A stretch of 64,000 bases of DNA from Acidobacteriota bacterium (lineage in GTDB: Bacteria > Acidobacteriota > CAIWXX01), in the NCBI GenBank assembly GCA_040755995.1, contig JBFMAF010000024.1:128001-192000 (forward strand), read 5' to 3'. The position numbers and the translations under genes were made by a program. The stretch's first letter is position 1; every line of letters starts with the position of its first letter. The notes under the pieces are model-generated. The model saw nothing but the letters and a program-made list of their open reading frames with translations, was not told the origin of the DNA and did not search any database. This document shows, piece after piece, positions 1 through 64,000 of the stretch.

Positions 1-875
1 GGCACATCGAGAATCTGCTCGAGGAGCGGGTGGAGCGGGAGAGGCTGGAGCGCGAGGTCGAGATCGCGGCGGACGTGCAGGCGCAGCTTTTTCCACGCGA
101 CGTGCCGCACATGAAGACCGTCGAGATCGCGGCTGAGTGCCGGGCTGCCAGGGGCGTTGCCGGCGACTACTACGACTACGTCCAGGTCGCACGGAACGTC
201 GTTTTGTTTGCGCTGGGCGACGTGTCGGGCAAGGGCCTGTCGGCAAGTCTGGTTATGTCTAATCTTCAGGCTTCGTTTCGCGCGCAAACGACGATTATGG
301 CCGAGAAGGCCGTCGGCGCCAGGACGGCCGCCGCCGGGGGAGTCCATCCGGGATTCTCATTGGCGGAGATCCCCTTGGATGTGTCGGCGGAGGGCACTGT
401 GGCCCGGACGGTCTCCAGCATCAACAGGCAGCTGTGCCGGAGCATCGAATCGGGCCGGTACGCCACCCTATTCCTTGGGCTCTACGACGACGACACGGGC
501 GTGCTCAGGTACACAAACGCAGGTCACAATCCCGCGCTGCTGATCCGGAGCGACGGGAGTTCAGAGCGATTGGCCACGGGCGGGATGATGGTCGGCGCCT
601 TCGACTCGCTGAGCTATGAGGAATCGTCTGTGGTGCTGACCACCGGGGCGACTCTAGTGGTGTTCTCTGACGGGTTGAGCGAGGCACGGGATGCGATGGG
701 GGAGGAGTACGGCGAAGACCGCCTGGTGGCCTTCTCGGTGGCCCACCGCGAATCTGACGCCGACCGATTGCGCACGGCGATCTTCGACGAGATCGATCGG
801 TGGTCCGGTGAGCGTGAGCGAGAAGACGATCAGACCCTGGTCATTCTCAAGGCTACGCTCAGCCCCACCGCGTAG
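1..875 (+). CDS. PP2C/SpoIIE (RsbU-like) serine phosphatase, 5'-truncated by window edge
   Basis: Frame is open from the window start. Motifs VAGDYYD, GDVSGKG, TNAGHNP, FSDGLSEA and DDQT. Confidence 0.92.
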   Translation, partial: HIENLLEERVERERLEREVEIAADVQAQLFPRDVPHMKTVEIAAECRAARGVAGDYYDYVQVARNVVLFALGDVSGKGLSASLVMSNLQASFRAQTTIMAEKAVGARTAAAGGVHPGFSLAEIPLDVSAEGTVARTVSSINRQLCRSIESGRYATLFLGLYDDDTGVLRYTNAGHNPALLIRSDGSSERLATGGMMVGAFDSLSYEESSVVLTTGATLVVFSDGLSEARDAMGEEYGEDRLVAFSVAHRESDADRLRTAIFDEIDRWSGEREREDDQTLVILKATLSPTA

Positions 876-1081
876 AGAGTGGAGAGTGGTAGGGGCGGGC
901 TGCTTCGGAACTTGACTCGACGGCAGTAACTTTTTCGCCGCGATCCGTTCTTAGAGGGCGACACAAGTCGCGCTGTATAGCGAGGCACGGCCTCTGGCAG
1001 GCGCGGTCCTTGGACTTACCGCCTGGACCGGGCTTTCATTTCTCGCGATACTGCGGTACCTTTAGTCAGGCCCAGGGTGAA

Positions 1082-4039
1082 ATGAACCAACGAGTTCGTC
1101 GCGTCTTGCTGCTCTCAAGCCTGAATCTCGTCCTCATGGCGACGGCCGTCGCGGCCCTCGACGCCGGGCGCGCCATGACGCAATACGTCATCGACCTCTG
1201 GCAGGAAGAAAACGGGCTGCCGCAGAATTCGATTCAAGCCATCGTTCAGACGAAAGACGGGTACGTATGGTTGGGCACGCAGGAGGGGCTCGTGCGATTC
1301 GATGGCGTGCGCTTCGTCGTGTTCGACCGGAGCAATACGCCGGAACTGAAAAGCAACGACGTCCGGACCATGTTCGAGGCCTCTAACGGCAGCCTGTGGA
1401 TCGGCACGATGAACGGCCTTGCCCGATTCCAGGGGGGCATGATGCGTGCGATCGAAGGAGTCACCCACGTGTCCAGCGAAACCATCTACTCGATCATGGA
1501 GGACAGCCGGGGCGTGCTGTGGGTCGGCACGGAGGAAGCTCTCACTCGGCTCGAAGGGGGCCGCTGGACCTCGTTCACGACTGCCAACGGTCTCCTCGGC
1601 CAACCCGTTCAGGCTCTTTGCGAAGACAAGGAGGGCCACCTTTGGATTGGCACCCTGAGGGGCTTGAGCTGCATGAAGGATGGCAGGTTCGTTGCGTATT
1701 CGGCTGACGATGGTCTGGTGGGCGAGAGCATGCGCACGATCAAGATCGATACGACCGGGCGGGTGTGGGTGGGGACGGAACTGGGTTTGAACGTCTACAC
1801 GGCGGGCAGCTTCGAGCTCATCGAGAGTCGGGGAGGGCCGTCGACGGCCGACGTCTGGGAGATGTGCTTCGATCGGGAAGGCACGCTCTGGGTCGCCACA
1901 TACGGCCACGGGTTGGTGCGGATTCGCGAAGGCAACTTCAGCGTCCTGACGCGGGCTGACGGCCTGGCCAACGATCTCCTCATGTCCGTCTGCGAGGATC
2001 GGGAAGGAAGCCTGTGGATCGGCACAGACGGCAGCGGTTTGAACAGGTTGAAGGATGGCAGGTTCGCTACTCTGACCACCAGGGAAGGACTCGCCTACGA
2101 CCTCGTTTCGGTGGTTCTGGAGGACACAACCGGCAATGTGTGGATCGGGACAGATGGCGGCGGCCTCGACCGTTGGAAAGAGGGCGTGGTAAGGAACTTC
2201 TCCAAGCGCGACGGTCTGCCGGACGACCTGATCAGCGCCCTCTACCAGGATCGTCAGGGCGACCTCTGGATCGGCACGAACGGGAGCGGTCTGTGCAGGA
2301 AGCGGGGCGATCGTCTCACCGTCTATACGAAGAAAGACGGACTCGACGGAAGCAGCATCTTCTCCCTGTGCGAGGATACGGAAGGCACCCTCTGGATCGG
2401 CACCACGCGAGGACTGAACTCCATGATAGACGGCCGGATCAGCGCGGTGAAGGTCACGGCCCAGAGCGATGCTATCCGCACGTTGCTGGTCGATCACACA
2501 GGTGCGATCTGGATCGGCACCGACATCTCCGGTCTGATCCGCTATTACCACGGAGCGCTCACGACCTACACCACGCAGCAAGGTCTATCCAGCAATTCCA
2601 TAATGACCACATACGAGGACACCGATGGGACTCTGTGGGTGGGCACCTATGGCGGCGGTCTGATGCGCTTGAATGGAGGCCAGATCACGCCGATTACATC
2701 ACGCGATGGGCTCTTCGACGACGTCGTGCTCCAGATCCTCGAGGATGCCAAGGGATTTCTGTGGATGAGCAGCAACAAGGGGATCTTCGTCGTACCCAAG
2801 CGACAACTCAACGATTTCGCCGCGCGGCGCGCCGTGCGGGTTTCATGCGTGTCGTACGGCCGGAGCGATGGGATGAAGAGCAGAGAGTGCAACGGTGGAG
2901 CGCAGCCGGCGGGGTGCAAGACGAAAGATGGACGACTGTGGTTCCCGACCGTCAAGGGTATCGTCATCGTCGATCCGCAGGAATTGCGGCACAACGGACT
3001 TCCTCCGCCCGTCTACATCGAGTCCGCCCTGATCGACGGCCAGTCGTACGAACCGCGCACGGCCGTGGACCTTCCTCCCGGACGGGAGAGATTCGATTTC
3101 CAGTACACGGCGCTGAGCTTCCTGCAGCCAGAGAGGGTCAGATTCAGGTACCGGCTGGTGGGATTCGACAGGGACTGGGTCGAAGCCCAAGCTCGCCGGC
3201 AGGCCTACTACACCAACATCCCGCCGGGCAAGTACGTCTTCCGGGTCGTCGCCTGCAACAACGATGGTGTATGGAACGAGGAGGGCGCTCGCTTCGAGTT
3301 CTACCTGGCCCCGCGCTTCTACCGCACGCATTGGTTCTACGCCCTGGCCGTCTTGTCCGTGGCACTGGTGACAACCGGCGCCTACCGGCTGCGAATGAGC
3401 CGAATGGAGGCGAGACAGTCTGAACTGGAGCGCCAGGTGGAACAGCGAACCGCAGAGCTGATGAAGGCGAATCAGATGCTCGAAGAGAGATCGATCCAGC
3501 TGGAACAGGCCAACGCGACTTTGCAACGGTTGTCGTATCGCGATCCCCTCACCGGCATCGCCAACCGGCGCCACTTCGACGAGGTGCTCCAGGTGGAGTG
3601 GAATCGAGCCCACCGCGGCAAGACCCCGATCTCGATCCTGATGGTCGACGTGGACTTCTTCAAGGCCTACAACGACGCCGAGGGCCATCAGCGCGGCGAC
3701 CACTGCCTGCAAGAGGTGGCCCGCCTGCTGAGCGGCGGTGTGCGGCGCGCCGGCGACCTGGTGGCGCGGTACGGAGGCGAGGAGTTCGTCGTGATACTGC
3801 CCGGGACAAACGAGAAACGCGCCACCCTCCTCGCCGACATGCTCCGCAAGGCCATCGAAAAGGACGCGATCCCGCACCCGACCTCCTCCATCAGCCCCTG
3901 GGTCACTATCAGCATCGGGGTCGCCAGCGTCATCCCGGTCAACCAATACTCGCCCGCCGACCTGGTCGGCGCCGCCGATCAGGCTCTCTACCGCGCCAAG
4001 CACGACGGCAGGAACTGCGTGGCTTCCACTGCGCTGTAG
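1082..4039 (+). CDS. Diguanylate cyclase with periplasmic two-component-regulator propeller and YYY domains
   Basis: Signal peptide from ATG 1082, repeated ED.EG.LWIGT blades, YTNIPPGKY (YYY), one TM, coiled coil, then GGEEF with an RAGD I-site. Confidence 0.92.
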   Translation: MNQRVRRVLLLSSLNLVLMATAVAALDAGRAMTQYVIDLWQEENGLPQNSIQAIVQTKDGYVWLGTQEGLVRFDGVRFVVFDRSNTPELKSNDVRTMFEASNGSLWIGTMNGLARFQGGMMRAIEGVTHVSSETIYSIMEDSRGVLWVGTEEALTRLEGGRWTSFTTANGLLGQPVQALCEDKEGHLWIGTLRGLSCMKDGRFVAYSADDGLVGESMRTIKIDTTGRVWVGTELGLNVYTAGSFELIESRGGPSTADVWEMCFDREGTLWVATYGHGLVRIREGNFSVLTRADGLANDLLMSVCEDREGSLWIGTDGSGLNRLKDGRFATLTTREGLAYDLVSVVLEDTTGNVWIGTDGGGLDRWKEGVVRNFSKRDGLPDDLISALYQDRQGDLWIGTNGSGLCRKRGDRLTVYTKKDGLDGSSIFSLCEDTEGTLWIGTTRGLNSMIDGRISAVKVTAQSDAIRTLLVDHTGAIWIGTDISGLIRYYHGALTTYTTQQGLSSNSIMTTYEDTDGTLWVGTYGGGLMRLNGGQITPITSRDGLFDDVVLQILEDAKGFLWMSSNKGIFVVPKRQLNDFAARRAVRVSCVSYGRSDGMKSRECNGGAQPAGCKTKDGRLWFPTVKGIVIVDPQELRHNGLPPPVYIESALIDGQSYEPRTAVDLPPGRERFDFQYTALSFLQPERVRFRYRLVGFDRDWVEAQARRQAYYTNIPPGKYVFRVVACNNDGVWNEEGARFEFYLAPRFYRTHWFYALAVLSVALVTTGAYRLRMSRMEARQSELERQVEQRTAELMKANQMLEERSIQLEQANATLQRLSYRDPLTGIANRRHFDEVLQVEWNRAHRGKTPISILMVDVDFFKAYNDAEGHQRGDHCLQEVARLLSGGVRRAGDLVARYGGEEFVVILPGTNEKRATLLADMLRKAIEKDAIPHPTSSISPWVTISIGVASVIPVNQYSPADLVGAADQALYRAKHDGRNCVASTAL

Positions 4040-4110
4040 CCACAGTCAGCGCCGCGCCGGCTTCCAGCATGGCCTCTGCGGCCCGGTCAGGCGTCGTCGC
4101 GCTCAGTCAC

Positions 4111-4311
4111 TCACGCAGCGTGCTTCCGAGCAGCGGCCCGCATGCTCTGGATTCGCTGCATGGCCTCATCGTCAAAGAAACGCGACCCACACGCGCGGCA
4201 CCTGAAGTGGCGCAGCCGCCTGACGCACAGGCCGTCCTGCAATCGACAATCCTCGATCGTATCGACCAACAAGCCGGCGCCGCACTCGGGGCACGGTAGC
4301 GCCTCAGACAT
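4111..4311 (-). CDS. YgiT/MqsA-type zinc-finger protein, putative antitoxin (66 aa)
   Basis: CPECG...CRACGSRFF. Its ATG overlaps the stop of the upstream gene (ATGTCTGA). Confidence 0.7.
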   Translation of the reverse strand: MSEALPCPECGAGLLVDTIEDCRLQDGLCVRRLRHFRCRACGSRFFDDEAMQRIQSMRAAARKHAA

Positions 4312-4615
4312 CCGTGCTCTTCTTCGATGAGACGAGGACATAGAAGACATCAATCCCTTCCTTCGCCAGGATCTCACCCTTCGTATATACAGCGAGACCG
4401 TCGAATGTCAAGCCCTTGATCACGTACAGCTTCTCGGCCATCCCGCTGCGGGGATTGCGTGATCGAAGAGTCTTGAAGATCGCCGGTGCGTTCAGAATCG
4501 ACTCGTATACCAACTCCGGGGTGAGTGCGTCCGCAGCCATCTCAATTTCCGCCTTCTCCGTGAACAGTACTCTTCGCGCAATCACCAGCCTCTTGATCCG
4601 TACCAGAAGGTCCAT
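4304..4615 (-). CDS. DUF4258/MqsR-like putative toxin
   Basis: 103 aa with a LFTEKAEIEM segment, coupled upstream of the zinc-finger gene as in toxin-first type II pairs. Confidence 0.6.
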   Translation of the reverse strand: MDLLVRIKRLVIARRVLFTEKAEIEMAADALTPELVYESILNAPAIFKTLRSRNPRSGMAEKLYVIKGLTFDGLAVYTKGEILAKEGIDVFYVLVSSKKSTDV

Positions 4616-4774
4616 CGGTGATCCTCATCTCTATGCTACGACAACGCCGAACGCGGTTCAAATGCCTGATCCGCGGGCAACCCCCGGTAGACGGAGGGAC
4701 CGGTTCGGCGGCGGGGCGCATTGTGTCGAGCGATACGATTCCCGCGGCGACGGAATGGTCTATAATTGGGCTCT

Positions 4775-6736
4775 ATGAGTAGCTGGATGATGCCTCGCCG
4801 GCTGATGACGATCCTGCTGGTGGTCCTCGCTGTCCTCGGTGCATGCGCGCTCGCCGTGGTGACGCGATTGCTGCCCACAGGCGAGAGGGTCAACGGGCTC
4901 TGGCTGGTGGTTGCCGCTGGATGCCTGTTCGTCGTCGCGTACCGCACGTACGGCGCGTTCATGGCCGCGAAAGTCCTGGCGCTGGATGACCGCCGGATTA
5001 CACCGGCTCGACGAGTGGCCGACGGACGCGACTACCACGCGACGAACAAGTGGGTGCTCTTCGGCCACCATTTCGCGGCGATCGCGGGCGCGGGTCCCCT
5101 GATCGGGCCCGTACTGGCAGCTCAGTTCGGTTATCTGCCCGGTTTTCTTTGGATACTCATCGGCGCGGTCTTCGCCGGCGCCGTGCACGACTTCGTCGTG
5201 CTCGTGGCCAGCGTGCGGCGGAACGGTTGCTCGCTGGCGGAAATCGCACGCACAGAGGTCGGGCCCGTCTCGGGCTTCGCAGGCTCCATCGCCGTCATCT
5301 TCATCATCATCGTTACCCTGGCCGGCCTCGGACTGGCGGTCGTGAACGCTCTGGCCGAGTCGGCATGGGGGACGTTCATCATCGGGATGAGCATCCCGAT
5401 CGCCTTGTTGATGGGGCAGTATCTATGCAGGATCCGGCTGGGGAAAGTCGGCGAAACGACCGTACTGGGCGTCGCACTGCTCCTGGCGGCCGTCTTCTTC
5501 GGGCATTACGTCCCCGGATCGTGGGCGGAGCCCTTCTTCCATCTGTCCCGCAACGGCGTCAACATCGCGATGGTGATCTACGGATTCGGGGCCAGCGTGT
5601 TGCCCGTCTGGATGCTGCTCTGTCCGCGCGACTACCTCTCCACGTACATGAAGGTCGGGACGGTCGTGTTTCTGGCCATCGGCACCATCCTGCTCGCGCC
5701 TCAAATCCGCATGCCGGCGGTGACGGTGTTCGCAGATGGCGACGGGCCGGTCCTCCCGGGGAGTATCTTTCCGTTCATGTTCATCACGATTGCCTGCGGC
5801 GCCATCTCGGGCTTCCACTCGCTCATCTCGAGCGGCACGACGCCCAAGATGGTCTCGAACGAGAGCGAGACCCACGCCATCGGATTCGGAGCGATGCTTC
5901 TGGAGGGGTTCGTGGCGGTGATGGCTCTTGTCGCCGCGAGCATTCTGATACCGGGCGACTACTTCGCCATCAACTCCGACCTTCCTTTCGACAGGCTCGC
6001 TGCATTGGGCTTCCCAGTGAGCCGCGTCGACGAGCTCTCGCGCCTGGTGGGCACCAACGTCGCGCACCGCCCGGGGGGCGCGGTCTCGCTCGCCGTCGGC
6101 ATGGCAAGCATCTTCTCGTCGCTGCCGGGGATGCGTGGGCTCATGGCCTACTGGTACAACTTCGCGCTGATGTTCGAAGCGCTGTTCATCTTGACCACCG
6201 TCGATACCGGAACACGGGTCGCGCGTTTCCTTCTGCAGGAGCTCGGCGGCAGTGTCTACAAGCCGCTGAAGCGGCACGCCTGGATGCCGGGCACTCTCTT
6301 GACGAGCGGAATCGTCGTCGCCGCGTGGGGATACCTCATCCACTCGGGCAGCATCAAGACCATATGGCCCATGTTCGGGATCGCGAACCAGCTTCTCGCG
6401 ACTCTCGGCCTCTCGGTCGGCACTACGGTCCTCATCAAGATGGGCAAGCCCCGGTACGCGGTCACCACCTTCGTCCCGATGCTCTTCATGGTGGCGACCA
6501 CCTTCACCGCAGCCATCCAGCTCATCGAGCGTTTCCTCCGATATGCCGCCGACCCGGCCAAGGCGGCCATGTCGTTCACACACAGACTCGACGCCATGCT
6601 CGTCGCCGGAATGCTCCTTCTTGCCGTCACCATCCTCCTGGACTCATTCTACAAGTGGTACGGGTTCCTCACCGGACGCCGGCGTATAGTCCTGAGGGAG
6701 TACACGCCGGGAGCAGCGGCGGTCAGAGAAGAGTAG
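4775..6736 (+). CDS. cstA: Carbon starvation protein A (CstA/BtsT-type transporter)
   Basis: DGRDY..T.KWVLFGHHFAAIAGAGPLIGP, CPRDYLSTYMK, IACGAISGFH and IWPMFGIANQLLA. Confidence 0.95.
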   Translation: MSSWMMPRRLMTILLVVLAVLGACALAVVTRLLPTGERVNGLWLVVAAGCLFVVAYRTYGAFMAAKVLALDDRRITPARRVADGRDYHATNKWVLFGHHFAAIAGAGPLIGPVLAAQFGYLPGFLWILIGAVFAGAVHDFVVLVASVRRNGCSLAEIARTEVGPVSGFAGSIAVIFIIIVTLAGLGLAVVNALAESAWGTFIIGMSIPIALLMGQYLCRIRLGKVGETTVLGVALLLAAVFFGHYVPGSWAEPFFHLSRNGVNIAMVIYGFGASVLPVWMLLCPRDYLSTYMKVGTVVFLAIGTILLAPQIRMPAVTVFADGDGPVLPGSIFPFMFITIACGAISGFHSLISSGTTPKMVSNESETHAIGFGAMLLEGFVAVMALVAASILIPGDYFAINSDLPFDRLAALGFPVSRVDELSRLVGTNVAHRPGGAVSLAVGMASIFSSLPGMRGLMAYWYNFALMFEALFILTTVDTGTRVARFLLQELGGSVYKPLKRHAWMPGTLLTSGIVVAAWGYLIHSGSIKTIWPMFGIANQLLATLGLSVGTTVLIKMGKPRYAVTTFVPMLFMVATTFTAAIQLIERFLRYAADPAKAAMSFTHRLDAMLVAGMLLLAVTILLDSFYKWYGFLTGRRRIVLREYTPGAAAVREE

Positions 6737-6751
6737 AGAGTGGAGTCCAGG

Positions 6752-7441
6752 ATGAGAGTCAAGGTGCTGTTGGTCGAAGACGAGGAACTGATCGGCGAGA
6801 TGATTCGGATCAACCTCGAAGCGGACGAAGGATACGAAGTGGCTTGGGCAAAGGACGGGGAAACCGCGTTGCGCCTGGCCGAGGACGAGCGCTTCGACAT
6901 CATCATCCTCGACGTCATGCTTCCGGGAGCCGATGGCATCCAGGTCACACGCACGCTCCGCAAGCGCGGCGTCGGTACGCCGATCCTCATGCTCACTGCG
7001 CGCAGCGACACGCCGACGAAGGTACAGGGGCTCGATACCGGCGCCGATGACTACCTGACAAAGCCGTTCGACCTGCCTGAGCTGCTGGCGCGCGTGCGCG
7101 CGGCGATCCGGAGGAGCCAGGCGTCGCGCGAGGTTCCATCGGACGCTGTGCTGCGCTTCGGCCGATACGAGGTCAATCTCAGGACCGGCACGGCTCAGAC
7201 CAACGAGGGCGAAGTGATACTCACGGAGAAGGAACGGGCGTTGATCGAGCTGTTCTGGCGTCACCAGGGAGAGGTGCTGACGCGCGCAGACATCCTGGAT
7301 GAAGTCTGGGGGATGGATGTGTCTCCGACAGAGCGCACAGTCGACAACTTCCTGCTCCGCTACCGCAAGTTGTTCGATGACCCCGAACAGCCGGTCCATT
7401 TCCAGACGGCCCGAAGCCGCGGATACCGCTTCATCCCATGA
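6752..7441 (+). CDS. OmpR/PhoB-family response regulator
   Basis: REC domain (VEDE, LDVMLPG, GADDYLTKPF) plus winged helix (ERTVDN...GYRF). Confidence 0.93.
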   Translation: MRVKVLLVEDEELIGEMIRINLEADEGYEVAWAKDGETALRLAEDERFDIIILDVMLPGADGIQVTRTLRKRGVGTPILMLTARSDTPTKVQGLDTGADDYLTKPFDLPELLARVRAAIRRSQASREVPSDAVLRFGRYEVNLRTGTAQTNEGEVILTEKERALIELFWRHQGEVLTRADILDEVWGMDVSPTERTVDNFLLRYRKLFDDPEQPVHFQTARSRGYRFIP

Positions 7442-7476
7442 TGTCCGTGTGCTTGTGGGAGATGGTCCTGCGGTTG

Positions 7477-7565
7477 CGCCGCCCCTCCGGGCTTGCCGAT
7501 ATCGTGTGCACCGGAACCCAGGGCCCACGCCCTGGGCTATCGATTTCTCGCCCCCTCCGGGGCTT
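7477..7565. repeat. Bipartite REP-like palindromic element, copy 1
   Basis: GCCGCCCCTCCGGGCTTGCCGAT, a 16-nt spacer, the hairpin CCCAGGGC-ccac-GCCCTGGG, then CTAT...CGCCCCCTCCGGGGCT. A related copy lies at 40720-40813. Confidence 0.7.
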
Positions 7566-7639
7566 TCGCCAAGGCTCCCACAATGCGCAGCTATTCGTGG
7601 CCGTCTGTGTGGCCGGCAACTGACAACTGGAGGTTTTCA

Positions 7640-8608
7640 ATGGCATATCCGACGCAACGACTCCGCAGGCTCAGGATGAGCCCGCTTCTGCGAGATCTCG
7701 TACGCGAGACACACCTCAGTCGCGACGATCTCATCTATCCGCTGTTCGTATGCGAAGGTCGGAGCGTGCGGCAGGAGATCGGGTCGATGCCCGGGGTGTG
7801 CCGCCTGTCGATCGACGAGCTCACCAGGGAGGTCGAGACGGCTGCTGGCGCCGGCATCAAGGCGGTCATTCTGTTCGGGATCCCAGCCGAAAAGGACGAT
7901 GCAGGCACGTCCGGCTACAGCGAGGACGGTATCGTCCAGCGTGCACTGGCAGCCCTGAAGGAACGCCGGTTCCCCGTCGTCCTAATCACCGATGTGTGCC
8001 TGTGCGAATACACGTCGCACGGCCATTGCGGAGTCGTCCGGGATGGGATGGTGGCCAACGACGAAACCGTCAGGCTGCTGGTGCGGCAGGCGTTGTCGCA
8101 CGCCCACGCCGGCGCGGACATAGTCGCGCCGTCGGACATGATGGACGGCAGGGTTGGCGCGATCCGATCGACCCTCGACGAGAACGGCTACGAGAATGTG
8201 ACCATCCTGGCATACGCGGCCAAGTACGCGTCGGGATTCTACGGACCCTTCCGTGAGGCGGCCGGGTCGGCACCGGCCTTCGGCGATCGCAGGTCGCATC
8301 AGATGGACCCGGCGAACGTCGAGGAGGCTCTGCGAGAAGTGGCGTTGGACATCGATGAGGGCGCTGACATCGTCATGGTGAAACCTGCGTTGGCCTACCT
8401 GGATGTGATCCGCCGGGTCAAGGAGAGCTTCCAGGTGCCCGTGGCGGCGTACAATGTCAGCGGCGAGTACTCGATGGTCGAGATCGCGGCGCGCGCAGGT
8501 GCGGTGGATCACGACCGCGTGATGCTGGAGATTCTGACTTCAATCAAACGAGCCGGAGCTGATCTGATTCTGACGTACCACGCGGTCCAGGCGGCCCGAT
8601 TGTTGTAG
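7640..8608 (+). CDS. hemB: Porphobilinogen synthase (Zn-binding type)
   Basis: [42 protein letters not shown] and AYNVSGEY. Confidence 0.97.
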
Positions 8609-8621
8609 GCAGTTGTCACAA

Positions 8622-9803
8622 CTAATCACTCAGATAGCCGGTGCGTGCTCGGACACGGACGCCCTCGCGCCCGGTCACGATGACCCTGATGTCGTGCCAT
8701 CGTCGTTTGCTCGGTGTGGGCGGGTAGCCCAGGGAGTACTGCCATCGGAGCTCTTCGGAGATCGCAGCGTAGAACTTGCTTACATCGTCGACCCTGTCGG
8801 CGAAGAACGCTCTGCCGCCCGTCTGGCGGGACCAATCGTCGAGGATCTGCCGCTGGCCGTCCTCGCTCCCAAGAAGTCCCAGCCCGACGGCATACAGCGT
8901 AGAATCTCCTTTCAGCAGGGCGTCGGTCGCATCATCGAGCGCGGCCGTGCTGTGTTCGTCTCTGCCATCCGAGAACACGACGATCACCTTTCGCCCGTGC
9001 CGCTCGTCCAGCTTCCTGCATGAGGCGATGAGGGTGTCGTAGAGGCAGGTGCCGCCGCCCGCCACGATCTTGCCGATGGATTGAACAAGGCTCGCGCGCT
9101 CGGTGGTGAAGTCGCCCAGCGGGTAGACCCCGTGATTGAAGGCGATCACCATGAGGTTGTCCTGCGGTCGGAGCGACTGGATGAACTGGATGGCGGCCTT
9201 CTTGGATTTCTCGATCCGCAGCCCGCTCAACATGCTCCGGCTCATGTCCTTCATCAAGATAAGCGAGAGAGCAGCATCCCCCTTGTAGAAATTGGTGATC
9301 TGCTTTCGGACTCCGTCCTCGTACACCTGGAAGTTGCCCAAATCGAGGTCCTTGACGAACTCCCCGTTGCTGTCGAGCACCGTGACGGAGATCTGGCGAA
9401 GCTTCACTTCGACCTCTTCGGTGCTGTCGATCCCCAGCGTATGGATCTGGGCGTCAGAGGAGCTCCCGTCCGGCCGGCTCGCCACCACCCGTATTGTCTT
9501 CCCGGACGGTTTCGCTCCCGCGTCCCAGTCAAAGAAGAACGGTGGTGTCGTGTCCACGAACATCAGCCGGCCGTCCACGTAAAAGCTCACCTTCTCGCCG
9601 CCGCTCCCGCCCAGCACGTCCGCGTTGATCCGCGTCACCCCCGCGACGACCTCTCCCTCATGCGGGCTGGTCAGCGTTACACGGAACGGTTCATCGGCCG
9701 CGGGCGCTGCGAGGTTCAGCACTGCGAGACACACTGCAATTCGCACGGCGAATCCTCCGGGCACGCGTGCCTTCCTGTACACCGAATCTCCTGAATCCAT
9801 CAT
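8622..9803 (-). CDS. Exported Ig-like plus VWA (MIDAS) domain protein
   Basis: Signal-like stretch, Ig-like domain (FYVDG...PFFFDWD), DMSRS MIDAS, SDGRD and C-terminal QYSLGYP...VRARTGY. Start is ATG 9803 or 9800. Confidence 0.85.
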   Translation of the reverse strand: MMDSGDSVYRKARVPGGFAVRIAVCLAVLNLAAPAADEPFRVTLTSPHEGEVVAGVTRINADVLGGSGGEKVSFYVDGRLMFVDTTPPFFFDWDAGAKPSGKTIRVVASRPDGSSSDAQIHTLGIDSTEEVEVKLRQISVTVLDSNGEFVKDLDLGNFQVYEDGVRKQITNFYKGDAALSLILMKDMSRSMLSGLRIEKSKKAAIQFIQSLRPQDNLMVIAFNHGVYPLGDFTTERASLVQSIGKIVAGGGTCLYDTLIASCRKLDERHGRKVIVVFSDGRDEHSTAALDDATDALLKGDSTLYAVGLGLLGSEDGQRQILDDWSRQTGGRAFFADRVDDVSKFYAAISEELRWQYSLGYPPTPSKRRWHDIRVIVTGREGVRVRARTGYLSD

Positions 9804-9973
9804 TGTCCTCCACATCGTTCCGTTCTGCGCAGGCGGCCAACTGGCACCGCCTGGCCGCAGGGTCGCTGCGATGCTCGACCGCCCGTCCACTCTCCTCTCG
9901 CAACTCTCCACTCTCTAAGCAAGGCGCTACCAGAGCGGCCTCGCATGCATCATCGGTCCGAGGCCGCGCCTCG

Positions 9974-12900
9974 CTAGTCAGCCGTCAGCACTGGCGAGGA
10001 CCCTCGAGCCAATGCCAGCACCAGATCCTGCACCGTGGCGTCGGTTGTGACCCTCCGGGCCGATTCCTCGATCGAGAGCCAGTCGTTCAGGTGCAACTGA
10101 GGGGCGCCTTCGAGCACCCGGTCGAAGAGAGCCGGCTGGATGGCCGGGATGAGACGGGCGGGCAGCTGCAGCCGGTTCATTACCACGCACAGCATCACAC
10201 GCGGATGGATTCGCTCGACGACGCGGGCCCCGGCCGGATCGACTTCGAAGTCATCATACGGCGGCAGCACGCGGTCGTCGAGCCCTACGGAGACGTGTGT
10301 GCGCAGCAAGGGAAGTCCGACGAGCTCGCGCACCGACGCGCGTGTCGAGGCATCCTGCCATAGGGCCATCAGCTCTTCGACCCGCGCCAGATCGATCTCC
10401 ATCTCGGGAACCCGAAGCCGCTCGTTCTCGATGTCTTGGAGCAGCCGGCGCCCGAGGAAGTACAGCTCCGAGGGGGTCAACGTCGCCTCACCCGGAGCGG
10501 GCTCCGTGGTTGCCCCCTGGAGCACAGCGTACCTCTTGCGCCCGAGGATGTCGGGCAGCGTGCGCGCCACGAAGGAGCTTGTTACCCGGTCGTGTGCCAT
10601 CAGAATCGAAACGCCCAGGTCATAACACCCGGCGACAAACCGCATGCCGGCATCGTTGATGCGCCCCGGAGCCGGCAGGTTGGACATCGCGCTGAACTGC
10701 GCCTCGAGTCTGAGGTTCGAGTGCGACGCCGTGGCGTTGACATCGAGCATGCGCCCGAGGCGGAACCCGCGGGTCGCAAAGGGGATGAAGTCCACGGAGC
10801 CGACGATCGCCCCCTTCTGCATGCACTTGCTTCCCCAAATCAAGTCGGCGAGCCTTCCCTCTTCCCAGGGGTTGTCCCGCACGATCTCCTCGCGATCCGG
10901 CCGCTCGAACGTATGGTTCACGACCAGCCCCGATCTGACGGGATAGCGGGGATCCAGATCCTTGGCATACAGATACCCGAGCAATGTGTTGGCAAGGAAG
11001 CAGTTGAGCGATCTCGTCATCGGCTCGAGAACCTCCGGCACGCGCTCCGCCAGCCTCCGCTGTGCCTCCTGCAAAGCGCGCCTATCCTGCTGGGCAACCG
11101 CGCGATCCAGGCGCCGCCGTGCGTCAGCCACCTCCTTCCGCAGCGACTCCAGCGCTTCCAGCATCCCGATCCGCTCCTGAATCACCTCTCGCACCAGAAG
11201 GTTGCACTCCGCGTCCCTCCACTGGACGAGGTCCTTCAGAGTGGGGTCGGTCCAGCCGAACACGTTCTCGCGCAGCAGCCTTCTCAGCGTTTCGCTTTCC
11301 GGAAGGCGTACGAGAGTGGCGTTGTCCAAGGTAGTCTGAGCAGCTGACTCGAGCTCCGCGAGCAACTGCGGGACATCGGCGCCCGGCGCGCGGCCTATGT
11401 TCTGGCATGCGCTCAGCGTGCTGCAGACCCCCAACCAGACTCCAAGCACCACGTCGAGCGTGTTGACGCTCTGCTGCGAGAGGAAGCTCCCCGCAGTACG
11501 CGCGGCAAGGCGTGCCGCATCGTATCGTCGATACCGGATACCTTCGCCTGCCTCCGCCAGCGGCACATCGATCGGCTGCCCCGCGCCGGCGAGGGTAGCG
11601 GCCAGTACGCTGTGAGCCTCGCCATCGGCTGCACATCCCAACGCGCCAAGGAGCGATTGGACCCAGACGAGGCCGCCGCGTCCGAGGCCCTCCTTGGAAT
11701 CGGGCCGCACGGCGAGAAACTGGTCGTAGAGCTCGGTCACGCGGGAGGCCGGGAGCGCATCGTTGAGCGCCGTGATCTGGAGTATCCGCATGCAGGACTG
11801 GAATAGCTTGATCGTCGTGTTGCGAAGCTCCCGGTTCCCGATCTGGTCAATGCGGTGGAGCATGAAGAGGTAGTCGAGCACGCGTTGCTCCTGCCCGCCC
11901 AGCGGAATCCCCTCGACGAGTCGATAGGCCGCTCCGTGGCGCTCGTAATTGCGGTACAGCGCGGGCAGTGAGAGATTGCCTACGGCCTCCGGCTGGTCCC
12001 TGAAGATCGCCTGGATGGCAGCGAACTTCTCGGCAGGGCTCTTTTGCTGCGCAAGGAGCACGTCGCCGCGGGCGTCCTCCAGATGCTCGGCGATTTCCAG
12101 AAAACTCTCGAGTGGATCCAGGCTCGCCTTCTCGCGTCCTGAGCGGCCCTGGGCCGCACCGAGCTTCTGCAGGAGTCTCTCCATGTCCTGCTGGTCCTCG
12201 ATCGGGTCACCGTCGCTGAGAGCGATGTGCCAGGCCAGCGGTGATGCAGGCATGCGGATCTCTCCGGCGCGCTCGTCGATCTCTGCATGCATCACCAGGT
12301 CCTGGAAATCCCACAGCCGGCGCCATGACAGGCGATGCTGCTCGTATGCATCGGCAAAAGGCAGCCTGGCGGCCCTGAACAGACGTCGCGCCCTGTCCAG
12401 GGCCTGCGTCTCAGGCAGCCTCAGGCCCAGCAACACCTGCTGCTTCAGCCTCGGTTGCTTCGCCATCACGCTGACGAAGTAGGCGCTCTTCCCGTTCTCG
12501 AAGATCGACCGTGTCAGCCTGGGTGAGTCCTGAGTGGAGCAGCCGAGGAGATCGGACCAGATCCGCATCGCCAGGCGGTCGAGCGCGACCTGATCCCTTG
12601 CCCACGGGCTGGGGGATGAAGAAGCCAGATCGCGTTTCACCTGAGCGCGCTCCGATGGGCTCAGCATGCCGGGCAGCACAAGCTGAGCCACGCCGGTCCC
12701 GATATCCACCTGCAGCGAATCGCCGAAGTTGTACAGCCCCCAGAGCAATCGCTCACTCTCGTAGAGCGCTCGCAGCCCCACCTCCTGGCGCAGGAACTCG
12801 AGGGTTACCGGCTCGGTGCGCGCCAGCACGATGTACAGCATGTCGGCCTGGAGGTCGTTGAGGAAGCGAATGAGCAGCTCATCAGAGCTCAGCTTGGGTT

Positions 12901-13468
12901 CGCCAAGCGCCTCCCGGAACCACCGCAGATGCTCTTGCGGAATAGCGGCCTGGAAGTAGGGCAGCGACAGGGTCACGTTCTGGCCGTTGGCGAGGCGCTG
13001 CGTGAGGTCTTCGAGGTCCACACCGGCACGTGCAAGCAGCGTTCGTCTGAGGCTCTCGTCTAGGCCGCCGGCCGGCTTCAGCATCTCGTCTCTTCCGGGT
13101 TCATATCCTAGAAACATCAGCAGGTCAGCCGTTTTCCGCATGCTGACTGACGGGCTGGCAGGCGCCGCCCCGTAAGTACGTTCCAGCTCGTCGAGCTTGC
13201 GGCGGAGCTGCTGCAGAGCGTTCAGTTGACGGTCGATCTCGTTCTGCTTCACCCTCGGCGCGACTCTGCCGAACTGGCGATAGTCGGCCATCAGGCACTC
13301 GATGTATCTGTACAGCCCCGCTCCACCCATGCCCGTGCAGCCAGTGGCCCAGTCTCCGCCGGGAGACTGCACGGCGACTGCGGCGGACGGCACATCGATG
13401 GCGGGCAGCAGCGCGGACGTCGCACCGACCAGGACCAGCACCAATGGAAGGACGGTTCGGCTTCCCAT
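9974..13468 (-). CDS. Large (~1160 aa) exported hypothetical protein, mostly helical
   Basis: Long ORF, GGAG RBS before ATG 13468, hydrophobic signal peptide. No domain recognised. Confidence 0.8.
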   Translation of the reverse strand: MGSRTVLPLVLVLVGATSALLPAIDVPSAAVAVQSPGGDWATGCTGMGGAGLYRYIECLMADYRQFGRVAPRVKQNEIDRQLNALQQLRRKLDELERTYGAAPASPSVSMRKTADLLMFLGYEPGRDEMLKPAGGLDESLRRTLLARAGVDLEDLTQRLANGQNVTLSLPYFQAAIPQEHLRWFREALGEPKLSSDELLIRFLNDLQADMLYIVLARTEPVTLEFLRQEVGLRALYESERLLWGLYNFGDSLQVDIGTGVAQLVLPGMLSPSERAQVKRDLASSSPSPWARDQVALDRLAMRIWSDLLGCSTQDSPRLTRSIFENGKSAYFVSVMAKQPRLKQQVLLGLRLPETQALDRARRLFRAARLPFADAYEQHRLSWRRLWDFQDLVMHAEIDERAGEIRMPASPLAWHIALSDGDPIEDQQDMERLLQKLGAAQGRSGREKASLDPLESFLEIAEHLEDARGDVLLAQQKSPAEKFAAIQAIFRDQPEAVGNLSLPALYRNYERHGAAYRLVEGIPLGGQEQRVLDYLFMLHRIDQIGNRELRNTTIKLFQSCMRILQITALNDALPASRVTELYDQFLAVRPDSKEGLGRGGLVWVQSLLGALGCAADGEAHSVLAATLAGAGQPIDVPLAEAGEGIRYRRYDAARLAARTAGSFLSQQSVNTLDVVLGVWLGVCSTLSACQNIGRAPGADVPQLLAELESAAQTTLDNATLVRLPESETLRRLLRENVFGWTDPTLKDLVQWRDAECNLLVREVIQERIGMLEALESLRKEVADARRRLDRAVAQQDRRALQEAQRRLAERVPEVLEPMTRSLNCFLANTLLGYLYAKDLDPRYPVRSGLVVNHTFERPDREEIVRDNPWEEGRLADLIWGSKCMQKGAIVGSVDFIPFATRGFRLGRMLDVNATASHSNLRLEAQFSAMSNLPAPGRINDAGMRFVAGCYDLGVSILMAHDRVTSSFVARTLPDILGRKRYAVLQGATTEPAPGEATLTPSELYFLGRRLLQDIENERLRVPEMEIDLARVEELMALWQDASTRASVRELVGLPLLRTHVSVGLDDRVLPPYDDFEVDPAGARVVERIHPRVMLCVVMNRLQLPARLIPAIQPALFDRVLEGAPQLHLNDWLSIEESARRVTTDATVQDLVLALARGSSPVLTAD

Positions 13469-13527
13469 GGACAGAACTCCTCGGTTTCCGACTCCCCGGC
13501 TATTATACGAGAGCCGCCCGTAAAGGG

Positions 13528-14196
13528 CTAGCGAGTCACGAATCTTTTCTGCAGCAGTGCACCCTCCAACATCGAGCACCACTCGGCGATCCCCTCGCCG
13601 GTGCGCGCCGACGTGAGCAGCAGCCGCCCGCAGGGGTGAAGCGACGCCACCTGCCCCCGCACAGCGTCAAGGTCGAACGAGACGTGCGGCAGCAAGTCGA
13701 CTTTGCTAAGCACGCAAACCGACGCACGCGAGAAAATGGCCGGATACTTGAACGGCTTGTCCTCGCCCTCGGTGACCGACAGGACGACGACCTTGAAGTC
13801 TTCTCCGAGATCGTACGAGGTGGGACAGATGAGGTTGCCCACGTTTTCGATGAATAGAAAATCCAGGTTTGTGGGAAACCTTGCTTCCTGCATGGCCTTC
13901 CGGATCTGGCGCGCATCGAGATGGCAGGCGCCTCCTGTGAGTATCTGGTAGGCGGGCACGCCGAGCGCGCGGAGGCGCATCGCGTCTCGCTCGGTTGCGA
14001 TGTCGCCTTCGATGACACCGATCGAAAACCGGCTGCTCATCGCGCGTACGGTGGCCTCCAGCAGAGTCGTCTTCCCCGAGCCCGGAGATGAGATGAGGTT
14101 GACGACGAGGCGGCTGGTGGATTCCGCGCGCAGCCGCGCGGCCTCGGCTTCGTTCGCCTCCAGTATGCTGCGTTTCACGTCGATGACTTCAGTCAC
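13528..14196 (-). CDS. hypB: Hydrogenase nickel-incorporation GTPase HypB
   Basis: SSPGSGKTTLLE, GACHLDA, ENVGNLICP and EGEDKPFKYP. Confidence 0.95.
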   Translation of the reverse strand: MTEVIDVKRSILEANEAEAARLRAESTSRLVVNLISSPGSGKTTLLEATVRAMSSRFSIGVIEGDIATERDAMRLRALGVPAYQILTGGACHLDARQIRKAMQEARFPTNLDFLFIENVGNLICPTSYDLGEDFKVVVLSVTEGEDKPFKYPAIFSRASVCVLSKVDLLPHVSFDLDAVRGQVASLHPCGRLLLTSARTGEGIAEWCSMLEGALLQKRFVTR

Positions 14197-14608
14197 GACT
14201 GATCTCCGCGGCGGGCTCAGCGCCCGCCTGCGCAGGTTGTCCAGCCTCGCGGATCTCGTCTTCCGTCAGATAGGTCACCTGCAGCAGATCGAGCTCCATG
14301 CCGCCTTCGATCCGCAGCGGGTGCTGGCAGTCCGGACAGAGTGCCAGCCAGCTCCCGGGCTCGCGCCGCTTCTCGGCGGCGCACTGTTCACAGTACTGTT
14401 TCGCCGGGCACCACATCACATCCAGGTAGCTGCTTTGGTCGGGGCTCCCGGTGACCAGCGCCTCCCAGGCGAACTTCAGCAGATCGGGCTCGATCGCCCT
14501 CAGCTCGCCCACGGCGACTCGCACCGTTTCGACTCTTCCCGGCCCGTACTGCGCGACGGCCTCGCGAGCGACGCGGTAGATCTCACTCGCGATGCTAAGC
14601 TCGTGCAC
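14189..14608 (-). CDS. hypA: Nickel metallochaperone HypA
   Basis: MHELSIA N-terminus, CEQC...CPDC, overlaps hypB. Confidence 0.93.
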   Translation of the reverse strand: MHELSIASEIYRVAREAVAQYGPGRVETVRVAVGELRAIEPDLLKFAWEALVTGSPDQSSYLDVMWCPAKQYCEQCAAEKRREPGSWLALCPDCQHPLRIEGGMELDLLQVTYLTEDEIREAGQPAQAGAEPAAEISRD

Positions 14609-15010
14609 TCGACGGCCCTTTCATCTCTCTAGATCCAGTCGACAATTCTGGTCCGCCCACCGCGCGTTGTCAATTGATGGGCGCAGTTGATGATCCGCGG
14701 GGCAGCGTTTTCGTTCCCGAATTGCGTGTGTGTCATTAGCTGCAGATCCTGCTGTCGCTGGCCATCGTCGGCTCTGATGGCGTGACAAGGGATCACATGA
14801 GCCACAACAGCATGTTCGGTTCGAATCCGTGTAGTGCCTTGCCGCCCCGTACACTCGGTGGCACCCCTCGCCCGCCTGTGCGATACGCCCCAGGGTGGCA
14901 GCGCGGCAGCGCCTCGATGCTGGCCGCGGGGTGCGCGGCGTGCTATTGTAGGGCGCTGAGGTCTGGATTCAGTGGTGTAGGAAGCGCAGCCATCACAGGA
15001 GATTCTCGAG

Positions 15011-17677
15011 ATGCCATCATTTCTACTTGGCCTGGTACTATTCGCATTTGCCGTGCAGCCGGTGCTGGCGGCTTCGAAGCCCAAGACGGCAGCGGCCGCT
15101 GTTGCCCCGGAACGCAAAGTGGACGCGGTGCTCCTTTCGGCGCTGAAGGCGCGGAGCATCGGACCGGCTATCATGGGTGGGAGGGTCTCGGAGATCGCCC
15201 TTGATCCGCAGTCCCCCAACGTATTCTACGTGGCTCTGGGCACCGGCGGGCTGATGAAGACGACTGACAACGGGGCCACGTTTCAGGCGGTGTTCGAGAA
15301 GGAGGCGGTGGCTTCGATCGGAGCCGTTGCGGTGGCGCCGTCTGATCCGAAGGTGGTGTGGGTAGGGACCGGGGAGGCGAACGACCGCAATAGCTCGAGC
15401 TGGGGAAACGGCATCTATCGTTCCGCCGACGGCGGCGACACCTGGGCGCACGTGGGGCTGGCAGACAGCAAGGTAATCGCGAGAATTGCCGTGCACCCGA
15501 ACGATCCACATACGGCATGGGTGGCCGTGCTGGGAGACCTGTGGGTGCCGAGTCCGAGTCGTGGCCTGCACAAGACGACCGATGGCGGAAAGACGTGGAA
15601 GCTCGTTTTGCAGGCGCCCGCTCCTTACAGCACAAAGGTCGGCTGTGGAGAAGTCGTCCTGGATCCGTCGGACCCGAGTGTGCTCTACGCGGCGGTGTAC
15701 GCGAGGCAGAGGAGCCCGTGGTCGCTGACGGTGGGTCCGGAGTGCACCGACGGGAAGGACTTGGGCGGGATCTTCAAGAGTTCCGACGGAGGAGCCACGT
15801 GGAAGAAACTGGTCAATGGGCTGCCGGGACGCACCGCACGGATCGGCCTGGATGTGAGCCGCAAGAATCCAAAGGTCGTTTACGCCATCGTCCAGTCGGA
15901 TGAGGGCGGCCAGACTGACATCGACGCTCTCAGGAGCAAGCGTGGAGGCGTTTTTCGATCGGAAGACGCAGGCGAAACGTGGGTGCGCACGAATCCTCTG
16001 AACCCGCGTTCCTTCTATTTCAGCCAGATTCGCGTGGACCCGTCCAACGACCAGCGAGTCTATGTCCTCGGGTACGCGATGCACGTGTCGGAAGACGGGG
16101 GCAAGACCTACCGGGAGGACTGCTTCCAGAAGGTCCACCCTGATTGTCACGCCCTGGCGATCGACCCGCGCGATCCGAAGCGGCTGATCCTTGGAACCGA
16201 CGGCGGGCCCTACCTTAGCTACGACGGCGGCAAGGGATGGGCGCACCTGAACAACATGGCGGCCGGCGAGTACTATCGCATCACAGTGGACATGAGCACG
16301 CCGTACCGCATCGCGGGTGGGCTGCAAGACAACACGAACTGGGTCGGCCCAAGCATGACATGGTCGAAGGAAGGGATCCGGAATTGCGACTGGCAGAACA
16401 TCGGGGGAGGCGACGGCTTCTATTGCGTGTTCGACGCCGATGATCCGAACATAGTCTACGCCGAGGGTCAAGAGGGCTATGCGCACCGTGTCAATCTGGG
16501 GAACGGCGAGCTCAAGGAGCTGCGCCCACAGCCTGCCGAAGGGAATCCGGCGTTCCGATTCCACTGGGCGTCTCCTCTGATTCCGAGCCCGCATCGCAAG
16601 GGCGTCATCTACCTTGCCGGGAACGTCGTCTTCGAGATGACAAACAAGGGAGAGGAATGGCGTGTCATCAGTCCCGATCTCTCGACCCAGGACCCGAAAA
16701 AGACGACGTCGGTTGGAAGCGGCGCGGAGAACTACGGAGTCGTGTACACGCTGGCAGAGTCGCCCATCAAGCCCGGGCTGCTTTGGGCAGGCACCGACGA
16801 CGGCAAGCTGTGGCGATGCGACGCCGGTGTATGGACTGATCTCACGACGAATCTACCGGCGCCGGTCAAAGGACAGTGGATCGGACGAATCGAGGCCGGG
16901 CATTTCGATCCCGCGGTCGCCTACCTTGCAATAGACGCGCATCGGACCGGCTTGTACTCTCCGTTCGCCTACCGCACGTCAGATGCCGGGAAGACGTGGC
17001 GGCCCGTCGCATCCGACCTGCCCCCCGACGGACCCGTGAAGGTCGTCCGCGAAGACGTCAAGAATCCGAAACTCCTTTTCGCAGGAACTGAGTTCGGGCT
17101 CTTCGCGAGCCTGGACCAGGGTGCTCATTGGAACAGGTTCGGTGACCTGCCCACAGTCGCGGTGGATGACATCGTGATTCACCCCCGGGACATGGACCTT
17201 ATCGTGGGGACACACGGACGCAGCATCTACATCGTCGACGATATCCGGCCGCTGCAGGAGCTGACCTCAGAGGTGCTCGAGCGGGAGGCTACCTTGTTCT
17301 CGATTCGACCCGCATTCGGCCGCTACCAGCTTCTCGACTGGACCGACTCCGCCGGCAACGCAGTCTACCGGGGAGCCAATCCGCCTGAAGGGGCGATCAT
17401 CAACCTCTTCGTCAAGGACTTTACCGGGCAGCCAGCGAAGATCACCATCACCAACGCGCAAGGACAGGCAGTCGCAAGTCTGACCACACCCGGCACGCCC
17501 GGGATCAATCGCGTCACCTGGGACCTCAAGCCGACCAAGGACCTGATGATCACGTACGGTGGCCTCGGATACAAGTTCCTCGCGACGGGTGACTATGACG
17601 TGGCGCTCGCTTACGGCAAGACCAAGCAGACGCAGAAACTCCACGTCGAGATCGCACCAGGGATCGAGACGCGCTAG
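15011..17677 (+). CDS. Secreted BNR/Asp-box (VPS10/sortilin-like) beta-propeller protein
   Basis: Signal peptide, RSIGPAIMGGRV, many S.DGG.TW Asp-boxes and GGLQDN. Confidence 0.88.
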   Translation: MPSFLLGLVLFAFAVQPVLAASKPKTAAAAVAPERKVDAVLLSALKARSIGPAIMGGRVSEIALDPQSPNVFYVALGTGGLMKTTDNGATFQAVFEKEAVASIGAVAVAPSDPKVVWVGTGEANDRNSSSWGNGIYRSADGGDTWAHVGLADSKVIARIAVHPNDPHTAWVAVLGDLWVPSPSRGLHKTTDGGKTWKLVLQAPAPYSTKVGCGEVVLDPSDPSVLYAAVYARQRSPWSLTVGPECTDGKDLGGIFKSSDGGATWKKLVNGLPGRTARIGLDVSRKNPKVVYAIVQSDEGGQTDIDALRSKRGGVFRSEDAGETWVRTNPLNPRSFYFSQIRVDPSNDQRVYVLGYAMHVSEDGGKTYREDCFQKVHPDCHALAIDPRDPKRLILGTDGGPYLSYDGGKGWAHLNNMAAGEYYRITVDMSTPYRIAGGLQDNTNWVGPSMTWSKEGIRNCDWQNIGGGDGFYCVFDADDPNIVYAEGQEGYAHRVNLGNGELKELRPQPAEGNPAFRFHWASPLIPSPHRKGVIYLAGNVVFEMTNKGEEWRVISPDLSTQDPKKTTSVGSGAENYGVVYTLAESPIKPGLLWAGTDDGKLWRCDAGVWTDLTTNLPAPVKGQWIGRIEAGHFDPAVAYLAIDAHRTGLYSPFAYRTSDAGKTWRPVASDLPPDGPVKVVREDVKNPKLLFAGTEFGLFASLDQGAHWNRFGDLPTVAVDDIVIHPRDMDLIVGTHGRSIYIVDDIRPLQELTSEVLEREATLFSIRPAFGRYQLLDWTDSAGNAVYRGANPPEGAIINLFVKDFTGQPAKITITNAQGQAVASLTTPGTPGINRVTWDLKPTKDLMITYGGLGYKFLATGDYDVALAYGKTKQTQKLHVEIAPGIETR

Positions 17678-17835
17678 CCGGAGGAAGACGGGAGACGAAA
17701 GACGGAAGGCGGGGATGCGATGGCAAGATGCGGTGAAGGGGTCTTGTCGGGCTCTCCGCGGCTCCCCATCACCGCGTCTCCGCGTCCGCTGCCGCACGCC
17801 CGGGCACCTCAGGCCCCAGAGCGCAACGGAGACGC

Positions 17836-20208
17836 TCACGGCGGAACCGGCTGCTTCTGAAGGTACTTTACGAAGGTGACCTTGTTGCCCTCGAAGGTCT
17901 CCGGCTCGTACCAGATCCCGTCGACAGACTTGCGGGTCAGGAACAGCCCAATCCCGCCGATCGGCTGGTCGATCGTGGCATGGCCGTCGTAACGGTTGAG
18001 TTTCGCCTCGAAGTCGAACGGCATGCCGTAGTCGGTGACCGTGACGCACAACCCGTCGGCGCGCGGGTGGAACTCGACCTGGAACGTCTCGTTCGTATCC
18101 CCGCCATAAGCATGCATGATCACGTTGGTGGCCACCTCATCCAACGCCAGCGAGATCTGGTATAGCTCACCCTCGCTGAACCCGATGTCTCGCCCGACCG
18201 CTTCGGCCAGCGAGCAGATCTTCCCGAGCATGCCTGTCCGCGCCGGCAGCTCCATGCGAATGCCTCCGTGGCACTCCGCCACCTGAACCACCCGCATGTG
18301 CTCCTCTTCCTTCCGCCGCCTGAGCGTCACGATGGTGATGTCATCGTCGCGCCCGCCGTGAGGCGAGAACTTCTCAACGACGCTCAGCAGCCCCTCCGCA
18401 ATCTCCACGCAGGGTCTCTCGCTCAACGGGCCCACCGAATCCATCAGCCGTTCCATACCGAACATGTCGCCCTGAGCGTCCATCGCCTCCGTAACGCCGT
18501 CCGTGTACAGCAGGAGCGCCTCGCCCGGCCCAAGCGTGAACTCGGTCGTGTGGAAATGCGTGGCCGGCAGCACAGCCACTGGCAGGTTCGTCTTCATATG
18601 AATCGCCGCGGCTTTCTCGCCGGGCCTCAAATGAAGGGGCGGATTGTGCCCCGCACACACGAAGCGAGTGAATCCGGTGTTCAAGTGGTATTCACCATAG
18701 AGCACGGTCACGAACATGCCCGCGACGTTGTCGCGCGCGAGCATGTGATTGACACGTCTCATGACTTCCGCGGGTTGGTAGTTCCTCTCGGCGATCTCGC
18801 GCACCAGCATGCGGGTCATTGCCATCATGAGGGAGGACGGTGCGCCCTTGCCGGATACGTCCGCCACGACGATGGCTATCCGGTCTCCCGGCAAACGGAA
18901 GAAATCATAGTAGTCCCCGGCGACCTCGCGCGCCGGCTTCGTCAGCCCGTAAATGTCGAGCCGATCCTGGAACTCGGGAAACGGCGGGAATATGCGGGGC
19001 AGGATGCTCTGCTGGATCTCCGCTGCGATCATGAGCTCCTGCCTGTACCGCTCCTTCTGCGCCGCCGTCGATTTGACCGTCTCGATCTGATCCGCGATCG
19101 CCTTCCCCATGTAGTTGAATGCTCCGGAGAGCCGGCGGATCTCGGTGGGGCCCTCGTTCGTGTTCAGCCTTTGGTCGAACGCCCCGCGTGAGTACTGTTC
19201 AGCCTGCTTCACGAGCTGTGAGATGGGCGAGGCGACAGAAGCAGACACGAGCAGAATCAGCGCGACAAGCAGAACAAGTATGATCGCGGACACGACGGCC
19301 ACGTTGGACTTCAGCTGCCTGAGCGGCCTCAGAATCTCGGCGGACGGGTAAATGACCGTCAGCGTCCAGCCCGTGGCCTGGAGCGGAGTGCATATGACCC
19401 AGGACGACCGGCGCGTGAAAGGATCGATCATCTCCACGAAATCGGGACCGGGCGTGCGGATGAGCTCGGCCAGTTGACGCATGCTCCCGTCGGTCGAGTC
19501 CTCGTCCATCTGCCCCAGCGTCCTCTGCGACAGCACACCCTCCGTGGGATGCGCTATGAGATGCCCGTCGCTGGTCACCACAAAAGCGAATCCGCTCTCT
19601 CCAACGGTCACCTTGCGTATCCTGCGGACGAGATCCTCGAGTGAGATGTCCACAGTGGCAACCCCGATCGTGGTGCCGCTGGCACGGATAGGCACGGAGT
19701 ACGTCGTCATGAGCACATTCCCGCCTCCACGGTCAAAGTACGGCTCTCCCCAGGTCCCGCCGTTCCGTTCCAGAGGCGTCTTGTACCAATCCCACCTCGG
19801 GTAGTCGTAGGCGGGGTCGGCAAGAGACGTGAATGCAACCCCGTGGGACGTTCGGTGGAAATAGGGGGAGAAGCGCCCGAGGGCCGTGGCTCCGGGCACG
19901 AAGGCGGCCGTTGTCCCGAAAACATTGGGACTTGTCTCGAGGGTGTTCCTGAGAAGGCGTTCGACACTCGACTTCTCGATCGGGTCCATAGACGCTATCG
20001 CAACCGCCACACCGTCGGCGATCTTCTGCGAGGACTCGAAGAGAATGTCGAACTGAACTCCTTGTGAGCTGGCGAGCTGATACGTCTCGGCGTTGATCTG
20101 CTCCAGCACCGTCTGCTCGCTCTTCCGGAAACTGGCGAAAATGACGATGCCAAGCAGGAGCACGATAGTCGGTATCAGTACGGCGAGCAGGCGAGACCGC
20201 AGACTCAA
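17836..20208 (-). CDS. Cache-HAMP-PP2C (SpoIIE) phosphatase fused to C-terminal RsbW-like HATPase domain
   Basis: TM-dCache (WYKTP...WGEPYFD)-TM-HAMP, then VAGDYYD/ADVSGKG/YTDGVTEA/DDIT, then LALDEVATNVIMHAY...DYG.PFD...GGIGLFL. Confidence 0.9.
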   Translation of the reverse strand: MSLRSRLLAVLIPTIVLLLGIVIFASFRKSEQTVLEQINAETYQLASSQGVQFDILFESSQKIADGVAVAIASMDPIEKSSVERLLRNTLETSPNVFGTTAAFVPGATALGRFSPYFHRTSHGVAFTSLADPAYDYPRWDWYKTPLERNGGTWGEPYFDRGGGNVLMTTYSVPIRASGTTIGVATVDISLEDLVRRIRKVTVGESGFAFVVTSDGHLIAHPTEGVLSQRTLGQMDEDSTDGSMRQLAELIRTPGPDFVEMIDPFTRRSSWVICTPLQATGWTLTVIYPSAEILRPLRQLKSNVAVVSAIILVLLVALILLVSASVASPISQLVKQAEQYSRGAFDQRLNTNEGPTEIRRLSGAFNYMGKAIADQIETVKSTAAQKERYRQELMIAAEIQQSILPRIFPPFPEFQDRLDIYGLTKPAREVAGDYYDFFRLPGDRIAIVVADVSGKGAPSSLMMAMTRMLVREIAERNYQPAEVMRRVNHMLARDNVAGMFVTVLYGEYHLNTGFTRFVCAGHNPPLHLRPGEKAAAIHMKTNLPVAVLPATHFHTTEFTLGPGEALLLYTDGVTEAMDAQGDMFGMERLMDSVGPLSERPCVEIAEGLLSVVEKFSPHGGRDDDITIVTLRRRKEEEHMRVVQVAECHGGIRMELPARTGMLGKICSLAEAVGRDIGFSEGELYQISLALDEVATNVIMHAYGGDTNETFQVEFHPRADGLCVTVTDYGMPFDFEAKLNRYDGHATIDQPIGGIGLFLTRKSVDGIWYEPETFEGNKVTFVKYLQKQPVPP

Positions 20209-20275
20209 GAAGTCACCTCAAGACGGAGAAACGATCGCTGTTTGGACGTGGCGGCAGAGCCGGCACTGCGGAGAG

Positions 20276-20602
20276 TCAGCTGAGCTTCTGAACGTCGGCA
20301 ACGATGGAGAAAATGCTGGAGAACCCTGAGATCTCCAACACCTCTCGAACGTTCTCCTGCGGGCTGACGAGCGCCATGCCGCCGGATTTGCCCTTGGCCG
20401 ATTTCAGTGTGGCCAGCAGCACACGCAGACCCGCGCTGCTCATGTACTGCACGCCGGCGAGATCCACAGCCAACCAGACTGTGCCCTTGTCCAGTTGCGC
20501 CTTGCACGCAGCCTCGAACTCGGGCGCCGTGTGGCCATCGATCCGCCCGGAAACGGCCATCACAGTCCACTTGCCCTCTGTCTTCGTCGCGTCAATCTGC
20601 AT
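20276..20602 (-). CDS. STAS anti-anti-sigma factor (RsbV/SpoIIAA-like)
   Basis: GRID...DLAGVQYMSSAGLRVL with the conserved phospho-Ser. GGAGG RBS. Confidence 0.93.
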   Translation of the reverse strand: MQIDATKTEGKWTVMAVSGRIDGHTAPEFEAACKAQLDKGTVWLAVDLAGVQYMSSAGLRVLLATLKSAKGKSGGMALVSPQENVREVLEISGFSSIFSIVADVQKLS

Positions 20603-20822
20603 CGTAGCCTCCTGTGTTCTACAGAATTCCCCGAGAGCCCGCTTCCATCACCGAATCGGCGTGCGTCTCATTCATATCGTGCCCTGAATCTTAAGCCAGT
20701 CCCTCAAGCTTGTCCAGTCCGCCAATCCATCCGGGGATCCAAAGTCTGTGCGATGGATCGCGGGAAGGGCTTGCCGCCCGTGCCGAGGGCACGGTCCGTG
20801 CCACGGTGCGACGGATGCAAGC

Positions 20823-20852
20823 TTGACCTGCCGCCTGCGGCGCTACTATACT
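20823..20852 (+). promoter_or_regulatory. Sigma70-like promoter of the pyr operon
   Basis: TTGACC-N18-TATACT, ending 7 nt before the pyrR ATG. Confidence 0.6.
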
Positions 20853-20859
20853 GCCGCGC

Positions 20860-21402
20860 ATGAAGATCAAGGCTCGGATCATGGATCGGAAGAAGATGGA
20901 GCGGGCGGTTGCACGAATCCAGCAGGAGATCTTGGAGCACAACAAGTCCGCCAGCGATCTGGTCATCATCGGAATTCGAAGGCGTGGAGTGCCGTTGGCA
21001 GAACGCATCGCGTCAGGGATCGAAGCGGCCGAGCAGGTGAAGGTCCCGCGCGGCAGCCTCGACATCACCATGTATCGCGACGATCTCTCGACCGCACCCG
21101 TGCAACCGAAAGTCGAAAGGACCGACATCCCGTTCTCGGTCAACGACAAGGACGTTATTCTCGTCGACGACGTACTGTTCACCGGCAGGACCGTTCGAGC
21201 AGCCATGGACAGCCTGATCGACTTCGGCAGGCCACGGACGATCCAGCTCGCGGTCCTCATCGACCGCGGGCATCGCGAGCTCCCCATCCGCGCCGACTAC
21301 GTCGGCAAGATCCTTCCGACGTCCCGGAAGGAGATCGTGGACGTCCGGCTGGAGGAGACCGACGGCACCGACGAGGTGCTCATCGCGGAAGGGGAGAGCT
21401 AG
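20860..21402 (+). CDS. pyrR: PyrR regulator / uracil phosphoribosyltransferase
   Basis: [19 protein letters not shown] and [16 protein letters not shown]. Confidence 0.97.
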
Positions 21403-22355
21403 TGCCCCTCCGCACAAGACACCTCCTCGGGATCGAGCACCTCGACAAGGATGAGATCGAAACTATTCTCGACACGGCCGACTCCTTCAAGGAGGTCCTG
21501 AGCCGCGAGATCAAGAAGGTACCGACGCTCCGCGGCAAGACGGTCGTGACCCTGTTCTACGAACCGTCCACGCGCACCCGTACGTCCTTCGAAATGGCCG
21601 CGAAGATTCTGAGTGCGGACACCGTTTCGATCGCCACTACGACCAGCAGCGTTCAGAAGGGCGAGACGCTCGTGGACACAGTTCGCAATCTCGAAGCCAT
21701 GATGCCGGATTGCGTCATAGTGCGGCACCCCTGCGCCGGTGTCCCGGACATGCTCAGCCGGATCTGCCGCGGCTCGGTCATCAACGCCGGCGACGGGGCC
21801 CACGAGCATCCCACGCAGGCGCTCCTCGACGCCATGACAATGCGCGAGAAGAAGGGGCGCATACAGGGACTTCGAGTCGCCATCGTCGGCGATATCCGGC
21901 ATTCGCGGGTCGCGCGATCCAACATACACCTTCTAAAGAAACTCGGCGCCGACGTCAACGTGGCCGGCCCCTCGACTCTCATCCCGCCCGACATCGACAA
22001 GCTGGGCGCCGGTGTCACGACCGAGCCGATCAAGGCCATCCGGGATGCCGACGTCGTCATGATGCTGCGCATCCAGCAGGAACGCATGGACAAGTCGTTC
22101 TTCCCGACGTTGCGCGAGTTCGCCATGCTCTACGGCCTGACCCGGGAGAAGATGAAGCACGCCAGGCCCGATGCCATCATCATGCACCCGGGGCCGATGA
22201 ACCGCGGAGTCGAGATCGACCATGAGCTGGCAGATTCGAACGCCTCTGTAATTCTCGATCAGGTCCAGAACGGCGTGGCGGTTCGCATGGCCGTGCTCTA
22301 CCTCCTGGTCGGAGGCAATCCCGCCCAGGGACCCAGCACCGGAGGACCCTCATGA
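21402..22355 (+). CDS. pyrB: Aspartate carbamoyltransferase catalytic subunit
   Basis: [24 protein letters not shown] and [11 protein letters not shown] overlaps the pyrR stop. Confidence 0.97.
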
Positions 22356-23629
22356 AGCTCCTCATAAAGAACGCCCGGGCCATCGACCCCTCGCAGGGCC
22401 TCGACGATACCCGCGACCTGTTGATCGTCGACGGGAAGATCGCCAGGGTCGAGCCGTCGATCTCGGACGGCGAGGCGGAGGTCCTCGAGGCTGTCGGCCT
22501 CGTGGTCACCCCCGGATTCATCGACATGCACGTCCACCTGCGTGAGCCCGGCCGGGAGGACAAGGAAACGATCAAGAGCGGCTGCGAGGCCGCGGCTGCG
22601 GGCGGCTTCACGTCGATCTGCTGCATGCCGAACACCAATCCGGTGAACGACACGCGCGCCGTGACCGACTTCATTCTCGCGCGGGCAAAGGAGAGCGGGA
22701 TCGTAAACGTCTTCCCGATCGGCGCGGTCACGCGCGGGCAGGAAGGGAGGCTGTTGGCCGATGTCGGGGAGATGCGCGAAGCCGGCTGCGTGGCCATCTC
22801 GGATGACGGCAAGCCGGTCTGGAACGCCCTGATCATGCGGCGCGCGCTCGAATACGCCGGCATGTGGAACATGCCGGTCATCGACCACTGCGAGGACCTG
22901 CACCTGGCCGAGGGCGGGGTCATGAACGAAGGGTATTACTCGACCGCTCTGGGGCTGCGCGGCATCCCGGCCATGGCCGAAGATATCATGGTCCAGCGCG
23001 ACATCACTGTCGCGGGAGCCGTAGGCCAGCACCTGCACGTAGCCCACCTGTCGACCGCCGGCGCCATGGCCGCGGTGCGAGACGGGAAGCGGCGCGGCAT
23101 CAAGGTCACGTGCGAAGTCACACCGCACCATTTCGCCCTGACCGACAAGGAGGTCAGCTCCTACGATACGTCCACCAAGATGAACCCGCCGCTGCGCAGC
23201 GAGGCCGACCGGCAGGTGCTCCTCGCGGGCATCAAAGATGGGACGGTCGACTGCATAGCCTCCGATCATGCCCCCCACACATTCGACGACAAGAACGTCG
23301 AGTACGACTATGCACCTTTCGGAATCGTGGGGCTGGAGACCGCTGTCTCGCTGGCACTGGACCGGCTCGTGAACTCCGGTCTGATCCCCATGTCCCGGCT
23401 GGTGGCGCTGATGTCGTCGAACCCGGCGCGAGTCTTGGGACTCAAGGGCAAGGGCTCGCTGCGCGTGGGATCGGACGCGGACGTCACGGTGTTGAATCCT
23501 CAGAAGAAGGTCACCGTCGACTCCGAACGATTCAAGTCCAAGAGCCACAACACGCCGTTCAACGGATGGAAGCTCAAAGGCGCCCCCGCGGCCACCATCG
23601 TCGCCGGCAGAATCGTCTGGCGCGAGTAG
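22352..23629 (+). CDS. pyrC: Dihydroorotase
   Basis: [22 protein letters not shown] and ASDHAPH. Confidence 0.96.
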
Positions 23630-23645
23630 CCGCTCCCGGGTCGTA

Positions 23646-23695
23646 CCCCTACCCGTTCCCGATTGGTCCTCTTCGGGTACGCGAACGGGTAGGGG
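23646..23695. repeat. 13-bp perfect inverted repeat (REP-like or terminator-like)
   Basis: CCCCTACCCGTTC (23646-23658) pairs with GAACGGGTAGGGG (23683-23695). No U-tract. Confidence 0.55.
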
Positions 23696-23837
23696 CGTGT
23701 GAACGAGGTGCAGGCACGATCCTTCATGCATGCTGCTTGAGGTGTGATGAGAGGTACCGCGATCGCGCCGCCTTGTGTGCCTGTCTCTGCTCTGGTAAGA
23801 TATCGCGTGACTGAGCGTGTTGCAGCAGTGAGAGGCG

Positions 23838-25457
23838 ATGTACACCCTTGTTTATAGTGAGAAGGGCGAACAGAAGACATTTCCCATCGTCAGGTCCGAG
23901 ATCACCATCGGGCGAGCCCGCGAGAACGACCTGACCCTTTCCGACATCAGCATCTCCCGGCGTCACTGTCGGATCCGTGTCGGCCCTGAGGGCGGCAGGA
24001 TCTCCGACATGAACACGCTTAACGGGACGAAGGTCAACGGCGTGCCGATCGTCGAGATCGCGCTGAAGGACGGGGATGAGATACACCTCGGCGGCTTCCC
24101 CCTGCGCGTCCGTGTGAGCGAGGACGAACGGGTCAGTCTCGTCGACGCCAAGCCGCTCGACACGGGCATGGGGACCTACATCGTCAACGTAGGGGACATC
24201 GCGAAGGCGTATGGCGCCGAGGACACAGGGGAAGGCGATCTGGTCCGCGGCGCGGCGGTGCCGACGGTGCCACCGACTCACGACATCCAGAAGAGCTACA
24301 ACGCGCTCAAGTTTCTCACCAAAGTGGTCGAGTCCATCATCAAGGTTCAGCCGCTCGATCAGGTGCTCGACACCATCATGGACATGGTCTTCAGCAACTT
24401 CGCCGCAGAGCGCGGGTTCCTGATGCTGCACGACAGGGACTACGACACACTGGTGCCGAAGGTGGTCCGCTTCAAGAAGGCCGGTTTGCAGGAGGAGAAG
24501 ATCGCGATATCGAGGACGATCACAAACAAGGTCTTCCGCGAAAAGCAGGCGATCCTCACGCAGGACGCGCAGATAGACAGCCAGTTCGAGGCCGGCGAGT
24601 CGATCAGGTTCCTCGGCATCCGATCCGCCATGTGCGTGCCGCTCTGGCACAAGGAAGATGTAATCGGCATCATCTACGCCGATTCGCTGATCCAGAGCAA
24701 GAGCTTCTCGGAGGCCGATCTGGAGCTCCTCGCGATCATGGCGAATTACGCGGCGGTGGGCATAGAGCATGCTCGACTGAACGCGCGCATACAGGAGGAG
24801 ATGAAGAAGCGGGCGAAGCTCGAGCGCTACCACTCCCCGGGCGTCATCAGCCGCATCCTGGACTCGCCTGAGTCCGGCGGCGAGCTTGTCTTTGACCTTC
24901 AGGAGCGAGAAGCGACCGTGCTCTTCACTGACATCGTGGGGTTCACGTCGATGGCGGAGAAGCTCGAGCCGCACAAGGTGGCCTACATCCTGAACGACTA
25001 CTTCTCACAGATGACGGATATCATCTTCCAGAATGAGGGCACGCTCGACAAGTACATCGGCGACGCGATCATGGCGGTCTTCGGCGCTCCATTCCCGCAG
25101 GAGGACCACGCTTCCAGGGCCGTCCGCGCCGCGCTGCAGATGCGCCAGGTGCTGGAGTCGATCAACCAGAAACGTGGCGACGGCCTGGCAATTCAGATCC
25201 GCACCGGCATCAACAGCGGCAAGGTCGTGGCCGGGGATGTCGGATCGCCGAAGCGCATGGAATACACGGTATTGGGTGATACGGTCAACGTGGCTTCGCG
25301 ACTGGAGTCGGCCGTGGCCGAGCCCGGCCAGATCATCGTGGGCGAGAACACGTACGAGCTGATCAAGGGGCGTTTCAAGGTCCGTCCCATCGGGACCCCT
25401 TCCATGCAAGGCATTACGAAAGCCATGTTGGCGTACGAGGTGCTGGACACGCCCTGA
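23838..25457 (+). CDS. FHA-GAF-class III adenylate cyclase
   Basis: FHA (IGRA.END...ISRRH...NGT), GAF, then LFTDIVGFT, DKYIGDAIMA and YTVLGDTVNVASRLE. Confidence 0.93.
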   Translation: MYTLVYSEKGEQKTFPIVRSEITIGRARENDLTLSDISISRRHCRIRVGPEGGRISDMNTLNGTKVNGVPIVEIALKDGDEIHLGGFPLRVRVSEDERVSLVDAKPLDTGMGTYIVNVGDIAKAYGAEDTGEGDLVRGAAVPTVPPTHDIQKSYNALKFLTKVVESIIKVQPLDQVLDTIMDMVFSNFAAERGFLMLHDRDYDTLVPKVVRFKKAGLQEEKIAISRTITNKVFREKQAILTQDAQIDSQFEAGESIRFLGIRSAMCVPLWHKEDVIGIIYADSLIQSKSFSEADLELLAIMANYAAVGIEHARLNARIQEEMKKRAKLERYHSPGVISRILDSPESGGELVFDLQEREATVLFTDIVGFTSMAEKLEPHKVAYILNDYFSQMTDIIFQNEGTLDKYIGDAIMAVFGAPFPQEDHASRAVRAALQMRQVLESINQKRGDGLAIQIRTGINSGKVVAGDVGSPKRMEYTVLGDTVNVASRLESAVAEPGQIIVGENTYELIKGRFKVRPIGTPSMQGITKAMLAYEVLDTP

Positions 25458-25562
25458 GCCGTTGGATCATATGAAAAGTGAATTCGATCCGATCGAGCAC
25501 CGGCGCAAAGCGACTTCAGTCGTGCTGAGCATCAGGCGCGAGGAGCGCCGCGGGCCGCCGCG

Positions 25563-27359
25563 ATGACGCCGCTCGACCGGTCGCTCAAGGAGACGATCTC
25601 CACCCAGTTCAAGTCGAAGATCCTTTACTCCCTGCTCGCGATCCTGCTGACAGTCGCCATCGTTCCGCTTCTGCTCTACGGCTGGAAGTCGATCGAGATC
25701 AACCGCGAGACCCTGCAGACCAATCTCCAGGAATTCCAGCTCAACATCGCACGATCGATATCGAACGAGGTGATCCTGTACCTGGACGCGCTTCAGAACC
25801 AGATCGGTGTGCTCGCGAAGGCGATCGAGATCGGCAGCGCCGGGAGCGACTTCAAGACGTCCTTCGACGACCTCAGGAAGGGCCAGGGAGGCTTGGTGAA
25901 GGTGGTCTCGGAGGGTGGAAACTTCTACTCGGTCCGCGTCTACGATATCAAGGGCAACTGGACGCAGGCGGGCATTTCCATCGAGGATGAGAACATCACC
26001 GCCGACATGGAGGATGCTTTCCTCGTAGCGGTCGATGGCACCTCCTACGTCTCACCCCGCCCCGAGATCTCCCAAACGCTCCAGGAGCCCGTGCTCGTGA
26101 TGGCGCAGCCGATCTACTCGAAGGGCGCCGTCGCCGGTGTCGTCGCCTCCATCACATCGTTCGAACCTATTCTGAGGTCGCTCACGGAGAAGAGCCGCGA
26201 GGGGAGCACGGTGTATCTGGTCGACAAGGAAGGTACGATCTTCGCGCACCCGGATCGAGCCAAGCTTCTGGCCAAGAGCTCCATCGCCGACACCCCCATC
26301 TTCAAAGAAATGAGCTCGGCGCGCGGTGTAGCCAGCGCCACCGTGCCCTTCAAGGAGATGACTCCGAACGGCGAGGTGGACTATGTCGGAACGTTCGACT
26401 GGGTGCCGCGAATGAACTGGGGAGTAGTGGTCCAGGTTGAACAGCGGCGCGTTTTCTACTCGGTCGACCAGATGCGGCGCACCACCATCCTCTGGGGGCT
26501 CATCGGGATGCTCGCCGCCGTGGCCGCGGGCATCTTCTTCGCGAAACGGATCTCGACCCCGATCCAGCGCGTGGCCAAGGGGGCTACGGCGCTGGCCGGA
26601 AGGGACTTCAGCCACAGAATAGAGGTGCGGAGCCGCAATGAGATCGGGCAGCTGGCCGAGACGTTCAACTTCATGAGCGATGAGATCCACAACTACGTCG
26701 AGAAGCTGAAGTGGGCGGCCGAGGAGAACAAGCAGCTGTTCGTGGGGTCGATCCAGATGATGGCGGCAGCCATCGACGAGAAGGATCCGTACACGCACGG
26801 TCACTCCGAACGAGTGGCACGATATTCGAAGTCGATCGCCGTCCAGCTTGGATTGGGACAGGTCGACGCCGAGAAGGTGTGGATATCGGCCCTGCTCCAC
26901 GACGTCGGGAAGATCGGCATCAGGGACAGCGTCCTGGGCAAGCCGGACACGCTGACCAAAGACGAGCTCGACACGATGCGCCAGCATCCGACCAAAGGCG
27001 CCACCATCATGAGCCCGGTCCGGCAGCTCAAGGACATAATCCCGGGAATCAAGCATCATCATGAGAGCTATGATGGGAGCGGCTATCCGGATCGATTGAA
27101 AGGGGAGGACATACCCGTCATGGCGCGCATCATAAGTGTGGCTGACACGTTCGACGCCATGACGACGGACCGGCCCTACCAACGGGCGATGGACCCCGAC
27201 TATGCCCTCGACAAGATCCGGTCATGGATTGGAAAACGGTTCGACGGAAGAGTGGTCGACGCGTTGGGCAAGGCGCTGGCTGCAGGACAGTTCAAGGCGG
27301 ATCAGGAGGCGGAGAACACGGCTGAGGCCGGTGTGATGTACTCTGGAGGTAGAGGATGA
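25563..27359 (+). CDS. Cache-HAMP-HD-GYP cyclic dinucleotide phosphodiesterase
   Basis: Two TMs flanking a Cache domain, HAMP, DPYTHGHSERV, LHDVGKIG, HHESYDGSGYP and VADTFDAM. Confidence 0.93.
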   Translation: MTPLDRSLKETISTQFKSKILYSLLAILLTVAIVPLLLYGWKSIEINRETLQTNLQEFQLNIARSISNEVILYLDALQNQIGVLAKAIEIGSAGSDFKTSFDDLRKGQGGLVKVVSEGGNFYSVRVYDIKGNWTQAGISIEDENITADMEDAFLVAVDGTSYVSPRPEISQTLQEPVLVMAQPIYSKGAVAGVVASITSFEPILRSLTEKSREGSTVYLVDKEGTIFAHPDRAKLLAKSSIADTPIFKEMSSARGVASATVPFKEMTPNGEVDYVGTFDWVPRMNWGVVVQVEQRRVFYSVDQMRRTTILWGLIGMLAAVAAGIFFAKRISTPIQRVAKGATALAGRDFSHRIEVRSRNEIGQLAETFNFMSDEIHNYVEKLKWAAEENKQLFVGSIQMMAAAIDEKDPYTHGHSERVARYSKSIAVQLGLGQVDAEKVWISALLHDVGKIGIRDSVLGKPDTLTKDELDTMRQHPTKGATIMSPVRQLKDIIPGIKHHHESYDGSGYPDRLKGEDIPVMARIISVADTFDAMTTDRPYQRAMDPDYALDKIRSWIGKRFDGRVVDALGKALAAGQFKADQEAENTAEAGVMYSGGRG

Positions 27360-28249
27360 AGAGACTGGAGAGGGGTTTGGATACGGACGGGAAGGCCGGG
27401 GTGGGGTCCGAGATCCGCTACGCCGGATCCGAGACCGGGCCTGCCGTTCCCGCAGGGGCCTCGTCGCGCACAGGGACGAGCTGCTGTCGCCTGGTCTGGC
27501 TGATGTTCCTCGCGCTGATGATAGGCTGCGGCGGGAATCCTGACCCGCAGAAGGTCGCCTTATCGCAGCAGAACTCGTTCGACTACAACTACCGCCTGGG
27601 TGTCATGCACCTGAACCAGGGCAACATACCCTCCGCAATCATGGCGCTCCAGAAAGCACTCACGATCAAGCCGGAGGACGCAGACGGGTGGAATGCACTG
27701 GGGCTGGCCCATTTCATGGGCAAGCAGTACAAGGAAGCCCTGTTCGCGTTCCAGAAGGCGCTAGAGGTCAAGCCTACCTTCACGGATGTTCATAACAACT
27801 TGGGCAACGTCTATAACGACATGGGCCTGTATGACAAGGCCAAGGCGGAGTACAACAAGGTACTGGAGGACCTCACGTACCCCAAGCCGGAGGCGGCCTA
27901 CTTCAACCTGGCCACGATCGCGGCGGTAGAAGAGAAGTACGATGTCGCCCTGAACTACTGCCGGCTGGCGCTGAGCATGAACCCGCGCTTCGCGCGCGTT
28001 TACAACCTCATCGGCCTCATCAACGAGAAGAAGGGAGACCTGAGGGAGGCAGTCGCCAACTACCGGGTCGGGCTGACGGTCGGCCCGGAACAGCTCGAGC
28101 TCAACTACAACCTCGCCGTCGTGTTGTTCAAGACAAAGCAGTACGCCGAGTCGCGGCCGCTTTTCGAGAAGGTTGTACAACTGTATCCTGCCACGGATCA
28201 GGGCAAGCGGTCGTTGGAATACCTGCAGATGTTCGCGAAGCCCGAGTAG
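27356..28249 (+). CDS. TPR lipoprotein, PilF/PilW/Tgl-like
   Basis: LMIGC lipobox followed by several TPRs (WNALG, HNNLG, YFNLA, YNLIG). The true start may be downstream. Confidence 0.75.
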   Translation: MKRLERGLDTDGKAGVGSEIRYAGSETGPAVPAGASSRTGTSCCRLVWLMFLALMIGCGGNPDPQKVALSQQNSFDYNYRLGVMHLNQGNIPSAIMALQKALTIKPEDADGWNALGLAHFMGKQYKEALFAFQKALEVKPTFTDVHNNLGNVYNDMGLYDKAKAEYNKVLEDLTYPKPEAAYFNLATIAAVEEKYDVALNYCRLALSMNPRFARVYNLIGLINEKKGDLREAVANYRVGLTVGPEQLELNYNLAVVLFKTKQYAESRPLFEKVVQLYPATDQGKRSLEYLQMFAKPE

Positions 28250-28250
28250 T

Positions 28251-28613
28251 GTGTCGTTCGAGCCGCTGCTGACCGAGCTGCTGGAGGGGGTGGACGGCGC
28301 TATCTCCGCCGCGATGTTCGACGCGGAGGGGGAGATGGTGCAGATCGTCGGGCGCAAAGGCATCGATCGGCACCGCCTGCAGCTGATCGGCGCCTACGAG
28401 TCTATCTTCCACCGGCAGCTGCTCGACATGCTGGCGTTGTCTCCCTTGGAGAAGATCACGTGCCACTTCACTTGGTACAGCAGGGGGATCATCCTGACGT
28501 ATCCTCTCGGCGATGGCTACCTGCTGCAGTTGTACGGCGAGCCCGACTGCAACGTCGGCCAGGCCTTTCACCACATGCGCGCAGCCTACGCGAGGATCCT
28601 CGCGGAGATGTAG
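28251..28613 (+). CDS. Roadblock/LC7 (MglB-like) protein
   Basis: F..LL.ELLEGVDGAISAAMFDAEGE and DGYLL..Y...NVGQA pattern. GTG 1 nt after the TPR gene stop. Confidence 0.7.
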   Translation: MSFEPLLTELLEGVDGAISAAMFDAEGEMVQIVGRKGIDRHRLQLIGAYESIFHRQLLDMLALSPLEKITCHFTWYSRGIILTYPLGDGYLLQLYGEPDCNVGQAFHHMRAAYARILAEM

Positions 28614-28655
28614 GAGGCCGTCCAGGCATGATAGAATCGCCGTTCGGTTGAGAGC

Positions 28656-29591
28656 ATGCAGAAGAGAGCCGAGCTTGATCGCGTGAGGCCGACTGCCCTT
28701 TCCCGGCGCGACTGCAAAGTCTGGGCGGCGCACTTTGCCAAGGTGTGCAAGCGCGGCACGTCATTTCGCTCTTTCTACGAATCGCTGCCGGCGATTCTGG
28801 CCGGGCAGGATTTCCGATCGATAGTCACCGCGGTGGTCGCAGCCGCCCGCCGTCGTAGGATGGTCCTCTTGATGATGGGCGCGCACGTAATAAAGTGTGG
28901 GCTCTCTCCGTTGATCATCGACCTGATGAAGCGGGGGATCGTGAAGGCCGTCGCCATGAACGGAGCCGGCGTCGTGCACGACACGGAAATAGCGATGATC
29001 GGCCGGACCAGCGAGGACGTGGCGGAAGGGATCGCCGACGGCTCGTTCGGGATGGCGAGAGAGACGGCGCAGTTCATCAACGTCGCAGTCGCGCAGGGGT
29101 ATGCCGCAGGGGAGGGTTTCGGCGAGGCCGTTGGCAGGGAGATCGTGGAGGAAAAGCTGAGGCACAGGGAACTGAGCATACTGGCCGCCGGCCACACGCT
29201 CGCCATTCCCGTCACAGTCCATGTGGCCATCGGCACTGACATCGTGCATCAACACCCGACAGCAGACGGGGAAGCGATCGGCGGGGCGTCCTTTCTCGAT
29301 TTCCGAAGCCTCATCCACAGCGTGTCGAGACTCGATGGGGGTGTTGTGCTGAACGTCGGCTCGGCCGTGGTTCTTCCCGAGGTCTTTCTGAAGGCCCTCA
29401 CGGTGGCGAGAAACCTGGGCTTCCGCGCGAGCAGGTTCACAGCCGTCGATTTCGACATGATCCGCCAGTACCGGCCTCGCGAAAACGTCGTCACACGGCC
29501 CACCTCCGCAGGCGGCAGGGGCTATCAGATCGTGGGTCACCACGAGCTCATGATCCCACTCATGCATCGCGCCATCGTGGAGCGCATCTGA
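28656..29591 (+). CDS. Deoxyhypusine-synthase-like protein of unknown function
   Basis: MMGAHVIKCGLSP, AMNGAG..HD.E, HVAIGTDI.H, GSAVVLPEVFLKA and GHHELM.P. Confidence 0.75.
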   Translation: MQKRAELDRVRPTALSRRDCKVWAAHFAKVCKRGTSFRSFYESLPAILAGQDFRSIVTAVVAAARRRRMVLLMMGAHVIKCGLSPLIIDLMKRGIVKAVAMNGAGVVHDTEIAMIGRTSEDVAEGIADGSFGMARETAQFINVAVAQGYAAGEGFGEAVGREIVEEKLRHRELSILAAGHTLAIPVTVHVAIGTDIVHQHPTADGEAIGGASFLDFRSLIHSVSRLDGGVVLNVGSAVVLPEVFLKALTVARNLGFRASRFTAVDFDMIRQYRPRENVVTRPTSAGGRGYQIVGHHELMIPLMHRAIVERI

Positions 29592-29594
29592 GCC

Positions 29595-30587
29595 ATGGGA
29601 ACCCCATCCGTCGCCGCCCTGCGACGAATCGTCTCCCGCTTCCGCCGCATCAGGGTGCTGGTGGTGGGCGACCTTATCCTGGACGAGTTCATCTGGGGCG
29701 ATGTATCGCGGATCTCCCCCGAGGCGCCCGTGCCGGTGGTGTGGGTCCGGAACGAAAGCTACATGCCCGGGGGCGCGGCCAACGTCGCCCACAACCTCGC
29801 CGCCCTCGGCGCAGCAGTCTCCCTGATCGGACTGGTGGGAGATGACCTCCACGGAAGTACGCTTCGGCACAAGCTCGCCGAGAAAGGCGTCGACACCGGC
29901 GGCGTGATCGTGGATCATTCGCGCCCCACCACACTCAAGACCCGAGTCGTGGCACATCACCAGCAGCTCGTGCGGATCGACCGGGAGAAGATCGCTCCTG
30001 TCGCAGGCCGCGTGCTCGCCAGGATGGTCGAGTACCTGGAGGCCGCCGTCGATAGCGTGGATGCGGTGATCATCGAGGACTATGGCAAGGGTGTCATAAC
30101 ACCTCGACTACTGAAGCGGATACTCCCCCTGCTGCGGACCCACGGGAAGATCATCGCCGTGGATCCCAAGGAAGAGCACTTCCGGTACTACCGGGGCATC
30201 AGCGTCATTACGCCGAACCATCACGAAGCGTCGAGGCTCGTGGGATTCCCGATTCGCGATGGCGCCACCCTCGAGAAGGCCGGCGAGAAGATACTCAGGC
30301 TGCTTGACTGCTCGATCGCCCTCATCACGCTGGGCGAGCACGGGATGGCCGTTTTCGAGAAGGGCAAGAAAGTGCAGCAGATCCCGACCGTCGCGCAGGA
30401 GGTTTTCGACGTATCGGGCGCCGGCGACACCGTCGTTGCCGCCTACACGCTCGCCCTCGCAGCCGGCGCAAACGCCGTCGAGGCCGCTCTCATCGCCAAC
30501 CATGCTGCAGGGCTCGTCGTTGGCAAGGTCGGGATTGCTGTAGTGACCCCCCAAGAGCTCCTCCAGAGGATCACCTCAGCCCCCTGA
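29595..30587 (+). CDS. hldA: D-glycero-beta-D-manno-heptose-7-phosphate kinase (RfaE domain I, PfkB family)
   Basis: VGDLILDE..G.VSRISPEAPVPV, GGAANVA, DYGKG and EVFDVSGAGDTV. Confidence 0.9.
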   Translation: MGTPSVAALRRIVSRFRRIRVLVVGDLILDEFIWGDVSRISPEAPVPVVWVRNESYMPGGAANVAHNLAALGAAVSLIGLVGDDLHGSTLRHKLAEKGVDTGGVIVDHSRPTTLKTRVVAHHQQLVRIDREKIAPVAGRVLARMVEYLEAAVDSVDAVIIEDYGKGVITPRLLKRILPLLRTHGKIIAVDPKEEHFRYYRGISVITPNHHEASRLVGFPIRDGATLEKAGEKILRLLDCSIALITLGEHGMAVFEKGKKVQQIPTVAQEVFDVSGAGDTVVAAYTLALAAGANAVEAALIANHAAGLVVGKVGIAVVTPQELLQRITSAP

Positions 30588-30962
30588 CAACCGCTCCTGC
30601 GCCGGCTCGGGTGTGCGGTAGTTGCACTGGCATCTTTGCCCGATTTGGCCTACCCTATGCAACTAATCAGGGTGAGGGAGAAAGGGTGACTGATCGGGGC
30701 GCGCAACAGTGCTGGTTGAGCGGGAAATGGGAATTCCCACGAGTGATATAGGTTGGGCGGCGCACTTGCGCAACGCCTTGGCACTGGCGGCTGGGGAGGC
30801 ACGGGGTGTCGAGTCAAGGCTGCCGTGAGGAGATATAAGGTCGCGCGTCCTTCAGAGAAGGTCTCCATCTCCAGGATCGACGCGCCGAAAATGATCGGGC
30901 ACGTGCCGAACAACTGGAGTGGTCGATGCTGCCGGATGTGTGGTGCAAGAAGCCGGAGATTG

Positions 30963-31178
30963 CAGCTCTTCGTGAACGCGCCCCAAGTTTCCTTTGCAGG
31001 TGGCGATGAGCTCCAGGATGTAGTCACGATGGGCTTCGGATCTCTCCGGCCGGACTATTCGGGGGACTTCCGAAAACCCTCTCGCGATGACCCCGACCAC
31101 CGCACCCCTCGATACCCCGACCACCTTCGCGATCTGTCGGCAACTCCGCCCGGCCTCAGAGAGCCGCAGCGACGCGCT
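30963..31178 (-). mobile_element. Degenerate IS21-family transposase (IstA) N-terminal fragment
   Basis: LRLSEAGRSCRQIAKVVGVSRGAV...EVPRI.R.E..E.HRD.ILEL...CKGNL.RVHEEL resembles an IstA HTH N-terminus. No start codon, no DDE domain, no istB. Confidence 0.6.
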
Positions 31179-32541
31179 TCTTCTCCCGCTTCGCCTTTTG
31201 GTAGCATTTGGAACAGAGCGGGTGGTCTTCCTGTCTGCCGCCGAGCCACTGTTGGACCGGCCGAGTCTCCCCGCAGGATGCGCACTCACGCTTGGTCTGG
31301 CAAACCCGGTTGTAACACCGATGGCACACCGGGCCGCGGCCGGGTATTCTTGCCGCGGCGACGGCCACGGCACCGCACTCCGCACAGGTGTGCCGCGGAT
31401 GGTGGCTCTTTCGGTAACATCGTTGGCAGACCGCGCCGCGCCCCGGGATCAACTTCCCGGCTACCGCCACGACGCCGCATTCGATGCACTGGTATCGGGG
31501 CCGCTGAGTGGCGCTGTAACAGCGGCTGCACAGCGGGCGCCGATCCGTGGTGAGACCGCCGCGGCGCCGCACCTTGCCGCACTTTGCACACATAATGGCA
31601 CCCCCCCGATATCGCCGGTCGTAGCAAGAGGTACAGATGGGTCCATGCCCCGGGACGAGCGCATTGGCAGGTCTCGTGCGACCACAGTCTGTACACACGT
31701 ACTTTGGCAGGTGTCTTCTTGAATAGCATCTGCGGCAAACCACAGTCCCGTCGGGCGTTATTGCCGCTGCTATCGCGAGGCTGCCACACTCGCCGCAATG
31801 ATGTCGGGGTCGGTACTTCCCATTATAGCAAACCATACAAACCGGGCCGTGATCCTCAATGACGGCCGCGACGACCCGGATGCGGTGACAGTCCGTGCAA
31901 TCGAGCTTCGGCCGGTAATACCTGGCGTAACAGGTGCCGCAGACAGGCCCCACATCCGCGATCACCGCGATTGCTTTCGCTACCCTCCCGCAACGCGCAC
32001 AGTTCCTCATCGGGGAGTAGTGCCTTGTGTAGCATGTGGAGCAGATCGGGCCGCGACCCGGGAGATATGTCACGGCGGCCCCGGCCTTTCCACAAGCGGC
32101 GCAATACTGCGTGGGGCGGTAGCGCTTTGCGTAGCATCGGCGACAGATCGCCTCTCCTCCACCGAGGCGAAAAACGACGGGCGAGGCCTGCCCGCAGTCC
32201 CGGCATACCTCGACTGGAGGATGGTAGCAACACATCCCTATCGTCAGTCCGTCCGTTCGCAGTAGTTGTATGGTCGAAATCCTGCCGCAGATGTCGCAAG
32301 TTCCACGTCGATCGACTCGACCCTTGCCGGCACACGAGGCGCATTTCGCGACGTGGCCCGTGATTTCGCCCCTTTCATTGAGCACCGGAGTCATGAAGGT
32401 GACACGCCAGCGGTGGCAGCTGGCGCACTCCTGCTTCTCCGGCCGGGCGCGCACTACGATCCGCCGGGCGGGCTCGTGCAGGCGCACGCACTCCCTGTCC
32501 CCGCAAACCGGGCATATCTTGCTCGACTCAGCGTTGGCCAC
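31156..32541 (-). CDS. Tandem zinc-finger repeat protein (about 10 x 34-aa C-x2-C-x16-C-x2-C-Y units)
   Basis: 461-aa ORF with directly visible periodic Cys pairs. GTG starts 1 nt after the kinase stop. Confidence 0.85.
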   Translation of the reverse strand: MANAESSKICPVCGDRECVRLHEPARRIVVRARPEKQECASCHRWRVTFMTPVLNERGEITGHVAKCASCAGKGRVDRRGTCDICGRISTIQLLRTDGLTIGMCCYHPPVEVCRDCGQASPVVFRLGGGEAICRRCYAKRYRPTQYCAACGKAGAAVTYLPGRGPICSTCYTRHYSPMRNCARCGRVAKAIAVIADVGPVCGTCYARYYRPKLDCTDCHRIRVVAAVIEDHGPVCMVCYNGKYRPRHHCGECGSLAIAAAITPDGTVVCRRCYSRRHLPKYVCTDCGRTRPANALVPGHGPICTSCYDRRYRGGAIMCAKCGKVRRRGGLTTDRRPLCSRCYSATQRPRYQCIECGVVAVAGKLIPGRGAVCQRCYRKSHHPRHTCAECGAVAVAAARIPGRGPVCHRCYNRVCQTKRECASCGETRPVQQWLGGRQEDHPLCSKCYQKAKREKKRVAAAL

Positions 32542-32542
32542 G

Positions 32543-33487
32543 CTACTTCTGCACCTCGTTGCAGTAGTTGCAGCGCTGGGCGCGCGGGGGCAGGGGACGA
32601 TGGCAGTTCCAGCAGCGGCGTGCCCTGCTCGCCTCCTCGCGCGCCTTCAGTCGACTCCGTATGTCCTCCATCTGGCTCTCCTTGCGCGTGACGCCGAGCG
32701 CAGCGTCCATGTCGCCGAGGATGTCTGCGACGCTCTGGTATCGCTCCTTGACATCGGTCGCCAGGGCCTTCATGCAGACGTCGTTGAGCGCTCGCGGGAC
32801 GGCTGGATTCTTGATCTTCAGCGGCGTGATCTTGCCCTGCGTTGCCAGCTTCTCCATGATCGCCGGGTTGGGATGGAAGAGCGGCGGAGCGCCTGAGATC
32901 ATCTCGTAGAAGATGCAGCCGAGTGAGTAGATGTCCGAGGCGAGAACGGCCTTGCCCTGGAACTGCTCCGGCGCCATGTACGGCGGCGATCCGATTCGTG
33001 TCTGCGCATAGGCCTTTGATTCGATGATGGTGGACGTGCCGAAGTCGGTGATCTTGATCTGCCCGGCGTCGGAGACGAGCAGGTTGGACGGCCGCAGGTC
33101 GCGGTGCAGGACGTGGTTCTGGTGCGCGTGCATCAGGCCCAGGCAAGCCTGGCGCAAGTAATCGGTTGCGCGCTTGACATCCAGGGTCTTCTCGCGGTCC
33201 AGGATGGATTCAAGCGACTCGCCCTTCACGTACTCCATGACCATGAAGAACACCTCCTCGGCCTTCTCCGCCGTGACGAGCCGGACGATGTTGGGGTGAT
33301 TCAGGGCTGCGTGAAGCCTCGATTCCTTCAGGAGCTGGAAAAGGTCGTCGCTCTGCTTGTGCGGTACCTTCAGCGCGACCTTCTTGTCCAGCCAGGAGTC
33401 GATTGCCAGGTACACTGCCCCGAAGCCGCCGACGCCGAGCGTCTCCAGGATCTGGTACTTCCCGACCTGTTGTCCTTTGAGAAACAT
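32543..33487 (-). CDS. Cytoplasmic Hanks-type Ser/Thr kinase with C-terminal zinc ribbon
   Basis: LGVGGFGAVY, VALK, HRDLRPSN, DFG, YMAPE and a CWNC-x9-CNYC tail. Confidence 0.93.
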   Translation of the reverse strand: MFLKGQQVGKYQILETLGVGGFGAVYLAIDSWLDKKVALKVPHKQSDDLFQLLKESRLHAALNHPNIVRLVTAEKAEEVFFMVMEYVKGESLESILDREKTLDVKRATDYLRQACLGLMHAHQNHVLHRDLRPSNLLVSDAGQIKITDFGTSTIIESKAYAQTRIGSPPYMAPEQFQGKAVLASDIYSLGCIFYEMISGAPPLFHPNPAIMEKLATQGKITPLKIKNPAVPRALNDVCMKALATDVKERYQSVADILGDMDAALGVTRKESQMEDIRSRLKAREEASRARRCWNCHRPLPPRAQRCNYCNEVQK

Positions 33488-33493
33488 CCCTGC

Positions 33494-34522
33494 CTATACC
33501 CGGAGCACGACCTTCCCGAAGTGCCCTCGTTCCTCCATTCGCTGCTGCGCCTGGGCCGCCTCCCGGAGCGGGAAGACGGAGTCGACTATCGGCGTCAGCC
33601 TTCCCTGCTCCCACAGTCTCACCACTTCCAGCATCTCCGACTTGCTTCCCATGTAAGAACCCAGAAGCGAGAGCTGTCTGGAGAAAAGGTACCTCAGGTC
33701 GAGCTTCGCGCTGAACCCCGTCGTGGCTCCGCACGTGACAAGGCGTCCGCCGGGAGCCAGAGAGAGCACCGACTTCTCGAACGTGGCATCGCCGACGTGC
33801 TCGAACACGACGTCGACCCCGCGCTTCCCCGTGAGTTTCCTGACCTCCTCCAGGATGTCCTGCCGCGAGTGATTGATCGTCTCATCGGCGCCGAGACGCC
33901 GCGCCTTTTCGAGCTTGTCCTCGGATCCTGCGGTGGCGATCACTCGCGCCCCGTGGAGCTTGCCGATCTGGATAGCGGCGTGTCCCACTCCACTGCCGGC
34001 GCCCAGCACAAGCAGCTCTTCGCCCACCTTGATCCGGCACCGTGTTACCAGCATGTGCCACGCCGTCAGGAAGACCAGCGGCAGCGCCGCCGCCTCTTCG
34101 AAGTCCTTGTCCTGAGGAATGGGAATCACGTTCAGCGCCGGGACCTTGATGAGCTCCGCATATCCACCGTCGGTCTGGAAACCGAGAACCTGGTAAGAAC
34201 GGCAGAGGCTGTCCCACCCGCTCAGACAGTGGATGCATCGCCCGCAGCTCAGCGCCGGGAAGAGCAACACCCGCTGGCCGGTCGAGAAATGCCGCCCGAG
34301 CTCGCCCACCGCCGCCACCTCCCCGGCAACATCGCTGCCCGCGACATGCGGAAACGGGATCCGTATTCCCTGGAGCCCTCGCCGGCCCCAGATGTCCAGG
34401 AAGTTCAGCGCGCAGGCGCGCACACTAACGAGCACCTCACCGGAGTTGATGAGCGGGTCATTGAGGTCGCCGTAGATGAGCTTGTCGGGCCCGCCGTGCT
34501 CATTGAAGAATACTGCCTTCAT
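33494..34522 (-). CDS. Zinc-binding dehydrogenase / quinone oxidoreductase (MDR family)
   Basis: PH..GSD.AG, structural-zinc CGRC.HC...C and GAGSGVG. Confidence 0.9.
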   Translation of the reverse strand: MKAVFFNEHGGPDKLIYGDLNDPLINSGEVLVSVRACALNFLDIWGRRGLQGIRIPFPHVAGSDVAGEVAAVGELGRHFSTGQRVLLFPALSCGRCIHCLSGWDSLCRSYQVLGFQTDGGYAELIKVPALNVIPIPQDKDFEEAAALPLVFLTAWHMLVTRCRIKVGEELLVLGAGSGVGHAAIQIGKLHGARVIATAGSEDKLEKARRLGADETINHSRQDILEEVRKLTGKRGVDVVFEHVGDATFEKSVLSLAPGGRLVTCGATTGFSAKLDLRYLFSRQLSLLGSYMGSKSEMLEVVRLWEQGRLTPIVDSVFPLREAAQAQQRMEERGHFGKVVLRV

Positions 34523-34923
34523 CACGCACCCTCGCTTCCGGCCGCGGACTTGACGATACCGACGATGAAATCGTCGACCTCCTGGGCCAGACCTTCGATT
34601 TCAGCCTTGGGGTAGAACTGGACCAGCGTCTTGGGACGCATGGTGCAGATGCGGGTCTCCCCCGCTTGCACGTAGACGGCGATAGGGCACGGCAGCATCA
34701 AGGCAATCTTCACGTCGGCCTTGAGGGCCGCATGCGCGAACTTGGCGTTGCACACCTCGATTATCTTCAGAGGATCCCGATGAAAGCCCTTCTCCTCGAG
34801 GGTGGCCTTGACGTCATGAATGTGGAGGACCCTGAACCCCTTGGCGGCCGCCACCGCCTGAACGGCCTGCACCGCTTCGTCGAAGCTCTTCTTCGTGGTT
34901 ACCGTATATTCGAAATCCAGCAT
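34522..34923 (-). CDS. DUF302 family protein
   Basis: GF.VLH.HDV..TL..KG, IEVCN..A and LMLPC.I.VY. GGAGG RBS. Confidence 0.85.
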   Translation of the reverse strand: MLDFEYTVTTKKSFDEAVQAVQAVAAAKGFRVLHIHDVKATLEEKGFHRDPLKIIEVCNAKFAHAALKADVKIALMLPCPIAVYVQAGETRICTMRPKTLVQFYPKAEIEGLAQEVDDFIVGIVKSAAGSEGA

Positions 34924-35129
34924 GGCATCACCTCCCGCGATTCTACGGGGATTATAGTACAAGTCCCGTCCCGCCAAGTCGATCGCGATCGTAGTGGTGA
35001 AGGTGGACGTGCACGTCGCTGCCAATGGCCCTCCGCTCACGTCCACGAGAGCAAGGAAGTTGCCAGCGGATCACGACCCCGTGTCCTCCTCTTGACATCA
35101 CCAGGACTTCCGAGAAGAATGACGCCCTC

Positions 35130-37481
35130 ATGCGGTATGGAAAAGCCATCTGGGTGATGCCGGTGCTGCTGGCGGGGATGCCGGCGTGCCGGAGCGACCG
35201 GACCGTCGCCCTGGACCTGGTCCGTCTTCAGGGCCAGTCGCAACTTCTGGCTGACACTCGTCGGATCGACTTCGGCGTCGAACGCGACCGGGCCTTCCTG
35301 GGGGATTCCTGGTCAGGCGATGAGAAGGATCCGTCAGGGCGGACTTTCGTGTGGGCCGTGTCGACCACCGCGTCGGTCAGATTCGAGGCGCTTAGATCCC
35401 GCGACCTGTTGGCCGACCTGAACTGCAGGCCCTTCGTCAGAAACGGGGCGACCCAGACCATCGCCGTCTCGCTGAACGGCGCGGCGATCGGCAAGCCGAT
35501 CTCGATGACCCCGGAATTCTCCAAGTATCAAATCTTTCTCCCGTCACGCCTGGTGGTCTCCGGTGTGAACACGATCGAATTTACGTTCGGCTACGCCGGT
35601 GACGAGGAGCCTGCGCCGAGGCCGAAGTCGAGAAGGACTGAGACGGTCGCAAGCGCAGCGGGGGAGTCCCGCCCGCTGGCGGTGTGCTTCGACTACATCG
35701 AGATCGACCCGTACGAGGAAGCCGACCGCGCGAGCCCCGCCGTGGCATCCCAGGCATCGCCCTCCTTGTCCGCTCTGAAGCTTGTCTCGTCGGAGGTGGT
35801 CGGGCAGCCGGCGGGAACAATCAGGACGTACTTCCTTAGGCTGCCTGCCCTGGAGCGCGAGCCGAGATTGGAGCTGGAGTGCGCAGTGCCTCGCGAGTTC
35901 GCCGGCAAGTCGGTCGAGTTCAAGATCGAGGTCGAGCCGGACGGCGGCCCGCGCCGATCGATTCTTGATCGGAGCGTATCGGCCGGACGATTCGAGATCG
36001 AACCGCTGGACCTTTCAGCCGAGGCGGGCCGGTTCGTGAGATTGAGCCTCGCCGCCAGTGGCACGGCTCCGTCGGGACTCTGGGTTAAGCCGCGTATCAC
36101 GGTGGCAAGCCCGAAATCGCAGCCGGAGGACCCACGCATCGAAGCCGGCCGGAAAGCCCTGGCGAGCAGCAACCTTCTCATCATTCTGCTCGACGCCGCC
36201 TCTGCCGGCCACTTCGGATCGTACGGGTATCGCCTCGACACTACGCCCAATATCGATCGGATGGCGCGGGAGGGCGTGCGCTTTTCGAACGCATTCTGCA
36301 ACGCCGTGTTCACCATGGCTTCCACGGGCTCGCTCATGACCGGCCAATATCCCGACGTGCATCGGGTGCTCTACAGTAAGAATCGCCTCACCTCCGAGGG
36401 CTATACCCTGGCTGAAATGCTGATGGCCAAGGGCGTCAAGACCGCAGCCTTTGTTGCAAACTCCAACGCGGGCGCTCTGCGTGGATACGACCAGGGCTTC
36501 GGCGACCTGTACGAGCTCTTCCGGTTCGAGGAGTTCCAATCGTTGTGCGTGAATCAGAACATCTGGCTGTTCCCCTGGCTCGACAAGAACAAGAGCCAGC
36601 CCTTTTTCCTCTACCTGCACTTCCGCGAACCGCATTTCGGCGGTTATCCGCCGAAGGAGTTCCTCGACAAGTTCAGCACCGGATTCACCGGCAAGATCGA
36701 CGTGCTGTTGGATCGCGAGAAGATCAACCGGGGGCAGCGGTCGTTGAACGAGGCCGAGCTGAAGCACATCGTCTCAGTCTACGATGCCACGCTGAACTAC
36801 GCGGACTACGAGGTCGGGCTCATCGTGAAGAAGCTGAAGGACCTGGGCGTATGGAACAACACGCTGGTGTTCATCATCGCGGACCATGGGGAGGCGCTGT
36901 GGGAACACGGGTATTTCGGGCACAACACGCAGGTCTACCAGAACCAGGCGCACATCCCGTTCATAGTTCATCTGCCTGATGGGGTTGGCGCATCCGGCGG
37001 ACGTGTCGTCGACTGCGTCGTCCAGACGATCGACATCTTCGCGACGATTGCGGACGTGCATCGCGACGAACGTGCGCAGTCGGCGGCGCAGGGGAGGAGC
37101 CTGCTGGAGCTGCTCCTGGTCCCGGGTTCACATCGAGACGGCATGGTCTACACGCGCACCCTCTGGGACAAGCCCACCTACGGCGCGCGGGACGGCCGCT
37201 ACGAGTACGTGTTCTCGACCCGCGACGGCACCGAGGGGCTCTATGATCTCAAGAGCGATCCGGCCGAGACCAGAAATCTGGTGACCGAGAGCCCCGTGGC
37301 GGCGGGCTACTTCCGGCAAAATCTGCGAGCCTGGGTGCAGGAGCAGAAGGACCGGTCGCGCGCGCTCTCTTCTCCGGGAACGGCCGCTCTCGATGACGCG
37401 ACGCGTCAAGACCTGCAACAGCTGGGCTACATAGACGACCAGGGCAGGGATACGCAAGACACCGAACACGCGCCCGAGTGA
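35130..37481 (+). CDS. Sulfatase-like hydrolase/transferase (alkaline phosphatase superfamily) with N-terminal beta-sandwich domains
   Basis: ILLDA, TTPNID..A.EGV.F.NA, LHFREPH, ADHGEA..EHG..GH and LYDL..DP.E..NL. Confidence 0.88.
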   Translation: MRYGKAIWVMPVLLAGMPACRSDRTVALDLVRLQGQSQLLADTRRIDFGVERDRAFLGDSWSGDEKDPSGRTFVWAVSTTASVRFEALRSRDLLADLNCRPFVRNGATQTIAVSLNGAAIGKPISMTPEFSKYQIFLPSRLVVSGVNTIEFTFGYAGDEEPAPRPKSRRTETVASAAGESRPLAVCFDYIEIDPYEEADRASPAVASQASPSLSALKLVSSEVVGQPAGTIRTYFLRLPALEREPRLELECAVPREFAGKSVEFKIEVEPDGGPRRSILDRSVSAGRFEIEPLDLSAEAGRFVRLSLAASGTAPSGLWVKPRITVASPKSQPEDPRIEAGRKALASSNLLIILLDAASAGHFGSYGYRLDTTPNIDRMAREGVRFSNAFCNAVFTMASTGSLMTGQYPDVHRVLYSKNRLTSEGYTLAEMLMAKGVKTAAFVANSNAGALRGYDQGFGDLYELFRFEEFQSLCVNQNIWLFPWLDKNKSQPFFLYLHFREPHFGGYPPKEFLDKFSTGFTGKIDVLLDREKINRGQRSLNEAELKHIVSVYDATLNYADYEVGLIVKKLKDLGVWNNTLVFIIADHGEALWEHGYFGHNTQVYQNQAHIPFIVHLPDGVGASGGRVVDCVVQTIDIFATIADVHRDERAQSAAQGRSLLELLLVPGSHRDGMVYTRTLWDKPTYGARDGRYEYVFSTRDGTEGLYDLKSDPAETRNLVTESPVAAGYFRQNLRAWVQEQKDRSRALSSPGTAALDDATRQDLQQLGYIDDQGRDTQDTEHAPE

Positions 37482-37532
37482 ATGTAGACGCGGCGAGGCG
37501 GTGACACGCAGACGCGGAGAGAGAGCCTCGCT

Positions 37533-37760
37533 TCAGCGGTTCAGCAGAATCGAGTGAAATTCGGCGGCGTCATTGTCGTCCTTGGCGCCGACCCGCGTCG
37601 CGCATTCGGCACAGCGGTACTCGTACTTGTGCCCGGAGGGTAGCAGGAGGAGGAGATGTTTGCGCACGGGTTTCGCCGACTTGCAGCGCGGGCAGTACAG
37701 CTCCGCAGCCTCCAACTGGTCGAACTGCGGTCTTCTCTTCATGCCAAGAAAGCTTGCCAC
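37533..37760 (-). CDS. Small zinc-ribbon protein
   Basis: ELYCPRC...PVRK.LLL.LP.G.KYEY.C..C. Confidence 0.7.
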   Translation of the reverse strand: MASFLGMKRRPQFDQLEAAELYCPRCKSAKPVRKHLLLLLPSGHKYEYRCAECATRVGAKDDNDAAEFHSILLNR

Positions 37761-37855
37761 GGGCCCCTTCAGCCGTCAAGTCCGTGCACGACCGACCCGG
37801 CTGGCCGTGCCAGCGGCTGTTCGGGCACGGGACGCGCGGCGGCGTCCCTTCCGCG

Positions 37856-37887
37856 ACTGATAACTGTCAACTGACAAGCGACAACTG
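37856..37887. repeat. Degenerate heptamer tandem repeat (ACTGACA-like)
   Basis: ACTGATA ACTGTCA ACTGACA AGCGACA ACTG. The same unit occurs at 7617-7629. Confidence 0.6.
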
Positions 37888-38016
37888 CCTTCTGGCGCCA
37901 GAGGCCTGGTCTGTGGTATTGAATTGGGAGCAACGCAACCAACCGCCTGCCCACAGCGTGTGCGCGGTCAGGCGGCGCAGTGGCAAAGGCTGGACTTCGC
38001 AGGAGGAGGATTCGCC

Positions 38017-38334
38017 ATGGAGGAGCAAAGAGGATTCGTCGGATCTCTGGTCGATTTGTCGTTCTCCGCGTTCGTCACGACAAGGCTCGTGCCGATTCTT
38101 TACATTATCGCGGTGGTGCTGGCCGGAATCATCGCGGTGGTAGTGCTGCTGAGTGGATTCATGCGCGGGATCGGTATGGGGCTGATCTCGCTGATAATCG
38201 CCCCCCTCGCGTTCCTTCTCTACGTGATCCTGGCGCGGATCTGGCTCGAGCTGGTCATCGTGCTCTTCCGCGTTGCCGAGAACACGGGTGAGCTGGTAGC
38301 GTTGGCGAAGCGCGAAATGGGAGGATCGTCCTAG
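38017..38334 (+). CDS. DUF4282-family membrane protein
   Basis: GF..SL.DLSFS.FVT.RL...Y and R..LEL.IV.FR.AEN. AGGAGG RBS. Confidence 0.8.
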   Translation: MEEQRGFVGSLVDLSFSAFVTTRLVPILYIIAVVLAGIIAVVVLLSGFMRGIGMGLISLIIAPLAFLLYVILARIWLELVIVLFRVAENTGELVALAKREMGGSS

Positions 38335-38536
38335 TACTTGCGATCCCTGCGCGCCGAAGCACCTGTGGCAGTTCCACCCCGGGGGGCGCTGCCCGCCGCG
38401 GTCCCACGCCACTCCGTTCAAGCCGGTCTACTCAAGCGGACGGCGGCACTACCACGTCGTGCGATCTCCCTTGAGCGGCCTTACTGCTATTGGTTCGATA
38501 AACTCCGTTTGTTCGTGACGAGTCCAGGTGCGACTA

Positions 38537-38902
38537 CTACTTGAACATCTCGGCGACCTTGCACACCCCCGGCATCTCCCACTTCTGGCCGCCGAACGCC
38601 TTGACCCATCCCATGATCATGAAGACCAGGATGAGTATGCCGAACAGCGGCAGGATCAGGCAACCCAGGAATGGGATGAAACTGAGAATGAAGCATCCCA
38701 CCCAGCCCACGACAGCCACGATCGCCAGAGCGAGTCCCTGGCGGCCATGCCAGTAGACGTACTCCTTCTGCGGATCGGCCCGCTTGTCCTTGAACATCAG
38801 AAACGGTATCAGCGAGAATATCCCGAAGTAGGCGAGGAACAGGTGTATCTTGTCATCGTCGTGATAGGGCTTCGTACCCCCGGGGATTGCCGCGTCGCTC
38901 AT
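38537..38902 (-). CDS. DUF4870-like small membrane protein
   Basis: LAY.G....IP, YV.WH.RQGL.L, IPFLG and KA..G...MP. Confidence 0.75.
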   Translation of the reverse strand: MSDAAIPGGTKPYHDDDKIHLFLAYFGIFSLIPFLMFKDKRADPQKEYVYWHGRQGLALAIVAVVGWVGCFILSFIPFLGCLILPLFGILILVFMIMGWVKAFGGQKWEMPGVCKVAEMFK

Positions 38903-39009
38903 TCCATCCTCCATTCACTAGTTCGAACAACGATATTCGATGGACACGGTACAAGTCAAGGTTTCCGCGCGAATTCTTCAGCGGGTGTGCCTGCACCGGA
39001 CGAGAACCC

Positions 39010-39510
39010 GTGAGATTCGGAATCGAGCCGCATAGGCCGGGCGCGTTCCCGGCGTGGTTCTGGGTTGGGTTCGTCGTCGTGCTGCTCTTGCCCTTCGCGA
39101 GGATGCTGGGCGCCCTGCCGGATGATTGGATTCCACGGTGCCAGTTCCTGCTTTCTACCGGCCATCCCTGCCCAGGGTGCGGCATCACCCGTATGCTGAT
39201 GAGCCTGTCCCGGGGATACGTGGTCGAGGCATTCAGATCGCACCCCCTTGGGTTTCTCACGATAGCGGTCGTGTGTGTGTGGGTCGCGTTCGGGTTGGCA
39301 GCCCGGCTCGTAGCGCGCGATTTGCGCATCGAGCTGTCGCCGCGAGGCCGCTGGTACTTGTTGTCGATTGTCGTCATTGCTCTGATGCTCAACTGGGTCT
39401 ACCTCTGGACCAGAACCCCGGTCCTGCGAGGCAGGGCCGCCAGACCAGCTCGCTCGTATTGCACCGCACATCTCACGGAGATAGACTACGCCGCCTATGA
39501 TGATCCATGA
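39010..39510 (+). CDS. DUF2752-family membrane protein
   Basis: C.F...TG.PCPGCG.TR......G....A...HPL. Start uncertain. Confidence 0.8.
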   Translation: MRFGIEPHRPGAFPAWFWVGFVVVLLLPFARMLGALPDDWIPRCQFLLSTGHPCPGCGITRMLMSLSRGYVVEAFRSHPLGFLTIAVVCVWVAFGLAARLVARDLRIELSPRGRWYLLSIVVIALMLNWVYLWTRTPVLRGRAARPARSYCTAHLTEIDYAAYDDP

Positions 39511-40618
39511 AGTCCGCCAGCTCTTTCCCGTGACCAGGAAGTGGGTCTACATGAACCACGCCGCAGTTGCCCCGCTTTCGTCTCGCGTGGTGAGCGCGGT
39601 TGAATCGTTCATGAGCGACCAGCTGGAGAACGGTGGAGTGAACTGGAAGGTCTGGTGCGAGACCTACACGCGCGCCAGGTCGCTCGTGGGCCGTCTCATC
39701 AACGCCGGTGCAGACGAAATCTCGTTTGTCAAGAACACCTCGGAGGGTGTGAGCCTGATCGCCAACGGCCTCGATCTGGCGAAAGGCGATTCGGTGGCCT
39801 TGCCGGAAACCGAGTTCCCTTCGAACGTGTATCCATGGCTGGCGCTCCAGGAGCGGGGCGTCGGGATCGACTGGATTCCCGAACGTGAAGGCAGGATAGA
39901 GATCGAGGATGTGCGGAGCGCGCTGCTGCGGCGCCCGAAGGCGCTCGCAATCAGCTTCGTCGAGTTCCTCAGCGGCTACCGGAACGACCTGCTCCGGATC
40001 GGCAAGCTGTGCCGCGAATTCGACGTGTTCTTCTTCGTCGACGGCATCCAGGGACTCGGGGCCCTGCCGTTGGATGTGCAGGAGGCCGGCGTCGACGCAC
40101 TGGCATCAGACTCGAAGAAGTGGCTGCTTGGGCCGGAGGGGGCGGGCTTCATGTTCGTCTCGCGTGAACGCACGGATCGGATCCGAGTTGTCGAACACGG
40201 CTGGATGTCCGTGAAGAATCCAAATGACTACTTCTCGCACCAGCTCGTTCCTCCCGAAGGTGCGCTGAGATACGAGCCAGGGAGCCTGAACACGGCCGGG
40301 ATACACGGATTGGCCGCGGCGTTGGAGCTGATCGAGGAGATTGGGTTGGGTGAGATCACCAGTCGAATCATGATGCTGACGGATCGACTCGTCGAGGGGC
40401 TCCGTTCGAAGGGATATCTCGTGCTGAGTCCGCGCGGACCGGGCGAATCGAGTGGGATCGTGAGCTTCAGCCACCCGAAGTGGGAGCCCCGGGATCTGGA
40501 GGCACGCCTGCGAGCGGCCTCCGTAGTGTGCGCCAATCGTCTAGGCTATATCCGCCTCTCGCCCCACTACTACTTGACCGAGGCGGAGATCGACCTCGCC
40601 CTCCGCGCGCTTCCGTAG
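39497..40618 (+). CDS. Class V PLP-dependent aminotransferase-fold enzyme
   Basis: YMNHAA.APL, NTSEG, EFPSN, VDGIQ.LG, KWLLGPEG and RLSPHYY. Confidence 0.9.
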   Translation: MMIHEVRQLFPVTRKWVYMNHAAVAPLSSRVVSAVESFMSDQLENGGVNWKVWCETYTRARSLVGRLINAGADEISFVKNTSEGVSLIANGLDLAKGDSVALPETEFPSNVYPWLALQERGVGIDWIPEREGRIEIEDVRSALLRRPKALAISFVEFLSGYRNDLLRIGKLCREFDVFFFVDGIQGLGALPLDVQEAGVDALASDSKKWLLGPEGAGFMFVSRERTDRIRVVEHGWMSVKNPNDYFSHQLVPPEGALRYEPGSLNTAGIHGLAAALELIEEIGLGEITSRIMMLTDRLVEGLRSKGYLVLSPRGPGESSGIVSFSHPKWEPRDLEARLRAASVVCANRLGYIRLSPHYYLTEAEIDLALRALP

Positions 40619-40719
40619 TCCGGGTGGGGCAGGTCGTCGACTGGGTCGAGCCGTCGGCCCGGGATGCCGGCAGGGCGAGGCGGACCGCCACAGGCACTGT
40701 CCCACGTGCGTCCGGTCGT

Positions 40720-40813
40720 GCCGCTCCTCCGGGGCCTGCCGATCCGGCGCGCATCATGACCCAGGGCTGAAGCCCTGGGCTATCGGTCATTCGCCCCCGC
40801 GGGGCTTGCCGAT
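40720..40813. repeat. Bipartite REP-like palindromic element, copy 2
   Basis: GCCGCTCCTCCGGGGCCTGCCGAT, a 16-nt spacer, CCCAGGGC-tgaa-GCCCTGGGCTATCG, then CGCCCCCGCGGGGCTTGCCGAT. Confidence 0.7.
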
Positions 40814-41007
40814 CGGGCGCGCCGGCGCGTCACCCCTTTTCTCTTTCCGCCCCTTCATGGTAACCTGTGATCGGAATGGGGCATGGTGGGATGTGCGTAC
40901 AGGAGGGCCTCAGGATGCAGGGGCTCAGCAGCTCCCACGCCGCGCCACGCCCAGTGCCCGTGTCGATCTGTCGGCCTGAGAAACTGCCACCTCCGGCGTA
41001 GCCTCCC

Positions 41008-41985
41008 ATGCGTTTGGCATCCCCTTACTTCCTGGTGCTCCTCCTCGCGCTGCCTCTGCTCTACTACCTGGAGCGCCGGTTCGGGCGGGGCGGCCGGTCG
41101 CTGCTGTACTCATCCATCGGTTCGCTGCCTCAGACGCGCCGCGTTTGGCTGCGGAGGCGTCTACATTGGCTCTTTCTGGCGGGCGCCGGACTGCTTGCCG
41201 CAGCGATGGCGCGTCCGCAGCTGGTGCAGAGCTACGAGGAGATCACGAGCGAAGGCATCGATATCGTGCTGGCGTTGGACGTCTCCGGAAGCATGGCCGC
41301 AGAGGACTTCAAGCCGAAGAACCGCTTGCAGGTGGCGAAGGAGGTCGTGGCGGATTTCATATCTCGACGCCGCGGTGACCGCATCGGACTGGTCGTGTTC
41401 GCCGGCGTCAGCATCACGAAATGCCCTCTCACCACGGACTACTCGGTGCTTCTCTCGCTGCTGGATTCGGTCGAGCTGGGCCAGCTCGAGGACGGCACAG
41501 CCATCGGCAACGCACTAGCCAACTGCGCCAATCGGCTTCGCAGGAGCCAGGTGAAGAGCAAGGTGATCATCCTACTGACCGACGGCGTAAACAACCGAGG
41601 GGAAATCTCTCCGCCGGATGCGGCCGACATCGCCCGCGCACTCAAGATCAAGGTCTACACGATCGGCGCGGGTACGCGCGGTATGGCTCCGTATCCGGTG
41701 CGCGACGCCGAGGGAAGGATCCACTATCAGATGATGGAGGTTCAGATCGACGAGGAGCTTCTGAAGACGATCGCCTCGAAGACCGGTGGACTCTACTTTC
41801 GGGCCACCGACAAGGGGTCACTCGAAAGAATCTATAATGAGATCGATCGTCTCGAACGTAGCGAGATCGAAAGCCGCCAGTACCGGAGCTACCGCGAGCT
41901 GTTTCCGTTCCTCGTCTGGACCGGCCTCGGCCTCGTCGCCGTCGGCGTGATCACGGGCGAAACCTATTTGCGCAGGGTTCCCTGA
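41008..41985 (+). CDS. batA: BatA-like VWA membrane protein
   Basis: ARPQ, EGIDI.LALDVSGSM.AEDF.P.NRL, DGTAIG and LLTDG.NN.G. Confidence 0.88.
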   Translation: MRLASPYFLVLLLALPLLYYLERRFGRGGRSLLYSSIGSLPQTRRVWLRRRLHWLFLAGAGLLAAAMARPQLVQSYEEITSEGIDIVLALDVSGSMAAEDFKPKNRLQVAKEVVADFISRRRGDRIGLVVFAGVSITKCPLTTDYSVLLSLLDSVELGQLEDGTAIGNALANCANRLRRSQVKSKVIILLTDGVNNRGEISPPDAADIARALKIKVYTIGAGTRGMAPYPVRDAEGRIHYQMMEVQIDEELLKTIASKTGGLYFRATDKGSLERIYNEIDRLERSEIESRQYRSYRELFPFLVWTGLGLVAVGVITGETYLRRVP

Positions 41986-41989
41986 GAGT

Positions 41990-43000
41990 ATGCGTTTTCT
42001 CGATCCGGGCATTCTCTACGGCTTGCTGCTGATCCCTATTCTGTGGGCGACGTTCTTCTTCGCCGACAGGCGCGCCCGCGCGGCTTTGGCGCTGTTCGGA
42101 GAACCACGTTTGATCGACCCCACGCGACGGTCTCCGCCGGCGTGGGTCATCCGTGGGAAGCGGTTGCTACTGACACTGGGGCTGGCCTTCATGTTCCTCG
42201 CGCTGGCCCGGCCGCAGTGGGGGGAGAAGATGGAGGAGGTCCGGCGGAAGGGGCTCGACATCATGATCGTTCTCGACGTGTCGGCCAGCATGGATGCGCC
42301 GGATCCTAAGCCGAGCCGGCTGGAGGCCGCTCGGGGCGAGATAGGGGCGTTTCTCGATCTGCTGGAAGCTGACCGTGTCGGACTCGTTTGCTTCGCCGGT
42401 GAGCCCGCGTTGATCTGTCCGCTGACGCTCGACTACTCCGCGGTCAAGATCTTCCTCGACTCCGTGGATACCTCCACGATCTCCAGACCGGGCACGGCGA
42501 TCGGGAGGGCGATCGAGCTGGCGCTCGAGTCGTTCAGCCAGAGAGAGAAGAAATACAAGGTCGTCGTTCTGCTCACCGATGGAGAAGATCACGAGGGGCG
42601 GGCGGCGGCAGCGGCGAGGAAAGCCAGGGATGAGGGGGTCGTAATATTCACCATAGGGATCGGTACGCCTGGGGGCGAGCTCATCCCGGTGAGAGACGCA
42701 GAAGGGCAGTTCCGAGAATGGAAGAAGGACGACAAGGGACAGGTGGTCCAGTCGCGGCTGGATGCGGCGACGCTGCAGGATGTAGCCGCCACCACCGGCG
42801 GCAAGTTCTTCGCGATCACTACCGGCGGTGACGAGCTGAAGCGTATCGCGGAAGAGATCGCTGCGATGGACAAGAAAGAGGTCCATGCGCGATTGCAAAC
42901 GGTCTACGAGGAGCGATATCAATGGTTCCTGCTACCCGGCGTTGTGTTTCTCTTCGGACTCATGGCGATTCCGGAGAAGGGGAGGAACTCCAGACGATGA
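41990..43000 (+). CDS. batB: BatB-like VWA membrane protein
   Basis: ALARPQWG, G.DI...LDVS.SM, PLT.DY, LTDGEDH and E.RYQWF. Confidence 0.88.
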   Translation: MRFLDPGILYGLLLIPILWATFFFADRRARAALALFGEPRLIDPTRRSPPAWVIRGKRLLLTLGLAFMFLALARPQWGEKMEEVRRKGLDIMIVLDVSASMDAPDPKPSRLEAARGEIGAFLDLLEADRVGLVCFAGEPALICPLTLDYSAVKIFLDSVDTSTISRPGTAIGRAIELALESFSQREKKYKVVVLLTDGEDHEGRAAAAARKARDEGVVIFTIGIGTPGGELIPVRDAEGQFREWKKDDKGQVVQSRLDAATLQDVAATTGGKFFAITTGGDELKRIAEEIAAMDKKEVHARLQTVYEERYQWFLLPGVVFLFGLMAIPEKGRNSRR

Positions 43001-43701
43001 AAACGGGCTCAACCTTCGAGCACGTGCACCCAATCCTGGCTCGACCGGTGCGGCTCGTGTTGCTCGGGCTGCTCGGTTGGTTCGGCACCGGGAATCCCTT
43101 GAGTATGGCCGCGTCGGCTTACTGGAGCAACAAAGAGGGCACACGGCAGTACAACGAGAAGAACTACGACGAGGCCTTCAAGAAATACGCAGAGGCGCAG
43201 GCGGCACGTCCCGACCTGGCCCAGCTGAAGTACAACGAGGCCAACGCCCTGTACAAGATGGGGAAGCACCAGGAGGCCTCCAAGCTCTATAGCGAGGCGC
43301 TTTCCCTGGCGGACCGGAAGGAAAAGGCGTGGGACGCTTACAATCTCGGGAATGCGGCCTTCAAGTCAGGCGACCTCGAAGGAGCCGTCAAGTCTTACAT
43401 CCAGGCCCTGCGCCTCGACCCACAAGACCAGCAGGCCAAGGTCAATCTCGAGCTCGCGTTGAAGAAGCAGGATGAACAGAAGAACCAGGAACAGAACCAG
43501 CAGGAGCCTCAGAAGGAAGACCAGCAGAAGCAGCAGAACAGCGAACCGCAGCAGAGCGATGTTGCACCCCAGTCCGAACAGCAGGACGTGAATCAGAAAC
43601 AGACGGAAGCTATGCTCGACTACCTCATGGAAAAAGAGAAAGAGGACATGCAGAAGCAGAAGCGGAGGAAGCTCGTGCCCGCCGGCGGAAAGGACTGGTA
43701 G
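42997..43701 (+). CDS. batC: BatC-like TPR protein with Gln-rich tail
   Basis: TPRs (YNEANALY, YNLGNA), A..NLELA, Q/E-rich linker, C-terminal KDW. Confidence 0.85.
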   Translation: MKTGSTFEHVHPILARPVRLVLLGLLGWFGTGNPLSMAASAYWSNKEGTRQYNEKNYDEAFKKYAEAQAARPDLAQLKYNEANALYKMGKHQEASKLYSEALSLADRKEKAWDAYNLGNAAFKSGDLEGAVKSYIQALRLDPQDQQAKVNLELALKKQDEQKNQEQNQQEPQKEDQQKQQNSEPQQSDVAPQSEQQDVNQKQTEAMLDYLMEKEKEDMQKQKRRKLVPAGGKDW

Positions 43702-43858
43702 TAGCAGGCGGGTTGGGGCTCATCTTGAGATAACGTGTTGTCGGTGGGCGAGTGCAGCATCCGTGGGCCCGTCGGGCCCATTTCGAATTTCGAATTTTGG
43801 ATTACCGGCCGAACGCCCGGCACCTCTCCACCGGATGGGACTGCGGACCCTCGCACTC

Positions 43859-43893
43859 GGAACCGGGAACCGAGAACCGGGAACCTGGAACCT
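43859..43893. repeat. Heptamer tandem repeat (GGAACCG x5, degenerate)
   Basis: GGAACCG GGAACCG AGAACCG GGAACCT GGAACCT between convergent genes. A TTTCGAA-type run lies at 43781-43803. Confidence 0.7.
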
Positions 43894-46800
43894 ATTTCTC
43901 TCCGAGCGTCTGGCGGAGCGTGCGGGCGAACTCGGACAGGTTGTAGGGCTTCTGAATGTATCCCTTCGCCCCGCTCCTCAGTATCTCATTTGCCTGCCCC
44001 TCGAGACTGAACCCGGACGACACGAGGATTCTGGCGCTGGGGTCGAGGCTCACGATCGCCTGGAAGGTCTCTTTACCTGACATGCCTGGCATCAGCACGT
44101 CAAGGAGAACCAGGTCGACCTTCTCGGACCTGTATGTGTCAACCGCCTCGCGGCCGCTGGCGGCCACCAACACCTTGTAACCGAGCTCCCGCAGCAGCTC
44201 GGCCGCCATCTCCCGCACCACCTGTTCGTCATCGACCACCAGGATCGTCTCACGTCCGCGCGGGAGATCCGCTTCCGGATTGACCGGCGTAGTCGTGGCT
44301 GCGGGCTGGCGCGTTGCGGGGATGTATGCCTTGAATTCGGAGAACCGGGCGACTTCGCTGTCTACCTCGATGAACCCGCCGTGGTTCTTGACGATACCGT
44401 AGACCATGGCCAGGCCCATGCCGCTGCCCTTCCCCTTTTCTTTGGTCGTGAAGAACGGCTCGAAGATCCTCTTCCTGGTTTCCGGGTCGATGCCGGTGCC
44501 GTTGTCCCTGACGGACAGGAGAACGTAGTCTCCGGCTCTGGCACCTACGTGCTGTCTGGCTTTGGTGTCGTCAATCCAGCTGTTTCGTGTCGTGATGGTG
44601 ATCGTACCGCCGTTGGGCAGGGCGTCACGCGCGTTCAGACATAGATTCAGCAGGCAATGCTCGAGCTGTCCGGCATCGCCTTCGACCGCCAGCAGGTCCT
44701 GGTCCAGCGAGACTTCGATGTCGATGCTCTTGTCGAAAGTCCGCCGCGCGATCGAGACCACGTTCTCGACGACCTGATTCATGCATGTGGGCTGAACCTG
44801 ATATCGGCCACCCCGAGCGAACCCGAGCAGCTGGTTGGTGAGCTCGGCCGCACGGTGCGCGGACGATTCGATGGTCTCGATGGCGCGGTGGAGCGAATGC
44901 TCCTGAGTTAGCTGCGTCTTGGCCAGAGCCGCGTAGCCGATAATCCCGCACAAGAGGTTGTTGAAGTCGTGTGCGATACCGCCGGCCAGCGTCCCCACGG
45001 CTTCCATCTTCTGTGCCTGTGCCAGCTGCTCCTCCAGCCTCCGCTGCTCCTCCTCCGCCCTCACCCTGTCCGTGGCGTCGTGGAGGATCGATTGGAGGTA
45101 GGTGGACCCACCGAGCTCCAGTCGAGAAACCGACACTTCGAGATGTAGTGGAGTCCCGTCAGCCCGGAAGGCTTTCCATGGGAAATGTAAAGTCTCCCCT
45201 TCCAGCACGCGGCGCTTGTATTCGTCCACCAGCAGCTTCGAGGGCCTACCATCACGCTGCTGCGGTGGGGAGAAGTCCGACGGGCTGTGCCCAATGATCT
45301 CGTGCCGCTCACACCGCATCATACGCCCAGCCTGGCTGTTGCAGTCGATGATCACATCGCCGTCTTGGATCAGAATAGCGTCCGTGGCGTTCTCATAGAG
45401 CGCCCTGTACTTGGCGACCGAGGCCCTCAGCGCCTCCTCCGCGCTGACGATGTCTGAGAGGTCGATAGTATTGGTAACGACGTACTGCAGCGCTCCATCC
45501 GATGCAAATATGCCAACCAGGTTCTCCATGACGTGGATAGCCGTCCCGTCTCGTCGCTGGCCGGCCGAGCGGTGGTTCACGATCTTCCCGCGCTCGGCCA
45601 GCTCCCGCAGCAGCTCGGCCCGCGCCCCCGGGTCCGTGCTCAGGGCGTGAGGAGGCAGCCGCAGCATCTCCTCCTCAGCATCGAACTTGTACATCCGGAT
45701 CAGCGCGGGGTTGCAGGCAATCAGACGCCCATCGGGAGTCGAGATGCTGACGCCGCTAAGGGTGTTCTCGTAGAGCAGCCGGTAGCGTGTCTCGGAACGC
45801 CTGAGGGCGTCCTCTGCCACCTGCCTCTCGATGGCAAGCGCCGCGGGGCTGGCGAGCGTCTCCAGCAGTACGCGATCGCCTTCGCTGTACGCGCCCTGCT
45901 GCTCGTAGTCCTGCACGACCATCGCGCCGACCGTGCGGTCCACGACACGCAACGGCACACCCAGCCATGATGAGGGGAGCGTTCCGATGACCTCCACCTC
46001 GCCGTTCCCCTCGAGCTCCGCCGCGCGCTCGGGGGTCCACAACAGGCTTTGGCCGGTTCTCATGATGTATTCCGTCAGCCCTCGTTTCGCCTGGCGAGGC
46101 TCTGGTGTGGCATCGAATTGATCCACGAAGTACGGAAACGACACTGTCTGCGTGCGCGGGTCCATCAGGGCGATGTAGAAATTCCTGGCACGCATGAGTG
46201 TCGTCACCTGCTCGTGGATCAGTCCCAGCAGTTGCTGCAAATCCCTCGATCGGTTCATCGCATGGCCGATCTCGGATATGGCCTTGATCGTCCTGAGCTT
46301 GCGCTTGGCCTCGGTCACATCCCGCACGACAAGCACCACTGCTCGGCGGCCCTCGTACACGATCGTGCGCCCCTGGACTTCGACCTCAATCGGTACACCG
46401 TCCCTGGTCAGCGCAAGCGCCTCCCCGTGCAGCTCCTCGACCAATCCCCTCTCCAGCCTATCCCGGCACGCGAAGAGCTGTTCGCGGTAGTCCGGATGTG
46501 TCAGATTGCCGAGCGGCCTGCCGAGCAGCTCGGCGGGCGAATCGAATCCGAAGATGCGCGCATATGCATCGTTCGCATAGACATAGACGCCGTCGCGAAT
46601 GACGGCCAACCCGTCCATCAGGCCGGCGACCAGAGCCTTGTACCTCTCCTCGGACTCACGCAGCGTGTGCTCGGTTCTCTCGAGCATCGACACGTCGAAT
46701 GCGACGCCGGCGATGGCAGGCTCGCCATCGACGACCACTCGCCGGCCCTGCGATTCAATCGACAACACCGTGCCGTCCTTCCTGAAGCACCGGACCAGGA

Positions 46801-47071
46801 CTTGGCCGCTTACGGGTGAGTCTTCAGACATCCGCTGCACGATCCGCTGGGCGATGGTCGCGCGGAATTCAGGCGCCACCAGGTCCAGCGGTTTCACCTG
46901 CAGCAGCTCGTCGGGCGTGTAGCCAAACATCTGGGCCAGCCGGCGATTCGCGTAGAAGAGACGCCCCCCTTTGAGGATGAACACCCCGGCATTCACGCTA
47001 TCCAGGACGAGCGCAAGCGCCTCGGATATCCCCATGGACCGATCCGGCGCCTCCTCCAATCTGTCCCCCAT
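43892..47071 (-). CDS. Cytoplasmic hybrid histidine kinase (PAS-PAS-GAF-PAS-PAS-HisKA-HATPase-REC)
   Basis: QKMEAVGTLAGGIAHDFNN, NARDA, DNGTG, FEPFFTTK and a REC domain (VDDE...LDVLMPG). Confidence 0.94.
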   Translation of the reverse strand: MGDRLEEAPDRSMGISEALALVLDSVNAGVFILKGGRLFYANRRLAQMFGYTPDELLQVKPLDLVAPEFRATIAQRIVQRMSEDSPVSGQVLVRCFRKDGTVLSIESQGRRVVVDGEPAIAGVAFDVSMLERTEHTLRESEERYKALVAGLMDGLAVIRDGVYVYANDAYARIFGFDSPAELLGRPLGNLTHPDYREQLFACRDRLERGLVEELHGEALALTRDGVPIEVEVQGRTIVYEGRRAVVLVVRDVTEAKRKLRTIKAISEIGHAMNRSRDLQQLLGLIHEQVTTLMRARNFYIALMDPRTQTVSFPYFVDQFDATPEPRQAKRGLTEYIMRTGQSLLWTPERAAELEGNGEVEVIGTLPSSWLGVPLRVVDRTVGAMVVQDYEQQGAYSEGDRVLLETLASPAALAIERQVAEDALRRSETRYRLLYENTLSGVSISTPDGRLIACNPALIRMYKFDAEEEMLRLPPHALSTDPGARAELLRELAERGKIVNHRSAGQRRDGTAIHVMENLVGIFASDGALQYVVTNTIDLSDIVSAEEALRASVAKYRALYENATDAILIQDGDVIIDCNSQAGRMMRCERHEIIGHSPSDFSPPQQRDGRPSKLLVDEYKRRVLEGETLHFPWKAFRADGTPLHLEVSVSRLELGGSTYLQSILHDATDRVRAEEEQRRLEEQLAQAQKMEAVGTLAGGIAHDFNNLLCGIIGYAALAKTQLTQEHSLHRAIETIESSAHRAAELTNQLLGFARGGRYQVQPTCMNQVVENVVSIARRTFDKSIDIEVSLDQDLLAVEGDAGQLEHCLLNLCLNARDALPNGGTITITTRNSWIDDTKARQHVGARAGDYVLLSVRDNGTGIDPETRKRIFEPFFTTKEKGKGSGMGLAMVYGIVKNHGGFIEVDSEVARFSEFKAYIPATRQPAATTTPVNPEADLPRGRETILVVDDEQVVREMAAELLRELGYKVLVAASGREAVDTYRSEKVDLVLLDVLMPGMSGKETFQAIVSLDPSARILVSSGFSLEGQANEILRSGAKGYIQKPYNLSEFARTLRQTLGEK

Positions 47072-47110
47072 CCCGGCGAGCCTCTACTTATAGCACTTTT
47101 GCAGGCGCCA

Positions 47111-47140
47111 TTGAAATGGACGGCGGCCGGGCGGTAGAAT
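47111..47140 (+). promoter_or_regulatory. Sigma70-like promoter of alaS
   Basis: TTGAAA-N18-TAGAAT. Confidence 0.5.
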
Positions 47141-47176
47141 TCGAAGTTCCGGACACATGAAGAACAGGACAAGTGC

Positions 47177-49816
47177 ATGAAAGCCCACCAGATTCGCAGC
47201 GCCTTCCTCGAGTACTTCAAGGAGCGGGGGCACGAAATCGTCAAGAGCTCGTCACTGATCCCTCAGAGCGACCCGACTCTGCTATTCACCAACGCCGGGA
47301 TGAACCAGTTCAAAGAGGTGTTCCTCGGCAAGCAGAAGCGCCCGTACACCAGGGCGGCGAGCGTCCAGAAGTGTATGCGCGCCGGAGGCAAGCACAACGA
47401 CCTCGACAACGTCGGCCATACGCACCGCCATCATACCTTCTTCGAGATGCTCGGCAACTTCTCCTTCGGCGACTACTTCAAGGAAGACGCCATCGCGATG
47501 GCCTGGGAATTCTTCACAGCGAGGCTCGGACTGCCCAGCGACCGTCTCTGGGTGACAGTCTACAAAGACGACGACCAGGCTTACGAGATCTGGCGACGCA
47601 TCGCGGGCGTCGGTGCCGATCACGTCCTGCGGTTCGATGAGAGGGACAATTTCTGGGCGATGGGGGAGACCGGACCGTGCGGCCCCTGTTCAGAGATCCT
47701 CATCGACCAGGGGCCCGAGGTCGGCTGCCGCCTCCCGACCTGCGCGCCCGGGTGCTCGTGCGACCGCTATCTCGAGCTCTGGAACCTCGTCTTCATGCAG
47801 TACGACCGCGATGCGGCCGGCGTCATGCATCCCTTGCCGTCTCCTTGCATCGACACGGGGGCGGGGCTCGAGCGGATCGCCGCGGTGCTCCAGGGCGTGC
47901 ACTCCAACTTCCACAGCGATCTCTTCCAGCCGCTGATACGGCAAGTCAGCGAGATGGCGGATGTCGACTACGACGCGGAGAGCGAGATGGGCGCGGCGAT
48001 GCGCGTCATTGCGGACCACGTCCGGTCTGCAACGTTCGTGATCAGCGACGGAGCGCTCCCGGCCAACGACGGGCGCGGTTCGGTGGTGCGGCGCGTCTTG
48101 CGACGGGCGATGCGCTACGGCGGGAAGCTCGGCTTCCAGGAGCCGTTTCTCTACAAGCTGGTCGGTGTCGTCGTGGGGATCATGGGCGAGGCCTATCCCG
48201 AGCTGACGCTGCTGCGCGACCACACGGCGCGAGTGATCCTGGCCGAAGAGGAGCGCTTCGAGACGACGCTGACGGTCGGCTTGCGCATTCTCGAGAAGCT
48301 GTGCGAGAAGTCGGCCGGAGTCGTGAGCGGGGAGGAGCTCTTCAAGCTGTATGACACCTACGGTTTCCCGCTGGACCTTGCGCGCGAGTATTGCGAGGAG
48401 AGGCAGCTGAGGGTTGACGAAGCCGGGTTCGAGGCTGAGATGCGCCGGCAGCGCGACGCACAACGCGCCCGCGCCGAAGTCGCGTCCCTGGTGGGCGGCG
48501 GTGCAGATGCGCAGTCCGGGCTGCTGAAGGATGTTGCGCGGCCGCGATTCACGGGCTACAGGTCGCTCCGCGAGGACGGCGCCCGTGTAGTCCGCTTGTT
48601 CCGCGATGGCGCCACGGTGCGGCGTCTGGAAGAGGGCGAGGCGGGCGAGGTATTGATCGACCCGACGCCGTTCTACGCCGAGTCGGGCGGCCAGATCGGG
48701 GATCGAGGAGAGCTGTTGGGCCCGGCGGGGCGGGCGCTGGTCCGATCGGCGGGCTACCGTGGAGACGCGTACTCGATGCTGGACGTGGTCGTGGAGCGCG
48801 GGGCGCTGGAGACCGGCCAGGATGTGGATGCGGTTGTCGACGCGGAGTCGCGAACGAACGCCGCGATTCATCACACGTCGACGCACCTGCTGCACGCGGC
48901 TCTTCGCGAGGTGCTTGGCCCTCACGTCAAGCAGGCCGGGTCGCTGGTGGATCCGTCGCACCTCCGGTTTGACTTCAGCCATTACGCGGCGCTGAAGGAC
49001 CGCGAGATAGCCGACATCGAGGACATGGTCAACCGCGAGGTGCGCGCGAATGAGACGGTCGAGACCGCGGTGATGCCCATCGAGGAGGCGCTGGCCGGGG
49101 GTGCGCTGGCCTTCTTCGGGGAAAAATATGGGAACGAGGTGAGGGTGATCAAGATTGGGGATTTCTCGATGGAGCTCTGTGGAGGGACTCATCTCTCGGC
49201 CACGGGGCAGATCGGGCTCTTCCGCGTGGACTCCGAGGGCAGCGTCGCTTCGGGCGTACGCAGAATCACCGCGCATGCGGGCAACGCCGCGGTCGAATCG
49301 ATTCACCGGGACACGGCCCTGCTTCGAGAGATCGAGCAGCTGATTCGATCGAGCAGGGCAGAGCTCCCGAGCTCGATCGCGCGTCTGCAGGAGCAGCTCA
49401 AGCAGAGGGAGCGCGAGATACAGGAGCTCAGGAGAAAGCAGCTCTCTTCGATCGACATCGAGCAGGGTGCCAGCCGCCAGGTCGACGGCGTGCGCGTCGT
49501 CAGCCATCGGATCGACGGCCTGGACCTGCCGGCACTCCGTGAAGTGATGGATCGGTGGCGCGAGCAGATACGGTCCGGGGTCGTGGTGCTGGTCGCCGAA
49601 TCGGAAGGCAAGGCGCAGTTACTGGTCGGCGTCACGAAGGACCTCACCAAGAGACTCCACGCAGGCTCCTTGATCAAGGGCCTGGCTGCGCTGGTCGGAG
49701 GCAAGGGAGGCGGCCGCCCGGACCTGGCGGAAGCCGGCGGGAAGGATCCATCGGGAATCGAGCGCGTTCTCGAGACCGTCGACAAGGCCGTGGCGGACGC
49801 ACTCGAGAAGAGGTGA
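47177..49816 (+). CDS. alaS: Alanine--tRNA ligase
   Basis: DPTLLFTNAGMNQFK, HHTFFEMLGNFSFGDYFK, LYDTYGFP, ELCGGTH and GGKGGGRPD. Confidence 0.98.
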   Translation: MKAHQIRSAFLEYFKERGHEIVKSSSLIPQSDPTLLFTNAGMNQFKEVFLGKQKRPYTRAASVQKCMRAGGKHNDLDNVGHTHRHHTFFEMLGNFSFGDYFKEDAIAMAWEFFTARLGLPSDRLWVTVYKDDDQAYEIWRRIAGVGADHVLRFDERDNFWAMGETGPCGPCSEILIDQGPEVGCRLPTCAPGCSCDRYLELWNLVFMQYDRDAAGVMHPLPSPCIDTGAGLERIAAVLQGVHSNFHSDLFQPLIRQVSEMADVDYDAESEMGAAMRVIADHVRSATFVISDGALPANDGRGSVVRRVLRRAMRYGGKLGFQEPFLYKLVGVVVGIMGEAYPELTLLRDHTARVILAEEERFETTLTVGLRILEKLCEKSAGVVSGEELFKLYDTYGFPLDLAREYCEERQLRVDEAGFEAEMRRQRDAQRARAEVASLVGGGADAQSGLLKDVARPRFTGYRSLREDGARVVRLFRDGATVRRLEEGEAGEVLIDPTPFYAESGGQIGDRGELLGPAGRALVRSAGYRGDAYSMLDVVVERGALETGQDVDAVVDAESRTNAAIHHTSTHLLHAALREVLGPHVKQAGSLVDPSHLRFDFSHYAALKDREIADIEDMVNREVRANETVETAVMPIEEALAGGALAFFGEKYGNEVRVIKIGDFSMELCGGTHLSATGQIGLFRVDSEGSVASGVRRITAHAGNAAVESIHRDTALLREIEQLIRSSRAELPSSIARLQEQLKQREREIQELRRKQLSSIDIEQGASRQVDGVRVVSHRIDGLDLPALREVMDRWREQIRSGVVVLVAESEGKAQLLVGVTKDLTKRLHAGSLIKGLAALVGGKGGGRPDLAEAGGKDPSGIERVLETVDKAVADALEKR

Positions 49817-49856
49817 GACCGACGTGCCCCGAATGGGCTGAATCGCCATTCGACGT

Positions 49857-49904
49857 GGAGACACGGTGACGCGGGGACGCGGAGACACTGCGACACGGAG
49901 ACAC
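49857..49904. repeat. Octamer tandem repeat (GGAGACAC/GGNGACGC x6)
   Basis: GGAGACAC GGTGACGC GGGGACGC GGAGACAC TGCGACAC GGAGACAC. Related runs near 37488-37520 and, reversed, near 17757-17790. Confidence 0.7.
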
Positions 49905-51446
49905 GGGGAACTGAGCACCGAGAACTGCCAGCAAACCATCAATTCCGAGTCCCAGCGCCTGCGTCACCGGCTGACCGCATGCCTGGTGGTGGCTGTGGTT
50001 GCAGCCCTGCCCATCGGGGTCTATTGGGGAGCCCTCCACGCAGGCTTCTTCTCCGACGATTACACGTGGCTGGGGCGGATGGAGCCCACGCTGCTGAAGC
50101 CGGTCTATGTGTTCTCGATCTTCTACCGCGACTTCAACCCGATGCTGCACGCGAGCTTCGTGCTGGACTATGTCGCAGGCGGAGGCGGCCCGGTGGCGTT
50201 CCATATCACGTCGCTCGCCATTCACGCGGCTTCGTCGGCTCTTCTCGCCGCTCTGTTGCTGCGAATGGGGATCGGGCTATGGACCGCCGCTGCTGCGACG
50301 CTCTTGTGGGCGCTCAACGTCAGGATCTCGGAATGCGTAATATGGCCGTCGGCCCGTGGACACTCGCTCGTCACCCTCTTCGTTCTCGCAGGGATGCTTT
50401 GCCTGCTGGGGACTCGACGCTGGCGCATCTGGGGGACTGCGGCCATGTTCCTGTTGGGACTGCTCAGCAAGGAACTCGCCTTTCCTCCAATGCTCGTGCT
50501 GCCCTTGATCGTATGGATGCGACGAAGGAGGGCGGGTGCTGGCTCGTGCAGCTACTCGGACCTCGTACCGACTGGGGTCCTGGCAGCGATCTTCATCACC
50601 AGTGAGGCGCTGCTAGTGCCTCCGGCGTACGCTCACAAGAGCCTTGGGGACCTGGCCTTGAAGGCTCCTTTCGTCTTGCTCCGGCCGATCGGTCTGGGCG
50701 ACATGTACACCTTCACCTTCGCCTCGCTAGGGCTGTTCCTGGCGGTGATGATCGGCGCCTTGCTCCTGCTCCGCCGTACGACAGCGCTCATCGGATTCGC
50801 CTGGCTCCTCCTCTGCTCGGTGCCGATCATCCCTCTGGAGAAGCTCTCCTCAAGGTATCTGTATCTGCTCTCGATCGGCTACGTCTTCGTCCTGTGCGGG
50901 CTGGTGGAGTGGGTCCGATCGAGACCAGGCTCGGCGGTGTTCCGGCGATTCGCCGCGGTGGGCGCCGTGACCATCGCCGTCCTCCTGCTGGCGGCAAACG
51001 GTGTCTGGACACAGCGTGAGATCGACGACTACACCGCGTTGTCCGAGCCATACGCGCGCTGCGCGCAGATCCTCCGGGTGCCGGCTCTCGAGCTTGCTCC
51101 GGCCGAGACGCTCGTGATCGTGGATGTCAGCCGCCGTGACGATGCGGCTGCGATGATGGCACTCGTCAAGAGTCGCGGGACGATCGCGAAGCTGATCCCA
51201 TACCGCGAGCACGCGGTAGGCGGGCTGATCGTCCTCCGCGATGCGGTGAACATCGCGAGACGCGGATCCGGTGGTCTGCTGGCCGCGCCGGTGGACCTGG
51301 CCGAACCGGGGCCGCTCCGCGTCTACGCGTACGATGGCCATGCGGTCTACAAGTTGGAAGCGTTGCCTCTGGCGCCTGCTGACCGTGTGTTCGCGGTGCG
51401 CCTCGGCCCGCCGTCTGCCTACTTCGCCAATCCCGGGAGAATCTGA
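49866..51446 (+). CDS. Polytopic membrane protein, GT-C/GT39-like glycosyltransferase
   Basis: TM1 followed by FFSDDY...FYR, then E...W.S.R, LLSKE and RYLY, with many TMs. Start codon uncertain. Confidence 0.7.
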   Translation: MTRGRGDTATRRHGELSTENCQQTINSESQRLRHRLTACLVVAVVAALPIGVYWGALHAGFFSDDYTWLGRMEPTLLKPVYVFSIFYRDFNPMLHASFVLDYVAGGGGPVAFHITSLAIHAASSALLAALLLRMGIGLWTAAAATLLWALNVRISECVIWPSARGHSLVTLFVLAGMLCLLGTRRWRIWGTAAMFLLGLLSKELAFPPMLVLPLIVWMRRRRAGAGSCSYSDLVPTGVLAAIFITSEALLVPPAYAHKSLGDLALKAPFVLLRPIGLGDMYTFTFASLGLFLAVMIGALLLLRRTTALIGFAWLLLCSVPIIPLEKLSSRYLYLLSIGYVFVLCGLVEWVRSRPGSAVFRRFAAVGAVTIAVLLLAANGVWTQREIDDYTALSEPYARCAQILRVPALELAPAETLVIVDVSRRDDAAAMMALVKSRGTIAKLIPYREHAVGGLIVLRDAVNIARRGSGGLLAAPVDLAEPGPLRVYAYDGHAVYKLEALPLAPADRVFAVRLGPPSAYFANPGRI

Positions 51447-51515
51447 GCCACCAGTGGAGGCCCGTACGGACGGGGGGACCGGTACAAGATCGGCCCGGGG
51501 CAAGACCGCTGTTGA

Positions 51516-51904
51516 CTAGTCCTTCATGTCCACCAGCGCACGCAGATGGTCTCTGAATTCTCGGTGTTGTCGAGACCGGCGCGATGAGATCTCATCGATA
51601 TTGAAGAACAGGTCAGTGCTGGGCGACTCCTTCCTGGCCAGATCCTCGTCCAGCTCCTTGACGCGCACGAGGGTCCAGCAGTGCGCGTACTTCTTGAGTC
51701 TGGCCTTCTGATGACTCTTTTCAGCTTCGCCCAGCCTATTGTGGATGTTCGAACGGTCCGAACCCCCCTTGATCTCGATGGCGACCAGATTACGATATTC
51801 CCCTGACTTCAGCCTCTCACGGATGCTGACATCGGGATCCGTCGCGAAACTAATCTCGACAAGCCTGCCTGCAGGTCGGGGATTGGCGTTCGGAGGCTGC
51901 CCAT
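51516..51904 (-). pseudogene. XcyI-family restriction endonuclease pseudogene (internal deletion)
   Basis: Manual translation gives AGRLVEISFATDPDVSIRE...AIEIKGGSDRSNIHNRLGEAEKSHQKA...CWT...ESPST. It has no in-frame start. ATG 51904 gives MGSLRTPIPDLQ in another frame. Confidence 0.8.
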
Positions 51905-52779
51905 GATGACTCAGGCGCCGATCGGGAACAGAAGCTGCTCGTCTCGCGAATCCGGGCGAGCGCCATCTCCACGTAGGCAGGATTGAGTTCGATCCCGAAG
52001 TACTTCCGGTGCTGTCGCACGCACGCCACGCCGACCGTGCCAGAGCCGAAGAACGGGTCCAGCACCCAGCTCGCAGGGGGAGCGCCCGCTAGCACACACG
52101 GCTCTATGAGTTGCAGCGGGAACGTCGCGAAGTGGGCACCGCGGAAAGGCTCGGTAGGAACTGACCAGACCGATCTGCGATTTCTCCCGTTGAACTCTCG
52201 GATTGCATCGGCGTTGTACAAGTAGTTCGGCGACTTGGAGAAAAGGAACAAGTACTCGTGTGCCCTGGTTGGCCGGTCCTTGACGCTCTCGGGCATGCAG
52301 TTCGGCTTATCCCAGATGATGTCTGCGCGGAGGTACCATCCGCAATCCTGCAGGGAGAAGGCGAGTCTCCAGGGCACGCCCACCAGCTCCTTCTCCTTCA
52401 GTCCGCGCGGGGTTCTTGGTCTGCACCTCATCTCACGGACTGGGTGCTTCTTGTCGGGCGCCCGGTAGGCCCGATTGCCGCTCGTATAGCTGTCCCCAAC
52501 GTTCAGCCAGAGCGTACCGTCCGGCCTCAGAACGCGCCGGACCTGTTCGAACACCTCGGTCAATCGTACAACATAGTCGTCTGGATCTTCCTCAGCCCCG
52601 ACCTGGCCCTCGATCCCGTAGTCTCTCAGACCCCAATACGGAGGGGAGGTGATACAACACTGGAAGAAATCGGGAGCGAGCGACCTGAGGACGGTCGCGG
52701 CGTCGCCCCGGCACACAGCCGACTCCGAGAGTCCTGATGGCGGGTCCGCTACGAGCCTGACACAAGGAGCTGCTTCCAT
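51850..52779 (-). CDS. N4-cytosine DNA methyltransferase, beta class (M.XcyI/M.Cfr9I/M.SmaI-like)
   Basis: TSPPYWGLRDY, PESVKDRPTRAHEY, HFATFP and LDPFFGSGT. Confidence 0.9.
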   Translation of the reverse strand: MEAAPCVRLVADPPSGLSESAVCRGDAATVLRSLAPDFFQCCITSPPYWGLRDYGIEGQVGAEEDPDDYVVRLTEVFEQVRRVLRPDGTLWLNVGDSYTSGNRAYRAPDKKHPVREMRCRPRTPRGLKEKELVGVPWRLAFSLQDCGWYLRADIIWDKPNCMPESVKDRPTRAHEYLFLFSKSPNYLYNADAIREFNGRNRRSVWSVPTEPFRGAHFATFPLQLIEPCVLAGAPPASWVLDPFFGSGTVGVACVRQHRKYFGIELNPAYVEMALARIRETSSFCSRSAPESSWAASERQSPTCRQACRD

Positions 52780-52795
52780 GCTTTCAATCCATCGT

Positions 52796-52824
52796 ATCGT
52801 AGCGGCGAGCGGGCGGGTTTGCAA
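52796..52824 (-). promoter_or_regulatory. Sigma70-like promoter of the methyltransferase
   Basis: Minus strand TTGCAA-N17-TACGAT, 16 nt before ATG 52779. Confidence 0.55.
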
Positions 52825-52904
52825 GGCATCCATCCCTGTCGGGTGTGATCGTTTGCCCTTGGTGAGTTACCACCTCCTTCGGCCAGCTACCGACGGGTGT
52901 TACA

Positions 52905-52994
52905 TCCGCGGGATCACGCAGATTGCGGAGATGGAAATCGCCTTCAGGCAGGGGTCACATCTGCGAAATCCGCGAAATCTGCGTCATCTGCGGA
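52905..52994. repeat. Inverted arrays of a 9-mer (ATCTGCGNN)
   Basis: Right arm ATCTGCGAA ATCCGCGAA ATCTGCGTC ATCTGCGGA. Left arm TCCGCGGGATCACGCAGATTGCGGAGAT approximates its reverse complement. Confidence 0.7.
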
Positions 52995-53171
52995 TCTCCG
53001 TGTTCGCTGCCATCGCCGCCACCAGCCTTCACCAAAGCCTTTGTACCACGCCCGTCCTTGTCTCCTCATGTCCTTGGCTCGATGTTCATGCCGTGGCCTG
53101 GATCAGGGATGCCCGAGGCTCGTCGCTGAGCATGCACAAGGGGTCGGGGCAGGCTGTGATAGCATAGCGGC

Positions 53172-54116
53172 GTGAAGTACGTCGCGCTGATCGGGATCCT
53201 CGTTTTCGGGATCATCATCTGGCAGACCGACTTCCACGCAGTCGGGAACATCCTGCTCGCAGCGGACCTGGGGCTGCTGGGTCTGTGCGTCGCGCTGCTC
53301 GTCCCGACCTTCTACCTCAAGGTGCTCCGCTGGCGAGTCCTGTTGCGTCTCACCGGGATCGATCTTTCGCTTCGGCGGTGTGCGACGCTTTACCTCGGGA
53401 GCATGTTTGTGGCCAGTGCCACCCCGGGAAGGGCGGGCGAGCTGGCGAAGGTCTACTTCGTACACAAGGAGAAAGAGGTGCCGGTGGGTCGTGCCCTCAC
53501 GAGCACCATCGTGGACCGCTTGATGGAAGTCATCGTGCTGTTTTTTCTGGGTGTAGTCGGAGCGCTGCTGATGACCGCAGGGATGCAGAATCTGCTCTAC
53601 CCTGTGCTCGGGTTCTCCGTTGCGCTCGGAATCGTCATCCTGCTTATGCTGAACCGGCGGCTGGTGGATCTTGCGGTCGCGGTGATGCGCAAGACGGGAC
53701 TCCTGCGGAAGTTCCAGTCGGGCCTCGCCAGCGACATCGACCAGTTCTACGGCGCCATGCAGGACCTGCGCCGGCCGGGCCTCATAATGCCTGTGCTCTA
53801 CACATTCGTATCCATGTTCTTCTTCCTGTTGAACTGCGTGCTGTTCGGTAGAGCCCTCGGCATCGACATAGCTTCGCGCAGCGTTGTGATCATCGTGAGC
53901 ATTGCCAAGCTCGTTGCGCTGATACCCGTTACCGTGGCAGGACTCGGAACGCGCGAAGGCACCTTCCTCTACCTCTTCGGACTCGCCGGCGTCGGTCGAG
54001 ATCAGGTGATGAGCTTCTCGTTCCTCTACATATTCATGTTCAACATACTGGTCAACCTCGCGGGCGGCGTAGCATGGCTCTACTCGCCCATCCGAAGGAC
54101 GAAGTCTGAAGCATGA
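53172..54116 (+). CDS. Lysylphosphatidylglycerol-synthase TM / flippase-like (UPF0104) protein
   Basis: RW..LL, TPGRAGE..K, .DR..E and IP.T.AGLG.RE. Confidence 0.88.
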   Translation: MKYVALIGILVFGIIIWQTDFHAVGNILLAADLGLLGLCVALLVPTFYLKVLRWRVLLRLTGIDLSLRRCATLYLGSMFVASATPGRAGELAKVYFVHKEKEVPVGRALTSTIVDRLMEVIVLFFLGVVGALLMTAGMQNLLYPVLGFSVALGIVILLMLNRRLVDLAVAVMRKTGLLRKFQSGLASDIDQFYGAMQDLRRPGLIMPVLYTFVSMFFFLLNCVLFGRALGIDIASRSVVIIVSIAKLVALIPVTVAGLGTREGTFLYLFGLAGVGRDQVMSFSFLYIFMFNILVNLAGGVAWLYSPIRRTKSEA

Positions 54117-54126
54117 AGTGTGAAGT

Positions 54127-55332
54127 ATGAAAGCGTGGAGGGTCGGCTGGTGCGTCATCGTGGCGGCGGCTGTCTCGCTGCAGGCACAGGCTCTGGGACA
54201 TGCGCAGGGCAGCGCCGATGAGGTTGCAGCGAGAATCCATCGCGAGGCCGTCGTTGTGGATATGCATGCGGACACTCTGCTGCGCGTTCTCGACGCCGGC
54301 GAGGACCTCGGGTGGCGCACGGCGCGAGGCGACATCGACATCCCGAGAATGCGCGAGGGCGGGCTGGATTGCCAGCTCCTCGCCGCCTGGCCGTCTCCAG
54401 TGTTCAAGCAGTACGGCTTTCTCAAGCGAAGCCTCGACATGATTGATGCCCACGCGGGACTTGTGGAGAGCCATCCGCAAGATCTCGTGGCTGCGCGTAC
54501 GGTTGCCGACATTCGGGCGGCCGCCGCCGCAGGCAAGATCGCGACGCTCGCGGGGATCGAAGGCGGGCACGCAATCGAGAATGACCCGCGGATGCTGTCC
54601 ATCTTTGCCAGACTCGGGGTGCGCTGCATGACGCTCACCTGGGCCATGTCGACCGAATGGGCGGACAGCTCGGGAGACAAGGGCACGCATGGCGGGCTCA
54701 CCCCGCTCGGCAGGGACATCGTCCGAGAGATGAATCGGCTGGGCATCGCAGTCGACGTCTCGCACGTGTCAGACAGGACCTTCTACGACGTGCTCGATGC
54801 CTCTTCCAAGCCCGTCATCGCCTCGCACAGCAGCTGCCGGGCGCTCGCCGCAAGTGCGCGGAACCTCTCCGACGACCAGCTTCGCGCTCTCGCGGCGAAA
54901 GGCGGCGTCGTAGGGATCAACTTCTACCCGCCTTTCCTGGACGCGGCCTTCGGCAGGAGGCTCGACGCCATGAACCGGCGTCTTCTGCCCGAGCTCCAGA
55001 AGATCGACGCACAGAACAGGGGACAGCCCGGGCGCGCCTGGCTGGCGAGGAACGAGCTGGCGAAGGCCGAGGCTCGGAAGCTGCCCGGACGGGTGACTAT
55101 CTCGCGGCTGGTCGACCATATTGAGCACGCGGTGAAGGTGGCAGGGGTGGACCATGTGGGACTCGGCGCCGACTTCGACGGGATCGACGCTGAGATCGAA
55201 GGTCTGGAGGACTGCTCGAAGCTCCCGGCGCTCACCGCCGAGCTCATGAGACGAGGCTTCACCGAGCAGGAGGTCAAGAAGATACTCGGGGAGAACTTCC
55301 TGCGGGTGCTGAAGGAGATCATCGGGCAATAG
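54127..55332 (+). CDS. Membrane dipeptidase (peptidase M19), exported
   Basis: Signal peptide, DMHAD, IEGGH, VDVSH, ASHS, RNL.D, GADFDG and GENFLR. Confidence 0.92.
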   Translation: MKAWRVGWCVIVAAAVSLQAQALGHAQGSADEVAARIHREAVVVDMHADTLLRVLDAGEDLGWRTARGDIDIPRMREGGLDCQLLAAWPSPVFKQYGFLKRSLDMIDAHAGLVESHPQDLVAARTVADIRAAAAAGKIATLAGIEGGHAIENDPRMLSIFARLGVRCMTLTWAMSTEWADSSGDKGTHGGLTPLGRDIVREMNRLGIAVDVSHVSDRTFYDVLDASSKPVIASHSSCRALAASARNLSDDQLRALAAKGGVVGINFYPPFLDAAFGRRLDAMNRRLLPELQKIDAQNRGQPGRAWLARNELAKAEARKLPGRVTISRLVDHIEHAVKVAGVDHVGLGADFDGIDAEIEGLEDCSKLPALTAELMRRGFTEQEVKKILGENFLRVLKEIIGQ

Positions 55333-55394
55333 TGCTTGCTTTCACGCGCGCGGGCAGCATATAGTTGGGCGATTTTAACTGACGGAGGAGACAC

Positions 55395-57452
55395 ATGGCG
55401 GCCTCAGGCGAGACCAAGCAACAGAAGCACCAGCCGTTCGTACCGAGTTCTGCGATCATGAGCGAATTCACCTGGAAAGCCGTGGTGCTGGGCCTCCTGC
55501 TCAGCGCGATCCTCGGCGCAGCCAACGCCTACCTCGGACTCAGGGCCGGCATGACGATCGCCGCAACATACCCTGCGGCAGTCATCGGCATGGCAGTGCT
55601 GAGGCTGTTCAAGGGCAACATCCTCGAGGAGAACATCGCTCGAACCGTCGGCTCGATCGGTGAATCCGTGGCGGCGGGAGCAATTTTCACGATCCCCGCG
55701 TTCGTGATCCTGAAGTTGTGGACCTTCAATACGTTGAAGGACTACCTCACCGCGACAGCGCTGATGATCCTTGGCGGGTTGATCGGAATCATGTTCGTGA
55801 CGATGCTGCGACGCGTGATGGTCGAAGACCGCGACCTGCCGTTTCCCGAGTCCGTTGCCGCTTCTGAAATACACAAGGCCGGCCAGCGCGGAGCCGAGGC
55901 GGCACTGCAGCTGTTCAAGGCGATGGGAGTTGGCGCCCTGATCAGGCTGCTCGGCGCGCTTGGGATCTTCAATGCCTCCAAGACATTTACCGTTGCCGTG
56001 GGCCATGTGAAGCAGAGCCTGGTGCGCCTCGGCCTGACCAAGGACGCAGGCTCGATCGCCGCAGGCGGTGTCACCCAGTTCTCCGCTCCGGCCGTGAGCC
56101 CCGCCTACGTCGGGGTCGGCTACATCATCGGCCCCGAGCTCGGTGCCCTGAACTTCGCAGGGGGCCTCCTTGCGTGGGGTCTTTTCGTCCCGCTGCTGGT
56201 GTTCTTTCTCGGCCCTGAGATGATCGACAAGTACGCCGCAGCCCAGCAGGGCAACGAGGCGAGGGCCTGGGCGGACATCGTCGACCACCTCTACCGGTAC
56301 ATAGTCCGGCCGATCGCGGTCGGAGGCATGTTGGTGGGTGCTTGCTACACTCTCTACCGCATGCGCAAGAACCTCATCGCAGGACTTAAGCGCGCCGTGA
56401 GCGACTTGAAGAAGAGCGCGGGGGCCCATGACACAACCGAGCGGGTCGACCGTGACATAAACTTCAAGACGGTCCTCTTCGTGATCTCAGCCTTGTTCAT
56501 CCTGATGGTCGGCCTCTATTTCTACTTCTCTCAGATGATCAGCGGAGCCGTGTTCGCGGCGATCGTGATGCTGATCACCGGGTTCTTCTTCGCTGCGGTA
56601 TCGGGGAATCTGGTCGGTATGATCGGTTCTTCGAATAATCCGATCTCGGGGCTCACCCTGGCCACTACCATCGTCGCTGCGCTGGTGATGGTCCTCGTCG
56701 GCGTGTCAGGGGCGCAGGGTGTCGCGGCGGTGCTGGGGGTGGCGAGTGTGGTCTGCGTCTCCTCGGCCGTCGCCGGCGAGATGCTGCAAGACCTCAAGGT
56801 CGGCCACATACTCGGCGGGACACCGTGGAAGATGCAGGTCGGCGACGTGCTCGGAGTCGTCCTGGCTGGCGCCGTGATGTTCTTCCCGCTGTATGTGCTG
56901 CACTTCGCGGACCTCCGCCAGAACCCCGCCTCCGGCGGCTTCGGCGGCACGAACCTCCCGGCCCCACAGGCGGGTCTCATGGCGGCGCTCTCGCAGGGCA
57001 TCGTCGGCGGCGAGATGGCATGGCCGCTCGTCATCGTCGGGATCGCCATGGGCATATCGCTAATACTCATCAAGGTGCGTAGCCCGATGTTGTTCTCGGT
57101 AGGCATGTACCTGCCGCTCGAGACGACCTTCGCCATCTTCGTCGGCGGCGTGATCCGCGGGATCGTCGACAAGCTCGTCAACAAGCGTGGATACAACCTG
57201 GCCCAGAAGGCGCGAGTCGAGAACGCAGGCGTCCTGGCTGCATCAGGGTTGATCGCCGGAGAGGCGCTGATGGGACTGCTGGTGGCCGCGGTGGTCTTCT
57301 TCCGTGAAGCCGGGTTCCCGACGGTGAGGCTCGCCATGGCAGGTCCGTTGGCCATCCCGGTCGCGCTCGTCCTGATCGCCTACTTGATAAAGGTGCCGAT
57401 ATCGAAGGCCGGAGCCCCCGATGAGCCCGCGCCGCCCACTGCCGTGATGTGA
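55395..57452 (+). CDS. OPT-family oligopeptide transporter
   Basis: AANAYLGL.AG, FPES.A, GSSNNPISG, QDLK.G, PAPQA.LM and ASGLIAGE. Confidence 0.93.
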   Translation: MAASGETKQQKHQPFVPSSAIMSEFTWKAVVLGLLLSAILGAANAYLGLRAGMTIAATYPAAVIGMAVLRLFKGNILEENIARTVGSIGESVAAGAIFTIPAFVILKLWTFNTLKDYLTATALMILGGLIGIMFVTMLRRVMVEDRDLPFPESVAASEIHKAGQRGAEAALQLFKAMGVGALIRLLGALGIFNASKTFTVAVGHVKQSLVRLGLTKDAGSIAAGGVTQFSAPAVSPAYVGVGYIIGPELGALNFAGGLLAWGLFVPLLVFFLGPEMIDKYAAAQQGNEARAWADIVDHLYRYIVRPIAVGGMLVGACYTLYRMRKNLIAGLKRAVSDLKKSAGAHDTTERVDRDINFKTVLFVISALFILMVGLYFYFSQMISGAVFAAIVMLITGFFFAAVSGNLVGMIGSSNNPISGLTLATTIVAALVMVLVGVSGAQGVAAVLGVASVVCVSSAVAGEMLQDLKVGHILGGTPWKMQVGDVLGVVLAGAVMFFPLYVLHFADLRQNPASGGFGGTNLPAPQAGLMAALSQGIVGGEMAWPLVIVGIAMGISLILIKVRSPMLFSVGMYLPLETTFAIFVGGVIRGIVDKLVNKRGYNLAQKARVENAGVLAASGLIAGEALMGLLVAAVVFFREAGFPTVRLAMAGPLAIPVALVLIAYLIKVPISKAGAPDEPAPPTAVM

Positions 57453-57574
57453 GGTGTGACGGGATATAGGCAGTCGGCGAGCAAGCCCCGTCTGCACAGA
57501 CTTGCTCGGCCCAAGCCTTACAGTCCCGGCGGGCTCTGCAGGCGTGACCCTGGCTGGCCTCGCGCCGACGCGGC

Positions 57575-58423
57575 TTAAGGCCTGGCGGGGCCGCCGGAGG
57601 CCTCTTCTTCGATGCCGATCTGCGGCGGGCTCGTCGGCCTGCCCTCGGCCAGCGGCACCCAGGGCCACGCCAGCCACTCGAGGATTGATGCCGGCAGCTG
57701 CAAGCGCTCGCTCCCCACGATCATGAACCGAGGCGCCGCCCAGACGACCTTCCTGAGTACCTCGGACGGTGTCCCCTCGGCGACCAGCGCCTCCCGGATC
57801 TCCGGCGGGAGAAGCCCAAGCACGACCTTCTCGCGCGGGGTCAGCTCGCGCTTCTCTCGTATCTTCTCGCGTATCTGCTCCGCCGTAGCAGGCTCGAATC
57901 CCGACGCACGGATCACATCGGCCGCGCGTGATTCCTCGGCGGGAGGAGGTGCCATCTCGAAATCGGCCAGGCTCACTCTGGGCGTGCGCACGCGGTTGCT
58001 GGTCGCGACCGCGAAGAAATGATCGTCGAACGCCAGGCCGATCTCGGCCATGTATTCCGTATCCGGTTCGACTATCAGCCACCACTCGCGCGCGACGCCG
58101 ACGTCGAACTGTACCCTGCTCTTTGACGCCACTCGCGTTACCTGCAGAGTGAGCTGTCCGCCGGTGAACCCGAGCTGTTCGGCTCGCCTGGCGGCGCGCT
58201 CGAGTCCCATCCCCGACAGCTCCCAGAAGATGAACACGCGGTATGGGTCGTGCACGAGCATACGGATCATGTCGAGCTGGTATGACTCCGGGAGCGGCAG
58301 GCCGGTGTCGACGTACTCTTCCTTCGCCTCCGGCTGAGCCGGCGACAACTTCCTCTGCGCCATCTCCTCAGGCGGCTGCAGCCAAGGGAGAGGATATAAC
58401 CCCTTCTCCTTCATGCGGGCCAT
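57575..58423 (-). CDS. DUF4912-domain protein
   Basis: LPESY....I.MLV.DP...F.FWE...WW......Y.AEIG...SN.V.TPR. Start uncertain. Confidence 0.75.
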   Translation of the reverse strand: MARMKEKGLYPLPWLQPPEEMAQRKLSPAQPEAKEEYVDTGLPLPESYQLDMIRMLVHDPYRVFIFWELSGMGLERAARRAEQLGFTGGQLTLQVTRVASKSRVQFDVGVAREWWLIVEPDTEYMAEIGLAFDDHFFAVATSNRVRTPRVSLADFEMAPPPAEESRAADVIRASGFEPATAEQIREKIREKRELTPREKVVLGLLPPEIREALVAEGTPSEVLRKVVWAAPRFMIVGSERLQLPASILEWLAWPWVPLAEGRPTSPPQIGIEEEASGGPARP

Positions 58424-58595
58424 GTTACTCGGATGATCCCCGAAATGCAACCAATCCCTGTGCGCAGAGCCTCTCACGACCACGATCACGACAACAAGAG
58501 ACCTCGTCGTGAGATGCTGCCATGGGGTAGAATAGGGGCTCGGAGAGTGACACGGCCTGGGCGAAAAATCGCACGAGATGGAGTTGCACTGAATC

Positions 58596-59522
58596 ATGGA
58601 TGGACCCGAAACGATGATGCAAGGCGATGGGGCTGAGATCAGCTATCCCGGGCTGTGGGATGCCGAGACGCTTCGGATGAATCTGGCTGCATGTTTGAAG
58701 GAGGTAGCGGAGGAGGTCGAGATACCGATGAAGCGCCTGCTGCGGCTGATGGAGCGGGACGCGCGGTATCGGGAGACGATGGAGAGTTGGGAGGCCCTGA
58801 ACGAGGCCGAACGGCTCAAGGCCTGGAAGCGGCTGGTGATTGTCGGGCAGGAGGTGCTGCAGGGGGCATCGGCGGAGTGCGCCCAGTGCGGTGAGTGCTG
58901 CTCCAAGGCAAGCCCGACGCTCCACCTGGAGGACCTCGAGATCCTGCGGAGCGGCGGAATTCCGTTGAGCCGGCTGGTGTGTCTCAGGAGAGGCGAGCCA
59001 GTGCGGTCGCCGTTCGAGGACGAGCTGTTCCACCTCGATGAGGAACGCATAAAGATCCGCGAGAAGCCGGGCACGACCGAATGCGTGTTCCTGGACGGCG
59101 CTACGGGCCTGTGCACGATCTACCCCGACAGGCCGGCCCAGTGCGAAGCCCAGGCGTGCTGGGACCCGAGCGAGGCCAGGGAGCTCTCGAAGCTGCCGCA
59201 TCTTACCAGACGCGATCTGTTCAACGAGGTGGACCTGCTCCTGGATGTTATGGCGATGCACGACGAGAAGTGCTCATTTGAGAATCTGCAGCAGGCATTC
59301 AGGCGGCTGGAGGAGACCGGCGGCGAGAGCGTTGACGAGGTTCTGAAGCTGCTGGCGTATGAGGACCATTTCCGGACTTTCATGGCGGAGCAGTTGAAGA
59401 TACCGGGAGACACCATCGAGCTGGTCTTCGGGCGCAGCTACGCTGACTTGACGTACCTGTTCGGTTTTCACGTGGTTCACGGACCAGACGGAGGACACTG
59501 CCTGGTGCCCGATCAAGACTAG
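58596..59522 (+). CDS. YkgJ-family (CxxCxxCC) cysteine-cluster protein
   Basis: CAQCGECC...C.FLD....C.IY..RP.QC....CW. Confidence 0.85.
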   Translation: MDGPETMMQGDGAEISYPGLWDAETLRMNLAACLKEVAEEVEIPMKRLLRLMERDARYRETMESWEALNEAERLKAWKRLVIVGQEVLQGASAECAQCGECCSKASPTLHLEDLEILRSGGIPLSRLVCLRRGEPVRSPFEDELFHLDEERIKIREKPGTTECVFLDGATGLCTIYPDRPAQCEAQACWDPSEARELSKLPHLTRRDLFNEVDLLLDVMAMHDEKCSFENLQQAFRRLEETGGESVDEVLKLLAYEDHFRTFMAEQLKIPGDTIELVFGRSYADLTYLFGFHVVHGPDGGHCLVPDQD

Positions 59523-59574
59523 GCAACTCCCGGCAGAGAGACGCTCTGGTTGGACGCGACTTCGGAGGTGCTCG

Positions 59575-60321
59575 ATGGCGTCGTTTGAAGTGATAGTCCT
59601 GGGAGTCGGAGATGTATTCTCCGAGATCAACCATCCCAGCTCACTGCTTCTCCATTGCGACGGCTTCTACCTCGCGATTGATTGCCCCGACACGTACCGG
59701 TCGGTTCTCCATGGGGCGTCGTCAAGCGCCGGCAGGGCGATCGACGTCGCGTCGATCGATCACGTCCTCATCACGCACGTTCACGGCGACCACATGAACG
59801 GCCTGGAGGGATTCGCGTTCTACAAGCACTTCGTCGAGGGCAAGCACCTGTCATTGTACACGACGCCCGAAGTGCGATCTGTGATCTGGGGGGAACGGCT
59901 TCGTGTCTCCATGGGGAAACTGTGGGACGGCGAGCGGCACCGGACGATGGAATTCGACGACTACTTCGACTACCACCCGCTCGACTGGACACACAAAGTC
60001 GCTATCGGGCCGTTCGCAGTCTCGATCCATCCGACCGTCCATCACGTGCCGACCATCGGGCTGCTCGTCGAATGCATGGGCCGCAGGCTGGGCTACTCGA
60101 GCGACACCGCATTCGACCCGCAGCTCATCTCATTCCTGTCCGCTGCCGACCTGATCATCCACGAGACAAACTACGGTCCCGCCCATACGGCGCTCTTCGA
60201 TCTGGAGAGCCTCCCCGATCACCTGCAGAAGAACATGCGCCTCATCCATGTCCCGGACGAGCTGGCTTCGGTCGCAACGTCGATCCGCACACTGCACGAG
60301 GGTGAAGTGCTGCGCGTGTGA
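59575..60321 (+). CDS. Metallo-beta-lactamase-fold hydrolase (RNase Z-like)
   Basis: LGVGD.F, IDCP, THVHGDH, YSSDT, IHE and H. GGAGG RBS. Confidence 0.88.
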   Translation: MASFEVIVLGVGDVFSEINHPSSLLLHCDGFYLAIDCPDTYRSVLHGASSSAGRAIDVASIDHVLITHVHGDHMNGLEGFAFYKHFVEGKHLSLYTTPEVRSVIWGERLRVSMGKLWDGERHRTMEFDDYFDYHPLDWTHKVAIGPFAVSIHPTVHHVPTIGLLVECMGRRLGYSSDTAFDPQLISFLSAADLIIHETNYGPAHTALFDLESLPDHLQKNMRLIHVPDELASVATSIRTLHEGEVLRV

Positions 60322-60902
60322 ACGCAAAGCGCACTGGTGCTCCAGGCAGGGCGCACACAACAACGTGCCCCTACTCTCGATCATCCTTGATCTTCTCGGC
60401 CAGCTGAGCCAGGAAGACGGCCCTCGCGATTCCGGGGCCGAGAGCCCAGGGCGGCAGGCCTTCTCGATTGTTGACATCGGCCTTCGGAGGGCTGTATTCT
60501 CTCGCCGTTCTCGTCCAGCATGGGGGGTTGCTGTGACAGGTGGATCGCCTGAGATTGGGATTTCGACAGCCCTGTCGTCGGCGGGGGATCCTCTGTGCCT
60601 GCTCCGTGATTTGACAGCGCGACCGATTCCCCCCCCCTCAGAGTAGGAATTTCCCCCCGCGCGAGTCTCGGGAGTCGGGACTCCCATGGCTGCTCGCTGG
60701 GAATCGGATGGCAAGAACTCGATGGTGTCTGACTGCTTCCGTGCGCATTGCGGGGGAGGGCGACTCGATATGATCTGCTGCACCGAGACCGCAGGAACCT
60801 TGGATCGACACCAAGATTCTGGTGTAGGACCGCCAAGATCTTTTCATTCTCGCGACACTGTTAAAGGTGAGAGTCTGATTTATGTCTGAAAAGGGGGCAG
60901 TG

Positions 60903-63900
60903 ATGGCTCATCGGTTTCGTGCGTTGTGCGTTCCTGGGAGGATCGCAATCGTTCTCGGGGTCGTGGCTGCGCTTGTTGGGTGCCTCGTCGGCGGGCGCCA
61001 CTATCTATCACGCGCCCCTGTAGGATTGGGCCCGGCTGGCGACTCGCAGCCCACAGAGACCTTCCCGCCCGGATGGTATTCGATCGAGATCACTGATGCT
61101 CATTGGTCGAGCGAATGGTTCTCGCCGCCAGCCACATCCACGTTCGTATCTACGGTGAAGGTCACCACCCAGCGCGGATTCATGTTCGTCGTGATGGGGA
61201 ATCTCAAGATCACCGACGGGCAAGGGAATACCTTGAGGTCGTGGATGGCCATCAAGAGACTGAAATGCAGCAAGCACAGGGAGGACAGCGACCGTCTCAA
61301 CGATCACGAGGGCACGGCGGTTTTCGAGTGGGAATGGAACGGGACTCCGCATGGCTCCAGCCAGGTCGTAGCGGATGGCCCATATCGGTGGGAGTTTACC
61401 GCGCGATTCCGCGCCAAGACGGATCGGGACAGCGGCACGGTCTGGGTAGACCGGACCGCCCCGTCGATCACGATAGAGCAGCCGCAAGGCGAGGTCACCG
61501 GCGACTCGGTGCCCGTCTCCATCCGATGGGCCGACAGCTCGGCGGGGATCCATGTTTCTACAGCTGTAGTAGAAGTCGACGGGTCCCCTGTCTCGGGCCT
61601 GGCGATCGGCGAGTCCGGCGCCAGCGGGACGGTCGACGATGTGACCGAGGGTGGGCACAGTCTGACCGCATCGGTCGAGGACCGCGCAGGCAATGAGGCG
61701 TCGGCATCTTCGTCGTTCGATGTGATCCTCGATGGCCCGCCCGAGCAGAAGACGTGCATCGTAGGCACCGTCGCAGACTCGAACGGCCGTGAGCTCTCAG
61801 GGGTCGAGGTGACGAGCCCCGGCTCATCCTCACCGGCAACAACGGATGCCGACGGCTGGTTCCTGATCGAGATGACCTCTGCCGGCGGGCACTGGCTCAC
61901 CTTCGACAAGGACGGCTACATCCCGGTCCAGCGCTGGGCCGAAGTGACCGAAAGTCAGCACTACAACATCGGCGAAGTTCGCATGGTGGCCGAAGACCCG
62001 CTCGTCACAACGATCGGCCCGGAAGGCGGCACGGTCCGGGATTCCAGCGGTGATGTCGAGCTGGAGATTCCCCCTGGCGCGCTCTCGCAGTCCGTCGAGA
62101 TTCGCATGACCCACATCCCGAGTGACAAGGAGCTTCCCGGCCCGCTCAACGCCTCTGAGAACCTTCAGTACCCGATTGACTACATGCTCTGCGTCGCGAT
62201 CGAGCCGGCGGGCCTGTCCTTCGGCGTCCCCGCGACCTTACGCTACCCGAACAAGTGGGGATTCCGAGCGGGGGAGTCGGTCCCGACGGCGATTTGGGAC
62301 ATGGCTTCGAACCGCTGGGTGCCTGATGGCGGCCACATGACCGTGAGCGCTGACGCGTCGAAGTTCGAAAAGACGCTCTCATCTCTCGCCGTAGCTCGAA
62401 GCTCACAGGCACGCGCGAGCGGCACCAGGACAGCCTCGCGACTCTACTTTCTCGACTGCAACGCATCCACATGGGGACCTACTGACCCAGGTAGCACCGA
62501 TCGGGATCCGGATGACAAGGAGTGCACTCCGAGCAACTCGAGCCTCACGATCTCCGATTCGGGCTACCGGAAGTCGGTCTCGCTCCCGGCGGTCTCCGCC
62601 CCGGGCGGCCGCCAGACCTTGAGTTTCAGCTACAAGAGCGATACAGCCTGCCCGTCTGCTTTCATCAACCACCTTCAGTACTTCGGCGTCGACGACATGG
62701 GATCCATCCACAATTGGAGCTACGAGGTCGAGGTCAACGGAGCGCGCAAGGAGGTGACGTTCTCGCCACCGGCTGCGCCGTCCCGTCTGCTGTTCTTCTG
62801 GGATGGGCGTAATGCGGTCGACTCGCTTTCGCCCACAGGGCTCTACACCTCGACCGCGATCTCGACGGTGCGTTTCGAATCCCCCTATTACACGAGTCAG
62901 GCGACCTGGGGAGGTGCGCCAACCGGAATGACCTCGGGGCTTAGTCCTCGGCCTGCTGAGAAGCGGAGGATTGTGAAGGAGCCCATCGCCCTGGTCAACG
63001 AGGTCGATAGCCCCTGCGGCGCTGGCTGGAGCCTGTCGGGGATACGCCGGCTCCATCCGCAACCCGACGGTAGGATCCTGGAGGTCGATGGCGGCGACGC
63101 GGGCACGGTCTACTACCCGTACAACAACTTCGCGAGGCTCACCGAAGGCGCCTCGATTACGGGAGTCGTTCAGGGCAACCACGTCGGCGATCCGCGGAAC
63201 ATGCTTGGGTATCACGGCGCCACCCGGACGGGGTCAGAGGACATCGACTACAGTGACGGTTTTGCATTTGACTACAACGAGTTCCAGGACTGGGACTGGG
63301 TTGTGGTTGACCTGGGACAGGTGAGACAGATACATACGATCGGCCTCTCCTTTCATCCGATCGAAACCGGGCGGAACCCGGTCCTGGGTGGACCCGTGAT
63401 TAAGATTTATGTCTCCCCCGATGGTGCTGACTGGACTCTTTGGTCTCAGATCTCGGAGGACGTAATCGATGGGATGACGGCCGCGAAGCTGACCTCTCCA
63501 TACCTGGTCGGCAATGGCGCGGATCAACCGGTCCGCTTCGTGAAGTACATGATGTATGCACCGTACATCGTCTCTCCGATCAGGAACTACGTAAACGAGG
63601 TGTATCGTCTCTATGCATTTGGCTCGTCGGATCGATACGGTACGGGCGAGAACGGCCAGGACGAGGACTACCCGAAATTGAACAAGCTTGAACCAGGCGG
63701 GTGGAAGCAGACCGAGCGCGACGGAACGCGCTACGTATATGACAGCAAGGGGCTGCTGCAGTCCGTAGCCGATATCTACGGAGTGGCGACAACCTACACC
63801 TGGACGGCCGATGGCCTGTTGACGGAAATCACGGACGCCGCGGGCGGAGTCACAAGACTCGACTACGCCAACGGCAAGCTTCGCGAGGTTACCGACGTAG

Positions 63901-64000
63901 CGGGGCGGCGGACCTCCTTTACGGTGGACTCCAACGGCGACCTCACCCAGGTGATCATGCCCGATGGGAGCACCACAAGGCTCAGCTACGACGGCCGGCA
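60903..64000 (+). CDS. Teneurin-like YD/RHS-repeat protein, 3'-truncated by window edge (absent from ORF track)
   Basis: Manual translation is open from ATG 60903 to the end. Order: hydrophobic N-terminus, FlgD/Ig-like, Ig (DRTAP...EDRAGN), carboxypeptidase-regulatory-like (TDADGWF...FDKDGYIPVQR), ZU5-like (GPEGG...IPPGAL), FN-plug-like (FFWDGRN, GAGWSLSG), discoidin-like, then YD repeats. Confidence 0.85.
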   Translation, partial: MAHRFRALCVPGRIAIVLGVVAALVGCLVGGRHYLSRAPVGLGPAGDSQPTETFPPGWYSIEITDAHWSSEWFSPPATSTFVSTVKVTTQRGFMFVVMGNLKITDGQGNTLRSWMAIKRLKCSKHREDSDRLNDHEGTAVFEWEWNGTPHGSSQVVADGPYRWEFTARFRAKTDRDSGTVWVDRTAPSITIEQPQGEVTGDSVPVSIRWADSSAGIHVSTAVVEVDGSPVSGLAIGESGASGTVDDVTEGGHSLTASVEDRAGNEASASSSFDVILDGPPEQKTCIVGTVADSNGRELSGVEVTSPGSSSPATTDADGWFLIEMTSAGGHWLTFDKDGYIPVQRWAEVTESQHYNIGEVRMVAEDPLVTTIGPEGGTVRDSSGDVELEIPPGALSQSVEIRMTHIPSDKELPGPLNASENLQYPIDYMLCVAIEPAGLSFGVPATLRYPNKWGFRAGESVPTAIWDMASNRWVPDGGHMTVSADASKFEKTLSSLAVARSSQARASGTRTASRLYFLDCNASTWGPTDPGSTDRDPDDKECTPSNSSLTISDSGYRKSVSLPAVSAPGGRQTLSFSYKSDTACPSAFINHLQYFGVDDMGSIHNWSYEVEVNGARKEVTFSPPAAPSRLLFFWDGRNAVDSLSPTGLYTSTAISTVRFESPYYTSQATWGGAPTGMTSGLSPRPAEKRRIVKEPIALVNEVDSPCGAGWSLSGIRRLHPQPDGRILEVDGGDAGTVYYPYNNFARLTEGASITGVVQGNHVGDPRNMLGYHGATRTGSEDIDYSDGFAFDYNEFQDWDWVVVDLGQVRQIHTIGLSFHPIETGRNPVLGGPVIKIYVSPDGADWTLWSQISEDVIDGMTAAKLTSPYLVGNGADQPVRFVKYMMYAPYIVSPIRNYVNEVYRLYAFGSSDRYGTGENGQDEDYPKLNKLEPGGWKQTERDGTRYVYDSKGLLQSVADIYGVATTYTWTADGLLTEITDAAGGVTRLDYANGKLREVTDVAGRRTSFTVDSNGDLTQVIMPDGSTTRLSYDGR

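What the first reader, a model, noticed from the sequence alone, without database searches (positions are those of the whole stretch)
31156..32541. Array of 34-aa C4 zinc fingers translationally coupled to a Ser/Thr kinase: candidate modular nucleic-acid reader
Seen: ten consecutive units of C-x2-C-G-x15-C-x2-C-Y-x5-P-x3 (mostly 34 aa, with small indels in late units), plus two degenerate N-terminal units. Nearly the whole protein is repeat, Arg/Lys-rich, with no signal peptide or catalytic domain. The segment after each CxxCY varies (AKRYR, TRHYS, ARYYR, NGKYR, SRRHL, DRRYR, SATQR, RKSHH). DNA repeats are diverged and codons look more A/T-ending than in neighbours. The gene starts 1 nt after a kinase that itself ends in a zinc ribbon. 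Known: C-x2-C-x16/17-C-x2-C is treble-clef spacing (GATA, ArfGAP, DksA). I recall similar repeats in proteins near tyrosine recombinases. Inference: a polydactyl DNA/RNA binder with variable recognition helices, possibly phospho-regulated or part of a defence or mobile module.
Basis: partly seen in the sequence, partly recalled or inferred. Interest (0 to 1): 0.8.

Follow-up and report, generated by a model that had tools for sequence, protein, structure and literature searches.

The report
Orphan zinc-finger array from mobile DNA
A real gene encodes a chain of ten zinc-finger-type repeats of an unnamed kind that elsewhere sits in front of recombinase-like and nuclease-like domains of mobile DNA; here it has no enzyme attached, likely binds DNA, and likely sits next to the kinase only by chance.

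Summary
The array is real: 461 aa, a conserved ~110-aa Cys/His cap, ten 34-aa C4 units, net charge +50. The kinase link fails: 15 of 41 genomes have the kinase, only this one has the array beside it, and the junction carries IS21 scars. The capped, enzyme-free form was found in 3 of 401 genomes of the phylum, all one family: seven scattered copies, four intact (8-12 units), three broken, plus seven database proteins. The same unit heads three enzyme-like domains among 192 homologues: a degenerate tyrosine recombinase (88; in actinobacterial plasmids the last gene of a recombinase-HTH-array trio), an endonuclease VII/HNH-like domain (24; free-standing in large viral contigs) and a PD-(D/E)XK-like motif (4). 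Best reading: a predicted treble-clef DNA-reading array, detached from mobile-element enzymes and likely kept as a DNA-binding regulator. Binding is untested; fold matches are weak and include protein-binding LIM domains; variability is not confined to the helix. No description was found in seven literature searches. This scan noted apparently the same repeat twice before on other DNA. The family is more interesting than this locus.

The parts
31156..32541 (-). Whole gene, 461-aa enzyme-free C4 zinc-finger array protein
   Evidence: third codon positions saturated (0.27-0.46 identity) against 0.53-0.67 at positions 1-2 between copies, i.e. selection on the protein
32206..32541 (-). N-terminal cap (residues 1-112): CxxC-x4-C-x3-H, CxxC/CxxC, CxxC/CCxH; up to three predicted Zn sites; seen only in enzyme-free members
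   Evidence: invariant columns in alignments A1 and A3; no long fused form found (weak evidence)
31198..32205 (-). Ten C4 units (residues 113-448), consensus CxxCG..hairpin..GP[VI]CxxCYx[RK]x[YH]RP[RK]; first (VxFR) and last (WLGG) units are position-specific
   Evidence: AlphaFold2 gives hairpin plus 7-8-residue helix per unit, mean pLDDT 74, pTM 0.34
31159..31197 (-). Basic C-terminal helix; last codons overlap the IstA remnant in another frame
32543..33487 (-). Neighbour, not part of the system: Hanks-type Ser/Thr kinase with C-terminal zinc ribbon, last gene of a DUF302 - quinone oxidoreductase/ADH - kinase run
   Evidence: Pfam Pkinase E 4.9e-55; orthologues in 15 of 41 genomes, all 15 ending in the ribbon
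30960..31175 (-). IS21-family IstA N-terminal remnant (about 70 codons, start missing)
   Evidence: tblastn E 3.4e-29 to a full IstA of G001; NF033546 E 0.004
30709..30848 (.). 140-bp repeated element of unknown kind, 86% identical to G000:C56:960-1098
30610..30666 (-). Copy of the sequence just upstream of an IS21-like istA at G000:C41 (88% over 52 bp; also C24 start, C5): likely an IS end

Best explanation
The gene encodes an enzyme-free chain of ten C4 zinc-finger units behind a conserved cap; it likely binds double-stranded DNA as an elongated multi-finger reader, was likely detached from the targeting module of mobile-element recombinases and nucleases, and likely acts as a DNA-binding regulator rather than an enzyme. 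Shown: the repeat, the cap, the copy-number variation, the fusions of the same unit to recombinase-like and nuclease-like domains, and the absence of a conserved neighbourhood. Inferred: each unit binds one Zn in a treble-clef fold and lays its basic helix and R-P-R/K linker on DNA; the family has been retained in one bacterial family while copies were duplicated, moved and often broken in plastic regions; this copy came to lie at a rearrangement junction directly behind the kinase stop and would be read from the kinase operon, whereas three other copies carry their own extended -10 box six bases before the start codon (predicted leaderless transcripts).
For: Of 192 distinct homologues read (43, best 150 of 542, one shared), 88 carry a tyrosine-recombinase-like tail (9 of them plus GIY-YIG), 24 an HNH-like tail, 4 a PD-(D/E)XK-like motif, 7 the cap, 55 only repeats, 14 unclear; all classes share the unit consensus. 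In 5 of 6 plasmids inspected (of 236 records with a match) the array-recombinase protein is the third gene of recombinase - HTH - array; the sixth shows HTH - array. The partner has the catalytic R, HxxR, H, Y; the array-bearing one lacks most (read by eye). Array plus HNH-like tail occurs free-standing between unrelated genes in large viral contigs, twice in one 244-kb contig; the tail family matches PHROG 1035 endonuclease VII in 6 of 8 tested. Net +50, conserved basic/aromatic helix and linker. Seven non-syntenic copies in three genomes, three broken, near IS21/IS91 pieces, toxin-antitoxin genes, RHS loci or an integrase fragment.
Against: No binding test exists. Fold searches are weak and mixed: Foldseek no E<=0.001 (best ZFP568, E 1.3e-3, TM 0.12; then LIM domains); VIA-align best Z 4.4 to the anti-sigma factor CsfB, then ZAD, ClpG/ClpX Zn domains, LIM, GATA: treble clefs also bind proteins. 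The fused relatives are distant (26-42% identity, Cys-driven) and lack the cap, so their function need not carry over. Many 'repeats only' hits are probably fragments. The tree of caps is unresolved (0 of 9 branches supported), so direction of origin is not shown. No target site was identified.
Confidence: 0.58

Rival explanations
1. The array is a protein-binding scaffold, like LIM tandems, CsfB or ClpX/ClpG zinc domains; in the fusions it would organise a recombination or nuclease complex rather than read DNA.
For: Most of the weak structure matches with a useful probability are LIM domains; best VIA match is CsfB; hairpin residues vary nearly as much as helix residues.
Against: Net charge +50; position N-terminal to a stand-alone viral nuclease domain is where homing endonucleases carry DNA-binding modules (established knowledge).
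Confidence: 0.14
2. This copy is functionless or nearly so: a passenger left at a rearrangement junction, with the family persisting only by duplication in plastic DNA.
For: 3 of 7 copies are broken; IS scars abut the stop codon; this copy lacks the extended -10 box of three others; found in 3 of 401 genomes.
Against: Open frame with all 40 array cysteines intact; saturated third positions with conserved protein across copies; a ribosome-binding-like GAGGTG lies 10 nt before the GTG.
Confidence: 0.12
3. The array binds RNA or single-stranded nucleic acid, or stores metal, rather than reading double-stranded DNA.
For: Basic and aromatic surface; 52 Cys and 16 His; treble clefs occur in ribosomal proteins (weak hits).
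Against: All enzyme-like fusion partners act on DNA; strict 34-residue period and +50 charge are unlike metallothioneins (recalled).
Confidence: 0.1
4. First reader's module: the array is the phospho-regulated output of the adjacent kinase, possibly in defence.
For: One-base gap, same strand; the kinase scores against PD-T4-6 and other defence kinase models, as generic Hanks kinases do.
Against: 14 of 14 other orthologues lack the array; in both family relatives the kinase converges on a gene ending in QMF whose G000 orthologue lies on another contig; none of six other copies has the kinase; no PADLOC model for the array.
Confidence: 0.06

Closest known systems
Multi-recombinase mobile elements with a catalytically dead recombinase-fold helper: SE (IntA-Tfp-IntB-Srap), GInt (GinA-D), Tn554 (PMC10214605, PMC5385486; passages read)
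   Same: The array's actinobacterial homologues are dead recombinase-fold proteins co-encoded with an active tyrosine recombinase, as Tfp and GinC are.
   Different: Neither paper's main text contains 'zinc'; gene set here is recombinase - HTH - array; the window protein has no recombinase part and no recombinase neighbour.
Tn554-related actinobacterial elements with abnormally long tyrosine recombinases (Van Houdt 2012, PMC3414803; passages and section 10 read)
   Same: Actinobacterial plasmids, a short plus a ~750-800 aa recombinase-like protein with an unexplained N-terminal extension.
   Different: Tested and not the same family: P0003 finds nothing on 3 of 3 listed plasmids checked; the four long recombinase frames read there have one CxxC each and keep a catalytic motif.
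Free-standing phage HNH / endonuclease VII homing endonucleases with N-terminal zinc modules (PHROG 1035; natural zinc-ribbon HNH enzymes, PMC3592412, search listing only)
   Same: 24 homologues join the same unit, in tandem, to an endonuclease VII/HNH-like tail; free-standing in large viral contigs.
   Different: The window protein has no nuclease domain and has a cap those proteins lack.
Treble-clef C4 fingers (GATA, LIM, CsfB, ClpX/ClpG zinc domains); Pfam DUF7685 and DZR_2
   Same: CxxC-x16-CxxC spacing, predicted knuckle-hairpin-helix; DUF7685 just reaches its cut-off on one unit (27.6 vs 27 bits).
   Different: Ten-fold tandem with a fixed linker; no structure match above Z 4.4; no Pfam, NCBIfam, PHROG or PADLOC model covers the array.
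Eukaryotic polydactyl C2H2 arrays and TALE-like repeats (STAR, MOON, pTERF; PMC11417379, outline, passages, sections 46 and 50 read)
   Same: Tandem modules with conserved linker, variable unit number and variable surface positions.
   Different: C4 ligands, different fold, no code shown; the families named in the sections read are other repeats (its supplementary list of 100 candidates was not checked).

Membership tests
Treble-clef zinc finger | CxxC knuckle, beta-hairpin, CxxC at start of an alpha-helix | tested here: met
   sequence spacing and predicted secondary structure of 9 of 10 units; unit 5 poorly modelled; prediction only
Treble-clef zinc finger | Significant structural match to a solved member | tested here: inconclusive
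   Foldseek none at E<=0.001; VIA Z<=4.4
Treble-clef zinc finger | One Zn bound per four Cys | not testable with these tools
   needs ICP-MS
Recombinase-HTH-array trio elements (Actinobacteria) | Same repeat unit | tested here: met
Recombinase-HTH-array trio elements (Actinobacteria) | C-terminal recombinase-like domain and upstream recombinase plus HTH genes | tested here: not met
   protein ends 13 residues after the last unit; neighbours are kinase and IS scars
Van Houdt Tn554-like long recombinases | Homology of the N-terminal extension | tested here: not met
   (3 plasmids, 4 long frames; other listed records not checked or not held)
HNH / endonuclease VII homing endonucleases | Nuclease domain in the same chain | tested here: not met
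Kinase-coupled or defence module | Conserved adjacency of kinase and array | tested here: not met
   1 of 15 kinase loci; 1 of 7 array copies
Programmable modular DNA readers (C2H2, TALE) | Variation concentrated at a few fixed positions with a base code | tested here: inconclusive
   38 exact-length units: four top-variable positions but broad hairpin variation; no targets known

The most novel reading that the evidence does not exclude
Prokaryotes and their viruses have their own modular, sequence-reading zinc-finger array, a 30-35-aa C4 treble-clef repeat with a per-finger base code, which mobile elements bolt onto recombinases and nucleases to choose targets and which one bacterial family has turned into an expanded set of stand-alone, capped transcription regulators, a prokaryotic parallel of eukaryotic polydactyl zinc-finger proteins.
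Probability: 0.2. Interest if true: 0.85.

Novelty: new variant of a known kind. Interest (0 to 1): 0.5.

Why it matters
Long tandem zinc-finger arrays are regarded as a eukaryotic device (recalled). An unnamed C4 repeat that occurs in 3-17 copies, alone or ahead of three different DNA-processing domains, is a direct candidate for a new modular DNA-recognition scaffold and for the target-selection step of an actinobacterial three-gene element for which no description was found. The enzyme-fused members make the question testable because their insertion or cleavage sites can be mapped. This particular locus matters less: its kinase link is likely accidental.

Tried and rejected
Kinase coupling: rejected. 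No complex prediction was run, as the report does not claim binding. Shared mobile-element ends around the copies: all-against-all blastn of 350-nt flanks of seven copies printed no match; no Rfam hit near any array, only tRNAs further off (window covered only by L002 and L015). Recent copying or repeat homogenisation: units within a gene are no more alike than between genes (37% aa both); copies 43-53% identical. RHS link: holds for 3 of 4 copies in G001 but for none of five RHS starts in G000 or the one in G002, so not general. Van Houdt long recombinases: different family. No cap-bearing relative in viral contigs, metagenome contigs or annotated phages; genome contigs gave three loci only. 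ESM Atlas: best 0.84 and 0.86, leads only. PDB sequence search: only Cys-driven weak hits. Single-sequence fold of residues 206-316 was poor (pLDDT 64). Tree unresolved. No sequencing run was listed. Seven literature searches showed no description of this repeat in listings or passages read; most subscription papers are not covered and no supplements were read.

Full report
OBSERVATION. The ORF at 31156-32541 (minus strand, GTG start) encodes 461 residues. It has 24 CxxC motifs; from residue 113 they alternate at 20 and 14 residues, giving ten units with eight periods of 34 and one of 35. The unit pattern occurs 10 times against at most 2 in 10,000 shuffles. The protein has 52 Cys, 61 Arg and 20 Lys, net charge +50, pI 9.5, and no hydrophobic segment. 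One base separates it from the stop of a Ser/Thr kinase with a C-terminal zinc ribbon. GC3 is 0.718, lower than ten neighbours (0.79-0.86) but only at the 17th percentile of 2297 crudely called long ORFs. Pfam gives one marginal DUF7685 hit on a single unit; NCBIfam, PHROGs and PADLOC give nothing.

THE CAPPED STAND-ALONE FAMILY. The genome holds a second copy on C48, frameshifted in its second unit. Among 41 relatives searched, only the two other genomes of the same family match; among 401 genomes of the phylum again only these three (only four candidates per genome were scored there). The phylum is Acidobacteria by the record titles. In all there are seven copies: G000 two, G001 four, G002 one; four are intact with 10, 9, 12 and 8 units and three are broken. 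All complete copies share an N-terminal cap with invariant Cys, His, Arg, Asp and Gly, a position-specific first unit and a longer last unit. Seven database proteins also have the cap (two are fragments; the others have about 3-9 units); the five looked up are singletons without names. Three of the four other copies with an intact 5' end (C48, C85, C136; not C74) have TGnTAnAnT exactly six bases before the start codon, which would give leaderless transcripts; the motif was defined after seeing them, occurs at 3.6e-5 per base in G000, and shows a mild genome-wide peak at 6-8 bases before start codons. The window copy lacks it and has GAGGTG ten bases upstream inside the kinase.

THE KINASE LINK FAILS. 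Fifteen of 41 genomes have the kinase at E<=1e-60, all ending in the ribbon; only the window's has the array within 1.5 kb. In G001 and G002 the kinase converges on a gene ending in QMF whose G000 orthologue lies on contig C20. Downstream of the array, 570 bases hold an IstA N-terminal remnant overlapping the array's last codons (E 3.4e-29 to a full IstA in G001), a 140-bp repeat and a copy of a likely IS end. The array therefore lies at a rearrangement junction. The other copies have unrelated neighbours: a GHMP kinase, barstar and an integrase fragment (C48); RHS-repeat genes or pieces (3 of 4 in G001); PBP1C fragments and PIN/antitoxin genes (C74); MazF and an IS91-type transposase (G002). 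The RHS link does not extend to five RHS starts in G000 or one in G002. No shared flanking DNA was found.

WHERE THE UNIT OCCURS ELSEWHERE. I read 192 distinct homologues (43; the best 150 of 542; one shared). By tail: 88 recombinase-like (9 with an added GIY-YIG domain; Pfam Phage_integrase and GIY-YIG hits), 24 HNH-like, 4 with a PD-(D/E)XK-like motif (by eye only), 7 capped, 55 repeats only (many likely fragments; at least one, P0179, looks unrelated), 14 unclear. All classes give the same unit consensus with periods of 30-35. One recombinase-type member matches 236 plasmid records, 96 over most of its length, mostly Streptomyces and Rhodococcus. In 5 of 6 inspected the order is tyrosine recombinase, ~108-aa HTH, array protein; the sixth shows HTH and array with an unannotated gap upstream. 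The partner keeps R, HxxR, H and Y; the array-bearing protein lacks most of them. This resembles the dead helpers Tfp and GinC of SE and GInt elements (PMC10214605, PMC5385486, passages; 'zinc' absent from both main texts). It is not the long-recombinase family of Van Houdt 2012 (PMC3414803, section 10): no match on 3 of 3 listed plasmids checked, and their four long frames have one CxxC each. The HNH-type members occur free-standing between unrelated genes in the four best of 80 viral loci kept (three intact, one in pieces; two in one 244-kb contig); the other loci share the tail but not this array. The tail family matches PHROG 1035 endonuclease VII in 6 of 8 proteins tested, including an array-linked tail at E 4.4e-6; Pfam HNH_4 hit only 1 of 18 members weakly.

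STRUCTURE. AlphaFold2 on ten sequences gives hairpin plus short helix per unit, mean pLDDT 74, pTM 0.34, cap and unit 5 poor. Foldseek has no match at E<=0.001; the list mixes C2H2 arrays at TM 0.1 and LIM domains. VIA-align gives Z<=4.4 to CsfB, ZAD, ClpG/ClpX zinc domains, LIM and GATA. This fits a treble clef but does not choose between DNA and protein ligands. Over 38 exact-length units, positions 22, 26, 28 and 34 vary most (3.2-3.6 bits), hairpin positions 7-13 nearly as much (2.2-3.05), while Y25, R/K27, Y/H29, R30, P31, R/K32 are conserved; units within a gene are no more alike than between genes. A code is neither shown nor excluded.

MECHANISM. Shown: repeat, cap, variable unit number, fusions, scattered and often broken copies, no conserved kinase link. 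Inferred: Zn-bound treble clefs in tandem, DNA as ligand (from charge and from the fact that every enzyme-like partner acts on DNA), origin from mobile-element targeting modules, present role as a DNA-binding regulator. I put this at 0.58, a protein scaffold at 0.14, a functionless passenger at 0.12, RNA or metal binding at 0.10 and the kinase module at 0.06.

NOVELTY. Seven searches of the paper library showed no description of this repeat; the systematic screen of DNA-binding repeat proteins (PMC11417379; outline, passages, sections 46 and 50) names other families, and its supplements were not read. Earlier notes of this scan describe what appears to be the same repeat in two other genomes and nuclease-free arrays of other zinc modules; they are unchecked and not independent support. 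Verdict: a new variant (capped, enzyme-free, family-expanded) of a known kind (zinc-module arrays of mobile-element enzymes); interest 0.5, carried by the family rather than by this locus.

Noticed in passing
L042, L043, L044, L045, L046, L047 (actinobacterial plasmids, about 2500-6250 in each): Conserved three-gene element: tyrosine recombinase, small HTH protein, zinc-finger array fused to a dead recombinase fold; 236 plasmid records match; no description found.
   Followed up: partly
P0046-P0048, P0050, P0051, P0053, P0055, P0057, P0071: AT-rich-type proteins with 9-17 units, a degenerate recombinase domain and a C-terminal GIY-YIG domain; context not seen.
   Followed up: partly
L076:3986-4942, L077:3950-4696, L078:3687-5434, L079:3992-4804: Array plus endonuclease VII/HNH-like genes free-standing in large viral contigs; one directly follows an intein-like frame, two lie in one contig.
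   Followed up: partly
window 60882-64000 (+): Start of a ~2000-aa RHS-repeat protein; G000 has at least five paralogous starts, three preceded by a secretin-like gene and a small gene (annotation by eye).
   Followed up: partly
window 32543-35046 (-): DUF302 - oxidoreductase - Ser/Thr kinase run; the kinase with C-terminal zinc ribbon is conserved in 15 of 41 genomes of the phylum and seems uncharacterised.
   Followed up: partly
window 30709-30848 and G000:C56:960-1098: 140-bp intergenic repeat, 86% identical, with a weak third match on C43; kind unknown.
   Followed up: no
L033:3726-4935 (G001:C239): Decayed array cap fused in frame to an internal piece of the RHS protein, downstream of an RHS tip and likely immunity genes.
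   Followed up: partly
L162 (G000:C28:23000-28800) and L001:10412-10723: XRE, primase-like and two XerC/D-like genes form an element on C28; a 95% identical piece of its integrase ends contig C48, 1.2 kb upstream of the second array copy.
   Followed up: partly
L034:9804-10046 and 8003-8245: The 5' half of the G002 array is replaced by a 243-bp inverted copy (92%) of a nearby gene end.
   Followed up: no
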